A stretch of 64,000 nt of DNA from a virus (lineage: Duplodnaviria; Caudoviricetes), in IMG/VR virus record IMGVR_UViG_3300031993_000017, one strand, 5' to 3'. This document shows positions 1 to 64,000 of this stretch, piece by piece. How positions within the stretch are numbered: the first letter of the stretch is position 1; each line of letters begins with the position of its first letter. Under the pieces are notes generated by a model. The model did not search any database. It was not told the origin of the DNA and worked only from the letters and a program-made list of their open reading frames with translations. The position numbers and the translations under genes are program-made.

Positions 1-442
1 CAAAATAAATATCAGTTGGAATAGACTTCACAAGTTGAAAACTGCATCTAGTCATATCTCGGCTTGTCATTCTATTTATAACTTGAATCATCTTTTCAAC
101 AAGTTTACTTCTCCCTGACAGTGGATATGCAAATGCATCAATATGATATGTGTTTATTGATTCATTTAACAATGACAAAGGTATTGATAAAAATCTTTCA
201 AACTCAGATTCAGATAACCTTGCATCAGACAATCCCTTTATTGTATTGATAAAATTTGTCTTATCCTTAGAACTCACGTTAGAATTAAATTCATACCCAA
301 ACCAGTAAACATTGTTTGCAATATCTGATTGATATATCTGCGGTGTAACAAACTGAATTAAATCCTCAGGCAAATTGTTCGAATAATCCATGTAATAGGA
401 GTTGTCATTCGGTCTAACACCACAATGAATATATCGTTTCAT
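1..442 (-). CDS. Hypothetical protein, runs off the window edge; starts MKRYIHCG; probable paralog of the 13664-14349 gene
   Basis: Open frame from ATG at 442 (MKRYIHCGVRPNDNSYYMDYS...FQLVKSIPTDIYF); not in the supplied ORF track because it lacks a stop in the window. Confidence 0.75.
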   Translation of the reverse strand, partial: MKRYIHCGVRPNDNSYYMDYSNNLPEDLIQFVTPQIYQSDIANNVYWFGYEFNSNVSSKDKTNFINTIKGLSDARLSESEFERFLSIPLSLLNESINTYHIDAFAYPLSGRSKLVEKMIQVINRMTSRDMTRCSFQLVKSIPTDIYF

Positions 443-596
443 AAAAACACCACTTTCTACAGGCTTTAAAAACACTGTTACAAGAATACGATCAGCTTAA
501 GTTTCATCGTATTCCCAATCATCATACTAAAATCGTTCAAATTCTACTGAAATTATAGTAAAATTCTAATAAATTTTATTTATAAGAAGTTTGCTT

Positions 597-1859
597 TCAT
601 TGCGAAAGCCTTATTCTTAAAGGCGTAATGACTTCGCCTCTACACTGTTCCAAATGTTGTATTTGGTTCAGCTTACTTTTTCTCATTATATTGAGAGCTC
701 CGTTGACATCTGCGTTTAGTACTTGACCATTCGATCTTTGATAGAGACCGCGATAAATTCTTTTTCCTGTGAAGCTACCTTGATGCGGGTTTTGTGGATT
801 CCAAATTGGTATCTTGTCACTGTCGAAAAAGCTTGCCTTTGAAGTGTAACTTTCTTCTTGTTCAATGTAGTTAATACCGAATCGATTACACAAGAATTTC
901 AATCGATTTTTGAATTTGCCGTAAGGAATCATGACGAAGTTTTGATTATTGACTTTACCTAGATTAGGATTTTCTTGAAATCCATCATTGAACCCTACTA
1001 CAATGTTTCCTATCTTATGTGTTAGGCAATAGTCAACAATGTACTTTGCAGAACAATAGACAAAATCTTGGATGCGACGATTTCGCTTTTCAGTAGTTGC
1101 AGACATTCGAGATGTATCACATTTAATCCCTTGCTTGGCTTTCACGCTTGATAGTCTGGCACGCTGTTTGTTGTACCATTGGTTTTGTGATTTTAATTTT
1201 CTACCGTCAATTATGAATGCTTCTCCAGTTGAGGTTGCACAAGTTGCAAAATTATTGATACCAAGATCGATACTCAAAGCTTTATTCAGATCAAGATCTT
1301 GAATCTCGTCATACTCTACGTCGAACAAATATCTTGCTTCAAACCACTTGCCACCTTGCCTAGGAACAATGTGAATTTGATGAACTTTCTTATCTCTAAG
1401 TTGAGGTGGAAAATGCAACTTGATTCTTGTGTCAGTTTGTTTCTTCATTAAAGGCGACATCGGAATAATCATTGTACCATCTTCCTTCATAAATGATTCC
1501 GGAAGGTGTATAGGATACAATCCATCTTTCGGCAAGTAATAGGGCATATTGACTGCATCTTTTGAATACTGCTTCTTTTGAACTAGTTTAAGCAATGCGA
1601 AAAATGAACGAAAAGCTGCATCAACGCATTTCATAGTTTGTTGAGCGATGTTAGCTCCGAGCAACTTATAATTCTCACTCGTTTTTTCAATCGGGTAGGT
1701 GGCTTCATATCGTAAGAAAGACCCTTCACTGAAGTAGTGCTGACGAATGTTGTACAGAGATTCGTTATACACATTTTTGCTTAGACGACACATTTCTTTC
1801 AACAGCATATACTCATCTTTGGATAAGTGTTTTAAGTTTTGTTTCCAAGTTACTAGCAT
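597..1859 (-). CDS. tnpB: TnpB RNA-guided endonuclease (IS200/IS605 family), no adjacent tnpA
   Basis: LCRLSKNVYN-type N-terminus, RuvC-I SIDLGINN, QEESYTSKASF, RuvC-III NADVNGALNI; SD GGAGGTG. Confidence 0.93.
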   Translation of the reverse strand: MLVTWKQNLKHLSKDEYMLLKEMCRLSKNVYNESLYNIRQHYFSEGSFLRYEATYPIEKTSENYKLLGANIAQQTMKCVDAAFRSFFALLKLVQKKQYSKDAVNMPYYLPKDGLYPIHLPESFMKEDGTMIIPMSPLMKKQTDTRIKLHFPPQLRDKKVHQIHIVPRQGGKWFEARYLFDVEYDEIQDLDLNKALSIDLGINNFATCATSTGEAFIIDGRKLKSQNQWYNKQRARLSSVKAKQGIKCDTSRMSATTEKRNRRIQDFVYCSAKYIVDYCLTHKIGNIVVGFNDGFQENPNLGKVNNQNFVMIPYGKFKNRLKFLCNRFGINYIEQEESYTSKASFFDSDKIPIWNPQNPHQGSFTGKRIYRGLYQRSNGQVLNADVNGALNIMRKSKLNQIQHLEQCRGEVITPLRIRLSQ

Positions 1860-1963
1860 GTTTTCACCTCCTTTCTTTTGCTGTTCATATTAAAGGTTAG
1901 GAATTACAATCAAATCGGCTGAATTGATTGTAAAATTAAATTTTAATAGAATTTCAATATAGT

Positions 1964-2185
1964 TTACACGATGCTGCTGTAGTTTAGTATAGCATGTTCT
2001 ACAGCATCAATGTTGTAGTAATCTGTATTCTTTAAATCCTTCATGTAATCTCGAAGCTCAGACCAACTTCCTGTGAATTCTTCGGATACTGTATGTCTTC
2101 CAAAGTCATCATCGTAGTCCATGTAGATGGTCCAAGTTGTCGAGGCTTTAACTGGTTGTATAGAACACTTAACAAGTCTTTTCAT
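1964..2185 (-). CDS. Small hypothetical protein (MKRLVKCS leader)
   Basis: ORF; the ATG at 2185 fits the upstream AGAAAGGA SD better than the TTG at 2197. Confidence 0.65.
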   Translation of the reverse strand: MKRLVKCSIQPVKASTTWTIYMDYDDDFGRHTVSEEFTGSWSELRDYMKDLKNTDYYNIDAVEHAILNYSSIV

Positions 2186-2238
2186 TGTGAATTTCAATCC
2201 TTTCTGTTAGTTAATGGCGTATCTACTGCCCAATACAT

Positions 2239-2577
2239 TTAAGGTTTCAATTGATTCAAATAAGACGATATAACGATAATTGTACTACTTGTGTTTGTGT
2301 TCTTTTTGATAAACTCAACAAAAATTAAATCAAGCAATTTGTCCTTATCATAGTAGATAGGATGCGCATGTTGTTTATCATCATATCTGTAAAACAGATA
2401 CTCAGATTGCATTTCAACGCAAGTTAGTTTGCAATATTCACATGATTTTTCTAATATAAGTTTACATAACTCAGTAGCGGTTCCATTGAATGTTTCTGTT
2501 TTCTGTTTTGCACTACATCTAGTGGAATTTTTCTTAGAAGATCCATAAGGTGTATCGGATACATTTATAGACGCCAT
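2239..2577 (-). CDS. Hypothetical protein
   Basis: 112-aa ORF with GAGGGGG SD. Confidence 0.65.
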   Translation of the reverse strand: MASINVSDTPYGSSKKNSTRCSAKQKTETFNGTATELCKLILEKSCEYCKLTCVEMQSEYLFYRYDDKQHAHPIYYDKDKLLDLIFVEFIKKNTNTSSTIIVISSYLNQLKP

Positions 2578-2617
2578 CAGGTCCCCCTCACAGAATTTTT
2601 ATGAGCATAGATCATCA

Positions 2618-3085
2618 TTATCCCAATGTTCGTTTCCTCTTAACATATTGTATATGTCGTTCTTTTTCAAAATTTGCATATGCTTCAATGACTTTGCGAA
2701 TTTTAGATTCATCAAAATCAATTTCTACAAGAACTCTTTTACGACTAAGATTTGGATCGTAGACAGTATGACACTTGTAAAATTGCTTACTTAACCTGCT
2801 AACTGTAGTTGCAGTTAATCGGAACTTGTGGCCGTCATTAAAATGATTTTCTAATTCTGTGACACATTCGCTCCAGATGCGATCAAAATAGTTAGTCTTA
2901 AAGTAGTCTTTAAACGCGAATCCTACAGATCCAGGCAATGATTCATAATCATATCTACCATCTACCAATTCAAACATGGAATATCCATGTGCAACAGCAT
3001 ACTCCAGATCTTTGTATACATTCTTGCGTTGCTCTGATAGATCTCGTTTTTCAAATCTAGGAATGTGGTCAACCTCAATGATCAT
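2618..3085 (-). CDS. Hypothetical protein
   Basis: 155-aa ORF with GAGGAG SD. Confidence 0.7.
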   Translation of the reverse strand: MIIEVDHIPRFEKRDLSEQRKNVYKDLEYAVAHGYSMFELVDGRYDYESLPGSVGFAFKDYFKTNYFDRIWSECVTELENHFNDGHKFRLTATTVSRLSKQFYKCHTVYDPNLSRKRVLVEIDFDESKIRKVIEAYANFEKERHIQYVKRKRTLG

Positions 3086-3158
3086 GTGTAAGTTCTCCTC
3101 TCTAACAACTCACAATTCCGTTTTATTTCTCTTGCCACTTCGATCAGCTCTTATTCGA

Positions 3159-3317
3159 TCACTCATCCTCGCAATCCTCTGAGTCCTCGTCCTCTTCTTC
3201 ATCCTCAACAAGTCCCAACCTATACCGTGCAAACTCTGCCCGAATATCGTCTAGTTCATACTCCATAGCATATTCGTCATCTGAAATCATACCGTACTTC
3301 CACTCTTTGTAACTCAT
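3159..3317 (-). CDS. Small very acidic protein (52 aa, MSYKEWKYG...EDEEEDEDSEDCEDE)
   Basis: Hand-translated; SD AAGGAGGT upstream. Confidence 0.6.
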   Translation of the reverse strand: MSYKEWKYGMISDDEYAMEYELDDIRAEFARYRLGLVEDEEEDEDSEDCEDE

Positions 3318-3356
3318 CTAGCTACCTCCTTATAATAATAGACCTGTGTATGTGAG

Positions 3357-4511
3357 TCATGAAGCGTATTCAAATTTGCATCTGGTGAGCTCTGTCTGCT
3401 TGATGCCTCTGTACTCTTCATGAGATTTAATAGTTCCAGCTATCTTAGCAAGCACTTTATCTGTGTCAATGTACTTAGAAGTTCTCCAGATGAATACATT
3501 ACCACAACTGTCGAGGATCTGAAAGATGTAGGTTAAACCGTATACTGTTTCATAAGAGGTTACAAGACGAACGGACTGAAGGTCTGTTAATGTAACTTTA
3601 TCACCTACGGTTCCGTAGTATTCAGAAGAACCTAAATTCTGCTTCCGCTCATCTTCCTGCTTCTTGTATCTCAAATAGGAAGGAACTGCGGAAACGATGT
3701 ATCCGATATCTCTCCAAGACGCGTATTCATTAGAGAGAAGAGTTCTAACATTCAGCACGTATTCAGAAGAAGAGTCGGAACTATTCTGGAAATACTCGAG
3801 AACAGAAGATGTAAGATCTTTCGCATAATCGCTTTCACAATCAATGCTCTTATCCTTTTCAGATACTACCTGGTTGGTGAGATATCCAACAACCCGATCC
3901 TTAGTAGAGGGTTCACATTCGTCATTGACGGTCTTAACATATCCATGAAGCTTGATGATCTCACAAGCAACTCTGAGGATTTCTTCTACAGCTTCATATC
4001 TGTTACAGTTAGACAAAGAACATAACGGCTCAGAATAGGTTTCACACTCGGAAATGAATGTGCAGATATAAGTGATAAGTTCTGCGTCTAATCCGCCTGT
4101 GAAGTCTTTGAGGCAGTTCTTACCTACTTGCTTGAATTCGCCTGTATCGGTGTTGCGAACTAAGTAAGTATCTTTTCTGTATCTAAGAGTGTTGCAATGC
4201 TCACATGTGCAGGGAGCAGTATAGAATCTTTCAGGAACTTCATAAGAAGTTGTGTTACGGATCACATTTCCTGCTTCGGTGTGCTCGATGGTTCCTACGA
4301 ACTCCCACCCATTTATCCTTGCGTAACCCTCAGCTTCGACTTCTTTGCACTTGAGAGTAACTGTTACTCCATCAATAGTAAAATCCTGGTAGACATCGCC
4401 AAGCACAACGAATTTGAAAGGGTTGCCGTATTTAGCACTCTTGTTTCTGATAGTTACGATTTTAGCAGCTAACTTTGCTAAGTTCTCTTCGGGAATGATG
4501 TATCTTGACAT
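3357..4511 (-). CDS. Early hypothetical phage protein with CEHC motif and probable C-terminal OB-fold
   Basis: ORF after a sigma-A promoter; SD GAAGGAGG before MSRYIIP; C-terminal ...IAGTIKSHEEYRGIKQTELTRC. Confidence 0.7.
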   Translation of the reverse strand: MSRYIIPEENLAKLAAKIVTIRNKSAKYGNPFKFVVLGDVYQDFTIDGVTVTLKCKEVEAEGYARINGWEFVGTIEHTEAGNVIRNTTSYEVPERFYTAPCTCEHCNTLRYRKDTYLVRNTDTGEFKQVGKNCLKDFTGGLDAELITYICTFISECETYSEPLCSLSNCNRYEAVEEILRVACEIIKLHGYVKTVNDECEPSTKDRVVGYLTNQVVSEKDKSIDCESDYAKDLTSSVLEYFQNSSDSSSEYVLNVRTLLSNEYASWRDIGYIVSAVPSYLRYKKQEDERKQNLGSSEYYGTVGDKVTLTDLQSVRLVTSYETVYGLTYIFQILDSCGNVFIWRTSKYIDTDKVLAKIAGTIKSHEEYRGIKQTELTRCKFEYAS

Positions 4512-4572
4512 ATGGTTTTCCTCCTTCTCTTGAAGCATTGAAAAAATTCACCCTATGTGTTCCTACAGTTTA

Positions 4573-4601
4573 ATTATATGATAATTGTAGAAAAAAGTCA
4601 A
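4573..4601 (-). promoter_or_regulatory. Sigma-A type early promoter
   Basis: TTGACT-17bp-TATAAT. Confidence 0.85.
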
Positions 4602-4629
4602 TACCTAAATTAAAAAATACTTAACAAAA

Positions 4630-4658
4630 AAGACATTGTAGAGATTCTACAATGTCTT
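4630..4658 (-). terminator. Intrinsic terminator hairpin
   Basis: AAGACATTGTAGA/TCTACAATGTCTT inverted repeat followed by a T-run on the minus strand. Confidence 0.7.
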
Positions 4659-4668
4659 AGTTGATTGA

Positions 4669-5208
4669 TCAAACTACCTGAAAGAATCTATTTGCACTTC
4701 CAAGGTTGCTGAAATATATTCTCCCGCAGCATTCCACGCCGTCTGATACGTTCTGGATACTTTCAACTAAACATCTACTCTCTCCTGGGTGGTGAGTAGT
4801 TACTTTAACCTCATACACTTTATCGTGTTCAAATCCGCATGAAGTTCTACCAATATATCTAGCATTGACATATTCTTCAGATGATAATGAAACTGCATCA
4901 GACTTAGAAGTTGTTACAAGTGGTACATCTGCAACTATATCTTCTGAAGAATCAGATGCCGGATCATTTGTATCGTACGAGAACTCTGATACAGAGGCTT
5001 CATAACTTGTTCTAGGCTTGTTACCGTTCTTTCTGAATTCACTACTACAACTTCTACAGCAGAACGGAGTAGGATCAGATAAGTACTTGATCAAGATAGG
5101 CTTCCCACAGTTGGGACATCCTCTGTAGTGTTCTCTGCTACAGTACTTAACTCTGTTAGAACTAGCTTCAAATTCTTTTCCACATTCAGCGCAAATTTTA
5201 GTAATCAT
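4669..5208 (-). CDS. Zinc-ribbon (CxxCGKEF) early protein
   Basis: CAECGKEF...YCS...CPNCGK...FCCRSC; similar to the N-terminus of the 27546-29585 protein. Confidence 0.75.
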   Translation of the reverse strand: MITKICAECGKEFEASSNRVKYCSREHYRGCPNCGKPILIKYLSDPTPFCCRSCSSEFRKNGNKPRTSYEASVSEFSYDTNDPASDSSEDIVADVPLVTTSKSDAVSLSSEEYVNARYIGRTSCGFEHDKVYEVKVTTHHPGESRCLVESIQNVSDGVECCGRIYFSNLGSANRFFQVV

Positions 5209-5279
5209 AAACTTGTCTCCTTCTCTTGAAGTATTGATGCCACCGCTATCCGCGGACACTGTATATGTGTTACAATTAT

Positions 5280-5308
5280 ATTATATGATGAAACTACAAA
5301 AAAGTCAA
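5280..5308 (-). promoter_or_regulatory. Sigma-A type early promoter
   Basis: TTGACT-17bp-TATAAT. Confidence 0.85.
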
Positions 5309-5354
5309 TACCCAAATTTTAATTGTTGAGTAAACTTGGTTATGTATCACCTAA

Positions 5355-5807
5355 TCATCGCTGTCCTGTAGAACCAAATCCACCGTCACCACGTACTGTA
5401 TCTTCAAGTTCATTCACTTCCATAAATTCAACATCGTGAACTGGCACAAACATGATCTGCGCAATCCGATCTCCGTCATGAACAGTCCTTGTTACCATTC
5501 CTTCATTGAAAAGATCCACAATCACTTCTCCGGTGTAATCTGAATCAATTACACCTACAGAATTACTTGGCGATAATTTGTACTTACTTGCCATTCCACT
5601 TCTAGCATAAACCAACCCACACCAACCTGGTTCGATCTTGAATGCAAGTCCTATCCCAATTTTCACAGATTGATTTGGACAAATAGTAACGCTTTCTAAT
5701 CCGTCTAAGCAAGCGTAGACATCATAACAGGCAGATTCAGGTGTTGCTTTAAACAGCATCTTTGAATTTTCTCTGAGTTTCTTTACTTTTACAATACAAT
5801 CAGGCAT
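5355..5807 (-). CDS. dut: Trimeric dUTPase
   Basis: Motifs SACYDV, ARSGMA, GVIDSDYTGE, GDRIAQ, RGDGGFGSTG. Confidence 0.96.
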   Translation of the reverse strand: MPDCIVKVKKLRENSKMLFKATPESACYDVYACLDGLESVTICPNQSVKIGIGLAFKIEPGWCGLVYARSGMASKYKLSPSNSVGVIDSDYTGEVIVDLFNEGMVTRTVHDGDRIAQIMFVPVHDVEFMEVNELEDTVRGDGGFGSTGQR

Positions 5808-5829
5808 CTGATAATCTCCAATCATATAT

Positions 5830-6048
5830 CTATTTCAAATTTTTCAGTACTTCGGATTCAGGTACATTTTCTATTGCACTTACATAATACACATAATCTT
5901 CTATTTGTTCATCAGAAAATCCGATCAGCTTCAAATCGGAAATATTGGCACCAGAGCAAACTAACATATCAATGACCTCTTCCACTGCTTCGCCATCGTC
6001 TATGATCGCATTACATAAATTATTCAAAATTGATAAAATTTTCTCCAT
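5830..6048 (-). CDS. Small acidic hypothetical protein
   Basis: 72-aa ORF, SD GAGGTG. Confidence 0.65.
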   Translation of the reverse strand: MEKILSILNNLCNAIIDDGEAVEEVIDMLVCSGANISDLKLIGFSDEQIEDYVYYVSAIENVPESEVLKNLK

Positions 6049-6057
6049 ATCAACACC

Positions 6058-6411
6058 TCATTTCAACTTGCGTAACTGTGTTAATGCTTCCTTATCACTT
6101 ATTTCACCATTCCATTGACGTAGCAGTACATCCTTATTTAACTTGATCCACTTTATTATTTCATTTTCATGTTTCACTTTTGCACGAACTAATAACCTAG
6201 GTTCGTCTTCTACAGAAAATGGAACTTTATTTCCATCCACATCTGCTTTAACTCTTGGAAGATTATGTGCAACCTTCCTAGTATTTGCCGCACGATCAAT
6301 CCATACATCATAGGGAATGTTAAATTCACTTTTAGTAGCAACTGCCATACAATAGATTCTAACTGAATGTTTACTGTTAATATCTTTTGAGCTATGTATG
6401 TATCTTTTCAC
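6058..6411 (-). CDS. Hypothetical protein, DUF4160-like; GTG start gives MKRYIHSS leader
   Basis: SD GGAGGTG before GTG at 6411; HNLPRVK and KWIKLNKDVLLRQWN resemble DUF4160. Confidence 0.65.
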   Translation of the reverse strand: MKRYIHSSKDINSKHSVRIYCMAVATKSEFNIPYDVWIDRAANTRKVAHNLPRVKADVDGNKVPFSVEDEPRLLVRAKVKHENEIIKWIKLNKDVLLRQWNGEISDKEALTQLRKLK

Positions 6412-6509
6412 ATTATCACCTCCAATACTTTTCATGTTACATAACGATTCAAAAAATCAACATAGTCAAATCAATAGAAATGACTATGTTGACTTACATG
6501 ATAACTTAG

Positions 6510-6728
6510 TTAAAACATCACAGCATCAGATTCTTCTGAATCACGATACATAAGCATTTCTTCAACAATTGCTTCAATATCGCCTTGGAACATATCTTCT
6601 ACATAATCTTGAAACATATCTTCAAGTTCATAAGTAGTATTACCAGAAAATACTTCCAATAATGCTTCTAAAAAATCTTTGTATGATGTTATTTTATATT
6701 CTTTTGAAGCTGTTTTTAAGTAGTACAT
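6510..6728 (-). CDS. Small acidic hypothetical protein
   Basis: 72-aa ORF with upstream ATCGTTATAT motif. Confidence 0.65.
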   Translation of the reverse strand: MYYLKTASKEYKITSYKDFLEALLEVFSGNTTYELEDMFQDYVEDMFQGDIEAIVEEMLMYRDSEESDAVMF

Positions 6729-6841
6729 CTGTAACCGCCTTTCACACTTTCTACTGTATATAACGATTCAACTTATCCAAATTAGGTTGCCACAGCAGAT
6801 ATAATTGCTGATAACACAACTTCGTTCATTCGATCACACCA

Positions 6842-7522
6842 TTATATCGTCCTAATCTTAAGGGATTCAATAGTCATATTATAAAAACTATTGTTTCCAG
6901 GACCGCCAATCTTAAAGTTAATGATTCCGTCCATAGGGAATGCACTTGTTGGTTCAAACAATAATACATCATCTTTATAAATCTTCCATAGCCTATCTGC
7001 ACCAATTACGATTTTTATGGTACTGTTTGCAAAATAATTCGAATCGGAAATATTGGTATCTCTCCAACCATTCACAGAATCCCATACACCCCATTTGCTA
7101 GTTGCAGTATGATATGCAAATCCGTGTGTACTACTATTTGTAGAAATATTGTAACCGAACACTGCACCATTATTAAATGATTGTGCATTCATCGCTCCAA
7201 CTTCTATCTCATAGGTTTTCAAAACACCTAAAAGAACACTAGGAAGATTTATCATATCACCCGGACCAGTATAATGCACACCACTAGAATCACGTGTTGC
7301 AGATGTCAATGTTGCAGTGAATCCATTTACAGAACCTACAAGACTTTGAGTAAAATCAAATCTTTCAACATATCCACCACCGCCGGATATCTGAGATACC
7401 TTAGTCGCATAAGTATTGAATGGGTCGCTATCAGATACAGAAACCCCCTGTGCGATTATTGCTGATTTCAAATCTGCTTTAATTTGTGCTAATTCTGCTA
7501 ATTGTTGTGCTATTGTAGCCAT
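6842..7522 (-). CDS. Tail fibre / receptor-binding accessory protein
   Basis: N-terminal KADLKSAIIAQGVSVS...YATKVSQISGGGG typical of Firmicute phage tail proteins, followed by a beta-rich lectin-like domain. Confidence 0.65.
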   Translation of the reverse strand: MATIAQQLAELAQIKADLKSAIIAQGVSVSDSDPFNTYATKVSQISGGGGYVERFDFTQSLVGSVNGFTATLTSATRDSSGVHYTGPGDMINLPSVLLGVLKTYEIEVGAMNAQSFNNGAVFGYNISTNSSTHGFAYHTATSKWGVWDSVNGWRDTNISDSNYFANSTIKIVIGADRLWKIYKDDVLLFEPTSAFPMDGIINFKIGGPGNNSFYNMTIESLKIRTI

Positions 7523-7542
7523 TATAAAATCACCTCATAATA

Positions 7543-10386
7543 TCAAGTATTTCCTAAAATAGCCGCAAGTGCTATGTTGATACTACCTACGATATCATCA
7601 ACATAGTGTTTAGTTGCGACTTCATAATTCGCAGTAGGATCACTTGCTACTGTCAAAGTACCTGCCAATGTCATATCACCACTGTAATCAAGTGTCAATG
7701 CGTTAGACCTTGCGTTTGAAGCGGTTCCATTACCTACTGCAAAAGCGACATCTTGGAAATCATCATAGGCATAATCATTAAATTTACCGGTCACAAACTT
7801 TGGGTTTGCAACAGTTGTATCCGGATTATAATTCGGATCAGTAGAATCTGCATTTACACTTATGATGTTATTGTATCCACTTACATGAGAAGCACCCCAA
7901 CTTGAAATGTTTCCATATCCTTCAGCATGACTCGCTTCTCCGTGAACTTGGTTCCCTTCGCCCTCTACATGACCTGCTTTAGATGTTACCAACTGTTGAA
8001 TGGAAACAGTCGTAGGATCTACAGAATCCATTACAGATGCACCTTCTGCATGACCGTAAGAACCGTTTACTTGTGTTCTAAAACCTTCGGCATGACTGGC
8101 AATTCCACCGCCATTGACTACAGAAAGTTGACCTTCTGAATGTGATCCTGTTGCATATGCAGTACAATCATAACCTTCTGCATGAGATGCAGTTCCGTAG
8201 GATTCACTAGAATAACCTTCTGCGTGCGATGAAACCGTATATGCACCACAACTCCAACCTTCTGCGTGTGATGCAGCACCATATACAAAAGAATTTATAC
8301 CTTCAGCATGTCCACCTTTTCCACTTACAGTTGTACAAACACCTTCAGTATGTCCACCGAATCCAGTACAACTAGTTGCTACACCTTCTGCATGACCGGT
8401 ATAAGCAGTAGTTTTATTAGTTGCATGTCCTATCGTTACACTTGTTCCAGTAGGATCTGTTTCAGTAGCAGTTCCAGGACCACCTTCGCTGTGGGCATTT
8501 GTACTATTTGCAACAGACTGACCTTCGGCATGTGCGTACCAAGCACTATCATATCCTACAACACCTTGACCTTCTGCATGTGATCCTTGACCGTGTGCTT
8601 CTGATTGATAACCCTCAGCATGAGAAGAATTACCATATGCACGTGTTTCACAACCTTCTGCATGGGAATTATGACCTTCCTCTGCTACAGGTGCTCCAGA
8701 AGCGGTGTTCTTACCGGCAATTGTGTTATAACCTTCAGCATGTGCTCTTAAACCAGAAGCAAGAGTTTCTCTACCTTCTGCGTGAGAAGCGTCTTCAAAT
8801 GCTTTAGTCTGCTGACCTTCTGCATGGGAATAATCCTCCAAAGCGAGTGAATAATATCCTTCGGCATGTGCATAACTACCACCGAGAACAGTAGGATAAT
8901 CTGAATTAGTTCCACCGGCTTGTGTATAATAACCTTCAGCATGTGAAGCATTTAATTTAGTTAGTGTATGATAGCCTTCATTATGTCCATAAGGACCATT
9001 CACAGTATTCTCATATCCTTCTGCATGACCATATTCACCATAGTCAGATCTTCCGGATACACCGATAGTATTATATCCACCTTCTACATGTGCAGCAACT
9101 GAATGAACGGTATTATTAGTACCTTCACTATGAGAATAGTTTCCATTGGCTGTTGTTGTGGAACCTTCACTGTGGGCTGAATTTCCTACAGCATTCGTAT
9201 AATAACCTTCACTGTGTGAGTGATTTCCAGAAGCGACGGTTCCTTGACCTTCACTGTGTGAATCATCTCCGTAAGATTTCGTTGAACAACCTTCTGCATG
9301 TGCTGCAGTATGTGAAAAACTAGGATTAGACGGATCATAACCTGCAATATTATTCTCACCTTCTACATGTGCAGCCCACCCTTTTACAATATTGCCCACA
9401 CCTTCTGCATGAGCACACTCATAAAGAGCTTTGTTCCCGCGACCTTCTACATGAGACCAATCGGCTAATGCAATCTGTGGCTTATCTACAACTTCATATG
9501 GTTCTCCTGTCTCAGGATCGTATTCAGTACGCATAGACGGAGCACCTTCTGCATGAGAAAATTTTCCGATTGCAATATTGTTTTCATAATCATTGAAAAT
9601 CTCAGCGTGTTCATCAACCGTGTAAGTAGTTCCATCAATTACAACAGTTGTTCCTTCAGGAGCTGTTTTACCTGCATCATACTCTTCAGAAGTAAGTGCA
9701 TTTGCAATCTTAGTTTTCTCCGCAGATGTCACAAATTTATGATCGTGATTTGTATCATCAACTAAATCAGATGATAACATACTCTGGGATGTAATTGCAT
9801 CTTGCTTTCCACTCCAAGTAGATTTATCGGATGTCGTTACAAATTTATTATCAGAACTTGTATCATCCACCAAATCTGCGGAAAGCATACTTTGTGAAGT
9901 GATTTTCGATTGTAAATCACGAACATCGACTCCGGTAGCATCATCTGCAACATGAATTTTACCGTCCCAATCAACTGCAAATGCGTTTGATCTATGACTA
10001 CTATCAGAACCATTACCGATAATCATAGCATATTTATTTAATTGATCAGCGATATTATAAGTTCCACCTACATGCTGGTTTGCACCTGATGCGATAGTTC
10101 CAGAACCTTCAGCAAATGAATTCTCACCGCTTGCGACATCTGTTGAGTTCATCTTTAATGCGGAATCTACAGTACCTGTAAAGATACTAGGTCTGTTTGT
10201 AATACCATCATCTGCACTAGGATTTGCATTCCAATCAGGTTTCGGAACCTCACCGGAAAATTCTACATCACCGACAGAAATACTATGATCATTTTCATCA
10301 AAATAAACTGTATCATCATCACGACCTAGTACAGTTTCACCGTCAGTAATATAATGGAATTTCACATTATGATTATTTAAAGGCAT
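7543..10386 (-). CDS. Tail fibre / spike with many xHAEG repeats (YadA-head-like beta-roll)
   Basis: More than 30 approximately 14-aa repeats containing SHAEG/AHVEG; FAVGNG...RSNA caps; SD GGAGGG before MPLNNHN at 10386. Confidence 0.8.
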   Translation of the reverse strand: MPLNNHNVKFHYITDGETVLGRDDDTVYFDENDHSISVGDVEFSGEVPKPDWNANPSADDGITNRPSIFTGTVDSALKMNSTDVASGENSFAEGSGTIASGANQHVGGTYNIADQLNKYAMIIGNGSDSSHRSNAFAVDWDGKIHVADDATGVDVRDLQSKITSQSMLSADLVDDTSSDNKFVTTSDKSTWSGKQDAITSQSMLSSDLVDDTNHDHKFVTSAEKTKIANALTSEEYDAGKTAPEGTTVVIDGTTYTVDEHAEIFNDYENNIAIGKFSHAEGAPSMRTEYDPETGEPYEVVDKPQIALADWSHVEGRGNKALYECAHAEGVGNIVKGWAAHVEGENNIAGYDPSNPSFSHTAAHAEGCSTKSYGDDSHSEGQGTVASGNHSHSEGYYTNAVGNSAHSEGSTTTANGNYSHSEGTNNTVHSVAAHVEGGYNTIGVSGRSDYGEYGHAEGYENTVNGPYGHNEGYHTLTKLNASHAEGYYTQAGGTNSDYPTVLGGSYAHAEGYYSLALEDYSHAEGQQTKAFEDASHAEGRETLASGLRAHAEGYNTIAGKNTASGAPVAEEGHNSHAEGCETRAYGNSSHAEGYQSEAHGQGSHAEGQGVVGYDSAWYAHAEGQSVANSTNAHSEGGPGTATETDPTGTSVTIGHATNKTTAYTGHAEGVATSCTGFGGHTEGVCTTVSGKGGHAEGINSFVYGAASHAEGWSCGAYTVSSHAEGYSSESYGTASHAEGYDCTAYATGSHSEGQLSVVNGGGIASHAEGFRTQVNGSYGHAEGASVMDSVDPTTVSIQQLVTSKAGHVEGEGNQVHGEASHAEGYGNISSWGASHVSGYNNIISVNADSTDPNYNPDTTVANPKFVTGKFNDYAYDDFQDVAFAVGNGTASNARSNALTLDYSGDMTLAGTLTVASDPTANYEVATKHYVDDIVGSINIALAAILGNT

Positions 10387-10441
10387 GCTACTATCCCTCC
10401 TTCTTATATTGATTCTACCTTCATACAAGGTTATACAACAA

Positions 10442-10476
10442 AATGCCAACCGGCTATGTTAAGTCGATTGGCACTT
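10442..10476 (-). terminator. Hairpin between tail tube and tail fibre genes
   Basis: TGCCAACCGGCT/AGTCGATTGGCA imperfect inverted repeat with a T-run on the minus strand. Confidence 0.55.
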
Positions 10477-10543
10477 TGTTAATTTATACAAAGGACGAAA
10501 TAAGCTAGTTTTAGAAATCAATGATCATTGGCATCTGTCGATA

Positions 10544-11122
10544 TCATATTGCTCCGAAAAGTCTGCCGCTAGAATTTGTAACATCAGCATCTGCTTTCAG
10601 ATAAATAGCTCTTGAAATTACAAAAGTTACAGAAACCTTTACGATTTCACTTTGACCCTGAGACATTTCACCATTGTTAAGTCCCTTGATCCAAGTACCA
10701 GGACAACGAATAACATCCCTCGGATTTCCTTGACCGTCATACTTAATAAAGTAAACCTGCTTCATATATTGGCTCGGAAGACCCATCTTCTCAGTAACAG
10801 GATCATAGATCTGCCGTCTCCAAGCACGAAGAGATTCCAAAACATTTGGATAACAATAGCAGTTAAGATCCCAATCAACATCGTTGTAATCAATCTTGGT
10901 AGGAAACTTAATAACACCATTTCCGTAATGTACTACGATATTATCCTGTTGTTCAGAAATCTGTCCTACGGAATCTGTTGATAATGTAAGATATTCATAA
11001 GACTGACCAAGATCAGATCCGTCATTATCATAAATTCTAACTTCAAAATTGTTCTGCATCAAAGGAACATAATTATCAACACCGATCATGTGATTTGTTC
11101 CCATTTTTAAAGGTGTGAACAT
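10544..11122 (-). CDS. Tail tube protein (T4 gp19-like)
   Basis: NNFEV...VHYGNGVIKFPTKIDYND...LRAWRRQIYDPVT...YMKQV...GTWI...VSVTF pattern; 192 aa. Confidence 0.8.
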   Translation of the reverse strand: MFTPLKMGTNHMIGVDNYVPLMQNNFEVRIYDNDGSDLGQSYEYLTLSTDSVGQISEQQDNIVVHYGNGVIKFPTKIDYNDVDWDLNCYCYPNVLESLRAWRRQIYDPVTEKMGLPSQYMKQVYFIKYDGQGNPRDVIRCPGTWIKGLNNGEMSQGQSEIVKVSVTFVISRAIYLKADADVTNSSGRLFGAI

Positions 11123-11278
11123 AAATTTGATCTCCTTTCACGGAAAGTTTTTGTCTAGTATCATAAAAGGTTTATAGATGTTATGCGTAGTGTAACATAA
11201 ATCACGCAATCATCACTGTATTCTTCATGATCCTCTCCTTATATCACTGACATATAAGGTTTCCGTGAAAAGAGATCA

Positions 11279-11758
11279 TTATTCACTCTCTTCATCGTAA
11301 TGAGTCCATTCGTACCTTTTTCTGTTCTTTGCCCGGTGTACTAACTCTCGGTACTCTGTATCAAATTTCTTTTCTAACTTGGCAATCATATCATACAACT
11401 CTAGTACCGCTTCCACACGGTCTTTGTTATACTCAGCATTTTCTCCAACAGATTCCAAATACTGATCTAATTCTCTTTTTGATCTCTCAGCCCCGTAAAG
11501 ACACGGCAGGTTAAATCGAACAACCTCATCGCATAAACTTTCTATGCGATTCCATGAATTGATTTTAGCACCATTCCTTATAAGGCAGATTCCATTCGGG
11601 TAACAATGTTCACGATAGAGATATACACCACATAACACATCATCGAAAACATAGTTTCCTACATCATCATTGTAATCTTCCTGATGCCACTCTCTTAGGT
11701 CTGCGATCAATTCAAATTCATCTAAAATTTCATCTGTCAGTCGGATTCGGCTATTGTA
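11279..11758 (-). pseudogene. Coding fragment whose 5' end is cut by the IS right end
   Basis: Frame of ORF 11279-11710 stays open up to the TCAA right end at 11759; no SD/ATG of its own. Confidence 0.55.
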
Positions 11759-11808
11759 TTGACCTACCCATCGGCTGAAGCCAATGGGATTCGCAAGAAG
11801 TTTGATAT

Positions 11809-13074
11809 CTAAGATAGCCTTATTCTTGCAGGGCTGGTCAAAAGCCCATTACACAGTTTGTCGAAATCGACATTCTGCTTACATTTTCTTAGAATGTTTG
11901 CGGCACCATTTACATCTGCATTGAGGATTGTGCCATTTTTAGATTGGTATAGTCCTCTTTTTATGCGTTTGCCAGAAAATGTGCCCTCATAAGGCTGTTC
12001 TGATTTATATTCTGGAAGTGCATCTCTGTCTAAGAAGCTGCTTTTAGAAGTGTAACTTTCTTCTTGTTCGATGTAATCAATCTGATACTTCCAACAGAGG
12101 AATTCAAGCTGTTGACGAAGGTCACCTAAAGGTATCTGAACAAAGTTCTGATTGTTAATCTTGCCGAGATTAGAGCACCTTTTGAAATCCGCATTATATC
12201 CTACAATGAGTGTACCAATGTTGTTCTTGATACAATAGTTGATTATATATCTTGCTGACTTCTTGATAATGTCATTGACTTGATTGTTTCGCTTTGTTGT
12301 AATATTCTGGATACGCTTTGTTGTCTTCAACTTCTGTTTCATAGAAATAGAACGGAGTCTTGCTAATTCTTTATTCCACTGATGGTTGATTGATTTGAGT
12401 TTACGACCGTCCATAATGAACGGTGTCCCAACAGTTGAAACACAGGTAGCAAGATTATCCACCCCTAAATCTATTGACAGAATGTTGTTCTTGTCAACAT
12501 ACACATCTTCCTGTTCAACTTCATACACATACTGTATCTTAAAGTAACGACCATTGTTAAAAGGCAAGATGCGAACTTCTTTGATAGTCTTATCAGCTAA
12601 TCGTTCAGGAAACGCAATCTTGATTTCCTTGACATCGGGGTGTAAAGCTCTAAAGTTCCTACTCATCGGGACATACAGGTAGCCATTCTTAACTACAAAA
12701 GCATTTGTAGACATTATAAGATTAAACATTCCACCTTTAGGTCTATAATGCGGAACATTGACATCATGGTATCTGTAATCGCTAGTTTTGCATTTCTTCA
12801 AAAGATTAAAAAATGATTTAAAACTTCTATCTACAACTTTCATAATCTGCTGTGATATTCCAGCTTGTAAAAGTCCATAGTTTTCATTTGTCTTACATTC
12901 GTGATAGTTGCTCTCATAAGTCAGAAATTGCTTTGTATTGAAGTAGTGTTGACGGATAGTGTAGAGTGCAACATTGTACAGATTATTTGAATATCTGCAC
13001 ATTTCACGAAGTAGGTCATATTGACATTTAGTTAATCCTCTGATTACATTACTCTGTACACAGTATGTAGACAT
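11809..13074 (-). CDS. tnpB: TnpB RNA-guided endonuclease
   Basis: SIDLGVDN, EESYTSKSSFLD, NADVNGAANI; omega-RNA scaffold overlaps the 3' end. Confidence 0.95.
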   Translation of the reverse strand: MSTYCVQSNVIRGLTKCQYDLLREMCRYSNNLYNVALYTIRQHYFNTKQFLTYESNYHECKTNENYGLLQAGISQQIMKVVDRSFKSFFNLLKKCKTSDYRYHDVNVPHYRPKGGMFNLIMSTNAFVVKNGYLYVPMSRNFRALHPDVKEIKIAFPERLADKTIKEVRILPFNNGRYFKIQYVYEVEQEDVYVDKNNILSIDLGVDNLATCVSTVGTPFIMDGRKLKSINHQWNKELARLRSISMKQKLKTTKRIQNITTKRNNQVNDIIKKSARYIINYCIKNNIGTLIVGYNADFKRCSNLGKINNQNFVQIPLGDLRQQLEFLCWKYQIDYIEQEESYTSKSSFLDRDALPEYKSEQPYEGTFSGKRIKRGLYQSKNGTILNADVNGAANILRKCKQNVDFDKLCNGLLTSPARIRLS

Positions 13075-13203
13075 TTCTATCTCACCTCCTTCTGATTGTA
13101 TTTGTTATTAGTTACTATATCTTTATTATATAGCAAATCGTTATGATAGTCAACCATTTTTAATTCATTGACCTTATATGAAGATTAAAGGAGGTCTGAA
13201 TAT

Positions 13204-13620
13204 ATGATACATAACGATTACAAGCATGGAAATAGAAATAAGTCCTTACTAAGATATCATCTTATATTTGTATGTAAATATAGAAAACATTTGCTTACGC
13301 ACAACAATATCATTGGCGATGTCAAACGCTTATCAACAGAAATATCGGAAAAGCATGATGTTAAAATTAAATACATGGAAGTTGACAAGGATCATATTCA
13401 TTACATGATAGAAACAGCCCCAAATATTAACTTATCAGACTTCGTGAGAGTCTTAAAACAGTATACTTCGTATCATCTTTGGCAAAAATATACTGCATAT
13501 TTGTCAAAAGTATTCTGGCATGAAAGAACATTCTGGTCTGACGGATATTTTATTGCAACTATCGGAGAGGTTAGCGCCGAAACACTAAAACACTATATTG
13601 AGAATCAAGGTAAGAAATAG
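13204..13620 (+). CDS. tnpA: IS200-family Y1 (HUH) transposase
   Basis: YHLIFVCKYR, DHIH (HUH), FWSDGYF, HYIENQ catalytic Tyr. Confidence 0.96.
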   Translation: MIHNDYKHGNRNKSLLRYHLIFVCKYRKHLLTHNNIIGDVKRLSTEISEKHDVKIKYMEVDKDHIHYMIETAPNINLSDFVRVLKQYTSYHLWQKYTAYLSKVFWHERTFWSDGYFIATIGEVSAETLKHYIENQGKK

Positions 13621-13663
13621 CCTCCACTTAAAGTAAAGGCAGGCGTAGCATTCATCTAAGAAG

Positions 13664-14349
13664 CTAAAGCTTCTTGATTTTCTGCAAAAGATTGTAATAG
13701 GCGTCACGCTCTTCTTCATCTTTAAACTTCAAGAAATCATAAAATCCGGATCGTAATTCTCTCGGAAGAAACTTTTTCATTTGAAATAACTGATTTGATT
13801 TTTTCAATTCTTCAAATTGTTCCAATGCCTTATCAATTTCATTTTTCGCAACAGTCCGTGAATAACCGGCACTAATCATTGCATTGAATGCAGTGTTATA
13901 ATCGAACTTCACATCACGATAGAGTTTTTAATCAACTCAAAGTAAATCAGATTGTGCGAGATGTTTTCCAACAGGTATGTATGGACTCTACTTACCAACG
14001 AGTGCGGTTTACTCTGAGTGCATACAATTGCAGAAAACTTGTTAATGTCTGTATATGTACCTATATTCAGAACACCAAGTTCAACAAAATCATCCCACAG
14101 TTTTGATTCCGCCATAGTCGGATTTTTCAGATGATCTCGAAATCGTTGTTTTTGAGTTTTATCAGTGCAATCATCATTGTAACTATATGAGTAAATATAC
14201 TGAACTCCATTGTCTACGAATGATCCGTCAGACTGCCTATTCAGAAGGATAATATCACGATGAGTATTATCCTTCTTTGTGTTTATTCTCAAATCATTGT
14301 GTTCATCAATAAACACACCTGCATGAATATAGGACTTTTTGATCTTCAT
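13664..14349 (-). pseudogene. Frameshifted gene abutting the IS left end (MKIKKSYIHAG leader)
   Basis: ORFs 13909-14349 and 13664-13912 join via a frameshift near 13920 (FELIK..|YRDVKFDY, compare FQLVKSIPTDIYF in the 1-442 paralog). Confidence 0.5.
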
Positions 14350-14430
14350 AACTATCTCCTCTTTCTGACACCGGATGATGTTAGCCAATGTCTTAATGTG
14401 ATTTGATTGTACTACTTACAGTTCAGTTTG

Positions 14431-14850
14431 TTATTTTCGATCTGAGGTATCATCAGATTCTAAAACGTGCTCCGTTAAATACGAAATAGTTAGTTCAACC
14501 GGAATTTTACTATCCTTAAATTTCTGCAAATCCTCTAAGGTGTTCACATTTTTAAGTTTATTTCTCCAAATATCATAAGTCCTCTGACTGATGCAGTGAA
14601 CAAGCCGAAGGTCCATCAGTCTGTCTGCAATCTGCTTCTTTTCTTTAACAAGTTGACGTGATTTGAAATACTCAGAATCTAAGTTCTTCTCTAACCACGG
14701 ACATTCTTTCCTTAAACAATCATGAGATTTAATATGTTTGGACAGTAAGTATCCCGGATGTTTATACAGGTGGCAGTAACCAACTATTTCCCCATTTTCG
14801 ATCAGACCACCATGGATCGTTTTTGGTTTGTACTTTTCAGAAAATTCCAC
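14431..14850 (-). CDS. Hypothetical Cys/His-containing protein
   Basis: GYCHLYKHPGYL...HDCLRKECPWL. Confidence 0.7.
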   Translation of the reverse strand: MEFSEKYKPKTIHGGLIENGEIVGYCHLYKHPGYLLSKHIKSHDCLRKECPWLEKNLDSEYFKSRQLVKEKKQIADRLMDLRLVHCISQRTYDIWRNKLKNVNTLEDLQKFKDSKIPVELTISYLTEHVLESDDTSDRK

Positions 14851-14873
14851 ATAACCACCACCCTATAAATAAA

Positions 14874-15560
14874 TTACCGCTTCCCACGAAATGATGTCTT
14901 AGTATCGAATCCGTGCATAATGATTTTATCATCATTCGTAGCACCTTTTGGCTCAGTTGTTTCTGAAGCAGTTTTCTCCATTGAAAAGTATTCTTCAATG
15001 GCATAGAAAATTGTAAACGGATCGACAAGATTTGCAATACCGCAACCTTTGAGAAGTGGAATATTTGAAGTAGATGTAACAAATCCACCCTTATGATCCT
15101 TATATACTTTCATAGTATCAAGTCTAGAACTAACTTCATACTCATTATGATCTATAGCGTACTGCAGCTTATCAACTGATTTCATGATACGATCATGTAC
15201 CTGATCTTTCTCGCTATGCTTTGAAAACAAAGTCCGATAAGTGAAATTGAATTTGATAATCTCAAAGGAAATACACTTCCTTGGCTTATCATAATTCTTC
15301 CATGAAGTCAGCAATTCAATATCATAATCTTCTGGTCCACCATAAGTGTTAAGTTTTGTTGCGGTTAGAAGGAAAAGCCAAAATGTTGATCCGCATTGAA
15401 GAAGTAGAAATTTGGTTGTATCCTCACCTCTTAAAAATATGATCCGGTCACAGATCACCTTCTTTGTCAGCAGGAAAGAATTTCTGCGATCAAATACAAT
15501 AGTATCTGTTGGACTCTGTAAATAATCATAAAAATCGGTATTCTTATCAATGATCCGCAA
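14874..15560 (-). CDS. Hypothetical phage protein
   Basis: 228-aa ORF, TTG start with GGTGGTG SD. Confidence 0.75.
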   Translation of the reverse strand: MRIIDKNTDFYDYLQSPTDTIVFDRRNSFLLTKKVICDRIIFLRGEDTTKFLLLQCGSTFWLFLLTATKLNTYGGPEDYDIELLTSWKNYDKPRKCISFEIIKFNFTYRTLFSKHSEKDQVHDRIMKSVDKLQYAIDHNEYEVSSRLDTMKVYKDHKGGFVTSTSNIPLLKGCGIANLVDPFTIFYAIEEYFSMEKTASETTEPKGATNDDKIIMHGFDTKTSFRGKR

Positions 15561-15674
15561 ATAAACTCACCACCTTCTAGTTAATCCCAATACCAATCCT
15601 TTTGTTTTCTCAAATATCTTCGAAGATTCAAACTCGTTCTCCTATGAAACAGACTGTGAAAATAATTGTAGATT

Positions 15675-16298
15675 TCAATGATCTTCGCACTCATTCCAAT
15701 TTTTCCTCGCTTCCTCACTCATGAAGTACCACATTTTTCTTTCTGAATCCCACCTTGCTCCAAATTTCTTTGCCTGCTCCTTTGCATCATATGGAACCTT
15801 TGCGTAATATCTACCATTGATTGGATTTGAAATATCACAATCAATTCCGGTAAGTCCTTTTACTTTTTCATAAAGTTCTGATTCATCTAATGTCCATTTG
15901 AACTTTGACCGAATAGACCAGATTCGGAAGGCTTCTTTATAATCCTCGTCTGCTTGTTCTTTTGTAATATTATTTACTTCGACATAATGCTGGAGCGCCT
16001 GGTCACCAATACCTTCTACATTTGAGTGCCCAATATGAATGGAGTTATGACAATCTTCGCAAACACAGATGATAGACTTCAAGCTTTGCTTATGATTTGT
16101 ATCATCATATGACCATACTTCATGTGCATGTAATTCATTCATCTGCTTCTCAGAACCACAGATCGAACATTTACAAGGCTTACGAATATAATTCGAGATT
16201 TCTGACCAGTTTGGCAAAATTGACCGGAGATTACTATACCAACAGGTAGATGGTACTAATTGAAAATTTAATTTTCTTGTTTCATATACATACTTCAT
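15675..16298 (-). CDS. HNH-like nuclease with C-terminal DUF5710-like domain
   Basis: CSICG...LHAHEVW...CEDCHNSIH; VPYDAKEQAKKFGARWDSERKMWY. Confidence 0.75.
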   Translation of the reverse strand: MKYVYETRKLNFQLVPSTCWYSNLRSILPNWSEISNYIRKPCKCSICGSEKQMNELHAHEVWSYDDTNHKQSLKSIICVCEDCHNSIHIGHSNVEGIGDQALQHYVEVNNITKEQADEDYKEAFRIWSIRSKFKWTLDESELYEKVKGLTGIDCDISNPINGRYYAKVPYDAKEQAKKFGARWDSERKMWYFMSEEARKNWNECEDH

Positions 16299-16584
16299 TA
16301 TTGATCACCTTTAACCACTCACTATAAATAGTAGTTTCCCAAATGTTTCCACCAAACTCTAAACCAGCTAGTTTATAGATTCCGGTATTCTTTCCAAGAT
16401 CTGTAATCTCAAACTGTTTCATAGACGTATTCATGAACCTGATCCAACCACGAAATTCTAATTCATAGAGTATGTCAATTTGAATATTACAAGTTTCGGT
16501 AACATATGAAACATCTAACGGTTCACCCCAGTTTTTCAAATACAGAAAACAAATCCTAAAAAATTCATTATTGACATCATCCAT
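16282..16584 (-). CDS. Hypothetical protein (possible winged helix)
   Basis: LYELEFRGWI...FEITDLG. Confidence 0.55.
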   Translation of the reverse strand: MDDVNNEFFRICFLYLKNWGEPLDVSYVTETCNIQIDILYELEFRGWIRFMNTSMKQFEITDLGKNTGIYKLAGLEFGGNIWETTIYSEWLKVINNEVCI

Positions 16585-16587
16585 ACA

Positions 16588-17463
16588 TCATTCCCCCGAA
16601 TCAATCTTGTAGCAAACTGCAATGAATGTGTCACTGACAGCATTGTTATCATTATCTGGATCAAGCAGCGACTTCAGTTCACTAACACTTAACTTATTCA
16701 AGTCAATGGTACGAGTATGTACAAGCCTGCCTGTTTCTGGATCTTTTGTTACTTGAAGATCAAACACGTCATAACCAGACTGGAGTGATCCCCAAACGTA
16801 GCTTCGTTCAATCATGAAAGAAGTCTTGATTATCTTAGGTTCATTACTATTCTGGCAAGGTTCATCAGATTCAATATCTTCCGTAGGAGTTTCCTCTGTA
16901 TAATCATCTTCCTCAGAATCATCTTCGGTGATGTCAACACTATCTTCGGCAGAATTATCTTCTTCAGAATTATCTTTGGTAGAATTATCTTTGTTATCGC
17001 CAAAAATACATTCACCATACAACAATTTAGTTATTGCATCTTCGCCATATAACAATTTAACCCCGTCTTGAATGTATTTACCATATGATTTTGCTTTATC
17101 TTCTAAGTTCTTATATGTCCAATCTGTGTGTTCTATTTCACGATTTACTTTTTCATTGTAATCATCAAGTCCATCAGACTTCTCCCGATCACGAATAACC
17201 GTTTTCTCATTTTCACGAATTATAATGTATTTCTTTGCACCTCTAAATCGATCTACATATCCAGTGTAAACGGAAAACAGCCAAGAATAAATGTCCACTC
17301 CATTAAGTTCCATAAGTCTTTCATAAAACTTATCAAAATCAGTGATAACTGTTTCTTCTTCACCGTCTAAAGATTCTGCAGCCATGAAAATAGCGTTTCG
17401 AATCAATTCATCTAATTCATAGTGTAAATCGCTGAGTCGAATTTTATCACTTGTTACAAACAT
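16588..17463 (-). CDS. Hypothetical protein with acidic low-complexity linker
   Basis: 291-aa ORF, SD GGAGG. Confidence 0.7.
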   Translation of the reverse strand: MFVTSDKIRLSDLHYELDELIRNAIFMAAESLDGEEETVITDFDKFYERLMELNGVDIYSWLFSVYTGYVDRFRGAKKYIIIRENEKTVIRDREKSDGLDDYNEKVNREIEHTDWTYKNLEDKAKSYGKYIQDGVKLLYGEDAITKLLYGECIFGDNKDNSTKDNSEEDNSAEDSVDITEDDSEEDDYTEETPTEDIESDEPCQNSNEPKIIKTSFMIERSYVWGSLQSGYDVFDLQVTKDPETGRLVHTRTIDLNKLSVSELKSLLDPDNDNNAVSDTFIAVCYKIDSGE

Positions 17464-17477
17464 ATTTAAGGCCTCCT

Positions 17478-17684
17478 TTATTCGTCATCTTCAATCTTTT
17501 TGAAGAATACTTCTCTTTCTGATGTACTTGAAACTAAGTTATTTACCGTGTTGATGCTCTGATCATTTAGCATGATAACTTTACTGGTAAGATTCTCATG
17601 AAATCTAACACACCATACAACTGTACCTTCTTGTAAATTCTTCCAAATATCTGATCTCGGAATTTGTTCAACCTTCATAAGCAT
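17478..17684 (-). CDS. Small hypothetical protein
   Basis: 68-aa ORF in an operon-like run. Confidence 0.55.
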   Translation of the reverse strand: MLMKVEQIPRSDIWKNLQEGTVVWCVRFHENLTSKVIMLNDQSINTVNNLVSSTSEREVFFKKIEDDE

Positions 17685-17705
17685 TCCTATCTTAAAGTTA
17701 CTACC

Positions 17706-18215
17706 TTAAACCTTAACAGGAGCATCAAATGATTTACTAATAGTTAACTCAGAAAAGTCAATAGTTTCATATAATTCTCTAAGCTTCTCATGCGAACTTG
17801 CAGGGGATATGATTCCTACAGTAGATAACTGCCCAGATAACCATTCAAAATATCCGGTAAATATAGGTTCAAATTGTCTAATTACAGCATCTGTATCATA
17901 AATATTGCTATAAGACTCAACTTCACAACAAGTTTCTATTAAAACTTTCATATAATCTTTATCTGTGATAACATCTCTGCGCTTATCAGAAGTCCACAAA
18001 ATAATCTGTCGCTTTGTTGGAAACTTATTAGTACCCTTCAACTTTGGTGATCTTGAAAAGAACGAGTATACTTCCTGCTCCCAATGTGAAACATATGGAC
18101 TTGTAGGAAACAGTAACACGTAAAGCATATGTTCAACGCATAGATCAATGCATGAAGACAGCTGCATCTCTAAATCTTTTTTATTTTCTGCAAAACATCT
18201 TATGTATCTCTTCAT
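17706..18215 (-). CDS. DUF29-like protein with MKRYIRCF leader
   Basis: EHMLYVLLFP...SHWEQEV; SD GAGGTG before ATG 18215. Confidence 0.6.
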   Translation of the reverse strand: MKRYIRCFAENKKDLEMQLSSCIDLCVEHMLYVLLFPTSPYVSHWEQEVYSFFSRSPKLKGTNKFPTKRQIILWTSDKRRDVITDKDYMKVLIETCCEVESYSNIYDTDAVIRQFEPIFTGYFEWLSGQLSTVGIISPASSHEKLRELYETIDFSELTISKSFDAPVKV

Positions 18216-18232
18216 ACCATTCACCTCACAAT

Positions 18233-19117
18233 TTAAGGCCTAAGCTCATTCGCACGATTGATAACCCAATCAGCATACTCCTGTGTAGAAGGAGTTCCCA
18301 CAAGTCCTGGACCGCCATTGTATTTCATGAGTGCATATCTTACACCTTTTCCTTCTTTTACATAATCATTGTAAATCTCAGAACCGATCATAATGTTGTT
18401 CTGAGCATACATCAAGTCTTCGTTAGTGAGCCCATGTGCTCTCAGCCGATCCTGTACCCAACGTACCTGAATCTGCATCATTCCATAGGCCTTTCCATTA
18501 TCTCCATAGATATTGGCAATGCAACAAGATTCTCTCTCGCAGATCGCCATAATGATGTATGGGTCAATACCTTGTGATGTGCAATAATCGTATGTCCATC
18601 TCTGCAGATCAGGATTCATCATACTTGCAACAGGTGTAAAAGTTGGAACAGCTTGTGTTGTTTCAACTTCTGTCGGAATTTCTGAAATACTGGCAGATTC
18701 TAGCTCTGTTGTTTCAATTTCCGTTTCAACTTCTTCAACAGTTGTTTCTAATGCAAGAATCACTTCGAGATCAGGAACAAAATGCTCAGGCTCTTCCTCT
18801 GTTGCTGTTTCTGATTTTGTCTCGATCATGTACTCTGGTTCCTCTGCCCGTACAATCTCCGCATCACGATCTACAGTGATTTTAGCATCCTGATCAGCTA
18901 ACTCTAACAGACTATCCAGATATTCTTTATTCTGCGAGATAGCCATCTCATAACCTGCAACCGCTTCATCGAGAGTGCAAGGTTCATTTTTCAATCCAGT
19001 CTCAGGCATTTCTGGAACCGAATTGAATGTAGAATATCCGAAGATACCAATAGAAAGTACGACGACACTTCCTACTATAACTCCGATGTAACTTGCGTAG
19101 AATTCTAATTTTCGCAT
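18233..19117 (-). CDS. Membrane-anchored lytic transglycosylase (SLT domain)
   Basis: N-terminal TM helix, acidic/Thr linker, AICERES (catalytic Glu), GMMQI, KYNGG. Confidence 0.85.
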   Translation of the reverse strand: MRKLEFYASYIGVIVGSVVVLSIGIFGYSTFNSVPEMPETGLKNEPCTLDEAVAGYEMAISQNKEYLDSLLELADQDAKITVDRDAEIVRAEEPEYMIETKSETATEEEPEHFVPDLEVILALETTVEEVETEIETTELESASISEIPTEVETTQAVPTFTPVASMMNPDLQRWTYDYCTSQGIDPYIIMAICERESCCIANIYGDNGKAYGMMQIQVRWVQDRLRAHGLTNEDLMYAQNNIMIGSEIYNDYVKEGKGVRYALMKYNGGPGLVGTPSTQEYADWVINRANELRP

Positions 19118-19223
19118 AAGATACCTCCAAAATGATGTTATTGTTGTGTTTTACTATAACGAACCAGTTACTACAAAATTATAGAATTGGAATAAAAAAA
19201 TTAAATAAGTCCAAATTCAAACT

Positions 19224-19418
19224 TCACTTTTTGAACTTGGACTTCTTAGTACGTGATGAAATATAAGCATTGAATAGAGATTGTTCTGATTTACGGGCGC
19301 AATATGCCTTATGAAGTTCATTCATCTGTTCTTTGTATGACCTGTATTGCTCGCAGTCACTGTGACAACCTTCGTGACGATCAGAACAATTGTGACATGG
19401 GGTATCTATCTTCGGCAT
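19224..19418 (-). CDS. Small Cys-rich phage protein
   Basis: PCHNCSDRHEGCHSDCEQY; SD GAGGT. Confidence 0.7.
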   Translation of the reverse strand: MPKIDTPCHNCSDRHEGCHSDCEQYRSYKEQMNELHKAYCARKSEQSLFNAYISSRTKKSKFKK

Positions 19419-19450
19419 AGTGGTACCTCACTTTTACATAAAATAGAAAG

Positions 19451-19525
19451 TCGGAATGACAGGATTCGAACCTGCGACCTCTTGATCCCAAATCAAGCAT
19501 TCTAGCCAAACTGAACTACATCCCG
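19451..19525 (-). tRNA. tRNA-Pro(UGG)
   Basis: Cloverleaf; anticodon arm CTTGA-TTTGGGA-TCAAG; T-loop GTTCGAATC. Confidence 0.93.
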
Positions 19526-19667
19526 ATGATTCGTTTCGAGTTTTTTACTAGGTCAAAACGCATCCACAGAACCATACAGATTTTGTGCTTACCTTTAAGC
19601 ACCTAAAACCAGTAATCGCATTACGAAAACTAGAGACCTTCTCTAAACATGTTAGATGGGTGTTGAA

Positions 19668-19866
19668 TATCTCAGGTGAGGATTTGCACCTCACATGATT
19701 GGAGTTTTGGGATATTATTGCTCTCGATTACCTCCCTGTGTTACACCCGAAGGCTCAAGACTGGTCTTGCACTGACTCGATGATTATTTTACACGGCACA
19801 ACATCAATCCGTAACCAACCTATAAGAAGCCACACTTTAGCGTCTACCTATTCTCGCCACTGAGAT
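19668..19866 (-). ncRNA. tRNA-like RNA with long central insert
   Basis: Acceptor ATCTCAG/CTGAGAT, Leu/Ser-type D-arm TGGCGAGAATAGGTAGACGC, T-arm GTGAG-GTGCAAATC-CTCAC, about 140 nt where the anticodon arm should be. Confidence 0.6.
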
Positions 19867-19928
19867 ACAATGATCAAGACCGTTCAATTAAAGCACCTGC
19901 AAGCAGACACCACTGAAAAGCCTTGCAA

Positions 19929-20016
19929 TTGAGAGAATGGGATTCGAACCCATGCACGAGTTATCTCGTCTAGCAGATTTCAAGTCTGCACTCTTAAACC
20001 GCTTGAGTATCTCCCC
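19929..20016 (-). tRNA. tRNA-Ser(UGA)
   Basis: Anticodon arm GCAGA-CTTGAAA-TCTGC, long variable arm, GTTCGAATC; 1:72 mismatch. Confidence 0.88.
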
Positions 20017-20023
20017 ATGTCCT

Positions 20024-20776
20024 TCAATCGTTACAATTTTCATACAATTCTTCTAATCGATTATAAGAATAAGATGACCTAACATACTCAAATATTTCCT
20101 TTAAATCTGATTCTGTTAGATTCACTATCTTTCTATCTTTAACAGACTTTAACTTAGCATATTTACGTCCTGTCATGTATCCAGATATTTCTACAATTGT
20201 TCCATCTTCTAGTTCAAAATCTGGATAATATTTACATATTTCCCCATTGTATTCATATTCATAGTAACGTATACACCTCTTAAATGATACACCATGATCT
20301 ATGTTGTATATTACATATGCAAGTTCATATGTAGAATCACAGAAGTAACCTTTGTACCAACCTTTTTTGCCTCTACCTGACCTGGTTCTTAATCCTCCAC
20401 AATTAGTAGATAAACGCATACTTTTTGAAATCTTACATTTTCTGTTAGCTTCAATTTCATAAGTTGAACCTCGTCCAGTTGACCAACTATGACCATTCAA
20501 TTTAATATAATCATGAGAAGATTTGCGCATACTTTCGGACATTCGCATTACTCTATCATCTGTTTCCTTTGTAAGACCTTTATTCCACGGACTTCTGCCA
20601 CTGTTTTGATGTCTCGAAAATTCAGGATTTGAAAACGGGCTCTTTATAGGAATTCTATTAGGATTCACTCTACATCTGATTTCATGTTGTTTTAAAGAGT
20701 TTATGTTTTTACATTTTTTCTTGCAATACGAACAGTACAAATCATCTCTATCTTCTAAATAATGATTGTTAGACAT
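20024..20776 (-). CDS. Putative free-standing homing endonuclease in the tRNA cluster
   Basis: C2H-C Zn finger, PWNKGLTKETD (NUMOD3-like), CDSTYEL...YYPDF...VEISG PD-(D/E)xK-type domain. Confidence 0.7.
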   Translation of the reverse strand: MSNNHYLEDRDDLYCSYCKKKCKNINSLKQHEIRCRVNPNRIPIKSPFSNPEFSRHQNSGRSPWNKGLTKETDDRVMRMSESMRKSSHDYIKLNGHSWSTGRGSTYEIEANRKCKISKSMRLSTNCGGLRTRSGRGKKGWYKGYFCDSTYELAYVIYNIDHGVSFKRCIRYYEYEYNGEICKYYPDFELEDGTIVEISGYMTGRKYAKLKSVKDRKIVNLTESDLKEIFEYVRSSYSYNRLEELYENCND

Positions 20777-20874
20777 CTTAACTATCTCCTTAACGATAAA
20801 TGATGAAATGAGCTTGAAGTTAATGCTTCATTATTTCGAAGGTTAGCTATTCTATCTCTACCCCATTTCAACAG

Positions 20875-20948
20875 ACCAGAGGTTGGATTCGAACTGACGA
20901 TGAAACGCTGTCAGCTATGGCTCGTTATGACCACTTCGATATCTCTCC
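20875..20948 (-). pseudogene. Degenerate tRNA (Ser-like 5' half)
   Basis: GGAGAGATATCGAAGTGGTCATAACGAG 5' half and GTTCGAATC loop, but broken T-stem, acceptor and anticodon arms. Confidence 0.5.
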
Positions 20949-21056
20949 ATAATCCAAGCATAGAATAGAGTTTATAGTTGTTTTGTTGCTGAGGGAAACA
21001 ACAGGTTTGAGAGTGTTGCAGGATAAACTTTAGAGGGCTATCCTATGCTTGGAAAA

Positions 21057-21134
21057 CTGGACTGGTTGGATTCGAACCAACGAAAAAATGCAGGCGTCAA
21101 AGACCCGTGACTTAAACCACTTGTCGACAGTCCA
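21057..21134 (-). tRNA. tRNA-Gln(UUG)
   Basis: TGGACTG/CAGTCCA acceptor, CGGGT-CTTTGAC-GCCTG anticodon arm. Confidence 0.88.
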
Positions 21135-21161
21135 ATGTATTGACTACTAGATCATAGAAGG

Positions 21162-21335
21162 TTATTCAGATTCTTCGTCCTTTTCGCCGACAGATACACG
21201 ATACTCAATCTGTGCTCCGCAGTTTGCACAATGGCATACATGAACGATTCCGTCTCCTTCATACCCAAAATCACTGAAACTGAAATCAGCGTCCCAAACT
21301 ACTCCTTTGGTACAACAGTGAAAACATTCAAACAT
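21162..21335 (-). CDS. Small Zn-ribbon protein (57 aa)
   Basis: MFECFHCCTKGVVWDADF...CHCANCGAQIEY; hand-translated. Confidence 0.65.
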   Translation of the reverse strand: MFECFHCCTKGVVWDADFSFSDFGYEGDGIVHVCHCANCGAQIEYRVSVGEKDEESE

Positions 21336-21903
21336 AATCGTAACACCCTTTCAATGAAACTGAAAACTTTTAAAACAAATGCATCATTCAGAAGTTAGGT
21401 CTATAAAAATTAGGTATTATATGGTAGTTCCTAGTTTCAACTACCAAGCCACCAATTCTTGTTAGGAGCAAAGAATCTGAGTTTCGGTACGAGTCCTACC
21501 GGACTTTGTATGAGGTTGCTACTCAATCATGCGAGCTGTTGAAATCTTAATTTTCAATATCCAATTCATCTACTAAAGAAAATCCCCCCAACAACTGCAT
21601 CCGTATTTGATAGCGTTTTTGATAATATCAGAATCTGGCATCTCATCCACCGCTTTATATAACGACGGAACTGCGACTTTTATAGCCATTTTTGCAGCAT
21701 CAAGATCAATTTTCACAGTTAAGATTTTTTCATTTGCCATAACTATTCACCTTATTCACAAGTATCCAAAACAACCACCTGACCGGATTGCGTATGAATT
21801 GTTCGGATTCTTCGGCATGTAAGTCAGATGGTTGATAGATAGGATCAACCTGCACACTGGTTGTTCTTCATAGAATCAACACGCGTCATGGATTGATCAC
21901 AAG

Positions 21904-21977
21904 TGGAACATGTAGGATTCGAACCTACAACCGCTCGGTTATGAGCCGAGAACTCTAACCAGTTGAGTTAATGTTCC
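21904..21977 (-). tRNA. tRNA with CAU anticodon, most likely Ile2 (lysidine type)
   Basis: CTCGG-CTCATAA-CCGAG anticodon arm; G1:C72 paired, so not an initiator; resembles Firmicute tRNA-Ile2. Confidence 0.85.
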
Positions 21978-22101
21978 TTGAAAGAATGGGTGTCCGAATC
22001 TTTGCAGGTGTCTCCCGTAGGAGCATAGGACTATCCTGTTCACGCATCCCTAAGTTTTCGGAAACGGGTATCACTTACGTTTTAGCCCACCCATCCAGTA
22101 A

Positions 22102-22241
22102 AAGATGATTGCAGAATCGAACTGCCTTCGCTCCACGCTTCAATACAAAAGGTTACGAATCTCTTGTATTTCTATGGTCTCGAACCACTTTCAACCCTTC
22201 ACCCGTCGGTACGTCAGGTCCCTCCCACTAAGAAATCATCT
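22102..22241 (-). ncRNA. Structured RNA with tRNA-like 3' end
   Basis: Terminal stem AGATGATT/AATCATCT directly after T-arm GCAG-TTCGATT-CTGC; second T-loop-like hairpin TGG-TTCGAGA-CCA inside. Confidence 0.5.
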
Positions 22242-22349
22242 AAGTCAATTTTGTGCAATGGCAGTTTCTACAGCCCCACGCTAACTGGACTACTCATTCA
22301 CGGCTGAGTAATCTATGCCGACCCGATTTGCCCTCGGAGCACAAGCATG

Positions 22350-22473
22350 ATTCAATGGTAAGGATTTGCACCCTACAGAATGAGTCCTATTTAGGCATCA
22401 GTTTCAGCCACGGCTATCTCCATACTCATTCGTCTCGCCACCCGCCTATGTTTACCTTTTCCACCACATTGAA
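22350..22473 (-). ncRNA. tRNA-like RNA without a canonical anticodon arm
   Basis: Acceptor TTCAATG/CATTGAA, D-arm TGGTGGAAAAGGTAAACAT, T-arm GTAGG-GTGCAAATC-CTTAC, internal stem GAATGAGT/ACTCATTC. Confidence 0.6.
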
Positions 22474-22478
22474 TCACA

Positions 22479-22562
22479 TGCACCTAAACGGATTCGAACC
22501 GTCACGAGAATATTCTCAATGGATTTTAAGTCCATCGTGTATTCCAATTCCACCATAGGTGC
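22479..22562 (-). tRNA. tRNA-Leu(UAA)
   Basis: GCACCTA/TAGGTGC acceptor, ATGGA-CTTAAAA-TCCAT, variable arm. Confidence 0.92.
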
Positions 22563-22669
22563 TTTTGTGTGAGACTCACCCAACCCATATCTCACCTGGA
22601 GTTGCTCCCCATGGGTCTCCACCAATGCGCAACTCTATCCACCAAACATCTAGGAGGTATCTAAATGTA

Positions 22670-22740
22670 CTGGACTAGCTGGATTCGAACCAGCGTTGAC
22701 GGAATCAAAATCCGTTGACTAACCTCTTGTCGATAGTCCA
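22670..22740 (-). tRNA. tRNA-Gln(UUG), second copy
   Basis: TGGACTA/TAGTCCA acceptor, ACGGA-TTTTGAT-TCCGT. Confidence 0.9.
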
Positions 22741-22847
22741 ATGATTCTGTTTCAGCTATCTGCCCTACCTAGTTCAACAGAGATGCCTAGAATTCTCTAA
22801 ACACCTCTGCCGAACTCTAAAGAGGTATCTTATAGGCAGGAGTAATC

Positions 22848-23135
22848 TTAGTCATTTGTTACAGCTGTAATCTTGAACATGATCGAAGTCGTTGTCTTTG
22901 AGTACTGATCATACAGACCTGCATCCTTCAGCTTCTTGGTGTCTACAGCCTTCTTATCGTAGGCTTCATAAAAGATGCGATAGATTCCTGTATCTACCAT
23001 ATCAACCTTGCGATCGTCCAATTCTGACTTGAGATCAGCCTTTGTAGAATCTACAATAGCTTTGAGCTCTTTGATCTGAGCTTCAAGCAGTTCAATCTGA
23101 GTGATCTTTGCGTTAATCTGTTCGTTTGTCATCAT
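22848..23135 (-). CDS. Small coiled-coil phage protein
   Basis: 95-aa ORF, SD AGGAGG. Confidence 0.75.
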   Translation of the reverse strand: MMTNEQINAKITQIELLEAQIKELKAIVDSTKADLKSELDDRKVDMVDTGIYRIFYEAYDKKAVDTKKLKDAGLYDQYSKTTTSIMFKITAVTND

Positions 23136-23251
23136 TATTTCCTCCTAAGATTGTGCTTACATGTTGTTCCTTTGTGCCTGGCAGATGACCTAATGTGACA
23201 ATCATCTGCCAGACAACTGTAAGGTAACTATGACAGGGAAAGTAAGCTGAT

Positions 23252-24181
23252 TTATGCAGGTACTGCCTGTAACTTCTTGAACATTGTGTCTACAAATGGA
23301 TGGCCGACAATTACAGCGTTCCATCTGCTCTCATCTGCGTTCTTTGTGACGCGAAGTGGCTTGGAATGATCCGCGAAGTCTGTAGCCGCCATCATTGCAG
23401 CATAAGCAGTGCCTCTATACTGAGCGACATCCGGCATATCTAAGCATCTGAAATACTCTGCTTTGACAAGATCGATTCTAGACTTGGTAAGATCAGAAGT
23501 CTCAGCAGTTACCGGATACATGATATCTAAGATGCCTTCGATGGTTTCATCAGATACACGAACATTTGCGAGATTCTCAGCTTCCTGCTTAAGTGCTGAG
23601 ATGTATTCGTTGATGAGACCTAATGTTGCCTGAGCCTCCTGTACCTTCGCCTGAATGTCGCCAATGTGTCTAGTAGACCAGGATCTCTTAGCAGTAGATA
23701 ATGCAAGATTAAGTGTGTTGTTGCAGACAACTCTTATAGGAGTCATGCAAACTCTAACTGCTCCGGTACCGTCGTGTGTGTTAGTAAAGCACACATAAGG
23801 TTCAAGATCTTCGCCTAAGATATTGTCCTTCGGAAGCTTTCCTAAGAGCCAGATCTGCTTGCCGTTTCTAAGAGATCCGGCGGTTTCATATGTAAGGCCT
23901 TCGTCTACTAAGCTGTCGGTAAACTCAAATGCTTCGCTGTTCTGAACGATCGTGTATCTGTTAGATACTACTCCTAAGATAGAGTTATCAGAGTCACGTA
24001 CGTTAGCTACGTAACCAGGTGCCTTAACACCGTCTACGAATACATCCTTCTTAACTACGTTCCAATCAAGACCTGCTGCTACGATGGCCTCTTTGGATGT
24101 TAAAGGGTTGTCAAGAACGGTACCAAGACCGTGCCACGGAACTTCTCTTACTGAAAACATTGTTTCTACATTAGCTGACAT
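23252..24181 (-). CDS. DUF932/DUF945-family phage/plasmid protein (early)
   Basis: MSANVETMFSVREVPWHGLG, AGLDW, VQNSEAF, ETAGSL, TPIRVVCNNTL. Confidence 0.88.
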   Translation of the reverse strand: MSANVETMFSVREVPWHGLGTVLDNPLTSKEAIVAAGLDWNVVKKDVFVDGVKAPGYVANVRDSDNSILGVVSNRYTIVQNSEAFEFTDSLVDEGLTYETAGSLRNGKQIWLLGKLPKDNILGEDLEPYVCFTNTHDGTGAVRVCMTPIRVVCNNTLNLALSTAKRSWSTRHIGDIQAKVQEAQATLGLINEYISALKQEAENLANVRVSDETIEGILDIMYPVTAETSDLTKSRIDLVKAEYFRCLDMPDVAQYRGTAYAAMMAATDFADHSKPLRVTKNADESRWNAVIVGHPFVDTMFKKLQAVPA

Positions 24182-24245
24182 AATTTGTACCTCCTGTACT
24201 GTTGATAAGATATTTATTTCAGCCGGTCTATTGACGACTGTTTTT

Positions 24246-24274
24246 ATTATAAGAAAAAACTTACAAAAAGTCAA
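24246..24274 (-). promoter_or_regulatory. Sigma-A type early promoter
   Basis: TTGACT-17bp-TATAAT. Confidence 0.85.
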
Positions 24275-24310
24275 TAGGTTTTTTAAAATTTTTTTGAATT
24301 GTTGCGATAA

Positions 24311-24736
24311 TTAGAAAAGCCGCTTAACTGAATAAGATTTCAGCTTCTTATCCTCTACATCTTCTTTAACGATTCGCTCTTTATATTTCTGGATATTATT
24401 TGCAGAAATTTCAGATGGAAGATTTGTTCTTGTCAATCTATGTGCAGTAGAAACAACATAAGGATCATCTAGTGGAAAGAATGCTCCGGTGGTTCCATCA
24501 AAATCTTTGAATTCATCATAGTAAACAACTTGCTTAGAGATATCTTCATTACCATTCTGTAACTGAACTAGTTCCTTTGCCCACAAGTCCCACTGTCTAT
24601 CTGACACCAGGTTGTTGCTCATTCGATAGTATATGAAACTATGTACTAAGATATTGAGTCGAAGTCTTTGTATTCTATCAGCTAAGATCAGATCTTCTCC
24701 GGAAAATACTTCATAGTTCCTCTTGTTTTCTTTCAT
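24311..24736 (-). CDS. Stand-alone NAD-dependent DNA ligase subdomain-Ia-like protein
   Basis: IQRLRLNILVHSFIYYRMSNNLVSDRQWDLWAKELVQLQ matches the LigA Ia pattern (H..YY....P..SD.EYD....EL..LE). Confidence 0.65.
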   Translation of the reverse strand: MKENKRNYEVFSGEDLILADRIQRLRLNILVHSFIYYRMSNNLVSDRQWDLWAKELVQLQNGNEDISKQVVYYDEFKDFDGTTGAFFPLDDPYVVSTAHRLTRTNLPSEISANNIQKYKERIVKEDVEDKKLKSYSVKRLF

Positions 24737-24916
24737 AGTTATCCTCCAAGCATTCTTCTATATGAATAGACAAAAGTATTCTAAGTAGAAGTTCCACTAC
24801 ATCTGAATCTTCTGAGGTTGTTATTTGATATTCAATTTCTTGAATCAAGTCCTTACTAATCATTTCAGATGTTCTCCACTAGGTGTTATATGTATTTAAA
24901 CGATTCACGAGTAAAA

Positions 24917-24968
24917 CAAATAGATGTCAGCTAGAAAAGATTTTGTCTTCTAACTGGCATCTATTTGA
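24917..24968 (-). terminator. Long hairpin / terminator
   Basis: CAAATAGATGTCAGCTAGAA/TTCTAACTGGCATCTATTTG inverted repeat. Confidence 0.6.
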
Positions 24969-25001
24969 CTTAAGGAGCTATGATTGAAGTGTTCGCTGAG
25001 T

Positions 25002-26234
25002 TTACCGACCTATCTTTCCTAAACATTCATCTATATAATCAATATCATTTCTAACGTCGTTGATGTATTTAAACAGGGTGGAGACCTTGTACTCTCTGTA
25101 TCTTCCGCCTGTTACCGTACTAGGTATGTTCTGTAACACTCGGTTGTAATCTCTAACAGCCTCTCCAAGATATCTTAATGCTTGTGAATAGTTTTCAGCG
25201 TCCTGAGATTCAATGTATCCGTAATCGTCATCAAGTTGAGGTCTAGTATTAGGCACATCTATAGATAAAACACGATCTCTTGTATCTACTAACCTTCTGT
25301 AAATATCTTCTACTTTATCTGCAAGTTTACCAAGATTAGACGGATCCCTGTAGAATTCTACTAACTTCTCTTTCGGATTTGGAATGCGGTATCCTGATTT
25401 ATCGCGCCCTCTATTAGTGATCCAAGAATAATTGTCTGATCCAATACGCTTTTGACCGGCATATCCCCTTTCGTAATCACGACTGTCGAAGAATCTAGGA
25501 TCCTGATATTTTTCTCTAGCTACGGGCGGTGCCTGCTCTAAATCTACATAAGTAATATCGTCTGCATTATCAAGTAACGCTGACCTTGACATTTTTCCGA
25601 GTGTACGAGAACGTCCATTTACAACTATTTGATCCTCGTCATTTACACCAGGAAAATAAATAGTGCGACCAAACTTGTAAATAGGATAGTAGTTGCCAGA
25701 AGGCGCGTCTAAGAATTTTGCAGTGCTTAGATCAAACTCCTTTGCCAACCTATCTTTAGTAAATTGCCTTATTCTCCACCTATTATTGAACCCTTCTCTC
25801 AACCAATCAGGTGCACTAGGATCAATGGAAGCAGTTATCCGACGACTCCTTCTTAATCTTGTTGAGGTGTTTACAATATCAAAAATCTCTTCATAAGATT
25901 CAACTGTCAGATCATTGCAGGCCTCTTGAAATGCTTCGTCTATTGCATCTTCCTCGCTATCTGCATATACACTATAAGTTTCATCCAGTCCGATGTAAGT
26001 TGCAAAGTTATAAGTTACTTCGTACTCTCCATCGGCTGTTTCTTCAACATCTACATCAGAAAGAAGATCACTGGCTATATCGTTATCAGGATCCTGAATA
26101 AAGATGCACAAACTTTCTTCAAGATCGTCCTCGTTCCAGTAAGATTCGTTATCAGGATCTACATAAACATCTACGGTTTCATATCCATTGATATATCCTG
26201 CGAATCCTACTTCTACACTAAAGTGTCTCTGCAT
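25002..26234 (-). CDS. Hypothetical protein with a duplicated acidic N-terminal module
   Basis: 410-aa ORF, SD GGGAGG. Confidence 0.75.
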   Translation of the reverse strand: MQRHFSVEVGFAGYINGYETVDVYVDPDNESYWNEDDLEESLCIFIQDPDNDIASDLLSDVDVEETADGEYEVTYNFATYIGLDETYSVYADSEEDAIDEAFQEACNDLTVESYEEIFDIVNTSTRLRRSRRITASIDPSAPDWLREGFNNRWRIRQFTKDRLAKEFDLSTAKFLDAPSGNYYPIYKFGRTIYFPGVNDEDQIVVNGRSRTLGKMSRSALLDNADDITYVDLEQAPPVAREKYQDPRFFDSRDYERGYAGQKRIGSDNYSWITNRGRDKSGYRIPNPKEKLVEFYRDPSNLGKLADKVEDIYRRLVDTRDRVLSIDVPNTRPQLDDDYGYIESQDAENYSQALRYLGEAVRDYNRVLQNIPSTVTGGRYREYKVSTLFKYINDVRNDIDYIDECLGKIGR

Positions 26235-26255
26235 TATAATATCCTCCCATAGTTG

Positions 26256-26564
26256 TTATTTGCATAATATGTAATAAGTATGAGTTGCTGGGTAAGAATC
26301 TTCTCCAGTATCCTCTAATTCTTTTTCATCTATTCTAGGCATACAGTCGAAATTTTCACGAATAAGCTCATCAGCGTAAAGATGATCATGTTTCCAATCA
26401 CCATCAATCTTGAATGTAATCTTAGCTACGGGTAGATCTTCGAAGTAATCTAAGTCCCATAGCTCTGCCCAGATATGAGCGTCTGAAAGAACTTTATCCA
26501 TTCTTGCTGCAAGATCATTCAGCTTATCTCGATCTTGTGTGCTAGCTTTGATGTATCGTTTCAT
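26256..26564 (-). CDS. Hypothetical protein (MKRYIKAS leader)
   Basis: 102-aa ORF, SD GAGGTGG. Confidence 0.75.
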   Translation of the reverse strand: MKRYIKASTQDRDKLNDLAARMDKVLSDAHIWAELWDLDYFEDLPVAKITFKIDGDWKHDHLYADELIRENFDCMPRIDEKELEDTGEDSYPATHTYYILCK

Positions 26565-26573
26565 GTTTCCACC

Positions 26574-26777
26574 TCACAACTCCCACTGATAAGGATCACG
26601 ATTATACTCATATGAATCGGAAAGTTCTCGCTTGTATATCTCAATCAAATCAAATATCTCGTCACGTTCGATCCAAGATAAATTAGGATCGTCTAACTTC
26701 TCCTTTAACTCAGATATTTTGTTTTCCAGTTCTTCAGGGTCAACTGACCTGTATGATGATTTAATGTATCTTTTCAT
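26574..26777 (-). CDS. Hypothetical protein (MKRYIKSS leader)
   Basis: 67-aa ORF, SD AAGGAG. Confidence 0.7.
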   Translation of the reverse strand: MKRYIKSSYRSVDPEELENKISELKEKLDDPNLSWIERDEIFDLIEIYKRELSDSYEYNRDPYQWEL

Positions 26778-26791
26778 AAGTTATTGTCTCC

Positions 26792-27250
26792 TTATATAAT
26801 TCCGTACTCTACAAGCAGACCGTAAGATACTTTGGGAATAGCTCCAATTCTAGCTACTCGATCCATAATAAAATAAAATGAACTTGATGAAAGATAACTA
26901 ACTAGTGACTCCTCGCTCCACATATCTTCTGTGTCATCACCAGGTGCTGGATTAGACAGAGCGTCAACAGCAGCATAAGGATCTTCAGCAAGTGCTTCCA
27001 TTGCTTCCTGCTCACTAGAACAGTCTGTATCTTCAATAAAATTGCTGTCAGCAATCAAGTAGTTAGTAATCATATCAGCTACCGCTTGACCATCTGTTTC
27101 ATAGGGAACTGAAAAATCTACGTATTCTCTCCAACCAGAATTGCAATAATCTAAGAAATTTTCGATGTTTCCTCCGAATTTTCTGTCAATTATCTGCTTT
27201 ACCTGAGAATACACAGTGTCAAAATAATTACCTTTCACTAAATATGACAT
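26792..27250 (-). CDS. Acidic hypothetical protein
   Basis: 152-aa ORF, SD GAGG. Confidence 0.7.
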   Translation of the reverse strand: MSYLVKGNYFDTVYSQVKQIIDRKFGGNIENFLDYCNSGWREYVDFSVPYETDGQAVADMITNYLIADSNFIEDTDCSSEQEAMEALAEDPYAAVDALSNPAPGDDTEDMWSEESLVSYLSSSSFYFIMDRVARIGAIPKVSYGLLVEYGII

Positions 27251-27266
27251 ATCCTCTTATCCTCCA

Positions 27267-27473
27267 TTAAATTGTCAAGCACTTTTCAACAATTTCAATC
27301 GTGTCGATGTCAGGTGCAGATGCATACATATCACGATTCTTCCACAGTGAATATGACTTACCATCGTACCGAATAGCATACTTACCTTGATACCGAACAA
27401 GATCAGGCAATTTACTGTTGCCTTCAAAATGTGTATAAGCCGTTACTTTAGCCTTCCGTCTTAAAATCTTCAT
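27267..27473 (-). CDS. Small hypothetical protein with basic leader
   Basis: 68-aa ORF, SD GGAGGT. Confidence 0.65.
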   Translation of the reverse strand: MKILRRKAKVTAYTHFEGNSKLPDLVRYQGKYAIRYDGKSYSLWKNRDMYASAPDIDTIEIVEKCLTI

Positions 27474-27545
27474 TACAAAACCTCCAAATTCAGAAATATT
27501 GTTTATAACTACAATAACTTTATTGCATTGTTATCTCTGAATTCA

Positions 27546-29585
27546 TTAAAGGTTGGAGGTAAATTGCCATCTTACCTTCCCGCAGTCGTAAACTTTAACA
27601 AATCCGTGCTCCAGCATGATCTGACTTTCTGTTTTTCCTGATACATCAATGATTTCATCTGGAAACAATCTTTGAATATTTGATTTTTGAGTGGAAACAC
27701 GATTTATCATGTATTCACTAACGGGATCCGCCCAACAATAACTAGGATCTGAAATATTTACAGCTTTGAATCCAAGTGTTTCATACAAACCACCCTTTAC
27801 ATGTGCAATATCTGAAAATGAAATTATTTGATCAAAATCATAATGTTCTTTGAAATACTTAAATAATTTTGATGCACCACCTACAACAGATGTATTAAGT
27901 TTATTACAGAAACGACTGAGTTCATAGGTATTTTCTGTAATGGATTCTGTGTATCCTATGGTACCACGTATTTTATTAAAGGTCATAACGGATACAAGTT
28001 CACCATTGTATTTTAACCCGAGCCGCACACTAGCATTTGTAGATCCTTGTAGATGATTTTCTTCAAGAAATGCACAACATGTTTTATTATCTAGTTCAAC
28101 TATTTCAGTATTTCTTGCATATATCTTTGTTTCAGTTTTTCCTAAGACATTTCGAATCATTGACAAAATCTGATCTTTTCTTGAAACCCACTCATATCCA
28201 AAAATGTGAAAAAGAAAAATCCCGGCTTGTTTTGCAAGGTCTGATTTCATTTTATGATATCCAATTGGTTTTCTGTCATTTTCAGCATAAGAATCAATAG
28301 ACGAGTTGTGTGTATAAGTCGGATTACATTCAAATCCAATCTTATATTCAGGTAAATATATATCTATTTCATATGGGCTTATGATACTTCTTGTATGCTG
28401 CATAATTGTAGTATCTGGAACAATTTCCTCTATGCAATCTAAAATTTCTGATTCCATTTTTAATGGTCTATATTGAATCAAATCTTGACAATTTGTTTTA
28501 ATTACATATGCGGAAACAGTTTCCATTCGAACACCAATAGATTCGGCAACTTGATCAAGAGTTGGCTTTATATCAAAGTGACCAACAATGTAGGAACGTA
28601 TGTCATTCTTAAATTCAATGAAACTATCTGCTTTTGATGGATCGATTAATTGTGTTTGCAAGGAAACAATTGATTGATTATAAGTTCTTGCACCATATCT
28701 TTCCAAATTTGTAGCATAAACACGTTCTTTAATTTGATCTGATTTCAAAGGATTATCAACACCATATCGTTCCATTAAAGTATCGCGGATAGTTTGCTGA
28801 ACCTCTTCCGATGCAAATGGATTTTCTACTCCATAGTGTTCTAAGGTAGAAGCGATTGCCTTTTGCTTGATCTCTGGATCATTTAAAGTACATACAGAAC
28901 CATAACGCTCAAGATTTGTCTGGTGTAATTTTGCTTTAATCTCTGCGGATTGTAGTGGATTTTCCACTCCATAACGCTCTAAAGTTGTCTGCAGTACCTT
29001 TGCTTTGATGATATCAGATGCAGATCCCCATCCACCATATCGTTCAATCATAGTTTCTCGTATCCTACTAACTAAATCTCCACCAAATCCAACACCACCA
29101 TATCTTTCTATCATAGTATCAATTGATTTTTTCATAACCTCAGGATCACATGTAGGTGCAATACCTCCATATCGTTCTAAATTAGTTGCTTGAACCCTCT
29201 GCTTTATTTCTTCAGATTGTAGTGGGTTCTCAACACCATATCTTTCTAACATTATCTGTTTGAATTGTTCTTTAAATTCATCAGATTGTGTATAATATTC
29301 AACACCGTATTTCTCTAAACAAGTCTTTCTAGCTTTGGCTTTACTTGACTCCGAGTTTACTGCACAAGTATCGCCATAGCGCTCTAAACATGTTGCCGCA
29401 ATTTTCTTTTGACGACATTCTTCGGAGCAACATTGAACACCTACATAATAATCTTTGATCTTGACCTTCTTCCCACAAATAGGACATTCGCCATAATCGT
29501 CTTTACAATACATCTGCCTCGATGCTGTAGTATCAAATTCTTTTCCGCACCATTTACACTTCTTATGATAAGTAACCTTCTTCAA
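27546..29585 (-). CDS. Large endonuclease-like protein: Zn ribbon, about ten T(N/C)LERYGVEN repeats, C-terminal Hef-like/PD-(D/E)xK nuclease region
   Basis: Repeats ERYG(V/G)ENP; YEIDIYLPEYKIGFECN; ELSRFC...GGASKLF; TTG start at 29585 after SD GGAGGTG. Confidence 0.75.
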   Translation of the reverse strand: MKKVTYHKKCKWCGKEFDTTASRQMYCKDDYGECPICGKKVKIKDYYVGVQCCSEECRQKKIAATCLERYGDTCAVNSESSKAKARKTCLEKYGVEYYTQSDEFKEQFKQIMLERYGVENPLQSEEIKQRVQATNLERYGGIAPTCDPEVMKKSIDTMIERYGGVGFGGDLVSRIRETMIERYGGWGSASDIIKAKVLQTTLERYGVENPLQSAEIKAKLHQTNLERYGSVCTLNDPEIKQKAIASTLEHYGVENPFASEEVQQTIRDTLMERYGVDNPLKSDQIKERVYATNLERYGARTYNQSIVSLQTQLIDPSKADSFIEFKNDIRSYIVGHFDIKPTLDQVAESIGVRMETVSAYVIKTNCQDLIQYRPLKMESEILDCIEEIVPDTTIMQHTRSIISPYEIDIYLPEYKIGFECNPTYTHNSSIDSYAENDRKPIGYHKMKSDLAKQAGIFLFHIFGYEWVSRKDQILSMIRNVLGKTETKIYARNTEIVELDNKTCCAFLEENHLQGSTNASVRLGLKYNGELVSVMTFNKIRGTIGYTESITENTYELSRFCNKLNTSVVGGASKLFKYFKEHYDFDQIISFSDIAHVKGGLYETLGFKAVNISDPSYCWADPVSEYMINRVSTQKSNIQRLFPDEIIDVSGKTESQIMLEHGFVKVYDCGKVRWQFTSNL

Positions 29586-29622
29586 AGCAAACACCTCCGT
29601 TGGAAAAGTATTTATTACCATA

Positions 29623-29651
29623 ATTATAAGTTGAAATTTGAAATTTGTCAA
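29623..29651 (-). promoter_or_regulatory. Sigma-A type early promoter
   Basis: TTGACA-17bp-TATAAT. Confidence 0.85.
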
Positions 29652-29680
29652 TAGAAAAATAAATATTTCCAAATAAAAAA

Positions 29681-29716
29681 TCACTACCTAGAATGAAAAA
29701 TCAAACTAGGTAGTGA
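29681..29716 (-). terminator. Terminator after tail sheath gene
   Basis: TCACTACCTAG/CTAGGTAGTGA plus T-run on the minus strand. Confidence 0.75.
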
Positions 29717-29753
29717 CTTCAATCATTCATCTAATAAGGAATAGACGATCTAA

Positions 29754-32117
29754 TTAAATACTGATCGAATTGAGATCAACCGATGCAGGTAATGCAATAA
29801 GATCAATAAAGATATCGTTCACGATACCGTGTACGGTGATGTAAACCTTACCTATTACAGTGTTGGCGTTCACACTATCAAGTCCGTTGATATCTGCTCT
29901 CATTACAACTCTGTAATCATCGATCGCACCTACATTCCGCATAGTATCAAGCAGAGGTGTTACACCTGCGTAGAACTTGCTGTATGCTTGTTCGTTGTTG
30001 TACTGGAATGTGATAGAGATTCCTACTCTGTAGCAAACATCTTTGATTGCGTCTACAAGGAATCTTGTGGAAAGATTCTCAAGTGCATTGTAGGTTGCAG
30101 GTGGAATATCCCAACCCGTGTAATTTCCCCAAAGGTTTGTTCCGAGATCCGGAATATTTGTAATAGCGTTTACATTTACACCTTCACCTGACTGCCATTC
30201 ATCGAGGTACTTCTTAGGAACGATGTAGTCAAGTTTTCCAATGGCAACATTGTGCTTTCTGTTAGTAGGAAGTGCCCAGGAGTACTGAATACTCTGATTT
30301 GCCATCTGTGACCGTTCGATCATCAGCTTGAGGAAAGAAGGCGGTGCGATACTAGAACGACTTGTTCCAGCATATACGAAATGTCCCCAAGGTGCGAAGT
30401 AAGCACTATGAGTAGCGAATAATGGTTCGGTATTCTTATAATCTGTGGAAAGTTTAGTAAAGTATTTTTGTGCGTCACTACGCTTTAATGTTCTAGGAAC
30501 ATCGATCAGACCTGCTGCACATCTACTATAATAGGAAACAAACATAATTGCTTTGTGCATAGGTGAAAGGCTGATATTCTGCCAAGTTACAGGTGCCCAA
30601 GACTCTGCATCAATTACATCACCGAACCAAGTGAAGTCTTGATCATCCCAAGGGCTGATGATTCTATCAGGATTATAGGTAAGTCTATCAGTCAGAAGAT
30701 AAAGAATACCATCTTCCCAATCATTGACATTAGCAGAAGCATTGTCTGTAGGCTTACCGGTTGTATTTGTATAAAGCCATTCACGATAATAGAATCCGTC
30801 TGCATCAACCTTATCAACACCTGCATCCTTTACAGCTTTAAGACCCTTGATGTAAATTGTTTCCTCACCGAATCTTGCTTGAGCAAGTGCAAGTGCCTTA
30901 GTCATCGCATCATCTGCAGATTCCGTAAATCCATGATCGTCACCACCGGTAAGAGATACTTCAAATGTATCTTCTGCTTCATCGAAGTTTCCGAACAGTT
31001 CGATATCTACAAACTTAGATGTTACTTCATCAATGTAAAGGATTGTATCAGTAGTTGCAAGTTCATCCATGGTGAACACAAGGTTCTCTACAGCTGTCAG
31101 AGCTCCTGTGGAATCTTTGATATAAGTAATCATGTTCCAATACTTGTAATTTCCATAAGTTACTCTTGCGAGTTTGATAACTAAGGAATCACCAAAGGAG
31201 CCAGGATACTTAGCTTTAAACAGAACTCTGTTATCTACTTGCTCAGGATCTGCAACTGAAACTACTTCTGTCCAGTTACTAGGATCAAATGCATTAGTCC
31301 ATTCACCTTGCCATTCACTTGCATCCCAACGTCTACCAAGTTCCCAATCAGATTGATTAAATGCACCAGGAGTTTCAACAGCATTAACACAATTGTAAAT
31401 GTTTCCATCATATCTAACAAGATCACCTACAGCATAAGTGGATTGATCACTAAATGCATCCGGTTCTGCCATATTAGAAGAACATACCTTATACTGCCCG
31501 TCATATACACAAGCATCGCCTTCAGAATAGATTGTTTGATTACTGAACGGATCTGCTGTAGGATTGTCAACTTTTGCTTTGTAAATCAATCCATTGTAAT
31601 TTACATAAGCACCAGTTGTATACTGAGCATGTTCAGAAAAATCATTGATAGAAATATTTGCATCAATGTGTTCATTTGCCTGTACTAACTGTCCATTGGT
31701 AGCTGGATAGTAAAAATCATCACCAGCTTCATATGACTTTGTGTTGTCATAATTCTCTGCACAGAAAATATTACCTTCTGACTTAGTTCCGGGGCAAAGT
31801 CTGCACACAAGAACATCATATCCTGCAGTAAGAAGTGTGATAGCAGTCTGATAGGAGTAATCTCCATACAAGCGATAGTTAGTAGCAGGTCCACGATAGG
31901 TAGAGATAAATGCTTCAAGTCCTGCCTGGTTTGCAGGAAACTTCGCCCATGTTGTTTCGTCCAAGATTTCATCTTTGGATTTCTTACCAACAGCTTCATA
32001 ATCAAAATAACCAGGTCCCCAAGCTGCGGTAATCGGAAGTGCCACTGTGGCATATGAGTTAGCGCCAATGTTATAAGTATAATTCGAGCTAACTTCATTG
32101 ATCACGATTTGTGCCAT
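29754..32117 (-). CDS. Contractile tail sheath protein with inserted carbohydrate-binding-like repeats
   Basis: AWGP, AKYPGSFGDSL, SLTGGDD, VNAI...WGNYT, STRFL, GAIDDYRVV sheath motifs. Confidence 0.85.
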   Translation of the reverse strand: MAQIVINEVSSNYTYNIGANSYATVALPITAAWGPGYFDYEAVGKKSKDEILDETTWAKFPANQAGLEAFISTYRGPATNYRLYGDYSYQTAITLLTAGYDVLVCRLCPGTKSEGNIFCAENYDNTKSYEAGDDFYYPATNGQLVQANEHIDANISINDFSEHAQYTTGAYVNYNGLIYKAKVDNPTADPFSNQTIYSEGDACVYDGQYKVCSSNMAEPDAFSDQSTYAVGDLVRYDGNIYNCVNAVETPGAFNQSDWELGRRWDASEWQGEWTNAFDPSNWTEVVSVADPEQVDNRVLFKAKYPGSFGDSLVIKLARVTYGNYKYWNMITYIKDSTGALTAVENLVFTMDELATTDTILYIDEVTSKFVDIELFGNFDEAEDTFEVSLTGGDDHGFTESADDAMTKALALAQARFGEETIYIKGLKAVKDAGVDKVDADGFYYREWLYTNTTGKPTDNASANVNDWEDGILYLLTDRLTYNPDRIISPWDDQDFTWFGDVIDAESWAPVTWQNISLSPMHKAIMFVSYYSRCAAGLIDVPRTLKRSDAQKYFTKLSTDYKNTEPLFATHSAYFAPWGHFVYAGTSRSSIAPPSFLKLMIERSQMANQSIQYSWALPTNRKHNVAIGKLDYIVPKKYLDEWQSGEGVNVNAITNIPDLGTNLWGNYTGWDIPPATYNALENLSTRFLVDAIKDVCYRVGISITFQYNNEQAYSKFYAGVTPLLDTMRNVGAIDDYRVVMRADINGLDSVNANTVIGKVYITVHGIVNDIFIDLIALPASVDLNSISI

Positions 32118-32119
32118 GT

Positions 32120-32386
32120 TTAATCCTCCTTCAATGTTGTTGATTTCTTTGTATATTTTCTTGTAGGTTTTGACTTATCTTCCCGAACAGGTTTTGTAAT
32201 ATCAGTTTTTCCTTCAGTAGTTACAACAGTTTTGATTTCCTGTTGTTCAGGTACTTCCACAGGATCACTAACACGAGCAAATTTCGTGTTATTGATGTAC
32301 CCGGAAACTGATTTTACTTCACCCGGAAGAAAAGTTACGCCATAGAAGGTTTTTACGGCTTTTGATAAGTTTTTGTAAGTAGGCAT
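32120..32386 (-). CDS. Small hypothetical protein upstream of sheath
   Basis: 88-aa ORF, SD GAAAGGGG. Confidence 0.7.
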   Translation of the reverse strand: MPTYKNLSKAVKTFYGVTFLPGEVKSVSGYINNTKFARVSDPVEVPEQQEIKTVVTTEGKTDITKPVREDKSKPTRKYTKKSTTLKED

Positions 32387-32420
32387 TGTTTTCTTGCCCC
32401 TTTCTTTCTTATTCTACATC

Positions 32421-32720
32421 TTGACGATCCTATCAACGGAAGTTAATAGGATTTCGTGAGAAGTTTGTCCGAAGACCTTATTCTCACAGGCATCGCCAAG
32501 ATGCTCTTACGCAGTTGCCAATTTTGGCGGCTTCTGCTTACATTTTCCTTGTTTAATGGGCAATTGTTCCCCCAAAATCATTACGCCCTGTTCTCGTCCT
32601 GTTGCCTCAATGTTTGAGGTTCGTGTTCCTGCTACAGCCGGCGACCAGCAATCTAGATTGATGGATTTTTGTAATCATCTAAGAAGCAGAAGTTTTCTAG
32701 GTTTCTACTCCCTTTCCATC
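32421..32720 (-). ncRNA. Stand-alone TnpB omega-RNA scaffold / non-autonomous IS200/IS605 derivative
   Basis: Colinear with the 3' end of the 11809 tnpB (16-nt identity GAAAATGTAAGCAGAA, four stems with compensatory changes, terminal hairpin plus TCAA) with no intact tnpB ORF. Confidence 0.75.
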
Positions 32721-32836
32721 ATAAAAGGTTTACTTTATTTTAATATCTAAATCATATTAAACTCCATTTAATTAGATTAAAATATTGTCTTAGATTTTAA
32801 TGCTATCACCAAATTATAAAAATGTAAATGAGATAC

Positions 32837-32865
32837 TTGATTTTCATTTACAATTATGCTATAAT
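32837..32865 (+). promoter_or_regulatory. Sigma-A promoter of tnpB, -35 box enclosed in an inverted repeat
   Basis: TTGATT-17bp-TATAAT with extended TG; TGTAAATGA/TCATTTACA arms flank the -35. Confidence 0.7.
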
Positions 32866-32879
32866 ATATTTGAAAGGAG

Positions 32880-34157
32880 GTGGGTCATATGAAATTATCA
32901 ACATGGAAATGTAGTTTGAAACATCTTACAGCGAAACAGTATGAATATCTTAGAGAAATGTGTCATCTTAGTAAGAATGTGTATAATGAATCTGTATATA
33001 ACATTCGGCAACAGTATTTCCAAGAAGGTTCATATCTTCGATACGAAGCGAATTTCAGTATAATGAAGTTTTCTGAAAATTACATCAATTTAGGTTCAAA
33101 TGTTTCTCAGGCTACAATGAGATGTGCAGATCAATCTTTCAAATCATTCTTCGCTCTTTTGAAGAAAGTAAAAGACGGTGTCTATGAAAATTGGAAAGTA
33201 AAACTTCCACATTACTTAGATAAGGATGGAGTCTATCCAGTTACGTTCATACATGCTGGTGAATCTAATTATTCTAGTGGAAAATTCAAAATCCCAATGT
33301 CTAAGTATCTTAGAGACAAGTACAATGGAATGAAATTTTATATCGATGTTCCAGAATATGTTCGTGACAAGAAAATACATACAATATCAATCGTACCAAA
33401 GTACCATGGAAAATATTTTGAAGCAAGATTTGTATTTGAAGAAAATGATGTTACCGAATCACATATTGATTATAATTCTGCATTGAGTATTGATCTTGGA
33501 GTAAATAATTTTTGTACCTGTGCAACTTCCACCGGAGAATCTTTTATCATTGACGGAAAAAGAATAAAGTCTATCAATCAATGGTACAACAAAGAAAATG
33601 CCAGACTGTCAAGCATAAAAGATTTGCAAGGAATCAAAGGTTGCACAAAAAGACAATATTTATTAGCCAGAAAACGAGAACGTAGAATTGATGATTTGAT
33701 TTATAAGTCTGCAAAGTACATAGTTAATTATTGTATTGAACATCAGATTGGTAATATTGTTGTAGGTTACAATGATGGTTTCCAAGATCGAGTTAATCTC
33801 GGTAAAGTAAATAATCAAAAGTTTGCAATGCTACCATATGGAAAGTTGAAGTCAAGGATTCAATATCTTTGCACAAAATATGGAATAAACTATGTGGAAC
33901 AGGAAGAATCTTATACATCTAAGGCGAGTTTCTTAGATCGTGATGAAATTCCGAAATGGAATCCATTGAACCCAAAGCAAGGGGAGTTCACAGGTAAAAG
34001 GATATATCGTGGACTGTATCAAACAAAAGATGGCATTCTGATAAATGCAGATGTGAATGGAGCGTTAAACATACTAAGAAAAAGTAGCGTTGTGAGTTTA
34101 GAGACTCTATACAGTAGCGGCGTTGTCCTTACGCCTACAAGAGTTAGAATCCTGTAA
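32880..34157 (+). CDS. tnpB: TnpB RNA-guided endonuclease, no tnpA, no canonical right end
   Basis: SIDLGVNN, EESYTSKASFLD, NADVNGALNI; closest to the 597-1859 copy. Confidence 0.93.
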   Translation: MGHMKLSTWKCSLKHLTAKQYEYLREMCHLSKNVYNESVYNIRQQYFQEGSYLRYEANFSIMKFSENYINLGSNVSQATMRCADQSFKSFFALLKKVKDGVYENWKVKLPHYLDKDGVYPVTFIHAGESNYSSGKFKIPMSKYLRDKYNGMKFYIDVPEYVRDKKIHTISIVPKYHGKYFEARFVFEENDVTESHIDYNSALSIDLGVNNFCTCATSTGESFIIDGKRIKSINQWYNKENARLSSIKDLQGIKGCTKRQYLLARKRERRIDDLIYKSAKYIVNYCIEHQIGNIVVGYNDGFQDRVNLGKVNNQKFAMLPYGKLKSRIQYLCTKYGINYVEQEESYTSKASFLDRDEIPKWNPLNPKQGEFTGKRIYRGLYQTKDGILINADVNGALNILRKSSVVSLETLYSSGVVLTPTRVRIL

Positions 34158-34253
34158 CAAGGAGTTTAGCGACTTAAAATCCAACTCTTCATAAAAAGAT
34201 TCATATAAATTTAAGAGTTTACTTTATTATTCTTAAATTAAATTATATGAATC

Positions 34254-34853
34254 TTATAGGATATCCGGATCAACAGCAATCCGTTTTAATTTTTTCTCTA
34301 CGTAAGAAATTAAAACGGTACCGTCACAGACCAACGGAATGGAAGCCTGGTATAATTTACCGCCTTTATTATAGGCGTTTGTAGTAGAACTATAATCAAT
34401 ATCAGTTCCTGGTTTGATTTGTACTCCAAATCTTGTTTTCCTTGGTACTTCATAAGGAAGTGTAACATCAATGAAATACATAGAGCTATATTTGAAAAGT
34501 AGTTCTCTAACAATTTCATCTAGATCTGCCATTCTTGTAGCTAAAGCTGTAATAGTGTAATTCAAATCAATGGGAATTACTCTTTCATTATAGAAATTAT
34601 TAGTTTCATTATCAAACCCAGCTGAAACTCCAGAATGTAATCTGGTGAAGTTCATGCGATCTTGTGCAATATGCAAATTAGTGTCTCTGAAAAGTGCTAC
34701 AATTGGAAAACTAACTTCATCATTCTGAATTTGTGCAGCCAAATCAATTACACTTTCAGGATCAATTACCCGGACTACAGGGTTAGGGACTCTTTCCGGA
34801 TTAAAGGAATCTAATAAATCTTCTGTTAGTGCGTTATCATAGATGTAAATCAT
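34254..34853 (-). CDS. Probable tail completion / terminator protein
   Basis: FPIVAL.R...IPIDLNYTI pattern and position between neck and sheath genes. Confidence 0.55.
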   Translation of the reverse strand: MIYIYDNALTEDLLDSFNPERVPNPVVRVIDPESVIDLAAQIQNDEVSFPIVALFRDTNLHIAQDRMNFTRLHSGVSAGFDNETNNFYNERVIPIDLNYTITALATRMADLDEIVRELLFKYSSMYFIDVTLPYEVPRKTRFGVQIKPGTDIDYSSTTNAYNKGGKLYQASIPLVCDGTVLISYVEKKLKRIAVDPDIL

Positions 34854-35398
34854 TGATTCCCTGCACCCCCATTCTCTACTGTTTTAATAGGCTGACCACG
34901 ATAATCTGTATTTGGTTTAATAAAATAATTGGATTTGTTGTATTTCCTTGCAATTTCTTGATCAGTTTGTCCGACTGTTTGTTTCTCATAAACAGGTACA
35001 ACTTGGCAGACAAGATGATCAGGCGCCTGTAAATCATAAGTAATTTCAGTTACTTTAAACACACGGTCAGGAAGTTCACTGTACTGACCGCTTATTGTAA
35101 ACACGCTATCTCTTTGCAAGTTTGGAAGATTAAAACTGCAATGGATCAAGAAAGGAAGGTTTTCATCATTTTCAACCACCCATCCATATCTCTTGAATGT
35201 CTTAACCTTTGGAGATCCATCAAAGAATACAAATGTATCGATGTATTCGGAATAACTATCTACTACAGTTTCTCCTTGATGATTTGAAGTAGCAAGGTTT
35301 GGAAATTGATACTTAACTGGAATACCTTGCTGTTTCAACGCCTCATCATACATAGACCTAAGTATTTTAATATCTTGACCTATGATATTTACAGTCAT
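34850..35398 (-). CDS. Probable head-closure / neck protein
   Basis: YDEALKQQGIPVKY...RVFKVTEI; position downstream of portal. Confidence 0.5.
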   Translation of the reverse strand: MTVNIIGQDIKILRSMYDEALKQQGIPVKYQFPNLATSNHQGETVVDSYSEYIDTFVFFDGSPKVKTFKRYGWVVENDENLPFLIHCSFNLPNLQRDSVFTISGQYSELPDRVFKVTEITYDLQAPDHLVCQVVPVYEKQTVGQTDQEIARKYNKSNYFIKPNTDYRGQPIKTVENGGAGNQ

Positions 35399-36045
35399 TC
35401 TCCATCACCTTCATCTTCAGCTTCTTTTGCATAAACATAATCATTGATAATATCTTTGATTGTTCCTACAAAAGTGAGCCAATCCCATACGAACTTCTTT
35501 GTTTCGCTAATTCCTTCAAGATTCAATGCCGATCCCTTTCCAAGAGCATTCAGGAATTCAGATCTACGTACGGCAATATTTTCATTTAACCACTTAGGAA
35601 GTTTATCAGATTGAAATACTACTACATACATCTTAACATCTCTGTTACCAACAGAGTTATGTTCAATAACAGGCAACACTCGAATCTTATCAAATTTCAA
35701 TCCATCTAATGTGATAAGATATTCGATTTGTTCTTCAGTCATCCTATCATTGTAAGCATAAGTAATCAAGAATCCGAATTTAGAAAGCTGTATGAGTATA
35801 TCGTCTGTTGTAAGTTCTTCATCTCCAAGAGGTGTAATAATTTCACCTTCCGCTTGGATAACTGTTGAAAATAAGATGCCATACATATCGTGTTCAACAG
35901 CAATCCGAATACCAGAAAAATTCTGATCATTGTTGATATGACTTATCCGAATGTGTAATTTTGTACTGTTGTTAGAAATACACTGCGTAGCTTGATCCCA
36001 GTTTGATATTTCATAACGCAACGGCATTTGGCTCATTATGTTCAC
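35395..36045 (-). CDS. Hypothetical protein (structural module)
   Basis: 216-aa ORF, coupled to neighbours. Confidence 0.7.
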   Translation of the reverse strand: MNIMSQMPLRYEISNWDQATQCISNNSTKLHIRISHINNDQNFSGIRIAVEHDMYGILFSTVIQAEGEIITPLGDEELTTDDILIQLSKFGFLITYAYNDRMTEEQIEYLITLDGLKFDKIRVLPVIEHNSVGNRDVKMYVVVFQSDKLPKWLNENIAVRRSEFLNALGKGSALNLEGISETKKFVWDWLTFVGTIKDIINDYVYAKEAEDEGDGE

Positions 36046-36400
36046 TTCCCATCATTTCAAGTTGTTTTTGATCCTTGACATACTGTTGCAACTCTAACTG
36101 AAATGCTTTCAGCAGTTCAGTATTAGTATCAGGATATTCACTGAAGTATTTAGCAACCATATCTAGCTTCAATTTGAAATACAATATTCGCTTATCTTCA
36201 TCAGAGATTTCAGGATGTCTCTCAGAAAAGATGAAGTATCTAGTTACTGCACTAGAAAACGCTTTATGTACAACAGGATCATCCTCTGATAGAGATGCTC
36301 GTTCAATCGTTCTGAAATTACTTGAGTTATAGGATTTCAAATCTTTGAAAAAAGTCTTAGTTAATTCTAAACTTGTAAGCAATTTCGCGTTCCTCCTCAA
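36011..36400 (-). CDS. Hypothetical protein
   Basis: 129-aa ORF. Confidence 0.65.
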   Translation of the reverse strand: MRRNAKLLTSLELTKTFFKDLKSYNSSNFRTIERASLSEDDPVVHKAFSSAVTRYFIFSERHPEISDEDKRILYFKLKLDMVAKYFSEYPDTNTELLKAFQLELQQYVKDQKQLEMMGSEHNEPNAVAL

Positions 36401-36413
36401 ACTTGTTTATACC

Positions 36414-37910
36414 TTAGTATTCTTCTGTGTTATCTTGTGATACATTGATGTCCCAACTAGCAACTTCTGCACCAGTTCGTGGAAGTACTTCTGATAATAT
36501 TTCAATCAATGCTTCCTTGAAATCAGACCTATCATCTACACCCAAATTCTTGAGAAGGTCTACAACAGAACTAGCTTGATTGAGTGCTTGATCTCTCTTG
36601 TCAAATTGAACGGTGCTCTGAATAGTGATAATCGGATTCATGTGAAGCTGGAACTTATCTACAAAGCCTTTCATTCCACGGCGTACAAAATACTTATTGA
36701 GAGCTTCCCTCCATCCTTCCATGTAAGCAGTTTCAAGACGCTGCAAACTGTTAGCATACAGAGCAGATCTCTGAGACATAACAGCTCCGGCTCCACCTAA
36801 TCCTTCATTAGACGAATAGTTCATAGCCTCCTTAGGAACACCTAATACAGACAACTTTTTGTTCTGATAATAATCTAGAAGCTTGTTATCTGCTTCGGTA
36901 GCTTCTGCCATGTTTAAGTCAGTTACACTGATTGCATCGTTACCGTTTATCTTAGGAACATATATCAGGTTGTTAGGACTCTGAGGGTTCACGAAGCTTT
37001 GAATGTCTCCTGTAGCAGTGTTTAACGAAAGCTGTTGTTCAATAGTATCCTTGACCTGTTGAAGTGTATTTCGTATCTCTTCTTCAACAGTACCACACTC
37101 TACATTTATGAACTTGATTGTTCGATTCAATGAAGATAAAACTACTGCGTCTTCCAACAGATTCAAAGTCTGTGTAGGTGTAACTGCACTCTCCATCAGA
37201 GGATCCGCAAACTTGATATCGTATTCGTATGTGTTGCCATCACCATCTGTAGTAGATACTTTGTAATCTCCGAGCATACCGCCTAACGCAAAATGTATAA
37301 CCGAACTTTCAGGAAACAGCGTAGTTCTATCGAATGTATCATTTTCGTCAGGATCAATCAAAAATCCTTCAGGCTCTCCCTGATACCAAAGATGCAAGAT
37401 ATCTTCTGGAGGTATCTTAGTAGAGGGAATGATGTCATATGTGTCATCTAAAACCGTATTACCGTCTAAAGCTACTCCGTGACGAATTACATCTCCAGAC
37501 TCACGTTTGTATATGTCCGTTGTTGGAATATACAAGTTTCCAATAGTAGCAAGCTCTAATATGTGGTCTCTAGCGTAGTTATTGATTTTCCATCTTCTGA
37601 ACAAGTCATTTACTACCTGTGCGACTTCTCCGTCTTGCTCAGCATCTATAGGCGTAGCCCATATGATGTCTCCACCAGTGTTAACAGTAGTAGCGTCTGT
37701 AGCGTAATAAGAAAGTGCTGTTGCAATCTGTGAATCAGTTGCTAGAGATCTCATCGTGTTTATGCGTGTTCGAATAGTAGCGAAGCAAGAAAGCCCTCTT
37801 GCATCAGAAATTCGATACATTGAACCACTGACAATATTTCGTATCCAAGAGATAGAAGGTCTGTTACTATTCAAAAGAAGTTTAGACACCCAATTTCTAA
37901 CTGAAGCCAT
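36414..37910 (-). CDS. Portal protein (T4 gp20-like)
   Basis: MRSLATDSQIATALSYYATDAT, LNLLEDAVVL, DYYQNKKLSVLGVPK; 498 aa; downstream of terminase. Confidence 0.8.
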   Translation of the reverse strand: MASVRNWVSKLLLNSNRPSISWIRNIVSGSMYRISDARGLSCFATIRTRINTMRSLATDSQIATALSYYATDATTVNTGGDIIWATPIDAEQDGEVAQVVNDLFRRWKINNYARDHILELATIGNLYIPTTDIYKRESGDVIRHGVALDGNTVLDDTYDIIPSTKIPPEDILHLWYQGEPEGFLIDPDENDTFDRTTLFPESSVIHFALGGMLGDYKVSTTDGDGNTYEYDIKFADPLMESAVTPTQTLNLLEDAVVLSSLNRTIKFINVECGTVEEEIRNTLQQVKDTIEQQLSLNTATGDIQSFVNPQSPNNLIYVPKINGNDAISVTDLNMAEATEADNKLLDYYQNKKLSVLGVPKEAMNYSSNEGLGGAGAVMSQRSALYANSLQRLETAYMEGWREALNKYFVRRGMKGFVDKFQLHMNPIITIQSTVQFDKRDQALNQASSVVDLLKNLGVDDRSDFKEALIEILSEVLPRTGAEVASWDINVSQDNTEEY

Positions 37911-37946
37911 CTTTTCTCACTCCTTTATCCTTACTTTATGTTGTAA

Positions 37947-39512
37947 TCATTTAAGGTAAGATTCCAAATCTTCATCAATTGAATATCTAGAGAAAAATGT
38001 GTTTTCATCTAAAATAGTTAAACCTTTGTCTCTAGCGTACTTAATAGCTCTACCGTCTATATTCATCTGCGTGCCACCTACAACTACTACGTTGCAATCT
38101 TCGACTTTATTCACATAAGATCCGGAGTAGCTAGCAATAATGCTGTAGATATCCTGAGCAGTTCCGTGCAAGAAATCCCCAGTTATAAATGCTTTCACGT
38201 TTCTAAGAACAGGAGCTCCATTAAATTGCTTGTTGGTGTTACAAATGATGATGTTCTTATTGTTGAGTAGCTTCTCAATATCTTTTAAGTTACGCTCGTC
38301 CTTTGCCCACACTACAAGATTAGATACTTCTGGAATGTCACTATTTTTAGCAAGCACCCCAGGATTAGAAATCTGATACATCAGGTTATCTGGATTGTTG
38401 TAGCATCTATTGCATAACAATTTGATAGAGTTATAATCTGCTACAACATCTCTAGGAATAATTCCATACAGAAGTGTAGGTAAATCAATACTGGTTGTGT
38501 AATTATATTCCGGAAGATTCAGTACATCTGGAATTGAAAAGTCACGGCCGTAATCTTTGCAAACACTCTGATATTTCTCATAACTGATTTTAGGAAGTTT
38601 GTATGCGCAAAGCATGTTGTTAACAGGAATGAACAGACGAGAGTTGCAATGAGGGTCTGTACATATTGTATCTGTTCCAAAACGAGGAACAAACATGTTC
38701 CCACAAACAGGGCATTTAATAGACTCTTGCTTGTTCTGTACACTAGACATTCCGTTCTTGTAAGAATGGATAACTTCACCGTAGTAATCTATCAAAAGCG
38801 CCGTACCTTTCTCTACACAATACCGGTTTACACACTGGTTGTAATCGATGGTCATGTTGTCATTTATCTTCATCAAGATATGACCATGATAATCAGTACA
38901 CTGAGAAAATGACTTAACTACTTCTATTCTCATATCTGCAGGATGGTAGGTAGGCTTTCCATTAGAATAAACACAGTAACCTGCTATGAGCGGGAAGTCA
39001 AAATACTTATCTTCACCAAGGAACTTCTCTAAGCGTGAGCGGAAGTTTTCTTCTTGCAACACTTCACTAGACAACGGAGTCCCTGGAAGAAGATTGAATC
39101 CAGATGCAGCTAACCACTGTCTAGCTGCTAAAGATCCTTGGAAAACAGCTGCTAAACTCTTAACTGAGTATGCAGCAAAGACGAACTTATCAGGGGACTT
39201 AAGAAACGCTTTCTTAAGATCTGGATATATACATTCGGGGAGTATTCCGTCTTTATCCAGGAAAGAATGAACTCTTGTATAGAATACACCACTTACCCAA
39301 GTTCTTCCACCCGTTACGAGAAGGGTTCTAGGAACAAGTCCTTTCTCTAAAACTATCTTCATGTACTCTTGGCTGACATCTTCATCACCTTCAGTAGATC
39401 CATGAAGTATTTTTTCTATTCTACCTTTTGTATCATACTGCAATGTGATGAGAATACCTACAGGTACAACTGAGACATACTCACAATTTGAAAGAAAGTT
39501 TCTCACAAACAT
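37947..39512 (-). CDS. Degenerate NAD-dependent DNA ligase-like protein (adenylation fold, Zn finger, BRCT)
   Basis: GILITLQYDTKGRI...GDEDVS, CPVCG...CTDPHC, C-terminal BRCT (FITGDF...GS.V...VVVG...A...GL.IL.E..F); no KxDG lysine. Confidence 0.65.
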   Translation of the reverse strand: MFVRNFLSNCEYVSVVPVGILITLQYDTKGRIEKILHGSTEGDEDVSQEYMKIVLEKGLVPRTLLVTGGRTWVSGVFYTRVHSFLDKDGILPECIYPDLKKAFLKSPDKFVFAAYSVKSLAAVFQGSLAARQWLAASGFNLLPGTPLSSEVLQEENFRSRLEKFLGEDKYFDFPLIAGYCVYSNGKPTYHPADMRIEVVKSFSQCTDYHGHILMKINDNMTIDYNQCVNRYCVEKGTALLIDYYGEVIHSYKNGMSSVQNKQESIKCPVCGNMFVPRFGTDTICTDPHCNSRLFIPVNNMLCAYKLPKISYEKYQSVCKDYGRDFSIPDVLNLPEYNYTTSIDLPTLLYGIIPRDVVADYNSIKLLCNRCYNNPDNLMYQISNPGVLAKNSDIPEVSNLVVWAKDERNLKDIEKLLNNKNIIICNTNKQFNGAPVLRNVKAFITGDFLHGTAQDIYSIIASYSGSYVNKVEDCNVVVVGGTQMNIDGRAIKYARDKGLTILDENTFFSRYSIDEDLESYLK

Positions 39513-39529
39513 ACTATAAACCTCCGAAT

Positions 39530-41842
39530 TTAATATTTTTTAATACCAGGGAACATCATACCGCCGAGTGTGACGGAGTTTCTAGAAGGCCTTGGTTGAT
39601 TAACACTTGCAATAGCTCCTGCAACCGATTTTGCTTTGACAGGAACATCAGGATTCTTCATTATTGCGTTCCATACACTTCCTGCGAATGAGTCGGATAC
39701 GTCCTTTGACCGTCCGATTGTGTGGTCAATTTTTCCGCTAGCTGCATCTCTTTGAAGATGAATCAATTCATCTTGTAAGAATTGACAATCTAGCATATCA
39801 ATACGCTTTTCTATCAGCACAGTACGAAGTGCCATGTATCCGTCAGGAGTTCTATCTAGAGATATTTTTGGAGAATCAAATCCCTGTGCTTCAAGTAACT
39901 CACCTAAATATTCACTCTGGAACTGGTCTCGGCTTATACTCTGTATATTGAACCCTTGTTTTCGCAACCATTTGATAAATACTAATATTTTATTGTAAGG
40001 AATTTTATCGCCTCTCGGTGCTTCAAGTGATACTGAAAACAGATGTGTAAATGAAATCTGCGAGATTGTATTACCATCTAAATCTTGCATATCTTTTGCA
40101 CCGGTTACAGCAACAGCCGAAATACCAGTTTTGTCTGTGTTTAATGATAAGTCTAAGTGAATATATACAGGACAGCTGTAGTCTCGCTTATCTGTATACT
40201 CTAGGTGGAAAAATTCTTCAATTGAGAGCGTATCTTTTGTTCCAATCTGAAGAATATCATTGATAAATGGATTCTTCCTAGTCCCAATACAATTATCTAA
40301 TATATCTTGTGTAATGAATGATAATGATCCAGGAACTGTGATGCCTGCAATATCACGAAGTGCTATATCAAAATCTGCAATGAAATCAGATCGCATATCA
40401 ATAGGCGGGTGCATGAGCGTGTAGCCTTGTGCTTCAAGCTCATGCAAACTCTCTTCATTATCTTGATTTTCAGGTACTACAAATCCTTTCTTATATCTAT
40501 CACCAACAGCAATAGTGAACGTTTCTTCATGGAACATACTTTTCGGAAGCACTTCCCATTGTGGTGCATCGGAAATATACATATGATCGCCTGCACCAGC
40601 TTCCAGCTGTTGTTTCATATACAATTCCATGAAGTCTGAATCGCTTCGTTTAGAACTCACTGCAAAAATCTTACCATGAACTTCTCCCTCAACACGGAAT
40701 GTACCCTTTACACGAGTAGCAACGGTGTTGTACAGTTCTGCCATGTGCTGCTTTGCTTTCATGACATCTTTTACACCAGCTTTGCTGAAGTTCATTTCAT
40801 CGCAATTATGAGATATTACATTACAAGTATTTCCAGCAATTACAAAATTATGTGTTTCTTCAACACCTACAATATCATATACAGGTATCGGATCGTCGTA
40901 ATAAATAACTTCAGATTTACGCAATCTAACACCAGAATCTGTAAAATAATCATCATCTGTTAAATCACGTAACATCTTATAACTACCATCTGAAAGCATA
41001 ATACGATGTTCAGGTGTACCTTCAATAACAGTTCCATCATCAAGTGTGATTCTAACTGTATCCGTGACGTACTTTGTTAATTTAACATCGTCAAACTTCC
41101 GATATCCGCCTGAAGATGCTACAAGAACATTTGAATTGTCAGACGAATACAACTCTTCTAATGTATGAACACCATCTGATGTAACTACATTTGTACTACC
41201 TACAAGACAAAATCCGACAAACACCTGTTTTCCTAACGCATTTTGTCCAGATGATCCGTAATCAACAACAATCTTATCTCCTTCAGGAATGTAAAAGAAA
41301 TCATTTTCACTTCTACTAAACTTGCCATGTTGGTTGAACCAGTCTGTAGCTTTCAATGTATCATTGAACTCACGAAAACCTACGTCTTTTGCTTGATCCT
41401 TTGTAATATTGAAGAAAAGAACGCTAAACTTCGACACATCCTTCTTTCCGTAATACTGCTGCGGATTTCTCAAACACATAAGTTTGTAGAGCATGTATGC
41501 TGTTCCAGTGATGGCTGTAGAAGATTTTCCAATTCGAGTTGCTCCTGTAAAGAAACATTCTTCGTATTTGTTACCTGCGTGGAAAATGTTGCGAAGTTCT
41601 GTCCTCCAAAATGGATACACAGCTGCTCCGTTTCTATTAGTTTTACCTAAGTACAAATCAGATTCAATAAAAGTGTCAATATCTACTGGAATTTCTTTGT
41701 AATCAGATAACCAGATTTGCTCATAGGTCTTTGAGTATCCCTCATCGACAAGTTCCTGCAAGATACATCTCAGATAATATTTTTCTTTTTCATTACAAGA
41801 ATCATAAATACCTGCGATTCTTGCAGGCAAGGATAAATCCAT
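39530..41842 (-). CDS. terL: Terminase large subunit with mini-intein
   Basis: Walker A TGATRIGKSS, Walker B (VFVGF|CDE after splicing), nuclease HLDLS...DQFQS...IDH...SKDVSDS. Confidence 0.9.
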   Translation of the reverse strand: MDLSLPARIAGIYDSCNEKEKYYLRCILQELVDEGYSKTYEQIWLSDYKEIPVDIDTFIESDLYLGKTNRNGAAVYPFWRTELRNIFHAGNKYEECFFTGATRIGKSSTAITGTAYMLYKLMCLRNPQQYYGKKDVSKFSVLFFNITKDQAKDVGFREFNDTLKATDWFNQHGKFSRSENDFFYIPEGDKIVVDYGSSGQNALGKQVFVGFCLVGSTNVVTSDGVHTLEELYSSDNSNVLVASSGGYRKFDDVKLTKYVTDTVRITLDDGTVIEGTPEHRIMLSDGSYKMLRDLTDDDYFTDSGVRLRKSEVIYYDDPIPVYDIVGVEETHNFVIAGNTCNVISHNCDEMNFSKAGVKDVMKAKQHMAELYNTVATRVKGTFRVEGEVHGKIFAVSSKRSDSDFMELYMKQQLEAGAGDHMYISDAPQWEVLPKSMFHEETFTIAVGDRYKKGFVVPENQDNEESLHELEAQGYTLMHPPIDMRSDFIADFDIALRDIAGITVPGSLSFITQDILDNCIGTRKNPFINDILQIGTKDTLSIEEFFHLEYTDKRDYSCPVYIHLDLSLNTDKTGISAVAVTGAKDMQDLDGNTISQISFTHLFSVSLEAPRGDKIPYNKILVFIKWLRKQGFNIQSISRDQFQSEYLGELLEAQGFDSPKISLDRTPDGYMALRTVLIEKRIDMLDCQFLQDELIHLQRDAASGKIDHTIGRSKDVSDSFAGSVWNAIMKNPDVPVKAKSVAGAIASVNQPRPSRNSVTLGGMMFPGIKKY
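40805..41209 (-). mobile_element. Mini-intein (135 aa) in terminase Walker B
   Basis: CLVGSTNV...GTPEHRI...VYDIVGVEETHNF...SHN|C. Confidence 0.92.
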
Positions 41843-42367
41843 TTATCCCTCACTCGCTTTCTGTTCTTTTTGAATATCACTTAATACTGACTGTGCTGCA
41901 ACTCGAATCTTATCACGACTGCTCTTAGGAAGAACATGAAGTTCAGTCATATTCGAACCTTCTTCTTCAACGATATCAAATTCTGGGAGCATCGAACTGA
42001 TGTCCAGATAAGGCTGAAGTATCTTATGACTTTCAATCATTGTAGTTTGTAATGCGCTTTGCATACGCATCAATGACATCCAAGCGTCTTCATCTGTTAC
42101 ATCCATTGTATCAAGTCGATAATCGAGGGCTTCATACAACTTTGCCTCTATTTTATCCATCATTTCTGTATATCTTATGATTTTGGAAAGCTGATGGTAT
42201 ATTCTTAAAGCTGTTATCTGGTCAATGGCATGTTTAGCAGTACCTGAATTATTTACATCAGAACACGCAATAAGGGAAGTTCGCATCTTAGACACGACTT
42301 CCCGTTGTTTAGCAATTAGCGGATCTGACACACTTGGTATGCCATCAACGGTTTTGATGTCATTCAT
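41843..42367 (-). CDS. Probable terminase small subunit
   Basis: Helical 174-aa ORF abutting the terL start; positional call. Confidence 0.45.
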   Translation of the reverse strand: MNDIKTVDGIPSVSDPLIAKQREVVSKMRTSLIACSDVNNSGTAKHAIDQITALRIYHQLSKIIRYTEMMDKIEAKLYEALDYRLDTMDVTDEDAWMSLMRMQSALQTTMIESHKILQPYLDISSMLPEFDIVEEEGSNMTELHVLPKSSRDKIRVAAQSVLSDIQKEQKASEG

Positions 42368-42406
42368 ACTGATCTCTCCTGAATATTGAATTGTTTAGTT
42401 TTGTGT

Positions 42407-42673
42407 TTAGTTCTTTAAATCAAGTAAGATAACACTCAGATTTGCAATAGCATCTTTAGCTGAAGCATCGCCGTCAATAGCTGCAGGGCCTAATGCATCA
42501 ATAGCTGATTTGATGTACTTGCAAGCATCAGATGTTTTAGAGGATGATTTAACTACCGATCTTAATGGAACACCGGCAGGATTCATTGCAGAAGCCTTAG
42601 TTTCTTGCGGCCTCGTTGAACTGGACTTGATTGCTACCTTCTTTGTAGATTTATCATTCTTCGTTATCTTCAT
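42407..42673 (-). CDS. Small basic protein with repeated (I/V)KSS motifs
   Basis: 88-aa ORF, SD GAGGTG. Confidence 0.7.
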   Translation of the reverse strand: MKITKNDKSTKKVAIKSSSTRPQETKASAMNPAGVPLRSVVKSSSKTSDACKYIKSAIDALGPAAIDGDASAKDAIANLSVILLDLKN

Positions 42674-42968
42674 TCTGTATCACCTCATTTACTTTATCAA
42701 TCTTTACATAGTAAGTATTACTACTGTTAAGCAATTCATCAAATTCATCGAATGCTCCTAGCAAATCTTCATCCTCATGAATTGTATTTGTGCAAGATAA
42801 TCTTAGACGAGACAGTTGAAATTTGACTTCACTCAAGTTAGGACAAGTCTGGAAACAAGCTATCTCCAAATCAGCTATTTTCACAACAGTATTATAATCC
42901 CATATGTAGTTTCTTAGTATCTTATATAATTCTACATATGCATTTTGTAAATCAATGTTGCTTATCAA
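42654..42968 (-). CDS. Hypothetical protein
   Basis: 104-aa ORF. Confidence 0.65.
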   Translation of the reverse strand: MISNIDLQNAYVELYKILRNYIWDYNTVVKIADLEIACFQTCPNLSEVKFQLSRLRLSCTNTIHEDEDLLGAFDEFDELLNSSNTYYVKIDKVNEVIQNEDNEE

Positions 42969-43218
42969 TGGATTCTAGCTCCTCTCTAGTGCTTCTTATT
43001 GCATTACCAATACTAGTTAATGACATCAAATTGTTGTCTACAAAAAACCTCATCTCATTATCAATATTAGAATCTTGCACCGCTAGAACGTAACTTGTAA
43101 AAAATTCTTCAAAAGATATATAAGGTAGATTCTTTATGTCATTCTTTATGGTTTGAAGCATCTTCTTTGTATACTCTCTCAACAATTTGAAAATATGGCA
43201 ATATGTCCTTAGGCACAT
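42952..43218 (-). CDS. Hypothetical protein (start uncertain)
   Basis: ORF fills the gap between neighbours. Confidence 0.5.
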   Translation of the reverse strand: MCLRTYCHIFKLLREYTKKMLQTIKNDIKNLPYISFEEFFTSYVLAVQDSNIDNEMRFFVDNNLMSLTSIGNAIRSTREELESIDKQH

Positions 43219-43486
43219 CTTTTACGGATTTCTTCTTAGATATTCGAACATCATAATACCACTGAAGAGATTCAATGCTTATTCGGAGTTCGTCTAAAGT
43301 AGGAATCTTTATTATTTCCCCGCCTGCATATCTGGAAAGCAGCAGCAGTTTTTCATGACCTAATATAGAAAATAGTTCGGGAAGGTCTGTGTAAAGCGGT
43401 TCATTATGCAAAGGAGGCATCAATTCTAACAAGTAGTGAAAATCTAACTCCTCTGTGATAGGCAAGCTAGCGGTTTTTTCTTTCAT
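43139..43486 (-). CDS. Mor-like transcription regulator fragment
   Basis: ILGHEKLLLLSRYAGGEIIKIP resembles the Mor/C dimerisation motif (IG.E...KL...FGG..IYIP). Confidence 0.5.
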   Translation of the reverse strand: MKEKTASLPITEELDFHYLLELMPPLHNEPLYTDLPELFSILGHEKLLLLSRYAGGEIIKIPTLDELRISIESLQWYYDVRISKKKSVKDVPKDILPYFQIVERVYKEDASNHKE

Positions 43487-43497
43487 ACATCATACCA

Positions 43498-44187
43498 TCA
43501 TAGATCGGAAGAGAACACAATTGCATTATAAGTTCTAGCGAACCTACTAAATTTCCAGTTTGAACATATTTCAGTTACTTTAGAAATAGTTGCATCCATC
43601 ACGCTATTCAAGTTTATATCGTCTTTGTAGTATATCCATAACTCTGATCCTGAAAGAGTTACGCGTCTAACTCCAGCAGATTGTTCGTTTTCATTCAAGC
43701 AACGCTCTATCTCATCAGTGTCTATTCGGCAAGTAACATCAGATAAGATATCTACAGATTCGGAAATTTCGTCAGATGCATCTTCAGATGTTTGAGTCTC
43801 TGAGGTATCTGACAGTTCTTCAGATTTTTCCTCATCAAATGTTGCACCTTCATTTGCATCAGGAACACCCATATCAGAAAGTCTAGAAAAATCAGATGAA
43901 GATGAATGACGAGGACTAGGATTAGACGAATCGTGAGTACGTTCAGGGGCAGGCGTTCTGTTGTCTCGGTCAGATCTACTACTTGATTCACGGCTAAATG
44001 GCTCTTTAGGTTCAGACGGTTGAACTGCCTCTCGATGCTCTTTAGCTTCCTTCAAGAAGTCATCGTCTAAGTAAGATCTGAGCTGTTGAACTAACTCACC
44101 GTTCAATGGATCTACAAGCGCTTTAGTTATCTTATCTTGATTTTTACTAGCCGCAAACATCTTACTAGCATATATTCTTTCTAGCAC
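43498..44187 (-). CDS. Hypothetical protein with disordered Ser/acidic centre
   Basis: 229-aa ORF, GTG start, SD GGAGGT. Confidence 0.7.
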   Translation of the reverse strand: MLERIYASKMFAASKNQDKITKALVDPLNGELVQQLRSYLDDDFLKEAKEHREAVQPSEPKEPFSRESSSRSDRDNRTPAPERTHDSSNPSPRHSSSSDFSRLSDMGVPDANEGATFDEEKSEELSDTSETQTSEDASDEISESVDILSDVTCRIDTDEIERCLNENEQSAGVRRVTLSGSELWIYYKDDINLNSVMDATISKVTEICSNWKFSRFARTYNAIVFSSDL

Positions 44188-44203
44188 GTATATCTACCTC
44201 CAA

Positions 44204-45334
44204 TCAAAAACCGCCACGATAAAAATCTTCTTCGTACTTCTTTATCACATAATCTAGTTCATATTTATTAGATCCATAAAGTAACACAGGGTCAGGATCT
44301 GGATCTCCAGGAAGCGGATCTACTGATATTCGTATGTTATCACTATAGTCCCGTCCAGCTAGATAATCCTGTATATCGACATATCTTGCATTATCTTGTA
44401 CCCACTTAGGTAAAGTTTTAAGAAATTTATATTCGTCAAAATCAATCTTTTTAGCATCCGTAGATCTAGCAACTCGCTCCTCCTCTAGCTCAATATTCTT
44501 ACACGGACCTATGATAGCATTGTATATCATATCATGTATCCTTTGTCTACTAGATTTAAAATTTTCTTCCAAGCTCTTTCGGATGTTTAATTTTATAGTA
44601 AAATACTTTCGTAAAGATCTTCCGTAAGGGCTCCAACTTCCCCAACATCCTAGTCTATTGTTTCTAGCGAGTCGTTGAACTACACCATCGGGATCAGCAT
44701 CCTGGTCACAGAATTTAATCACTATAGTAAACTCATAAGTAGATCCGTTAGAATCTCTGTTGTATTTATCTTCTTCTAGAGGACCTACAGAAAAACTAAC
44801 AAGGTCAGTTATCTGTTGAGCTCTTGCTATGAGCTTGTTAGCATACTTTTCAATATCAGGATAAAATACTTCAGATACTTCACTCAGCGAAAATTCAAGA
44901 ACTGGACTAGATACATGTGGGACACTCCAACCACGTCTAATTACATACTTAGAGCAATCCCAAGAATCATATATATCACCATTCATAACTGCAACTAAGT
45001 GATTGTTTCTATTGTGGCCGTCATGTACTTCTAGCACATAAGTTCCTGAAGGATTTTGTTCACAAAACTCTTCAACACTGAAAGGTTTAGGCCAAGACGA
45101 TTGATCCATCAAAGGACAACCTTGGTCCTTTAGAAACTTTGCAAACACATTTAAAGTATTATAATTTTCAGTAGTACCGGTCCTCATTTTAGATATGTTA
45201 TTCAGCGATCGTGACACATCGTTGTAATCCCAACCTAACGCAAAACTTATTGCTCGCTTAACGCAATCGGGAGCATTAGTATCTCTTACATTAGCATTGT
45301 AACGTCTAAATGCGCTAAATATATTATGTTTCAT
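44204..45334 (-). CDS. Protein with N-terminal papain-fold (C39-like) peptidase-like domain
   Basis: PDCVKRAIS...NHLVAVMNGDIYDSWD Cys-His-Asp pattern. Confidence 0.6.
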   Translation of the reverse strand: MKHNIFSAFRRYNANVRDTNAPDCVKRAISFALGWDYNDVSRSLNNISKMRTGTTENYNTLNVFAKFLKDQGCPLMDQSSWPKPFSVEEFCEQNPSGTYVLEVHDGHNRNNHLVAVMNGDIYDSWDCSKYVIRRGWSVPHVSSPVLEFSLSEVSEVFYPDIEKYANKLIARAQQITDLVSFSVGPLEEDKYNRDSNGSTYEFTIVIKFCDQDADPDGVVQRLARNNRLGCWGSWSPYGRSLRKYFTIKLNIRKSLEENFKSSRQRIHDMIYNAIIGPCKNIELEEERVARSTDAKKIDFDEYKFLKTLPKWVQDNARYVDIQDYLAGRDYSDNIRISVDPLPGDPDPDPVLLYGSNKYELDYVIKKYEEDFYRGGF

Positions 45335-45743
45335 CGTCAGAGGTCTCCTTATTTCTGTTCATGTATATATAAGGTGTAGCTGGATTATCGTCTTGTATAT
45401 TATATGCGAAATAAAGTGTATTTTCAACCCCAAGTAGACTGTCTACAAATTGAATTCGATATAAGTGATATCCTGCGACTAGATTAAGTTTTTCTGTAGG
45501 AATATCAACCCAATGTCGGCCTTTAACACATACACAGTCTTCAGCGATGTTAGTTTCAGATACTCCACTACCTACCTCTGAAACATATTCAACTGCGGTA
45601 TCAATATAATGTTTTGGCAAGAATACAATGAGCCAGTCTCGTATAGACGATTTATTGAACATAGTAGCATTGTAGCATACTTCATTCTTAGGACTTGCTA
45701 CTAGAACAAAGCTTGCTAAATCATTTATGTTAGGAATTGTCAT
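45324..45743 (-). CDS. Hypothetical protein
   Basis: Likely start MTIPNIN at 45743 after SD GAAGGTG. Confidence 0.65.
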   Translation of the reverse strand: MTIPNINDLASFVLVASPKNEVCYNATMFNKSSIRDWLIVFLPKHYIDTAVEYVSEVGSGVSETNIAEDCVCVKGRHWVDIPTEKLNLVAGYHLYRIQFVDSLLGVENTLYFAYNIQDDNPATPYIYMNRNKETSDDET

Positions 45744-45828
45744 ACAACACCTTCTTTCCAAAGTACGAACCGGTACCTTCCTAACATATAAAAGGTAAGT
45801 ATTCTTGTATTGAATACCTACCCTTTGA

Positions 45829-46401
45829 TTATTTGAAAAGAGATTTGTGTTTTCTTTCAACTAGCTCAAATCTATAACCATTAACTTGATTTTGCGTAGA
45901 TATAGAATATTGTATGTCCTCTTGAGATAATCCATATCTTGATACAATGTCGTCTATGTCGTGAAAAACCTCTAAAGTATCTATATCTCTAATAGATTGA
46001 TGTCCATGCGATCGTCTAACAAGCTCTCCACGGACTACAGCGTTTATGTTTCGTTCTTTAGCAGTTACCCATCGTAGATTTTCAAAATGGTTGTTGGAGC
46101 GATTCCCATCAATGTGATCTACAACCGGTTTGTTTTCAGGATTAGGTACAAACATCAACGCTACAAGTTTATGGACAGCTTTGTATCTAGAGCGTCCGCT
46201 CTTATTTAAAGTGACGCATAAGTATCCATTAGATGCAGTTTGCTTCAGAATCTTTCCATTCAAATGATATACAACTTCACAACTTTTGGTCGGACAGTGC
46301 CGAACATACATCAAGTTACGGCTCAAGCTTCTAATGCGTCCAAATGACGATACTTGGTATATGCCTTCGTAATTCGGAATATCTTTCCAGATCTCTTCCA
46401 T
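45829..46401 (-). CDS. NUMOD4-HNH homing endonuclease
   Basis: EIWKDIPNYEGIYQVSSFGRIRS; VHKLVA...VDHIDGNRSNNHFENLRW. Confidence 0.92.
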   Translation of the reverse strand: MEEIWKDIPNYEGIYQVSSFGRIRSLSRNLMYVRHCPTKSCEVVYHLNGKILKQTASNGYLCVTLNKSGRSRYKAVHKLVALMFVPNPENKPVVDHIDGNRSNNHFENLRWVTAKERNINAVVRGELVRRSHGHQSIRDIDTLEVFHDIDDIVSRYGLSQEDIQYSISTQNQVNGYRFELVERKHKSLFK

Positions 46402-46407
46402 ACTGTA

Positions 46408-47370
46408 TCACCCCAAATCAAACAACCGCTTAGCTCTCCTTACATTAGTAGGTGTATAAGCGTACTTAGTTTTGATAAGTTTCTGTATGTTGTGCATTGT
46501 CATAACCACTCTTGCTGCAGAATCCTCTTGAATCTGCTCAAGTGTAAATCCTAAATCTTCAATTTCTTTCTTCAGAACATTAAGATTGTAATCATCTGCA
46601 AGATCTACAAAACTCATATTTGATTTTGTCTTAGATGTTCGTGTTTTCTTAGAAACTGAAATTACTCCAAAATTAACAGATAAACATTTTGCATATCCGG
46701 CGATAAGTCTATGAGAAATCGAGTCAGCAGAATAACAAGGATATTTTGAAAGAGCGTCTAAACTTGTCATTCCGTACAGATGTGTCTTTACATTAGGATT
46801 ACTGCTCTTTGCTATGATATCTGATACATTCATCAAGTAAGTATTTTTATCTTCCTGAGAAGCATCGTTTGCAGGACTGATTCCGATGTAATCCAAATGC
46901 TCACCGTTTTCATCTTTCCACTCTAGCATAAATCTAAGGACATCCATGCTTTCTCCGTAGTGGAATACTGGCATCAACTTCTTAGGGGATTTAACTCTAG
47001 ATCGCATATACAGATAATTTTCCCAAGACTTCTTAGCAGATTCTTCATAATCCTCTTGGGACTTAGGTTTTCCAAAGTGACCAGGAATGGTATCCAACTG
47101 TGCAAACACATCAATATCATCGTCAATTCCATTGACATAATCTATGTACTCATCTACAGTTGTATGTGCTTTTCCTGTATGGATACTGAAGGCTCCGCTG
47201 TCGATGAAAAGTGATTTGCAAAATCCTTCCCGTTTCCATTCAATTGTTTTCTTGATAGCACTTCGGTCTAACTGAGATATAAGAATGTCTAGCGGCTCAA
47301 AATCCGGCATATTTAAAAGCATATCATGCATGGATTGAGTTAAAGATCCTGAGAAATAATAAGTATGCAT
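46408..47370 (-). CDS. TGT-fold transglycosylase (DpdA/queuine-tRNA-ribosyltransferase-like)
   Basis: FIDSGAFS, AQLDTIP, MPVFHYGE, THLYG, YSADS motifs. Confidence 0.75.
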   Translation of the reverse strand: MHTYYFSGSLTQSMHDMLLNMPDFEPLDILISQLDRSAIKKTIEWKREGFCKSLFIDSGAFSIHTGKAHTTVDEYIDYVNGIDDDIDVFAQLDTIPGHFGKPKSQEDYEESAKKSWENYLYMRSRVKSPKKLMPVFHYGESMDVLRFMLEWKDENGEHLDYIGISPANDASQEDKNTYLMNVSDIIAKSSNPNVKTHLYGMTSLDALSKYPCYSADSISHRLIAGYAKCLSVNFGVISVSKKTRTSKTKSNMSFVDLADDYNLNVLKKEIEDLGFTLEQIQEDSAARVVMTMHNIQKLIKTKYAYTPTNVRRAKRLFDLG

Positions 47371-47373
47371 TGT

Positions 47374-48153
47374 TTATCCTCCATATTTCAATTCAAACAG
47401 TAACTTAGCAAGTAATGCGTTTTCAGATACAAAATGTGCATCTAGTTTATTCAAAAATGTAATTGATGAAGATACATCATATGGATCACTCATCTCTGTC
47501 ATCAGAGACTGAATAACTAAAGCTAGATTGGTTTTACTTTCATCAGGAAAATGCGAAAGCTCCCATAACGATGTAGCTACAGGTGTATTGACTACTTTAG
47601 TTAAATTCAATGAATCCATGTAGTGAAGTTTATCTACTCCTAATCTAGATAGATAATCCACATCTTTGTATGATCTAACAGATTTGAATGTTCTACTCTG
47701 CGAAAGCATATCTACTAGGTTAGGATATTTAAGAGAAGCATATGACAATACGTCAGCGACTGTGGGATGATTTACGTCTACGGTTTTGCTTCTGCTTACA
47801 ATTGTGTCAGGAACTTTACCAATGTTAGAACAAGTTACAACTATGTAAACATTTTCAGGAGGCTCTTCTAGAAACTTAAGAAGGGCTCCTGGTGATTGAT
47901 AAGATCCAGAGTCGATGTTTTCTACAACTACTAGTACATCATTTGTTACTGATTGACAAGACTCTACACATTCGCGTAATTCGTCTACTTTCATAGAAAC
48001 TACAATCTTGTTGATACAGCCTACAAAATCGCCGTATTCTAGAGCTAGATAAGTTTTCCCACAACCAGGACATCCACATAGCAAAATACTCCTAGAATTA
48101 GAAGATGCTAACAATTTAAGTTGTTCAGTTGCGTTTTTCTGATTATTCAGCAT
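47374..48153 (-). CDS. holB: Clamp loader delta-prime-like subunit
   Basis: LLCGCPGCGKTYLA, ALLKFLEEPPENV, TIVSR. Confidence 0.75.
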   Translation of the reverse strand: MLNNQKNATEQLKLLASSNSRSILLCGCPGCGKTYLALEYGDFVGCINKIVVSMKVDELRECVESCQSVTNDVLVVVENIDSGSYQSPGALLKFLEEPPENVYIVVTCSNIGKVPDTIVSRSKTVDVNHPTVADVLSYASLKYPNLVDMLSQSRTFKSVRSYKDVDYLSRLGVDKLHYMDSLNLTKVVNTPVATSLWELSHFPDESKTNLALVIQSLMTEMSDPYDVSSSITFLNKLDAHFVSENALLAKLLFELKYGG

Positions 48154-49067
48154 GACAACTCCTTAAGTTCTAAAGTAGGATTGAAAGCCAAGCAGCTCAC
48201 ACAGTATAATAACGATTGATATACATCAGAGCTTATACTTCGAGTGTCCTCCAAACATTTATATATGATAGAAAACATGTTGTAAGTATCTCTATGATTC
48301 CATATCTTAGCAAATGCTTTGAATCTAGAAGAACTGTAACTGGCATCTACTAGCTTGTCTAACTCTATCAATACATTTAAAAAAAGATAAAATATCTCAT
48401 TGTAATCAACACTAGTTGTATCTAACTCAAGCAAAAGCTCTGGTACATTCTTGCTAGCAAACAACACTTTTAATCTCTCAGATGAGCTGTTATCTTCTAT
48501 TGGACAAACAATCTTTCGGATAACCTCCTCTGTGTAGCTACTGTATTCTAGATTTCGAATACAGTTATAGATACTTGTAGCATTGTAGTAATCTTGACAG
48601 AGAGAAGACGCAATACTAGCAACTTTATCTGACACACCTGGATTATCGGTCTTTATATATTTTTCAATGAATTTTTTATCTATCGGATCCATAGACACAC
48701 AGAAATCATCTAAGTACTTATGAATTTTATTTATACCTTTACAAGTATCTTCGTATAAACACACAACTGTTCCCGGTATGTTTGTTTTAGATATGTAAGA
48801 AGAACTAGACTCGTCTAAATCAGAAGAGAACTGCTCATCATATCTAACTACATACAGCTTATCAGATAGCGGTATCAATCGTTTCTTATGAAAGACAGAT
48901 AGTAGTTCGGATACGCTACTATATTCCTCTTTACATCCATACAGAGTTTCTAAGTGTTTAATATACTTGTTCTTGATACCATACTCAGGTCCTAAAAACA
49001 CATAGAATTTCTTCGGCCTATTATTCAATATCTCCAATCCTACTTCTTGAATAGTTAACATACGCAT
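48147..49067 (-). CDS. holA: Clamp loader delta-like subunit
   Basis: KKFYVFLGPEYGIK HolA-like N-terminus, size and context. Confidence 0.6.
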   Translation of the reverse strand: MRMLTIQEVGLEILNNRPKKFYVFLGPEYGIKNKYIKHLETLYGCKEEYSSVSELLSVFHKKRLIPLSDKLYVVRYDEQFSSDLDESSSSYISKTNIPGTVVCLYEDTCKGINKIHKYLDDFCVSMDPIDKKFIEKYIKTDNPGVSDKVASIASSLCQDYYNATSIYNCIRNLEYSSYTEEVIRKIVCPIEDNSSSERLKVLFASKNVPELLLELDTTSVDYNEIFYLFLNVLIELDKLVDASYSSSRFKAFAKIWNHRDTYNMFSIIYKCLEDTRSISSDVYQSLLYCVSCLAFNPTLELKELSC

Positions 49068-49108
49068 TTACCAAAATGGTCTGGCGACCACTACAAGTCT
49101 TATGAAAT

Positions 49109-50302
49109 TCAATCACTTATGGTTTGACTTACTTCTTCAGAACCTTCTAACGCTACACTATTAGGATTTCCTTCAATGTCATTTATAATAAAAGTCTTCA
49201 GTTTGTTAAAGTACTCAGGATTGTTTTGAACATACTCCAACACCTTTGCAAATCCATTGATCTTCAAAGGCTTGTTTGTATTCGGATCCTCAATTATTTC
49301 TCCAGTCATCGGGTCGCATATAGTGAACCATGCACCACCTTTCTTGATGATTCCATATTTGTTTACAGCTAACTGACAGAAATCAATATCAACTCGGATA
49401 CCAGATTTCGCCATAAGATAGTAAGAACCATTTCTGCGATCCCAGGGTGCGGACTTCTGTTTTGTTATCTTAGCATTGATAATGTAACCAGAAGGATTCT
49501 CAGATTTCTGAGGAAGTTCATTCCCTACAAAATCAACAGGGCTCCCGATTTGGAATAAGATTCTGAGAGAAGCATAGAACTTCAATGCGTTTCCGCCCGG
49601 AGTGTTTGGCACATATGGATTATCCATATTGTCACGAACTTGATTGATACACAAGAGAGTTGTTTCATATCTTGTAAGCAACGGAATTACTTCTCTCAAA
49701 AATGTAGTAAGCAATCCTGCGATTGGTGCAACGGTACGCTCACCAATCTTCTTATCTAACTCCGCTCTAGAAACAAGCGAAGGAACGCTGTCTACAACAA
49801 TAAGACCTAGCTCACCAGTCTGTATAACAACTCTGATAAACTGTAGAATATCTTCTGCAACAACATCCGGCGGTTGCATAATCTCAATGTTAGAACTATC
49901 AATTCCAAGCGTTTTAGACCAAGCAGCGTCAAAAGAGTGCTCTAGATCAATGTACAGGATCTTTTTAGGTCCTCGTTCTTCAAGTTCTTCAATATCAACT
50001 AATGCAGATTTGTTTCCATTATTCGCAAGTTCTCTTAACTCTGCAATTTGATCGTCATACTCTTTCCTGAATATTTCATGAGCATTTTTGCAGATATCAA
50101 CAGAAGAGCTCGATTTTCCACCACCAGGATATCCATAAAATTCTGTGATTGCATTTCTAGGAATACCACCATAAGTAGAGTAATTTAACAGTGGGCTAGA
50201 AAAAGGAAGTTTCCTGCCTGAATTTTTGCTTGCGCCATCCATAAGTGATGGGCAGTTCCAATCCTTTTTCAGTTTCTCAATCATTTCAGAATAGCTAGCC
50301 AT
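49109..50302 (-). CDS. recA: RecA/UvsX recombinase
   Basis: GGIPR..ITEFYG..GGGKSS, YIDLEH, IVVDSV, INQVR, TPGGNALKFYAS. Confidence 0.95.
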   Translation of the reverse strand: MASYSEMIEKLKKDWNCPSLMDGASKNSGRKLPFSSPLLNYSTYGGIPRNAITEFYGYPGGGKSSSSVDICKNAHEIFRKEYDDQIAELRELANNGNKSALVDIEELEERGPKKILYIDLEHSFDAAWSKTLGIDSSNIEIMQPPDVVAEDILQFIRVVIQTGELGLIVVDSVPSLVSRAELDKKIGERTVAPIAGLLTTFLREVIPLLTRYETTLLCINQVRDNMDNPYVPNTPGGNALKFYASLRILFQIGSPVDFVGNELPQKSENPSGYIINAKITKQKSAPWDRRNGSYYLMAKSGIRVDIDFCQLAVNKYGIIKKGGAWFTICDPMTGEIIEDPNTNKPLKINGFAKVLEYVQNNPEYFNKLKTFIINDIEGNPNSVALEGSEEVSQTISD

Positions 50303-50317
50303 TTAACAACCTCTTTC

Positions 50318-50848
50318 TTATTTGATATACACATCTTTTTGATAATCAGGTAATTTGTCTATGTCAGGTTCACTTATTGGATTTGATTTTTCTGTTGACC
50401 TTCTACCGTCCCAAATCTTCTTGCAACCCATTATGAGTTCCTTACAGTAAGACATTTCAGATTCTGCTCTGGAAATAACCGATGTATAAACAGCTACTAG
50501 CACTTCATAATCTGCCATTTCGCTTGCTACAAAATCTGTCTTAGGGATTGATGATTTCTCTGGAATATTTTTCAGTACTTCAACTTTTTGTTTTTTGATC
50601 TGAAGTTTTAATACTTCTTGCTCTAACTTTAATTTATTCAATGCTTCCGATGCAGTAAAAAGGTTCAATGGTAATACTGTCAGAACGTCTTCCAATTCCT
50701 TATCGGTAATCGGCTGAACCTTTGACTGCATCCGCTTATGCAAATCACGAACATCTGATAAATATTCTTCAAAATGTATCCTATAGAGATTATCGGCAGT
50801 TGCGTTAACATCATCTAAGATAGGTTTATACTTATTTGAATCAATCAT
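50318..50848 (-). CDS. Hypothetical coiled-coil protein next to recA
   Basis: Likely start MIDSNKY at 50848. Confidence 0.65.
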   Translation of the reverse strand: MIDSNKYKPILDDVNATADNLYRIHFEEYLSDVRDLHKRMQSKVQPITDKELEDVLTVLPLNLFTASEALNKLKLEQEVLKLQIKKQKVEVLKNIPEKSSIPKTDFVASEMADYEVLVAVYTSVISRAESEMSYCKELIMGCKKIWDGRRSTEKSNPISEPDIDKLPDYQKDVYIK

Positions 50849-50853
50849 TTTTA

Positions 50854-52332
50854 TCAACCTGCTTTCTGAGGAATACTGCAAAGATAAGTCAATGCAGTTT
50901 CCTGTAAATACTGAGTTGATTTTAAAGCACTATTCAACTCAACTAGCTTACCTGCTAACCTCAAACAGATAATGACATGATTTGTTCCATACTTTGAAAT
51001 TTTATCTTGGTAGTAAGAAGGAATCATGGTCTTTTGAATATCTTGTAAGAAAATATACTTCACTACATTCATTACAAATCCATGAAATCCTTCAAACCAC
51101 TTAGCAAAATTCACACCGGAATTATATACTCGATCAATGATTTCAGTAATCTTTGCATTATCCTTCTTTGCATAGGCACCAAGTAATGCAAAATAATCAT
51201 CGTAGTTAGGAAGATTCAAAGCCTTAACAACATTTTCAGTTGTAATATCATGACTGAATGCAAGTGCTTTATCAAGACTCGTGAGACTGTCTCTCATACC
51301 ACCGTTGGATAACTTTGCGATGTAGAGAATAGCATCGTCAGTATAAGTGTAATCCATACCTTCTGCAATCTCAGAATCCATTACATATTTCAATCTGTTA
51401 TAGATACCTTCCAGGCTTATCTTAGATAATTGAAATGTTTGAACTCTGGATATGATAGTAGCAGGAATCTTTTCTGGATTAGTAGTACAGAAGATAAATA
51501 CGCTTCTTGCAGGTTGCTCTTCTAGTACCTTCAGGAGAACTTGCCAAGCCTGAGGAGTTAAAACATGACACTCATCGATGATGAAGCACTTATACTTAGA
51601 TCCAATCGGATATGTAGAAGCTTGTTGAACTAACTCACGCATACTGTCAACACCGTTGTGAGATGCTGCGTCAATTTCTATAGACTCTCCGATGTTATCA
51701 TTTAAAACATTTGCTATGATTCTTGCAGAAGTTGTATTATGAGTCAGAATATAATCATCAGATACATAAGTATGATCTTCATGATCTATCATAATACACT
51801 GGCAGTCTTCTTCACCAATGTACTTTATATCTTCAATTCTACGATATTCATCAATATCTGGAATATCATCAGTAGCACATGAATAATTTGATAAATCTGA
51901 ACGTGGTATAGATAGATTAAGCCCATCTCCAAAAAGACGAACTAAATAGTCTGTAGTGACTACCTTAATTGAACCTTCAACATAAACTACATTTAAGTGT
52001 AGATCTGCAACTCGAATTGAACCACCATCTGCTAGAACTAATTCATAAATAGGCCTAACACCTTGCGGATATACTCCAGAAACTTTCCCAGTATGCCCCT
52101 GCCCAGTGATTACCTCAGTTCCAATCTTAACATCACGCATTTCAATGAACCCATTAGGTGTTAACACATGACTATCAAGTGGCTGTGCTTTCCCAGTGCC
52201 TGCAGGACCTGTAAGCAGAAAGTTCCGGTTAGATAATGTAGATTCGCACAGAGACTTCAACATCTTCACTACAAGTGTTTGTTCAGTCATATCTTCCCAG
52301 GTTTTTGGTCTATACTTTGTAGCTAAACTCAT
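50854..52332 (-). CDS. dnaX: Clamp loader ATPase gamma/tau-like subunit with intein
   Basis: LATKYRPK, GPAGTGK|TTSARI, EIDAASHNGVD, IIDECH, LLKVLEE, GGMRDSL. Confidence 0.92.
   Translation of the reverse strand: MSLATKYRPKTWEDMTEQTLVVKMLKSLCESTLSNRNFLLTGPAGTGKAQPLDSHVLTPNGFIEMRDVKIGTEVITGQGHTGKVSGVYPQGVRPIYELVLADGGSIRVADLHLNVVYVEGSIKVVTTDYLVRLFGDGLNLSIPRSDLSNYSCATDDIPDIDEYRRIEDIKYIGEEDCQCIMIDHEDHTYVSDDYILTHNTTSARIIANVLNDNIGESIEIDAASHNGVDSMRELVQQASTYPIGSKYKCFIIDECHVLTPQAWQVLLKVLEEQPARSVFIFCTTNPEKIPATIISRVQTFQLSKISLEGIYNRLKYVMDSEIAEGMDYTYTDDAILYIAKLSNGGMRDSLTSLDKALAFSHDITTENVVKALNLPNYDDYFALLGAYAKKDNAKITEIIDRVYNSGVNFAKWFEGFHGFVMNVVKYIFLQDIQKTMIPSYYQDKISKYGTNHVIICLRLAGKLVELNSALKSTQYLQETALTYLCSIPQKAG
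51736..52188 (-). mobile_element. Ala-start mini-intein (151 aa) in DnaX Walker A
   Basis: GK|AQPLDSHVLTPNG...DCQCIMID...ILTHN|TT. Confidence 0.9.
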
Positions 52333-53126
52333 CAGCGAAATCCCTTTCCATATTCTTGACATTTTTTATAGTACGGACACATAGACGGTGTACACCATTT
52401 ATCACCCACTGGAAGACCTTCTGGAGCAAGATTAGACTTCACTGCATCTAAAACTGCATTGAATCTTTCAAAAGTTTTGTTCCACGATTGCTCACTTACT
52501 TTTAACTCAAAGCATTTTAGCCCTCCATACTGACGATCTTGGTACACTACTAACACATTTGGAAGTTTTAGAAGTGCCGAATACGTCTGTATCTGGTCTA
52601 CATGTTCTGGTTTAACTGTAGTTAGTGCTTGCCAAGACGATGCTTCGGAAGTCTTTATCTCCAGTAAGTAAGGCTTTCCATATACTTTAACGATTCCATC
52701 ACATGCAAATCTAACGGGCGGGTCATAGAAAGTTACTAAAGTTTCAGGGCTATCTTCAGACTTCTCTACATCAAACGGACGTCCTATGTTTGAATTGGAC
52801 AAATGCTCTGCTACATCAATCCAATCATCACCTAAAAGCTCTATCAGGTTAGATTGTAAATTCCTATGGCACGCTGTTCCAATGTCTGCAATGAATGAAA
52901 GAGTTGTGTCTGGATTACTTACTACATCTGGAACGACACCTCTTAATTTGAACCACTGAAGCCTATCACATCTCAGGCTAGAGGGTGAAAAAGTCTTCCC
53001 TCTAACCTGAGATTTTTCTTCAGATATTTTTGCTGTCAGATGCTTCTCGTAGTTATCTAAAAATTCACAACTGATTGCTGAATTGAATCGGCTACCAGAA
53101 ATAGAAGAGATTTTCTTAAATGCCAT
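52332..53126 (-). CDS. Cas4-like / PD-(D/E)xK exonuclease
   Basis: SPSSLRC, GTACH, CDGIV...LLEIKT, QIQTY, C-terminal WC...CPYYKKC. Confidence 0.85.
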   Translation of the reverse strand: MAFKKISSISGSRFNSAISCEFLDNYEKHLTAKISEEKSQVRGKTFSPSSLRCDRLQWFKLRGVVPDVVSNPDTTLSFIADIGTACHRNLQSNLIELLGDDWIDVAEHLSNSNIGRPFDVEKSEDSPETLVTFYDPPVRFACDGIVKVYGKPYLLEIKTSEASSWQALTTVKPEHVDQIQTYSALLKLPNVLVVYQDRQYGGLKCFELKVSEQSWNKTFERFNAVLDAVKSNLAPEGLPVGDKWCTPSMCPYYKKCQEYGKGFR

Positions 53127-53138
53127 GATTGTTCCTCA

Positions 53139-54272
53139 TTATTCTAATCCGGCCATCATAGTAACAAGCTTATCATTCCAGAAAAGTAATCCTGATACTG
53201 CTTCAGGATCATCCGGAGAAGCAAGAGGATACATGTTAACAGATTCTGACTCGTCATAAGTGCTGATAACCTTACGAAGACGATCTACTTCAAATATAAC
53301 CTCAAAGGATTTATAGTTAGTTGTCTTGATAGGGATTACGCAATCAATGTTCTTGTTCACTATACGAACTACATCATCAGCCTTAGTAAAACGAACAACA
53401 CTATCACCGTCTGCAAAGATAAGTGCCTGGCCAAGATACTTGAGAATTTCAGAAGTAGATGCACTGAAAGATTCGGATAACTTCTGGTCGTCAATATTCA
53501 TCATTCCTAAGAAGATATCTGAGTTATAGGTTCCCATATCAGGATCATCTTCGTAGCTAGGAGTGAATTCAGACACATACTTGAAACTATCAGTAGCAAA
53601 TGAAATTACATAAGATCTACCAAATCGTACAACCGAACATTTCTCAGGTAACGAAATAAGCAGGTTGATAATAGTGTCTTTAAGTAAACACGACTCACCT
53701 AACTTAGATACATTCGACTTAGTAAAGAGACCGTTATCATAATCACCTACGATAACATCGCCACTGTTGCCTACCCAAACTTGTGTGTATACTTTGTGCA
53801 CAAATGACATCGAGATAGCGTACATCTGATGGTCTTTTACATACTTCCATTCTGCCTCGGAAATCTTTACATCTTCTCCAGAGTTTTCAGAAGTAGGCTT
53901 ATTGAATTCCAGACCTTCAATATCAAGAGATCTAGGAACTGTAAACTTAGACTTTCCAGACCTTACAATCAATCCGTCATTTCCGTTAGGATCATATTCG
54001 AACGAAATTGTGGAAGTATCAATACTAGATACAAGCTGCTTGAACAAAGAACTTGATACAAACAATGTGCTTCTTCCTTCCGGACCTTCATATGAACCTA
54101 ACAAATCTACCTGAGTTTTGATTCCAGATGCTTCTACATTAACAGACATTCCGGAACTAGAGAACGAAAGTTCTACTACCGTACTACGCTTGTCGTAATT
54201 TGAAATGTTTCCATTGATGATACTTAAAGAAAGAGCATCATCAAGTGGTTTAGTATTTGTTGTAAAAATCAT
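53139..54272 (-). CDS. dnaN: Sliding clamp (beta-clamp-like)
   Basis: 377 aa, three-domain beta-clamp-like pattern, located between polymerase and clamp loader. Confidence 0.6.
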   Translation of the reverse strand: MIFTTNTKPLDDALSLSIINGNISNYDKRSTVVELSFSSSGMSVNVEASGIKTQVDLLGSYEGPEGRSTLFVSSSLFKQLVSSIDTSTISFEYDPNGNDGLIVRSGKSKFTVPRSLDIEGLEFNKPTSENSGEDVKISEAEWKYVKDHQMYAISMSFVHKVYTQVWVGNSGDVIVGDYDNGLFTKSNVSKLGESCLLKDTIINLLISLPEKCSVVRFGRSYVISFATDSFKYVSEFTPSYEDDPDMGTYNSDIFLGMMNIDDQKLSESFSASTSEILKYLGQALIFADGDSVVRFTKADDVVRIVNKNIDCVIPIKTTNYKSFEVIFEVDRLRKVISTYDESESVNMYPLASPDDPEAVSGLLFWNDKLVTMMAGLE

Positions 54273-54275
54273 GTC

Positions 54276-56543
54276 TTACATTTCCTTTCTAGAATTTTTA
54301 ATTGAATAAGCCATCATCCTCCCGTAGAGAGTTTCGTTCTCTATCATATCTAGAAACTCTTCCCGAAGTATACGTCTTTTAACGATGTAGTCTTCGATGT
54401 TTTGTGTATACATCTCTGACACAACACCGTTTATTCCATGTGCAGGATCTCCCTTAGGTTTGCTACCATCAGGTTCATTGTAAACAGGTAACAAGTACTC
54501 CATTTCTCTAAGATGGTACTGAATCCATTTTATTTCTTCTGGATCAGTTGTATCAACCGACTTAGGTTTTGGATACTTACAAGGAAACTCTTCTCCATAC
54601 CAACGAAGTGTAGTAGTTACATCACACTTAGATGGGAACGGCAAGAAGTTAGCAGCTTCGCACATTATACTAGAAAGAAGTCTTCCACCTTCTTCCCAAG
54701 CCTCCATTGGAACTTCGGCTAATAACTCATCGTGGACGGGAATGAGTAATCTTCCGCATATCTTCTTCCAATCGGGGCTATTTTCTAGCATTATCATAGC
54801 AAGTTTTGTTTGGTCGGCCGCACTCTATATTACTATATCTTTCAAAATAGTACAGACTATATCTTCTGAATATGTTAAAACATTCAGTTCACCATTTCAA
54901 CTGGTAACTCATCTTCCAGCTTACTCCTCAACAACGAGGATAGTCGTTACACTTTAATTTCTACTTTAGTCCAAGCATGTAATGTAGAAATTCTTAGCAC
55001 GGTATCACCTGCTATCCATTTCTGGACCGTAGGCTCTCTTAGTCAGCTGCTTCGTCATTTGAAATATGTATATCGCTTTAGCTTAGATACATTGTCTTAT
55101 TCTGCTGATACCGTTAGCACTGCAATTATGCAGCACACCTATGAGTAATGTAGTTAGATGAATAAGGGCAGTGCAGCGGTCTACCCTGTATCATAGAATT
55201 CAGTGTCTGACGAGATCCGTCTTGAATCTTACTACGATTGTTAGTAACTCGTATGTGCTCATTCTCGTACAATTCTTTTATTCTAGGAGCCATCTGCCCC
55301 ATGTACTTGTACTGTTTGAATTCTTTGCACAATTCATCTTTTATTCTCTGCGGAATATCCGAAGATTCTTTTAAAGTAGAAGGATCTAAAGGATCTACAT
55401 CCGGATTAACGTATCCTTTCATTGCAGAAAATTCAAACTCGGGTAACTGCATCTCAGGAATATGTCTACGCCTCCCAAGTATTGTTTCAACATATCCATA
55501 CTTTCGTGCAAACGCCTGTGCAGATTTCATAAGTGCTAAGATTCCAGGAAATGCTTTCAGAACAGAATCATATACTTTCTGAGCAGATTTCAATTTCTCC
55601 TCTTTTGTCATATCGTCGCGTTTGCCATACAACTGATCTGCAATAGACGGAATAGCACGACCATAGGTTATCAAATATGGTAAAATTTAGACTATATCAT
55701 TACCGTGTTGTTCAACGGTACTTTGCGCTTCCGATGGTAACTCATCTTCCACCGTACAATTAGTCGTTAGACCTTATCAAGAATATTCTCGATCTTGGCA
55801 CAGGATTTGCATCAGCATTCCCTGTTAGCAGATTGATAAAGTGATCATTTCCTATCACACCAATTAAGTTCAATCCACACCCATGAGTAATATGGTTCAC
55901 AAAGTTTTCATTCTACACTACAAGAGAACAACTTGTGTAGACGGGGCATAACCTTTTTAGTTTACCCAATAGTATTGTTTTTGCTTCTCCTCGACGCTTC
56001 TTACCGTCAGGTTGGTACTCACCTGTTTCTGGATGAAACTCCAAACATTTTTCATATGGAACATTGAATGATAAACTTGCAATTCCTGCGTAAATGTCCC
56101 TTCCGTCTTGGAAGGTCTTTATCATTCCTTTATCACCGCTTATAAAAGCAGTTAATCTTGGTTCTTGTGCCTTGAACCTGTATTATGAATGTTCGCTACA
56201 CATTCTCTCCGATCACTCGGAGTATCGGACTATATCTTAACACTGAAATTCTGTTACCAAATTTGCAGTGTTCCCTACGTTTCCACTTCGCTTGAAGCGT
56301 ACTCTACTCGCTTGGTTATCTCAATTGACCTAGCACTACAGCTATTTATACATTTCTGTAAATGTCAATTTCTAGCATTCGATAGTCTCTACGGTTGTAA
56401 ATTATACAACCTCGGTATCGCCTTATTGTCGGTAAGGTTTCACCGATTTATAGGGTTTTACTACAGCACACAATTCTACTGTAGTCAGAAGACAACATTA
56501 CATAGGCCGGGGTCTGTATCTGTATCTTCCAATCGCTTGACAA
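54276..56543 (-). CDS. polA: Family A DNA polymerase, C-terminal part (exons 56543-56478, 56170-55964, 55671-55183, 54824-54276; about 436 aa)
   Basis: Splicing restores DYS|AQEPRL (motif A), AKTILLG|ITYG (motif B), IQG|SAAD; VHDEL (motif C); TTG start after SD GGAGGTG. Confidence 0.82.
54825..55182 (-). mobile_element. Group I intron 4 of polA (no ORF)
   Basis: 5' exon ends in U within P1 (GGGU/GCCC), terminal G, AAGAUAUAGUC element, in-frame junction IQG|SAAD. Confidence 0.88.
55672..55963 (-). mobile_element. Group I intron 3 of polA (no ORF)
   Basis: P1 GGGU/GCCC, CGACUA and AUGAUAUAGUC elements, terminal G, junction LLG|ITYG. Confidence 0.88.
56171..56477 (-). mobile_element. Group I intron 2 of polA (no ORF)
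   Basis: P1 CUACAGU/GCUGUAG, GAGACUA and AAGAUAUAGUCC elements, terminal G, junction DYS|AQEPR. Confidence 0.88.
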
Positions 56544-58934
56544 CCTTAACCACCTCCACTTCATTATTTTTCAATATAACTTCATCTCCGACGGATAAAG
56601 TGTTTACCGTTTTCATGCCATTTGGTGTATAAACTTTGTCATATCTTCCAAGTGCTACTGTAATTTCAGATTCATCTTCAACACACGCTAGTACTTTATC
56701 CATAGGAGGTGTTGCTCTGAACATATGTCGAATATCTGTTGCATGTGATGGAATATTTTGCATATTCAAAAATATTTGTGGACTATATCTTCGATACCCT
56801 CAATCATAATTGACGAGTATTGTTCGGCATTTCGAAAAGTAAATAGTTACTTTCCTACTCCTTTATTGGATAGTCTCTGCACCTTACACAATTTTCGATA
56901 CAATGCATGAATTTTACCATGTCCACTGATTGTTGCTAAAGCAAGATTATGTATATCATTGTTCATTTTATCTCCATCAATGTGATGAACAATGAAACCT
57001 TTTGGAATCTCTGTAATACCAAGTGCTTGACACATTACAACACTGTGATAAAACACGTACCCAGATCCTGCCCTTCCTGTATACCAATCAGGCTTCAGAA
57101 CCATAAGATATCCATGTCCGTCTTCAACAAATTCCCTGTAGTTTGGATGTTGTTCTCTAGTCTTACCCGTCATTGGATTCTTATCACCAAGTTTTGATAG
57201 CGTATACAGTCTCGCTTTTCGTTTATCTTGATACTCTTTTGTAAAATTATCATCGAGTATCATTTTGTAGACATAGTATTCAATTTTCGCTTCTTTAACA
57301 ATATCTTCCTGTCTCATGTTGGTGTTTGCATACAATCCACACACCAATTGAATAAGTTCCTCATCAACAACCTTTTTAGTAGTTGATTTGTTTTTATGGT
57401 AAGCATGTATACCGTTTTCAAACATTACACGTCTTAGTGTATCCTCTTTAAGAGTAAACTTATTGCAGGTTTCTTCAACCGTGTGACCATTTTCAATGAA
57501 TGATCTGATTGCGGATATTGTTTCTTCATTAAATTGTATCTTACGCATATCATGTACCTCCAAAGGTAGATATATGTGTGTCTTGGCTCATGGTTATGCA
57601 ACTGCCCTTCCATGAGTTAACCGAATTTTATGACCCCAATATGCTTTCTTAGGGTCAGCAGATGAAAGCCTGCCCGTATTGGCCCCAATTTGTTTGAACT
57701 GTGCATGAATTCTACTATCGGATGTAGTAGCATTTGGCATCTTGTCAACAAATGTGCTGAGAAGTACTCCAATACTACGAACTTTCAGTATTTGATTTAC
57801 TACAGGAATGTTCAACTCTGCAAGTACGTCCTTGTCTGTACTCATCTTGCCGTCTCTATCTGGCGGAGTGTTCAACACAGTATAAATCAAATACTTGGTA
57901 TGAACAGGGGATTTAGGATTAAAATCTTTTCCGCTAAAAAATGGTTGCTTCACTTTAGAGGATTGAATATTTACGACATGTTCTTTTAAAACACCATCAA
58001 CCATTTCTGCCAGTCGAGCTTTTTCTGTGAGCTCTAATTCATGATATCTTGCCTGAACTACACTAGCAACATCCTTGTCAATGAATGCACCGATTCTGTG
58101 CATATTTTGACAAATTGGAATGAGTGGAATTTCTACATTCCACACAAGATCTGCAATTCTCTCCAGATGTGCTTTCTGGCACTTAGGAGACATCTTATCA
58201 AGATACTTGATTTCAAAGAGATACAATTCATAGGTAATCTTAGCATCGTTTGCTGCATACAGACCTGCAACTTCAGGTTTGCAGTAAGGGAACAGTTCTG
58301 GCGAGAAGAAATCACTAAACTTCTTAGGATCACCTTTTCCCTTCAGTACATATTTGTTATAAAGTTCCTTCAATCCATTCTTCAGTTCATTTTCTTTCAA
58401 GCATCTCCAGGCAAGAATTACATCAAAATAACACACCTTGTTCAAATCTACATGAAGGTCTTTGTAGATCATAGCTAAGTCGAAATCCGCATTAGCAAAA
58501 ACTAACTTAACATTGTTGTCTGCTAGTCGTTGAAATTCAGAAGAAACATCTTGATAACTTAACTGGTTCTTGTAAGGAACATCAAATATAGGAACAAGAT
58601 GCTTCATAGGAATGTATATCTCAGATTCACCTGGATAATACAATGAAGCTCCTACGATTGTATCTTTGATCCTATCCAGTCCTGTTGTCTCGGTATCTAT
58701 TCCAGCAATACCAAAATCAATCAATCGAGAAACATATTCATGAAGTTCTTCTTTAGTAGTGACTAGCCTAGCAGTAGAATCTTTGAAATATTCAACAACT
58801 TCTTTTGATATTTCGTTCAATTTATCTATTACACTGCTAGATTTCATAGATGATTTAGGCGGTTGCAGAGCAGAATTACTCTGCTCTGCAGCCTTGTTTA
58901 TCTTATCCATTTGGTCTATGCTGAATAAACCCAT
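56485..58934 (-). CDS. polA: Family A DNA polymerase, N-terminal part (exons 58934-57651 and 56766-56485; about 521 aa): 3'-5' exonuclease, thumb, Hint-like tail
   Basis: IDTETTGLD, ANADFDL, YAANDA, TGRLSSADP|NMQNIP. Confidence 0.85.
56767..57650 (-). mobile_element. Group I intron 1 of polA carrying an HNH endonuclease
   Basis: P1 GACCCU/GGGGUC, GAGACUA and AAGAUAUAGUCC elements, terminal G, junction ADP|NMQNIP. Confidence 0.9.
56847..57548 (-). CDS. Intron-encoded HNH homing endonuclease
   Basis: GYVFYHSVVM...VHHIDGDKMNNDIHNL...HGKIH; SD GGAGGT before MRKIQ. Confidence 0.85.
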   Translation of the reverse strand: MRKIQFNEETISAIRSFIENGHTVEETCNKFTLKEDTLRRVMFENGIHAYHKNKSTTKKVVDEELIQLVCGLYANTNMRQEDIVKEAKIEYYVYKMILDDNFTKEYQDKRKARLYTLSKLGDKNPMTGKTREQHPNYREFVEDGHGYLMVLKPDWYTGRAGSGYVFYHSVVMCQALGITEIPKGFIVHHIDGDKMNNDIHNLALATISGHGKIHALYRKLCKVQRLSNKGVGK

Positions 58935-58962
58935 CTAGATCACCTCCTCAAATTTGAAAGAC

Positions 58963-59688
58963 TCAGAAACTAACATCGGAATCATCGAGCTCTTCGTAAT
59001 CTCCAGGCTGATCCGCGTCATTACTGATTTCTACTGGAGTGGTTACGGGAGTAGAGGTAATCTGAGACGTAGGTGCAGGTGCAGAAGCTACTCCACGAGG
59101 TGTGATGTGGTACTGCGGCATCTCATAAGTTTCTGCTACAGCTTCTGAAGACGAAGCAGAAAGCAGGCGAGCTAAATCGGCAGATGTCATATCTTTGCAA
59201 ACATTGCTGTAATAGTCAGGCATCTTTGCATTGAACTTTGCAAGAATCTGATCATAACTACCTACAGTGTTTCTAGCAACTGCGGTAATTTCGTAAGTGG
59301 TGTTTACATCACCAGACACACCATGGCGAGTAATCCGGAATACATACTCAGAAGGATTCGGATAGCGGTCGAAAACCATCTGACGAAGGACATTGTTGAA
59401 ACGAACTGTTCTATCCCAGAACTGAATCTCGTCCGATCCGATAACATACATCGGAACAAATAACTTCTCCTGAATACGGAGTCCCTTCGCACAAGCAGGG
59501 CATCCAGGCTTCGTACAATGTACATATCCGGAATACTCATCAGATTTGATGTAGTGAGTGTCAGCAACTAGAACATCTTCCTCACTTTGATACAGAAAGA
59601 TAACATCTGCACTGTCTCCGTCATCGCTGAGGATGAACTTTCCACCATAACGCTCTTCGTTGTAGGTTTTGATTGATTTAAAAGCCAT
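58963..59688 (-). CDS. Single-stranded DNA-binding protein (gp32-like)
   Basis: HC...CPAC Zn motif, RITRHG...TTY, acidic tail DDSDVSF; upstream of polA. Confidence 0.7.
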   Translation of the reverse strand: MAFKSIKTYNEERYGGKFILSDDGDSADVIFLYQSEEDVLVADTHYIKSDEYSGYVHCTKPGCPACAKGLRIQEKLFVPMYVIGSDEIQFWDRTVRFNNVLRQMVFDRYPNPSEYVFRITRHGVSGDVNTTYEITAVARNTVGSYDQILAKFNAKMPDYYSNVCKDMTSADLARLLSASSSEAVAETYEMPQYHITPRGVASAPAPTSQITSTPVTTPVEISNDADQPGDYEELDDSDVSF

Positions 59689-59752
59689 AATCTTTGTTTC
59701 CTTTCTTGATAATGATATATGTGAATTGGCATTCCACACTATATTTAACGAT

Positions 59753-60163
59753 TCATCGTTTCCAAACAGCATATGATCCTGCACGTTCTTTTAAACGTAA
59801 TTCAACTAATACCAGATCAGGTCTGCATGTTTTCAATGTTTCTTGAATCTTGTTTGCACAATACTCACAGAGAGTTTCTGCACAAACATCTTTATCCAGA
59901 TAAACTACACAAACTGAATTTTCTGAAAGTACTCTAGCCATGTTCAGATGTAGATAATCTGAGTTCTGAAGGACAAATGCTTCATTCGGAACAGAACACT
60001 CTAGTATCTTTGTAAGATAGGAAAAATCTATCATCATGGGGTTAGTATTATCAGAAGAAATCGATGATATAGTAGCTTCTAGCATGTAGCGATAAACTTG
60101 AAACTTATTGGATGTATAGTAGCAACAACCAAAGTCATATCTTTGAACAATTGAGTCAATCAA
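59753..60163 (-). CDS. Divergent QueD/PTPS-like protein
   Basis: MMIDFSYL...AETLCEY...LVELRLKERAGSYAVW resembles QueD, but Zn-binding His residues are not evident. Confidence 0.5.
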   Translation of the reverse strand: MIDSIVQRYDFGCCYYTSNKFQVYRYMLEATISSISSDNTNPMMIDFSYLTKILECSVPNEAFVLQNSDYLHLNMARVLSENSVCVVYLDKDVCAETLCEYCANKIQETLKTCRPDLVLVELRLKERAGSYAVWKR

Positions 60164-60179
60164 CAGTAACCACCTCCTA

Positions 60180-60812
60180 TCAATCTAAATCATCTAAGAA
60201 TACAGAGAATGTATCAACAAGTAACTTCATCTTTTTCTTGCTTAAAGACTTCGGAAGTTTCTTGCCTTCTAATACAGAGTAGACAATTGACTTTACGTCG
60301 TCATCTAATCCTTCAATAGCTTCCCAAAACTCGTTGTCCATGAATGCCTGTTCCGGATCAGATATGCCATTGTCAGTAGATACAATAGTATCGAATAAAT
60401 CGAGTTCATCAGAATCTACTTTAACAATATTAGGAACGGTATTATTATAGTAAGCATTGACTCCAGTCTTTGCTTTTGCAATATCTACAGATTTGCAATA
60501 GATGCAGTTGTAACAAACACGATACACATATCCAGGAGTGTATCTTCTGCTATCGGATTTGATCTTATCTACATTTTTCTGCAGATATAAAAGAACCTCC
60601 GATACGCAATCTTCTTCAACAGCGCACGGAGTCTTAAGTCGATACCAAGCCAGCTGAACCTGATCAAAGAATACCACATATAAAGCAGCAGCTTTAAGAT
60701 CATCGTCAATGCCGACCCAATCGATGTATTCAATTTTCTGAAAATCGTAGATACTAGTTAACTGAGAATGGAACATGTCGTAAGTAAGCTGAAATTGATT
60801 TCTTTGATACAT
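60180..60812 (-). CDS. Phage RNA polymerase sigma factor (sigma-70 family; region 4.2 appears truncated)
   Basis: Region-2-like EDCVSEVLLYLQK...YVYRVCYNCI; region-3/4.1-like LDLFDTI...DPEQ...EAIEGLDDDVKSIV. Confidence 0.6.
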   Translation of the reverse strand: MYQRNQFQLTYDMFHSQLTSIYDFQKIEYIDWVGIDDDLKAAALYVVFFDQVQLAWYRLKTPCAVEEDCVSEVLLYLQKNVDKIKSDSRRYTPGYVYRVCYNCIYCKSVDIAKAKTGVNAYYNNTVPNIVKVDSDELDLFDTIVSTDNGISDPEQAFMDNEFWEAIEGLDDDVKSIVYSVLEGKKLPKSLSKKKMKLLVDTFSVFLDDLD

Positions 60813-60901
60813 ATTGATACCTCCGTTGATGTGCTTTGTTGAGTTAAGTGTATTCGAGTTACGTCGATGTCATATTGTATGTTGTACGAATTTACATTTT
60901 A

Positions 60902-60930
60902 ATTATATTATAAAAATACTAAAAAGTCAA
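60902..60930 (-). promoter_or_regulatory. Sigma-A type early promoter of the sigma factor gene
   Basis: TTGACT-17bp-TATAAT. Confidence 0.85.
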
Positions 60931-60955
60931 TACCAATTTTCCTAATTTCAAAAAT

Positions 60956-61951
60956 TTATGACCGATTTTTGTATAATTCGTCAAATTCTTCCTTAGTTAA
61001 ATCGTTTAGGTCTTTTCCATCAGGCATTTCGACAGTCCACACAATCGAACAGCTGCTCAATGCTTTCTGGAGTTTACGTGCAGCTCTTCTTCCTGCATCA
61101 TCACCGTCTGTACAGATAACAAATTCTTCTACGCCTAATTCTTTCAACTGTTGGATCTGATAAGAATTTCCCGTTCCAAGTAATGCAACGGCCTGGTATC
61201 CATATACTCGTGCAGTTAGTGCATTGATACAACTTTCGCATATCACAACAGGTTTTCCAGGCTGAACTCTGTCTATACCATAAACGGGTTTTGTTACACC
61301 TTCTGGATAGTTGTATAATTTCCCTTCGACAGACCTTCTACAGAAAAAGAGAGTTCTACCATATTTATCTCTTACAGGAAATGTGATACAAGGAACAGGT
61401 TTCTTTCGTCCAGGTGGAATCCAGTTGACATCAAATCCGATGTCATATTCTTCAATTATTTCATCAGTTAACTTTCTTTCATACATGTAAGGGACTGTGA
61501 ATCTGTATGAAGCAAGTTCTTCTTCAGATACATACTTTACAGGATTCTCCATCTGTTGAAGTCTAGAAACTGCAAAATTACCAATGGCTTGATCTAGCAG
61601 GTCTTTGGGGAGCAAATACTCGAATTCTATGTCCTCCACACTAAATCCAGGGACATTTTCTACTAACCAATCTCGCCCAGATCTGTCAATGTGATGGCGT
61701 TTTAAAAGTTCGGTTACAAACTCTTCCATAGTGTAAGCCGCACCGCATGTGAAACAATGACAGAATCCTTGTGGATAGTGTTGACCATTTCGGTATTCGT
61801 CATGAAGCGATATTCCACACGACGCTCTTCGTTCATTACCATCATTGTGAAAGGGACAATAAATAGAATACCAACCATTGATTGGTCTATTTAATCGCAC
61901 AAATTGATATTCACTTAGCTTTTCGAGGATAGCAGGAACATCCATTAGCAA
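60956..61951 (-). CDS. dnaG: DNA primase (CHC2 Zn finger plus TOPRIM)
   Basis: CPFHND...HCFTCG; ICES; TDGDDAG; KDLND. Confidence 0.9.
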   Translation of the reverse strand: MLMDVPAILEKLSEYQFVRLNRPINGWYSIYCPFHNDGNERRASCGISLHDEYRNGQHYPQGFCHCFTCGAAYTMEEFVTELLKRHHIDRSGRDWLVENVPGFSVEDIEFEYLLPKDLLDQAIGNFAVSRLQQMENPVKYVSEEELASYRFTVPYMYERKLTDEIIEEYDIGFDVNWIPPGRKKPVPCITFPVRDKYGRTLFFCRRSVEGKLYNYPEGVTKPVYGIDRVQPGKPVVICESCINALTARVYGYQAVALLGTGNSYQIQQLKELGVEEFVICTDGDDAGRRAARKLQKALSSCSIVWTVEMPDGKDLNDLTKEEFDELYKNRS

Positions 61952-61961
61952 CTCACACCTT

Positions 61962-62288
61962 TCAATCTAATTTTCCTTGTTGTTGAAGAATAAGCATAAC
62001 TGCACCTGACAAACCATTCACAGTGTCTATGGCCTGTTTATCATTAGTGTAATCTTCAGAATGATCAATGATGCTTTGTTGTTTCTCTTGAATTTTACTG
62101 ATTAGATCATCACCGTCAATGTATCTGGATTCTAACTCCATTAGTTTTTCAATCATGTAAACAACATATTCGGGAGGATTGTGAGCACCTTGTTCCCAGT
62201 TACTAATGTTATCAACTGGAATATGAAATTTCTGTCCGAACTTGGCCTGAGAAAGACCTGTTCTGCCTCTAAGTTCCTTAATTGTCAT
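61962..62288 (-). CDS. XRE-family HTH regulator
   Basis: IKELRGRTGLSQAKFG...ISNWEQG; SD GGAGGAG before MTIKEL. Confidence 0.85.
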   Translation of the reverse strand: MTIKELRGRTGLSQAKFGQKFHIPVDNISNWEQGAHNPPEYVVYMIEKLMELESRYIDGDDLISKIQEKQQSIIDHSEDYTNDKQAIDTVNGLSGAVMLILQQQGKLD

Positions 62289-62940
62289 TTTGATCTCCTC
62301 CATATTCAAACAAAAGCCCTTTAGCATGTTGCATGTTTTCAGATTGTGTGACCCACTCCAAATTTTCTACTAAGTTGTTAAGTTTGTTACCATCAATGTG
62401 ATTCACTTGTGGTTTATCAGATGGATTTGGAATGAATGCCAAAGCCACAAGTCGATGTACTAGATAAGTTTTAACTTGATTTTCTTTTGACAAGTTTACA
62501 TGATAGTATCCATCTCTTTGCAGTTCAGGTTCTAGTACACAAGACTTTCGAAATTTTTTGATACCACATTCATGAGAAATTCTATCTACACTTCGTATCT
62601 GACCTTGCACTGATGCTTGATATATTCCTTCATATCCAGGAATATATTTCCATTCGTCAGTATTCTCAACCGTATGAAATTCCGAAACAATTCCGATGTT
62701 GTTTAACTGACCATTTTCCTTGTTACCATCAATCGGATAGATGTTTGACAAATCAAATCCGAAAGCTTTTGCTACAATATCAAACACGTAAACGGTTTCA
62801 GTAGTTCCGTCTTTTCTGAGATACACCTGCCCTTGATAAGGCTTTAGAAATTTACCGGTTTTCTTGCTATGAACTAAACCTTGGTCGTTTACTTCATAAA
62901 ATTTTTCATATCCTATAACCGATCTCCATTCTTCTATCAT
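62278..62940 (-). CDS. Tandem NUMOD4-HNH endonuclease (first unit degenerate)
   Basis: Two EW..I.GYE..Y units; second has VHRLVA...VNHIDGNKLNN..NLEW. Confidence 0.88.
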   Translation of the reverse strand: MIEEWRSVIGYEKFYEVNDQGLVHSKKTGKFLKPYQGQVYLRKDGTTETVYVFDIVAKAFGFDLSNIYPIDGNKENGQLNNIGIVSEFHTVENTDEWKYIPGYEGIYQASVQGQIRSVDRISHECGIKKFRKSCVLEPELQRDGYYHVNLSKENQVKTYLVHRLVALAFIPNPSDKPQVNHIDGNKLNNLVENLEWVTQSENMQHAKGLLFEYGGDQNDN

Positions 62941-62952
62941 CTCAGCACCTCA

Positions 62953-64000
62953 TTAGAACTCGACATCATCATCTAAATCAAATTCATCTGTGCTTGCATG
63001 AGCAGGTGATGGATTGTTAGCTACGGTAGAAATAGACACATTAGGAGCGATGCTAGTAGGAGTTACATCATCACTGCCACCTGGAAGATACTGCATGTTT
63101 CCAGTATTTACATCCCAGGAGTAACTAAGGACGGGTTTTTGGTTGTTAGCACTTCTTGATTTCTCCAACCGAATGTCCAGGACATGTTTGTCAAAAATCT
63201 GACGAATTGCGAAAACCTGCGTTGCAATTCTTGCAGGGTGGTCGCTTCCTTCGACTTGATAAATGCCAGGAAACGGCTCACCTTTGTCATCTTTGCATTC
63301 GCGAGTTTCTCTGTTTGCTTGCATCGCAACAACTACTGCACACCCCATCTGCTTACTCAATCTAAACAGGTCAGTACACATGTTTTTGTACCGCTCATAG
63401 TCGGTGGTTGACTTCTTAGTATCAACCATGTAAGAAAGTCCATCAATGACAAGAAGTTTGATTCCGTGTCGCTTTACTAACTGACGCAAGTTGTTTACCG
63501 AAACAGATCCTTCCGATACATCTTTGTCCTCTAATACGAATGCACTTGTTGTTTCTTTGCTAAGTGCTTTGACATACTTCATGTAGTCATCTGTGTAGTT
63601 ACCTAAATGAAGCTGACTGTTCTGGAAATGGGATCTCCAAGTATCGAATCTTGTTCCTAAGAAACAAGCTTGCATTTCAGGTGAGTAATACAATACTGGA
63701 AATCCATGTGACTGAGCAGACTCCATCATCTTTGTACACACCCAGGACTTACCTGTGTTAGTTCTTGCAACGATTATAAGGAGTTCTTCAACTGTTGACA
63801 ATCCGCCGTACATGAGTTTATCAATTTCAGCGAACCCTGTAGGAATTCTTGATTGCATGTTGAATTGCTTGACCTGTTCGGCACGTTTATCAGCATCTGC
63901 TATCAAATCAAGCGGTTGGCTTGTATCTAATGACGAAGCTCTTTCACATTGATTCTCTAAATACGCCCAACAGGCATCAATATCATCAGAGCCTAAATTT
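62953..64000 (-). CDS. dnaB: Replicative DnaB-like helicase (5' end outside window)
   Basis: IPTGF, ARTNTGKS, SPEM, VIDGLSY, MQANR. Confidence 0.9.
   Translation of the reverse strand, partial: NLGSDDIDACWAYLENQCERASSLDTSQPLDLIADADKRAEQVKQFNMQSRIPTGFAEIDKLMYGGLSTVEELLIIVARTNTGKSWVCTKMMESAQSHGFPVLYYSPEMQACFLGTRFDTWRSHFQNSQLHLGNYTDDYMKYVKALSKETTSAFVLEDKDVSEGSVSVNNLRQLVKRHGIKLLVIDGLSYMVDTKKSTTDYERYKNMCTDLFRLSKQMGCAVVVAMQANRETRECKDDKGEPFPGIYQVEGSDHPARIATQVFAIRQIFDKHVLDIRLEKSRSANNQKPVLSYSWDVNTGNMQYLPGGSDDVTPTSIAPNVSISTVANNPSPAHASTDEFDLDDDVEF

Follow-up and report, generated by a model that had tools for sequence, protein, structure and literature searches.

PATEs are palindrome-associated, minimal omega-RNA-encoding IS200/IS605 elements described in Geobacillus stearothermophilus (Meers et al. 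2023, PMC10055086). They carry no genes, both of their ends are related to a resident autonomous element, they insert on the 3' side of a short target motif and do not duplicate it, their omega-RNA scaffold abuts the right end, and they need TnpA and TnpB in trans (PMC10055086). A 300-nt element, hereafter the piece, in a 64,000-nt stretch of phage DNA (the window; IMG/VR record IMGVR_UViG_3300031993_000017) has the same organization, and it would presumably depend on the same two proteins. It departs from the Geobacillus PATEs in that its carrier is a large tailed phage, that the full copies of its family all lie in a 5' UTR behind a motif ending in the target site, and that its left-end hairpin is variable, with three variants. 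With autonomous IS605/IS608-type elements, such as the one at 11759-13696 of the same window, the piece shares the right hairpin followed by TCAA, the left hairpin, the omega-RNA fold, and a TTAT-like target, but both tnpA and tnpB have been lost. A second tnpB, tnpB2, lies next to the piece and resembles tnpA-less (IS1341-type) elements, which likewise consist of a single tnpB with its own promoter, conserved ends, and an omega-RNA scaffold that overlaps the gene's 3' end; it differs from these in ending with a long AT-rich hairpin and GGAT rather than a GC-rich hairpin and TCAA, and in the absence of a CxxC zinc finger. Domesticated TnpB derivatives (TldR RNA-guided transcription factors) also place an RNA-guided protein beside a noncoding RNA near a promoter; the tnpB2 locus, however, retains conserved RuvC residues and its transposon ends, and no target gene is consistently linked to it. 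Taken together, the piece is probably a gene-less, PATE-like derivative of a tnpB1-type IS200/IS605 element, with tnpB2 a separate selfish insertion and no functional unit between them. The two look like independent selfish insertions into one intergenic region and reveal no new system.

The coordinates are collected in Table 1. A reading of this DNA made from its letters alone (the sequence-only reading) had stated that the piece has no tnpB ORF, and this is borne out: it contains only antisense ORFs of 53 and 64 aa, and tblastn with TnpA and TnpB gave no match in it. The recognizable remnant of tnpB amounts to ∼30 nt of degenerate 3' coding sequence. The piece starts directly after the promoter-like motif, and with the piece taken out, 34 nt separate the motif from the ATG at 32386, both as originally described. 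An uninterrupted site, which had been predicted for related phages, is present in the closest relatives L001/L002, where AACCTTTTAT runs directly into GATATAGAA...GGGGCAAAAACTTATGCCTACTTAC; in the window, AACCTTTTAT is followed by the 300 nt and then by GATGTAGAAT...ATGCCTACTTAC. The junction of the piece carries a 4-nt GATG ambiguity. The left-end hairpin is similar to that of the resident autonomous element IS605(1) (CAAGAAGC-TTTA-GCTTCTTAG plus ATGAATG) and to those at L046/L038 and L065, and the match to IS605(1), L046, and L065 extends through the following ATGA(A)T. The right end has the architecture of tnpB1-type right ends, all of which finish GGGTAsGTCAA, with sequence diverging beyond; the GTCAA terminus is common to L025, L027, L038, L040, and L046.

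Table 1. Features of the window discussed here, in window coordinates.
Feature	Position	Strand	Description
tnpB3, third tnpB	606..1868	-	tblastn; 58.6% identical to TnpB2
Autonomous IS605-type element, IS605(1)	11759..13696	-	right end 11759; left boundary uncertain
tnpB1	11809-13074	-	Pfam OrfB_IS605 9e-25
tnpA	13204-13620	+	Pfam Y1_Tnp 1.4e-33; full-length Y1 TnpA
Tail-sheath-like gene (p787)	29754-32117		after p88; PHROG 23, tail sheath, 3.4e-9
88-aa gene (p88)	32120..32386	-	first gene downstream of the piece
Flank 3' of right end of the piece (GATGTAGAATAAGAAAGAAA)	32401..32420	-	would-be guide and 5' UTR of next gene; sequence read directly
ORF-less PATE-like IS200/IS605 mini-element (the piece)	32421..32720	-	300 nt; precise insertion relative to L001:9340-9400
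Right-end hairpin of the piece	32429..32450	-	CCTATTAAC-TTCC-GTTGATAGG, then ATCGTCAA; terminus 32421
Omega-RNA-type scaffold of the piece	32421..32610	-	piece positions 111-300; last 128 nt match tnpB1-type model
Left-end hairpin of the piece	32679..32700	-	CTAGAAAAC-TTCT-GCTTCTTAG, imperfect; then ATGATTAC
Promoter-like motif AACCTTTTAT	32721..32730	-	final TTTAT/TTAT (32721-32725) is the insertion target (TAM)
tnpB2 element, tnpA-less	32818..34262	+	left boundary good to within a few nt; homology limits with L011, L012
tnpB2 left-end hairpin	32823..32865	+	TGTAAATGA...TCATTTACA; overlaps promoter TTGATT-17-TATAAT
tnpB2 CDS	32880..34157	+	425 aa; Pfam OrfB_IS605 1.7e-25, Cas12f1-like TNB 1.8e-8
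tnpB2 omega-RNA-type scaffold and right end	34079..34262	+	AT-rich hairpin ∼34197-34255, then ATAGGAT

Judged by its sequence and predicted fold, the piece retains a scaffold of the tnpB guide-RNA type, that is, a protein-free omega RNA. A stretch of 16 nt, GAAAATGTAAGCAGAA, is identical in the piece and in the tnpB1 3' end, and four stems form the same fold in both RNAs (z -4.1 and -3.8; 0/200 shuffles were as stable), in agreement with the proposal that the piece follows the tnpB1 3' end. The further proposal that sequence has changed while pairing is kept also held, with compensatory changes in 16 of 32 pairs in an alignment of the piece, the tnpB1 RNA, and five further relatives. A covariance model built from tnpB1-type 3' ends alone, with the piece left out (R1), gives a full-length match to the piece at 32421-32548 (87.1 bits, E 3e-20), and the corresponding model of the tnpB2-type RNA (R2) gives it 25.2 bits. 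R1 scores 154 bits on the resident IS605(1) 3' end (11759-11889) and has no match at the 3' end of tnpB2, where R2 scores 181.7 bits; for the 3' end of tnpB3, R1 gives 55 bits and R2 gives 62. The right-end hairpin shows compensatory changes among PATE copies as well. A predicted long-range PATE helix, GACGAG/TCGTC, was dropped, as it is without counterpart in tnpB1-type elements.

The piece belongs to a family of ∼290-nt elements, 86-88% identical, with other full copies at different sites in L059/L061, L062, and L065 and partial ones in L052/L060 and L063. TTAT stands directly before the left end in 4/4 full copies (window, L061, L062, and L065). The L061/L059 copy is placed after AACCTTAATTAT, the L062 copy after AACCTTTTAT, and the L065 copy after CTTAT, 17 nt behind TAACCTTAAATAT; thus, the other full copies lie 0-17 nt behind a promoter-like motif, each with a ribosome-binding site downstream, and the ATG start that follows is visible at L061/L059 and L065. 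No tnpA or tnpB was found at the loci of the other full copies, and no tnpB at those of L052/L060. When the family is aligned, the three variants of the left-end hairpin fall in one and the same frame, and because the window copy has two mismatches relative to the perfect stem in L065, it may no longer move. L056-L058, matches to the right-end hairpin pattern, were rejected as unrelated. Neither the locus nor the piece matched GenBank phages by megablast or blastn.

tnpB2 had been described as lacking element ends. Its right end is indeed not a hairpin followed by TCAA, but conserved ends do exist: the left hairpin, promoter, scaffold, and hairpin-GGAT end recur at unrelated sites in L011-L014. 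Near these four loci, R1 matches are confined to the 3' ends of the elements themselves. Homology by blastn extends over window positions 32820-34209 in L011 and 32814-34262 in L012, whose gene contexts differ from that of the window, and because it begins at 32814-32820, we place the left boundary at ∼32818. Alternative limits at 32739-34262 (after TTTAT), or flanked by a 12-nt repeat, were dropped on the same grounds. The left hairpin covaries across L011, L012, L013, L014, and tnpB3, and in the scaffold alignment (A8) 22 of 44 pairs are compensatory, with a terminal GGAT in 5/5 sequences. The protein is 46% identical to TnpB1 and 94% identical (aa) to its L011 homologue. Its candidate RuvC residues, D205, E342/E343, and D391, do not vary among 14 homologues, and its sigma-70-like promoter site, TTGATT-17-TATAAT, scores 10/12 in a scan with an extended -10; intact RuvC motifs and a promoter of its own had both been claimed. 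Residues 340-400 of TnpB1 and TnpB2 contain no cysteine, and no invariant Cys pair was found in this TNB region among the 14 homologues. While a phmmer search of TnpB2 against the PDB returned no match, a profile of the 14 sequences matched the TnpB structures 8bf8/8h1j weakly (E 0.004). tnpB2 is probably a mobile element in its own right that carries a guide RNA of its own, so that the locus represents a known kind of selfish DNA rather than a new two-gene system. Its insertion would have reshaped the final codons of the 199-aa gene upstream.

A mechanism by which the piece may persist can be outlined from known elements. It would have inserted as single-stranded DNA just 3' of the TTAT at the tail of AACCTTTTAT, moved by a Y1 TnpA acting in trans. 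Because the piece sits behind AACCTTTTAT, transcription from the motif should cross the scaffold in the sense direction, and the motif would presumably drive the RNA of the piece, in a transcript running from the scaffold through the 5' UTR into p88 and the tail-sheath gene. A tnpB1-type TnpB, also in trans, would load this RNA, and by the established TnpB mechanism the flank at 32401..32420 would serve as the guide. The loaded protein would cut TTTAT+GATGTAGAAT... in sibling genomes that are without the insert or have lost it, and recombination would copy the element back. In this phage, the IS605 element at 11.8-13.7 kb could supply both proteins, and its TnpA and TnpB1 appear to be the likeliest partners. 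The left boundary and TAM of that element are uncertain because no uninterrupted homologue of the ORF that it splits was found. The case lends support to the published view of TnpA, TnpB, and omega RNA as modular parts that can act in trans. It shows to the base how a guide-RNA-only IS200/IS605 mini-element is built in a large phage; the window also contains an autonomous element of the parent type, 20 kb off, and other phages carry sister copies. It offers a tractable test case for RNA-guided homing between co-infecting phages.

We consider it very improbable that, as the sequence-only reading had it, TnpB2 and the 300-nt RNA are the separated nuclease and guide of a domesticated unit of two genes, which would target the promoter in related phages where it is uninterrupted and serve homing or act as a weapon. 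The piece and tnpB2 are divergent and only 98 nt apart (32720 to ∼32818), TnpB2 appears catalytically intact from its residues and has its own promoter-like site, the tnpB1-type and tnpB2-type scaffolds have a four-stem plan in common, and in G001, a complete 200-kb phage, the tnpB genes that accompany the PATE are all of the tnpB2 type and the IS605 present is unrelated. Against this, the model scores (87 versus 25 bits) assign the piece to the tnpB1 type, which leaves the pairing with tnpB2 unsupported, and tnpB2 keeps a complete scaffold and ends, features that a domesticated tnpB would be expected to have lost; on these grounds, domestication of tnpB2 is not supported. Nor do the two co-occur: tnpB2 relatives are without the piece within 3 kb, the relatives of the piece (L052/L060, L059/L061, L062, and L065) are without tnpB in their loci, and in G001 the distances from the PATE to the two tnpB genes are 22 and 143 kb, so that no conserved tnpB-RNA linkage is seen in L011-L014, L052, L059-L062, or G001. 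The adjacency in the window can be ascribed to the few tolerated TTAT-rich intergenic targets in a densely coding phage, and the case corrects a misreading of adjacency as partnership. That TAM plus flank equals the empty site stands, but any IS200/IS605 insertion by its nature has a guide matching the empty donor site and leaves its carrier immune (Meers et al. 2023, PMC10055086). Use as a weapon is not supported: at the sole empty site seen, L001, the guide is mismatched at position 4 and again from position 10 on. Exact scans found no guide-matching empty allele in IMG/VR and no copy of the flank in JGI metagenomes; both collections are without the phage's own lineage, and these null results therefore say little.

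It is also unlikely, though less so, that the piece is an inert, harmless relic whose RNA is used by no TnpB, its conservation reflecting recent descent and the need of TnpA for its ends. The copies are merely 12-14% diverged, the left-end hairpin of the window copy is imperfect, the L052/L060 copy is without a left end, and G001 is without a cognate tnpA or tnpB1. However, conservation in the family is highest at positions 111-172 of the piece, dispensable for TnpA (93%, versus 61% at the left-end tip), stem pairing is maintained by compensatory changes, and every copy, at its different site, keeps the full architecture. The absence of a tnpB1-type tnpB from G001 means that such a partner in cis is not obligatory, and tnpB2-type proteins may cross-use PATE RNA. 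A broader reading, which we hold to be a minor possibility, is that the family is specialized for phage promoters and that the several TnpBs of these phages, perhaps with tnpB2-type proteins lacking TnpA-type ends among them, use stand-alone RNAs as extra guides for homing or exclusion between co-infecting phage genomes; as TTAT is the last part of the AACCTTWTAT motif, each insertion would then be a promoter-driven guide-RNA leader. Hardly likely at all is co-option of the piece as a structured 5' UTR regulating late expression of p88 and the sheath gene. In all four full copies, a promoter-like motif does precede the element and a ribosome-binding site does follow it, with the element in sense orientation, but this placement is accounted for by TTAT, which is the target site and at the same time the tail of the promoter motif, and such elements would recur behind phage promoters for the same reason. 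The genes downstream also differ between copies, and the same operon is without the element in most relatives.

The order p199-p88-p787 is syntenic in L003-L007 and L009-L010, with a short p199-to-p88 spacer in L003-L007, L009, and L010; L008 keeps p199 and p787, and a match to p88 was not found there. Motifs of the class ACCTTWWAW number 12 on the minus strand of the window and one on the plus strand, several of them lying ∼20-45 nt before a ribosome-binding site and ATG, and the motif is found at the same position before the p88 homologues of L001, L003, L004, L007, L009, and L010.

The 300-nt piece at window 32421-32720 (minus), a PATE-like IS200/IS605 mini-element, contains no substantial ORF on that strand. 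Its last ~130 nt can be aligned to the 3' end and right end of tnpB1, the tnpB gene of the resident element IS605(1) (11759-13696), with a 16-nt identity included. Folded separately, the piece and tnpB1 RNAs adopt the same four-stem structure, with z-scores of -4.1 and -3.8, respectively, and 0 of 200 shuffles equally stable. When both are aligned with five further sequences, compensatory two-sided changes are seen in 16 of the 32 consensus pairs. A covariance model trained on seven tnpB1-type 3' ends with the piece left out (R1) matches the piece end to end (87.1 bits, E 3e-20). These data corroborate the sequence-only reading, which described an ORF-less stretch that tracks the tnpB1 3' end and keeps its pairing despite sequence change.

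The piece ends in ...ATCGTCAA. The terminus GGGTA(C/G)GTCAA is found in tnpB1-type elements of the window and of the related loci L025, L027, L038, L040, and L046; in L024, L035, and L047, which are more distant, it is GGGGAGTGTCAA. Because the terminus is shared and all tnpB1-type right ends compared, these three included, diverge immediately past it, the right boundary at 32421 is exact. On the opposite side, the window's left-end tip hairpin is similar to the IS605(1) left end (GCTTCTTAGATGA). We note that the first 4 nt of the piece's left end, GATG (32717-32720), are also the first bases of its right flank (32417-32420), and that the first 6 nt of the IS605(1) left end, TACAAT (13691-13696), begin its right flank (11753-11758) if the target is CTAT. 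PATE copies in other phages do not have such a repeat.

In the closest relatives, L001 and L002, the uninterrupted site reads TAAACCTTTTAT|GATATAGAAAAGGTTAAGAAAAGAAAGGGGCAAAAACTTATGCCTACTTAC, and the occupied site in the window reads AAACCTTTTAT|[300 nt]|GATGTAGAATAAGAAAGAAAGGGGCAAGAAAACAATGCCTACTTAC. The 300 nt is therefore a clean insertion right after TTTAT, and the earlier proposal of an insertion into the promoter-like motif holds. Most relatives (L003-L007, L009, L010) have the 199-aa gene (p199) followed within ~35-105 nt by the 88-aa gene (p88), with the sheath gene next; in L008 the 199-aa gene and the sheath gene are retained, and there was no 88-aa match. In L001 (4064-9348) and L002, the 199-aa gene is lengthened to 346 aa, and two additional ORFs (410 and 982 aa) separate it from the p88 promoter. 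The motif sits at the same place ahead of p88 homologues of only 40-60% identity. The window has 12 copies of its relaxed form, ACCTTWWAW, on the gene-coding minus strand and one on the plus strand, several of them roughly 20-45 nt upstream of a ribosome-binding site (RBS) and start codon, and we regard the motif as promoter-like. The spacer ahead of p88 is an insertion hot spot.

Pattern scans and BLAST yielded further copies of the piece, 86-88% identical. In all four full copies (window, L061/L059, L062, L065), TTAT precedes and an RBS follows; an ATG start is visible after the right end in the window, L061/L059, and L065. Neither tnpA nor tnpB is present in the loci of the further copies. 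Three hairpin variants occupy one and the same frame at the left-end tip across the family, and positions 111-172, best conserved yet dispensable for TnpA, fit selection on the RNA. A scaffold copy without a left end and isolated tnpB1-type right-end hairpins (L052 3208-3391 and 4426-4459, minus; G002:C1:7303-7391) lie in or close to another phage's tRNA cluster, with no tnpB on the 34-kb fragment bearing the L052 scaffold copy.

Features of the window and of the piece family
Feature	Position	Strand	Remark
tnpB3	606-1868	minus	58.6% identical to TnpB2
tnpB1	11809-13074	minus	adjoins divergent Y1 tnpA
Y1 tnpA	13204-13620		divergent from tnpB1
tRNA genes	19.4-22.7 kb		six
tnpB2	32880-34157	plus
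Group I intron	56206-56498	minus	Rfam RF00028, 50.2 bits
ACCTTWWAW copies	45796, 45375, 37957, 11260, 11171, 2245, 1897	minus
ACCTTWWAW copy	13171	plus	single plus-strand copy, just before tnpA
Left-end tip	piece 1-45		mean pairwise identity 61%
Rest of left end	piece 46-110		mean pairwise identity 86%
Upstream half of scaffold	piece 111-172		mean pairwise identity 93%
Part homologous to tnpB1 3' end	piece 173-300		mean pairwise identity 86%
L061/L059 copy			insertion after AACCTTAATTAT
L062 copy			insertion after AACCTTTTAT
L065 copy (= L063 copy)			complete 200-kb phage G001; after CTTAT, 17 nt behind TAACCTTAAATAT
L052/L060 copy			without left end; tRNA cluster

From its sequence, the piece is most likely a PATE of the tnpB1 class. 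Its TTAT target coincides with the last bases of the phage promoter motif, which explains why copies repeatedly insert between promoter and RBS and implies that phage transcription would supply the piece RNA in the sense direction. As judged from RNA class and end similarity, the helpers in the window phage would be TnpA and TnpB1, encoded 20 kb away. Phage G001 carries the PATE alongside tnpB2-type nucleases only, plus an unrelated IS605; tnpB2-type proteins may use PATE RNA, or co-infecting genomes may help. The region L066 (G001:C1:108300-110100) is a distinct IS605, with a tnpA 31% identical to the window TnpA followed by a same-orientation distant tnpB that the clade profile missed.

The sequence-only reading had instead joined the piece RNA to an end-less tnpB2 as a domesticated two-gene unit aimed at the empty promoter allele of related phages. 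Such a unit is not supported. tnpB2 is a separate element and does have ends, which are common to its relatives. A perfect covarying 9-10-bp hairpin lies just upstream of the promoter in six tnpB2/tnpB3-type elements; that promoter is sigma-70-like in tnpB2, L011, and L012, and is the phage motif AACCTTWAAT in L013, L014, and tnpB3. By this comparison, tnpB2-type elements appear to swap promoters, with the phage motif replacing the sigma-70-like one. The tnpB3 gene is directly preceded by the phage promoter-like motif TAACCTTTAAT (~1897) and a covarying left-end hairpin. DNA homology covers window 32820-34209 in L011 and 32814-34262 in L012. The tnpB2/tnpB3-type 3' regions have a common scaffold with the stem plan of the tnpB1 type (22 of 44 pairs compensatory), and the tnpB2-type right end consists of a long AT-rich hairpin and then (A/T)(A/C)GGAT. 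A model built from these 3' regions (R2) scores 181.7 bits at tnpB2's own 3' end versus only 25.2 at the piece, and R1 has no match at the tnpB2 3' end at E <= 1. Given its own scaffold and this split in scores, tnpB2 carries a guide RNA of its own. Nor are the two parts neighbors in the relatives compared: the L011 homologue (94% aa identity to TnpB2) is surrounded by small genes that are unrelated and lacks a piece copy within 3 kb, and the piece-copy loci have no tnpA or tnpB.

The flank after tnpB2, ATCCGGATCAACAGC..., overlaps the end of the 199-aa gene in antisense. A terminator-like hairpin and T-run (34266-34283, plus), also antisense of that gene, begins 4 nt past the tnpB2 right end and could end the guide transcript after ~25 nt. 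An exact 12-nt repeat, GTTTACTTTATT, is present at 32728-32739, in native spacer beside the promoter motif, and at 34217-34228, where it falls within the right-end hairpin loop of tnpB2; the corresponding loops of L011 and L012 differ from it.

The claim of a guide that fits the empty allele, with the carrier immune, is correct; it is not specific to this locus, being the general IS200/IS605-TnpB design (Meers et al. 2023, PMC10055086). The supposed aim at related phages is not supported by the sole empty site seen, that of L001, which mismatches the would-be guide at position 4 and again from position 10 on. The guide would act on own-lineage siblings, not on L001-type relatives.

The window derives from a large tailed phage with a T4-like portal (Pfam) and a tail-sheath-like gene (PHROG 23 match). 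DNA searches found no close relative among GenBank phages; related contigs are present in IMG/VR. Together, tnpB1 and the Y1 tnpA form an autonomous IS605-type element. It apparently splits a phage ORF (11700-11758 and 13697-13760, minus) into an N-terminal part, ...DEEERDAY|, and a C-terminal part, |YNSRIRLTDEILDEFEL..., in frame into the 143-aa ORF at 11279-11710; IMG/VR yielded no homologue of the uninterrupted form. The TnpB2 protein shares 46% identity with TnpB1 and 59% with TnpB3. The TnpB1/TnpB2 clade lacks the CxxC cysteines of a zinc finger in its TNB region (residues ~340-400; window 33897-34079 in tnpB2), and the Pfam TNB model still matches it.

Follow-up and report, generated by a model that had tools for sequence, protein, structure and literature searches.

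The family A DNA polymerase gene on the minus strand of a cattle-gut Caudoviricetes phage (IMGVR_UViG_3300031993_000017; the 64,000-nt stretch analysed is hereafter called the window) is interrupted by four group I introns and by a break at the protein level, which falls within the palm, nine residues ahead of the aspartate of motif A. The gene very probably gives rise to two separately initiated proteins, an N-part and a C-part, whose computed spliced products (521 and 436 aa, respectively) match the sizes estimated in the earlier note. The model that we consider likely as a whole is that of a non-covalent two-subunit polymerase held together by a split, Hint-derived beta domain.

Gene structure and position of the break

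All the features described below lie on the minus strand; the polymerase relatives compared with the window are designated by L- and P-numbers (L001, P0023, etc.). Assignment to family A required the motif patterns DYS (motif A), RRxxAKxxxxGxxYG (motif B) and HDE (motif C), plus a 3'-5' exonuclease domain. Pfam recognized both the exonuclease (PF01612, 4e-14) and the polymerase (PF00476, 2e-17), and motifs A (SSDYS), B (KKRRGEAKTILLG|ITYG) and C (PVHDE) were all found in the spliced exons.

The first exon of the N-part (57651–58934, 428 codons) encodes the exonuclease and the N-terminal polymerase region, ending with ...TGRLSSADP; it is covered by PF01612 and PF00476 and is aligned by tblastn, over residues 5–424, to L011, an uninterrupted relative. 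Intron 1 (56767–57650), which embeds an HNH endonuclease ORF (56847–57563; HNH_3, 6e-11), did not retrieve any match from Rfam; the exon ends with T, the intron ends with G, and the position is uninterrupted in relatives P0023 and P0028. Intron 2 (56171–56477) matched Rfam RF00028 at the gathering score (50.2 bits, E 8.5e-11), and precisely this stretch is missing from a DNA contig in run X6. In its P1, ACUACAGU pairs with GCUGUAGU, the splice site being at a U-G pair, and position 56478 is the final exon base (AGT|) directly 5' of it. Introns 3 (55672–55963; 37.2 bits, E 6.6e-7) and 4 (54825–55182; 30.4 bits, E 6.9e-5) matched RF00028 under the gathering score, and were assigned together with their splice context. 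All four introns have U|...G| junctions, and the two flanking the exon that carries the break qualify as group I introns.

Downstream of intron 2, the C-part is encoded by exon 3 (55964–56170, AQEPRL...AKTILLG, comprising the first half of motif B), exon 4 (55183–55671, ITYG...NSMIQG, 59.5% identity to L011) and exon 5 (54276–54824, from SAADQTK... to PVHDE, i.e., motif C, and through the stop codon); all three were aligned to L011 by tblastn, and the last two are also covered by PF00476. The spliced exons align over residues 5–937 with this continuous relative, except for residues 490–532, which correspond to the end of the insert and to the leader described below, and whose divergence is beyond the reach of tblastn. 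Judging from these alignments, in which all the exons are alignable to L011, the polymerase is intact apart from the break. The best relatives at the protein level were Clostridium and Bacillus phages (about 33% identity); megablast of the whole polA region did not retrieve any match from phage records, and a scan of IMG/VR using the N-part as a query did not find any relatives.

After intron 1, the frame of exon 2 proceeds from 56766 downwards through NMQNIPSHATDIRHMFRATP (56707–56766), which represents the final polymerase residues of the N-part and is invariant or nearly so in 30 relatives, and then through a tail of 73 more codons (56488–56706) up to a TGA (56485–56487), which falls within the C-part codons for the Ser-Ser-Asp of motif A. 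The polymerase continues in the +1 frame (...KIQIQTPAYVMLSSDYS). The chance of a 73-codon stop-free run at the local base composition is about 0.004, and the same exon-plus-tail ORF was also found in more than 30 metagenomic relatives. Moreover, in a search of 1.8 billion representatives with the tail only, the tail was at the extreme C-terminus in all the related matches (12/12). The possibility of an assembly error or a recent mutation, for which the earlier note had proposed checking reads and relatives, was rejected: independent bovine-gut contigs from other samples and studies cross the break with substitutions and zero indels, and relatives carry the same break.

Separate initiation of the C-part

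The first exon of the C-part (56478–56543) starts with a TTG (56543–56541) placed exactly 7 nt downstream of a perfect Shine–Dalgarno sequence, GGAGGTG (56551–56557), and encodes a leader (MSSDWKIQIQ) followed by TPAYVMLSSDYS, with the motif A Asp; the opening residues from the TTG are MSSDWKIQIQTPAYVMLSSDYS. There is a 59-nt overlap (+1 frame) between the two ORFs, and since the C-part starts 59 nt before the N-part stop, coupled translation is probable. Every element of the split polymerase with an overlapping restart, including the TTG and its ribosome-binding site, was recovered where the earlier note had placed it.

The relatives have similar starts. In the window and in the seven split relatives with readable junction DNA (L001, L004, L006, L007, L008, L012/13, and L014), the C-part begins 5–10 codons before (T/H/S)P-x-YV, and a Shine–Dalgarno sequence is readable upstream of it in L001, L004, L006, L008, L012, and L014, L007 being the exception. 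The frame relation of the halves varies by locus: a +1 overlap in the window, the same frame after a TAA in L004, and a TGATG overlap in L008; in L001, a dead duplicate of the exon end precedes the C-part start. Furthermore, a gene is located between the halves in L006 (100 aa) and in L012/13 (612 aa). In L009 and L002, the tail is followed by a permease plus four further genes and by a 308-aa ORF, respectively, the C-part not being on the DNA read. The halves, with their own Shine–Dalgarno sites, starts and intervening genes, are therefore separately encoded and very probably separately translated, as in split-intein and fractured-gene systems, which supports the two-subunit polymerase proposed in the earlier note.

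The search with the C-part yielded 652 relatives, and the best 120 of these 652 include 64 stand-alone C-parts with a leader, whose consensus is [YWF]-[KQ]-[ILV]-x-[VI]-x-[TH]-P. The modal N-terminus of these 64 proteins (19 residues before the Asp) coincides with that of the window TTG product. Some leaders have only 5–6 residues (MKVKH, MKVRVQ), little length for a strand with a docking role. The leader was also compared with the HMFRATP strand as a possible diverged duplicate, and the patterns differ beyond the common Thr-Pro.

These data also bear on the possibility that a single full-length chain is produced, either through +1 frameshifting at GAC CCC GGC or through ribosomes bypassing the stretch from one Thr-Pro site to the other. 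With a +1 shift following CCC, the product would read ...DTDTDP-AYVMLSSDYS, mimicking TP-AYVML, and the in-frame relatives are evidence that fusion of the protein is tolerated; however, neither a conserved slippery site nor a fixed frame relation was found among the relatives, and the homologous site of L001 is a dead copy, lacking a splice site and ending at a stop, the live C-part having its own ATG. Besides the 100–612-aa genes between the halves in L006 and L012/13 and the correspondence of the TTG product to the modal N-terminus of the family, the shift would drop the final strand of the tail, which the fused relatives keep. T4 gene 60 bypass and programmed +1 frameshifting resemble the present case in the coding gap with a matching codon pair on each side (Thr-Pro in the window), but the gap of about 200 nt considered here is conserved and translated, and in the relatives the C-part starts are independent and genes intervene. 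Production of a single chain by either route, which the earlier note had listed as an alternative, is thus very improbable, and we rejected it in favor of two separate products.

Hint similarity and splicing residues of the tail

The tail, modeled by AF2 as an all-beta domain (pLDDT 84–92), was compared with Hint domains by five tests, each under the usual significance level but all concordant. Pfam Hint_2 was retrieved with 9 of 30 tail members, in all cases below the threshold, along with Vint, Hom_end_hint, and PT-HINT. The best match in a PDB profile search with the tail was the gp41-1 intein (E 0.007), and with canonical N-inteins from this polymerase gene, hhalign of the tail returned an E-value of 7e-5 and a probability of 63% in the expected register, aligning the tail to N-intein residues 7–57 and ending before block B. 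In the fold search, the top 10 Foldseek matches of the AF2 tail model were all inteins (E 0.2–0.4), none in PDB reaching E ≤ 0.001; VIA on the same model gave inteins at Z 6.0–6.4 (rmsd 1.4–1.9 Å across 50–54 residues), a Z of about 6 being also reached by phage tail-tip barrels and the match covering only about one lobe of the Hint fold, which in its complete form comprises some 130 aa or more. Lastly, a protein-atlas feature search with the tail retrieved Hint families exclusively, with PT-HINT clusters nearest. These weak but agreeing results suggest that the tail represents the N-terminal part of a Hint/intein fold and shares its ancestry, in keeping with the similarity pointed out in the earlier note.

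The residues needed for splicing are missing. With gp41-1 and the N-inteins of the relatives as a reference, the position aligned with Cys1 is occupied by Ala in the window and by Ala, Ser, Thr, Lys, Asn, Val, or Ile in the relatives; a Cys that is frequent in the tails, without being universal, is located about 17 residues earlier. The block B TxxH is absent from the 73-aa tail. As for the C-terminal side, the window leader ends with ...IQIQ-TP, lacking a His-Asn followed by Cys/Ser/Thr at +1; in the 64 leaders, Asn falls outside the six commonest residues throughout the positions that precede (T/H)P, and 15/64 have His as the candidate +1 residue. The absence of Cys1, TxxH, and His-Asn/+1 excludes canonical splicing, as the earlier note had maintained, and canonical or class 3 splicing was rejected on the missing catalytic residues.

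On the same grounds, one ligated product would not be expected. Some non-canonical form of protein trans-splicing might be imagined, given that relatives have a working-type split intein in this gene, 25 codons upstream, that (T/H)P is preceded in many leaders by a His at a distance of two residues, and that many tails have a Cys. Nevertheless, ligation by this route is scarcely credible: no potential nucleophile is conserved, the Cys1-aligned position being variable; TxxH and a terminal Asn/Gln are absent; the +1 residue is His in 15 of the 64 leaders; the in-frame forms retain the module as an insert; and the smallest Hint domains are about twice the size of the module (75–85 aa).

The split intein of these relatives (L004, L006, L007, and L010; TGR(L/M)S | C...HN | S-A-x-P) is canonical and belongs to the same gene and phage group, its halves having their own Shine–Dalgarno sites; it possesses Cys1, T/PxxH, HHHNF...VHN, and Ser+1, and the window is without this intein. 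In relatives that combine it with the Hint-like module, the polymerase would be in three pieces, the middle one (132 aa) consisting of the C-intein, 25 polymerase residues, and that module.

Split inteins and fractured genes, such as cyanobacterial DnaE and the gp41-1, NrdJ-1, and IMPDH-1 loci of Dassa et al. 2009 (PMC2677866), share several aspects with the window: the division of a replication enzyme falls at a catalytic site of high conservation, a Hint-N-like domain closes the N-fragment, the C-fragment begins with a short complementary piece, and a free-standing ORF lies between the halves at some loci; gp41-1 is, moreover, the best PDB match of the tail profile. Unlike them, the phage module lacks Cys1, TxxH, and His-Asn/+1, so that known chemistry gives no ligation; it is smaller (73 plus about 10 aa versus about 100 plus 35 aa), it also exists as a permanent in-frame insert, and the ORFs between the phage halves are not recognizable homing endonucleases. 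Bacterial intein-like domains and PT-HINT similarly combine Hint sequence and fold signals with the lack of full intein chemistry; however, they are full-size and still cleave, whereas the phage module corresponds to about one lobe, divided between two proteins.

States of the site and role of the module

Among the relatives, the site occurs in three states, scattered on the family tree: with no insert (FRATPGYVML), with an in-frame insert of about 80 aa representing the same module, and split. L011, L015/16, P0088, and P0095 hold the tail and the leader as a single insert of about 80 aa; in the AF2 model of P0095 (mean pLDDT 88.5), the insert is all-beta (pLDDT 72–86) and the leader is the strand immediately preceding that of motif A. 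One insertion-free allele was found in run X2 (joint 56707|GGA|56504). When longer proteins containing the tail were sought by a word-based search, no sequence was retrieved, a misleading result because fused forms were later found via the C-part search and IMG/VR. Close relatives either lack the module or have it, in-frame or split, so that it behaves as a mobile or freely exchanged element; it is located in a 290-nt exon flanked by two homing-type introns, and the site before motif A tolerates its absence, insertion, and physical separation. The existence of in-frame forms implies that descent from a split intein is not required; the module may have begun as a degenerate Hint insertion, with the split coming afterwards.

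According to our model, one spliced transcript would give the family A polymerase as two polypeptides: the N-part, comprising the exonuclease, the thumb, the QNIPSH...IRHMFRATP strand, and the 73-aa Hint-derived beta domain, and the C-part, in which a 10-residue leader forming a beta strand precedes motifs A, B, and C. As the tail is without any splicing residue, the halves would not be ligated, and we infer a non-covalent assembly. Together, the tail and the leader would rebuild the small beta domain that relatives have, inserted in one piece and in-frame, in the hairpin loop preceding motif A, and this domain would hold the two palm strands together. We lean, on balance, towards such a docking device, a reading strengthened by the natural relatives that hold the tail and the leader as one in-frame insertion domain; the halves might also be held by the polymerase fold alone.

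Accordingly, two other readings of the module have to be weighed. The first is that the two-gene enzyme is real and the tail and leader are roleless leftovers of a decayed intein or insertion, the native polymerase interface joining the halves. The low identity of the tail among relatives (20–50%) and the functioning of insertion-free relatives point in this direction. However, the length, the beta pattern, and the open frame of the tail are retained over many lineages, split and in-frame alike, 64 proteins share the leader motif, and useless DNA is usually deleted from phage genomes. Furthermore, 11 of the 15 listed substitutions in strain variants fall at third codon positions of the tail frame (p 0.002), with no indels; on this evidence from sequence, the tail reading frame is under purifying selection. 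We therefore consider it unlikely that the module is roleless, even if split phage polymerases devoid of it do work, i.e., T4-like gp43 A/B (cited in PMC2677866) and the PolA of clade B T7-like cyanophages, the exonuclease domain of which is separated into its own ORF (PMC12695635). Together with OM43 phages MEP401/402, where the polymerase is split by a small unknown ORF (PMC10580990), these intein-free systems resemble the window in that an essential polymerase derives from two genes, presumably by non-covalent assembly; unlike them, the polymerase of the window is cut in the palm, nine residues short of the motif A Asp, and carries a dedicated Hint-like module.

The second reading is that the module is an insertion domain with its own function (regulation, or binding to the beta clamp or another replisome partner), the split being incidental. 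Its persistence in-frame in unsplit polymerases would fit; still, no known binding motif was seen in it, its sequence is very variable except for the structural pattern, and close relatives manage without it, which makes such a function improbable.

Returning to the docking device, if the tail and the leader do pair, they would constitute a small natural split-domain pair (about 65 plus 10 aa) and a candidate protein-complementation tag. More tentatively, the Hint half-domain of about 80 aa could represent a previously undescribed element, that is, a non-splicing intein descendant acting as a self-complementing "protein staple", either in-frame or cut in two, and possibly spread among phage polA genes via the co-conversion tracts of the two flanking homing introns. 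The relatives offer a natural series for inteins after the loss of splicing, from the true split intein to the non-splicing in-frame Hint stub and the split stub. Lastly, family A polymerases with a cut palm form a large natural family (at least 64 stand-alone C-parts in the best 120 of the 652 relatives), whose members are reported by gene callers as fragments or pseudogenes.

Polymerase gene and the break before motif A

The window encodes, on its minus strand between 58934 and 54276, a family A DNA polymerase (matching Pfam PF01612 and PF00476). The gene is split by four group I introns, whose boundaries were derived by tblastn against an uninterrupted relative; at all four junctions, the exon ends in U and the intron in G. 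The Rfam search with RF00028 retrieved 56206-56498 at the gathering score and 55667-55899 and 54833-55157 below it, with no match for the first intron, which contains an HNH endonuclease ORF and is missing from some relatives (the proteins P0023 and P0028). The 5' splice site of intron 2 directly follows DYS, at 56478. An intron 2-less allele was found in a DNA contig of run X6, lacking window positions 56171-56477 (joint 56170|G|56479).

Within the short exon that separates introns 1 and 2, the reading frame gives NMQNIPSHATDIRHMFRATP, runs for 73 more codons (the tail) and stops at 56487-56485, while the polymerase picks up again in the +1 frame as ...KIQIQTPAYVMLSSDYS. A TTG lies at 56543 with GGAGGTG exactly 7 nt upstream, and the two ORFs overlap by 59 nt, which suggests translational coupling and equal amounts of both proteins. 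An earlier note had described this tail stop, +1 resumption, start codon and ribosome-binding site, all of which are present, and its estimate of parts of about 521 and 436 aa agrees with the spliced products of 521 aa (the N-part) and 436 aa (the C-part).

The DNA of the window derives from bovine gut metagenomes, and contigs from other samples and studies (runs X4, X5, and X6) span the break at about 90-95% identity, differing from the window there by substitutions but never by indels. The break pointed out in the earlier note thus recurs, and neither misassembly nor a recent mutation can account for it. In a partial list of 15 substitution sites in the tail, 11 are at third positions of codons read in the tail frame (binomial p 0.002). 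Moreover, the 94-aa ORF made of exon plus tail has 21 homologues of similar size in metagenomes. Probing 1.8 billion representatives with the tail only (phmmer) matched 13 proteins; the tail forms the very C-terminus of all 12 related ones, the thirteenth (P0033) being an unrelated protein of 1329 aa with a weak partial match.

Hint-like tail and a probable two-subunit enzyme

The AF2 model of the tail (30 homologues) is an all-beta domain of seven strands, with pLDDT 84-92 over residues 31-92. Pfam Hint_2 matched nine of the 30 members, invariably over profile positions 9-41 and without reaching the threshold in any of them; some members also gave matches to Vint, Hom_end_hint, and PT-HINT. 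In a profile search of PDB sequences, the best match was the gp41-1 split intein (residues 6-45, E 0.007), and hhalign against bona fide N-inteins from the same gene of relatives gave E 7e-5 and a probability of 63%, placing tail residues 24-74 on intein residues 7-57. The ten top Foldseek matches of the tail model were all inteins (E 0.2-0.4). VIA-align against the PolII, MchDnaB-1, gp41-1, and PI-SceI inteins yielded Z 6.0-6.4 and rmsd 1.4-1.9 A over 50-54 residues, scores similar to those reached by phage tail-tip barrels, and a protein-atlas feature search retrieved Hint families only (scores 0.84-0.87). Five independent tests, each of them weak, therefore agree that the tail is related to Hint, and the intein likeness suspected in the earlier note is borne out to this extent.

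The position aligned with Cys1 is Ala in the window and variable elsewhere, the tail contains no TxxH, and the leaders (the first residues of the C-parts) lack a terminal Asn and show no consistent nucleophile at +1. These features exclude canonical splicing, as had been anticipated. With 73 plus about 10 residues, the module corresponds roughly to one lobe of the Hint fold.

Exonuclease and thumb belong to the N-part, together with the conserved segment TGRLSS...QNIPSH...IRHMFRATP, and the C-part holds motifs A, B, and C; since the essential parts are divided in this way, the working enzyme would have to be a heterodimer of the two. The cut is located in the turn between the strand ending in FRATP and the motif A strand, which we take to lie at about Ala695-Asp698 of E. 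coli Pol I, numbered from Asp705. In natural fused forms, tail and leader make up one insertion domain in this same turn, and AF2 of one of them (P0095, pLDDT 88.5) predicts that the leader forms a strand (114-119) immediately preceding that of motif A (123-130). Because the fused forms carry both pieces as one domain with the leader as a predicted strand, we propose that the leader strand of the split forms may complement the tail domain, stapling the two palm strands; such docking is inferred.

Both split genes with inteins and split phage polymerases without them are already known. Split inteins and "fractured genes" ligate their hosts (PMC2677866); the architecture is common to these systems and to ours, whereas the splicing chemistry is missing in the window's polymerase. 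Polymerases split without an intein include T4-like gp43 (as cited in PMC2677866), that of clade B T7-like cyanophages, in which a separate ORF encodes the exonuclease (PMC12695635), and that of OM43 phages (PMC10580990). As described in those papers, these are cut elsewhere and have no Hint-like module. In the literature searched, we found no account of a polymerase whose split lies at a Hint stub unable to splice.

Start of the C-part and junctions in the relatives

The junction DNA was read in eleven relatives. In the closest one (L001, 58% identity), the tail ORF is followed by a dead duplicated copy of the exon end and then by AAAGGAG and an ATG giving MSNNWKIKVKTPAYVMLSSDYS; in L004, by TAA and then AAAGGAGAG upstream of a same-frame TTG; in L007, by an ATG giving MKVKHSPYILMSSDFS; in L008, by a GAGGAGG...TGATG overlap; and in L014, by GGGAGGT and a TTG. 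Whole genes lie between the halves in L006, where a 100-aa Lar-like gene precedes an intron-less C-part gene (428 aa, starting MKVRVQHPEYVMF), and in L012/L013, which have a 612-aa gene (DUF7487 plus a Mom-like region) at this place. In L002 and L010, unknown ORFs of 308 and 89 aa, respectively, follow the tail ORF before the contig ends, and in L009 it precedes a gene for a xanthine/uracil permease and four further genes on a 5.9-kb contig without a C-part.

No common frame relation or slippery site was found among these eleven junctions; thus, the +1 frameshift and the ribosomal bypass that the earlier note had put forward as alternatives cannot be the general mechanism. Its two-subunit PolA is favored instead by separate C-part starts, e.g., in L001, L004, L007, and L014. 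Furthermore, the counterpart of the window's overlap in L001 is a demonstrably dead site.

Using the L006 C-part as a query, 652 relatives were retrieved, and 64 of the best 120 are stand-alone proteins in which the motif A aspartate is preceded by 15-20 residues (rarely more) and which share the consensus [YWF]-[KQ]-[ILV]-[PKR]-[VI]-x-[TH]-P-x-Y-V (n=64). The window's TTG product, MSSDWKIQIQTPAYVMLSS, equals the modal length (19 residues) and agrees with this consensus at almost every position, which identifies 56543 as the predicted start of the C-part.

The duplication in L001 (6225-6390) involves about 75 nt of exon end (WKI..TPAYVMLSSDY): the first copy has lost the start and the splice site and supplies the stop of the tail ORF, and the second has its own Shine-Dalgarno site and ATG. 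The duplication resembles an intermediate by which an ORF overlap like that of the window was resolved. Neither of the genes situated between the halves, at L012:3175-5010 (the 612-aa protein, its Mom-like region being weak) and L006:6302-6604 (the 100-aa protein, of the Lar zinc-ribbon type), is a recognisable homing endonuclease. The permease gene occupies L009:2349-3686, directly after the polymerase N-part.

States of the insertion site and neighboring elements

Three forms of the site emerged from the L006 C-part search: no insert, in-frame insert, and split, the last being the commonest among the relatives examined. Proteins without an insert (P0046, P0086, P0108, P0126, P0127, P0134, and P0135) read FRATPGYVMLSSDYS. 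In P0088 and P0095, tail and leader form a single in-frame insert of about 80-86 aa, a form also found at the DNA level in IMG/VR contigs L011 (175 kb) and L015/L016, where the leader is without any Met. A contig of run X2 represents a tail-free allele, lacking window positions 56505-56706 (joint 56707|GGA|56504) and reading exactly ...ACA CCT GGA TAT GTA..., i.e., TPGYV across the joint. Intron 2 and the tail insertion are both presence/absence polymorphic in the same habitat, according to bovine-gut DNA contigs.

In a tree built from motif A onwards (55-63 rows), the three states are intermixed and cluster no more than shuffled labels do; to account for the insertion-free state, its starred branches require at least four changes. 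An AU test, run after the FastTree result had been seen, rejected the grouping of the seven insertion-free forms in one clade (p about 1e-53). The intermixing and this rejection argue that the module is often gained, lost or exchanged, in the manner of a mobile element. It sits in a 290-nt exon flanked by two homing-type introns, and hitchhiking in their co-conversion tracts is a plausible candidate vehicle.

A canonical, naturally split intein is present 25 codons upstream in the same polA of four relatives (L006:4730-5174, L004:4621-5104, L007:3479-3993, and L010:1290-1789; site TGR(L/M)S|C...HN|S) and is absent from the polA of the window. Its N-intein contains Cys1 as well as a T/PxxH block (...TGR(L/M)S | CI...T(S/G/A/P)(D/E)H(H/P)I...); the C-intein, encoded separately behind a Shine-Dalgarno site of its own, ends ...HHHNF...VHN | SA-x-P. 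Together with the motif A split, this implies that these four phages encode a three-polypeptide polymerase, whose middle piece (e.g., P0029, 132 aa) consists of the C-intein, 25 polymerase residues, and the Hint-like tail.

In the window, a DnaX-like clamp-loader gene (50854-52362, minus strand) carries, immediately behind the P-loop GTGK, about 150 inserted aa that start with Ala (AQPLDSHVLTPNGF...) and end ...YILTHN|TTSAR; the insert did not match Hint in Pfam and resembles an intein whose position 1 is Ala. Directly downstream of polA lie ORFs of 377 aa (53139-54272) and 264 aa (52332-53126), both on the minus strand and with no Pfam match at E 0.01; the latter ends in a Cys cluster (CTPSMCPYYKKC). 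In L008 (6800-8510), a resolvase and IS605 OrfB/TnpB-like pair is located just downstream of the replication genes.
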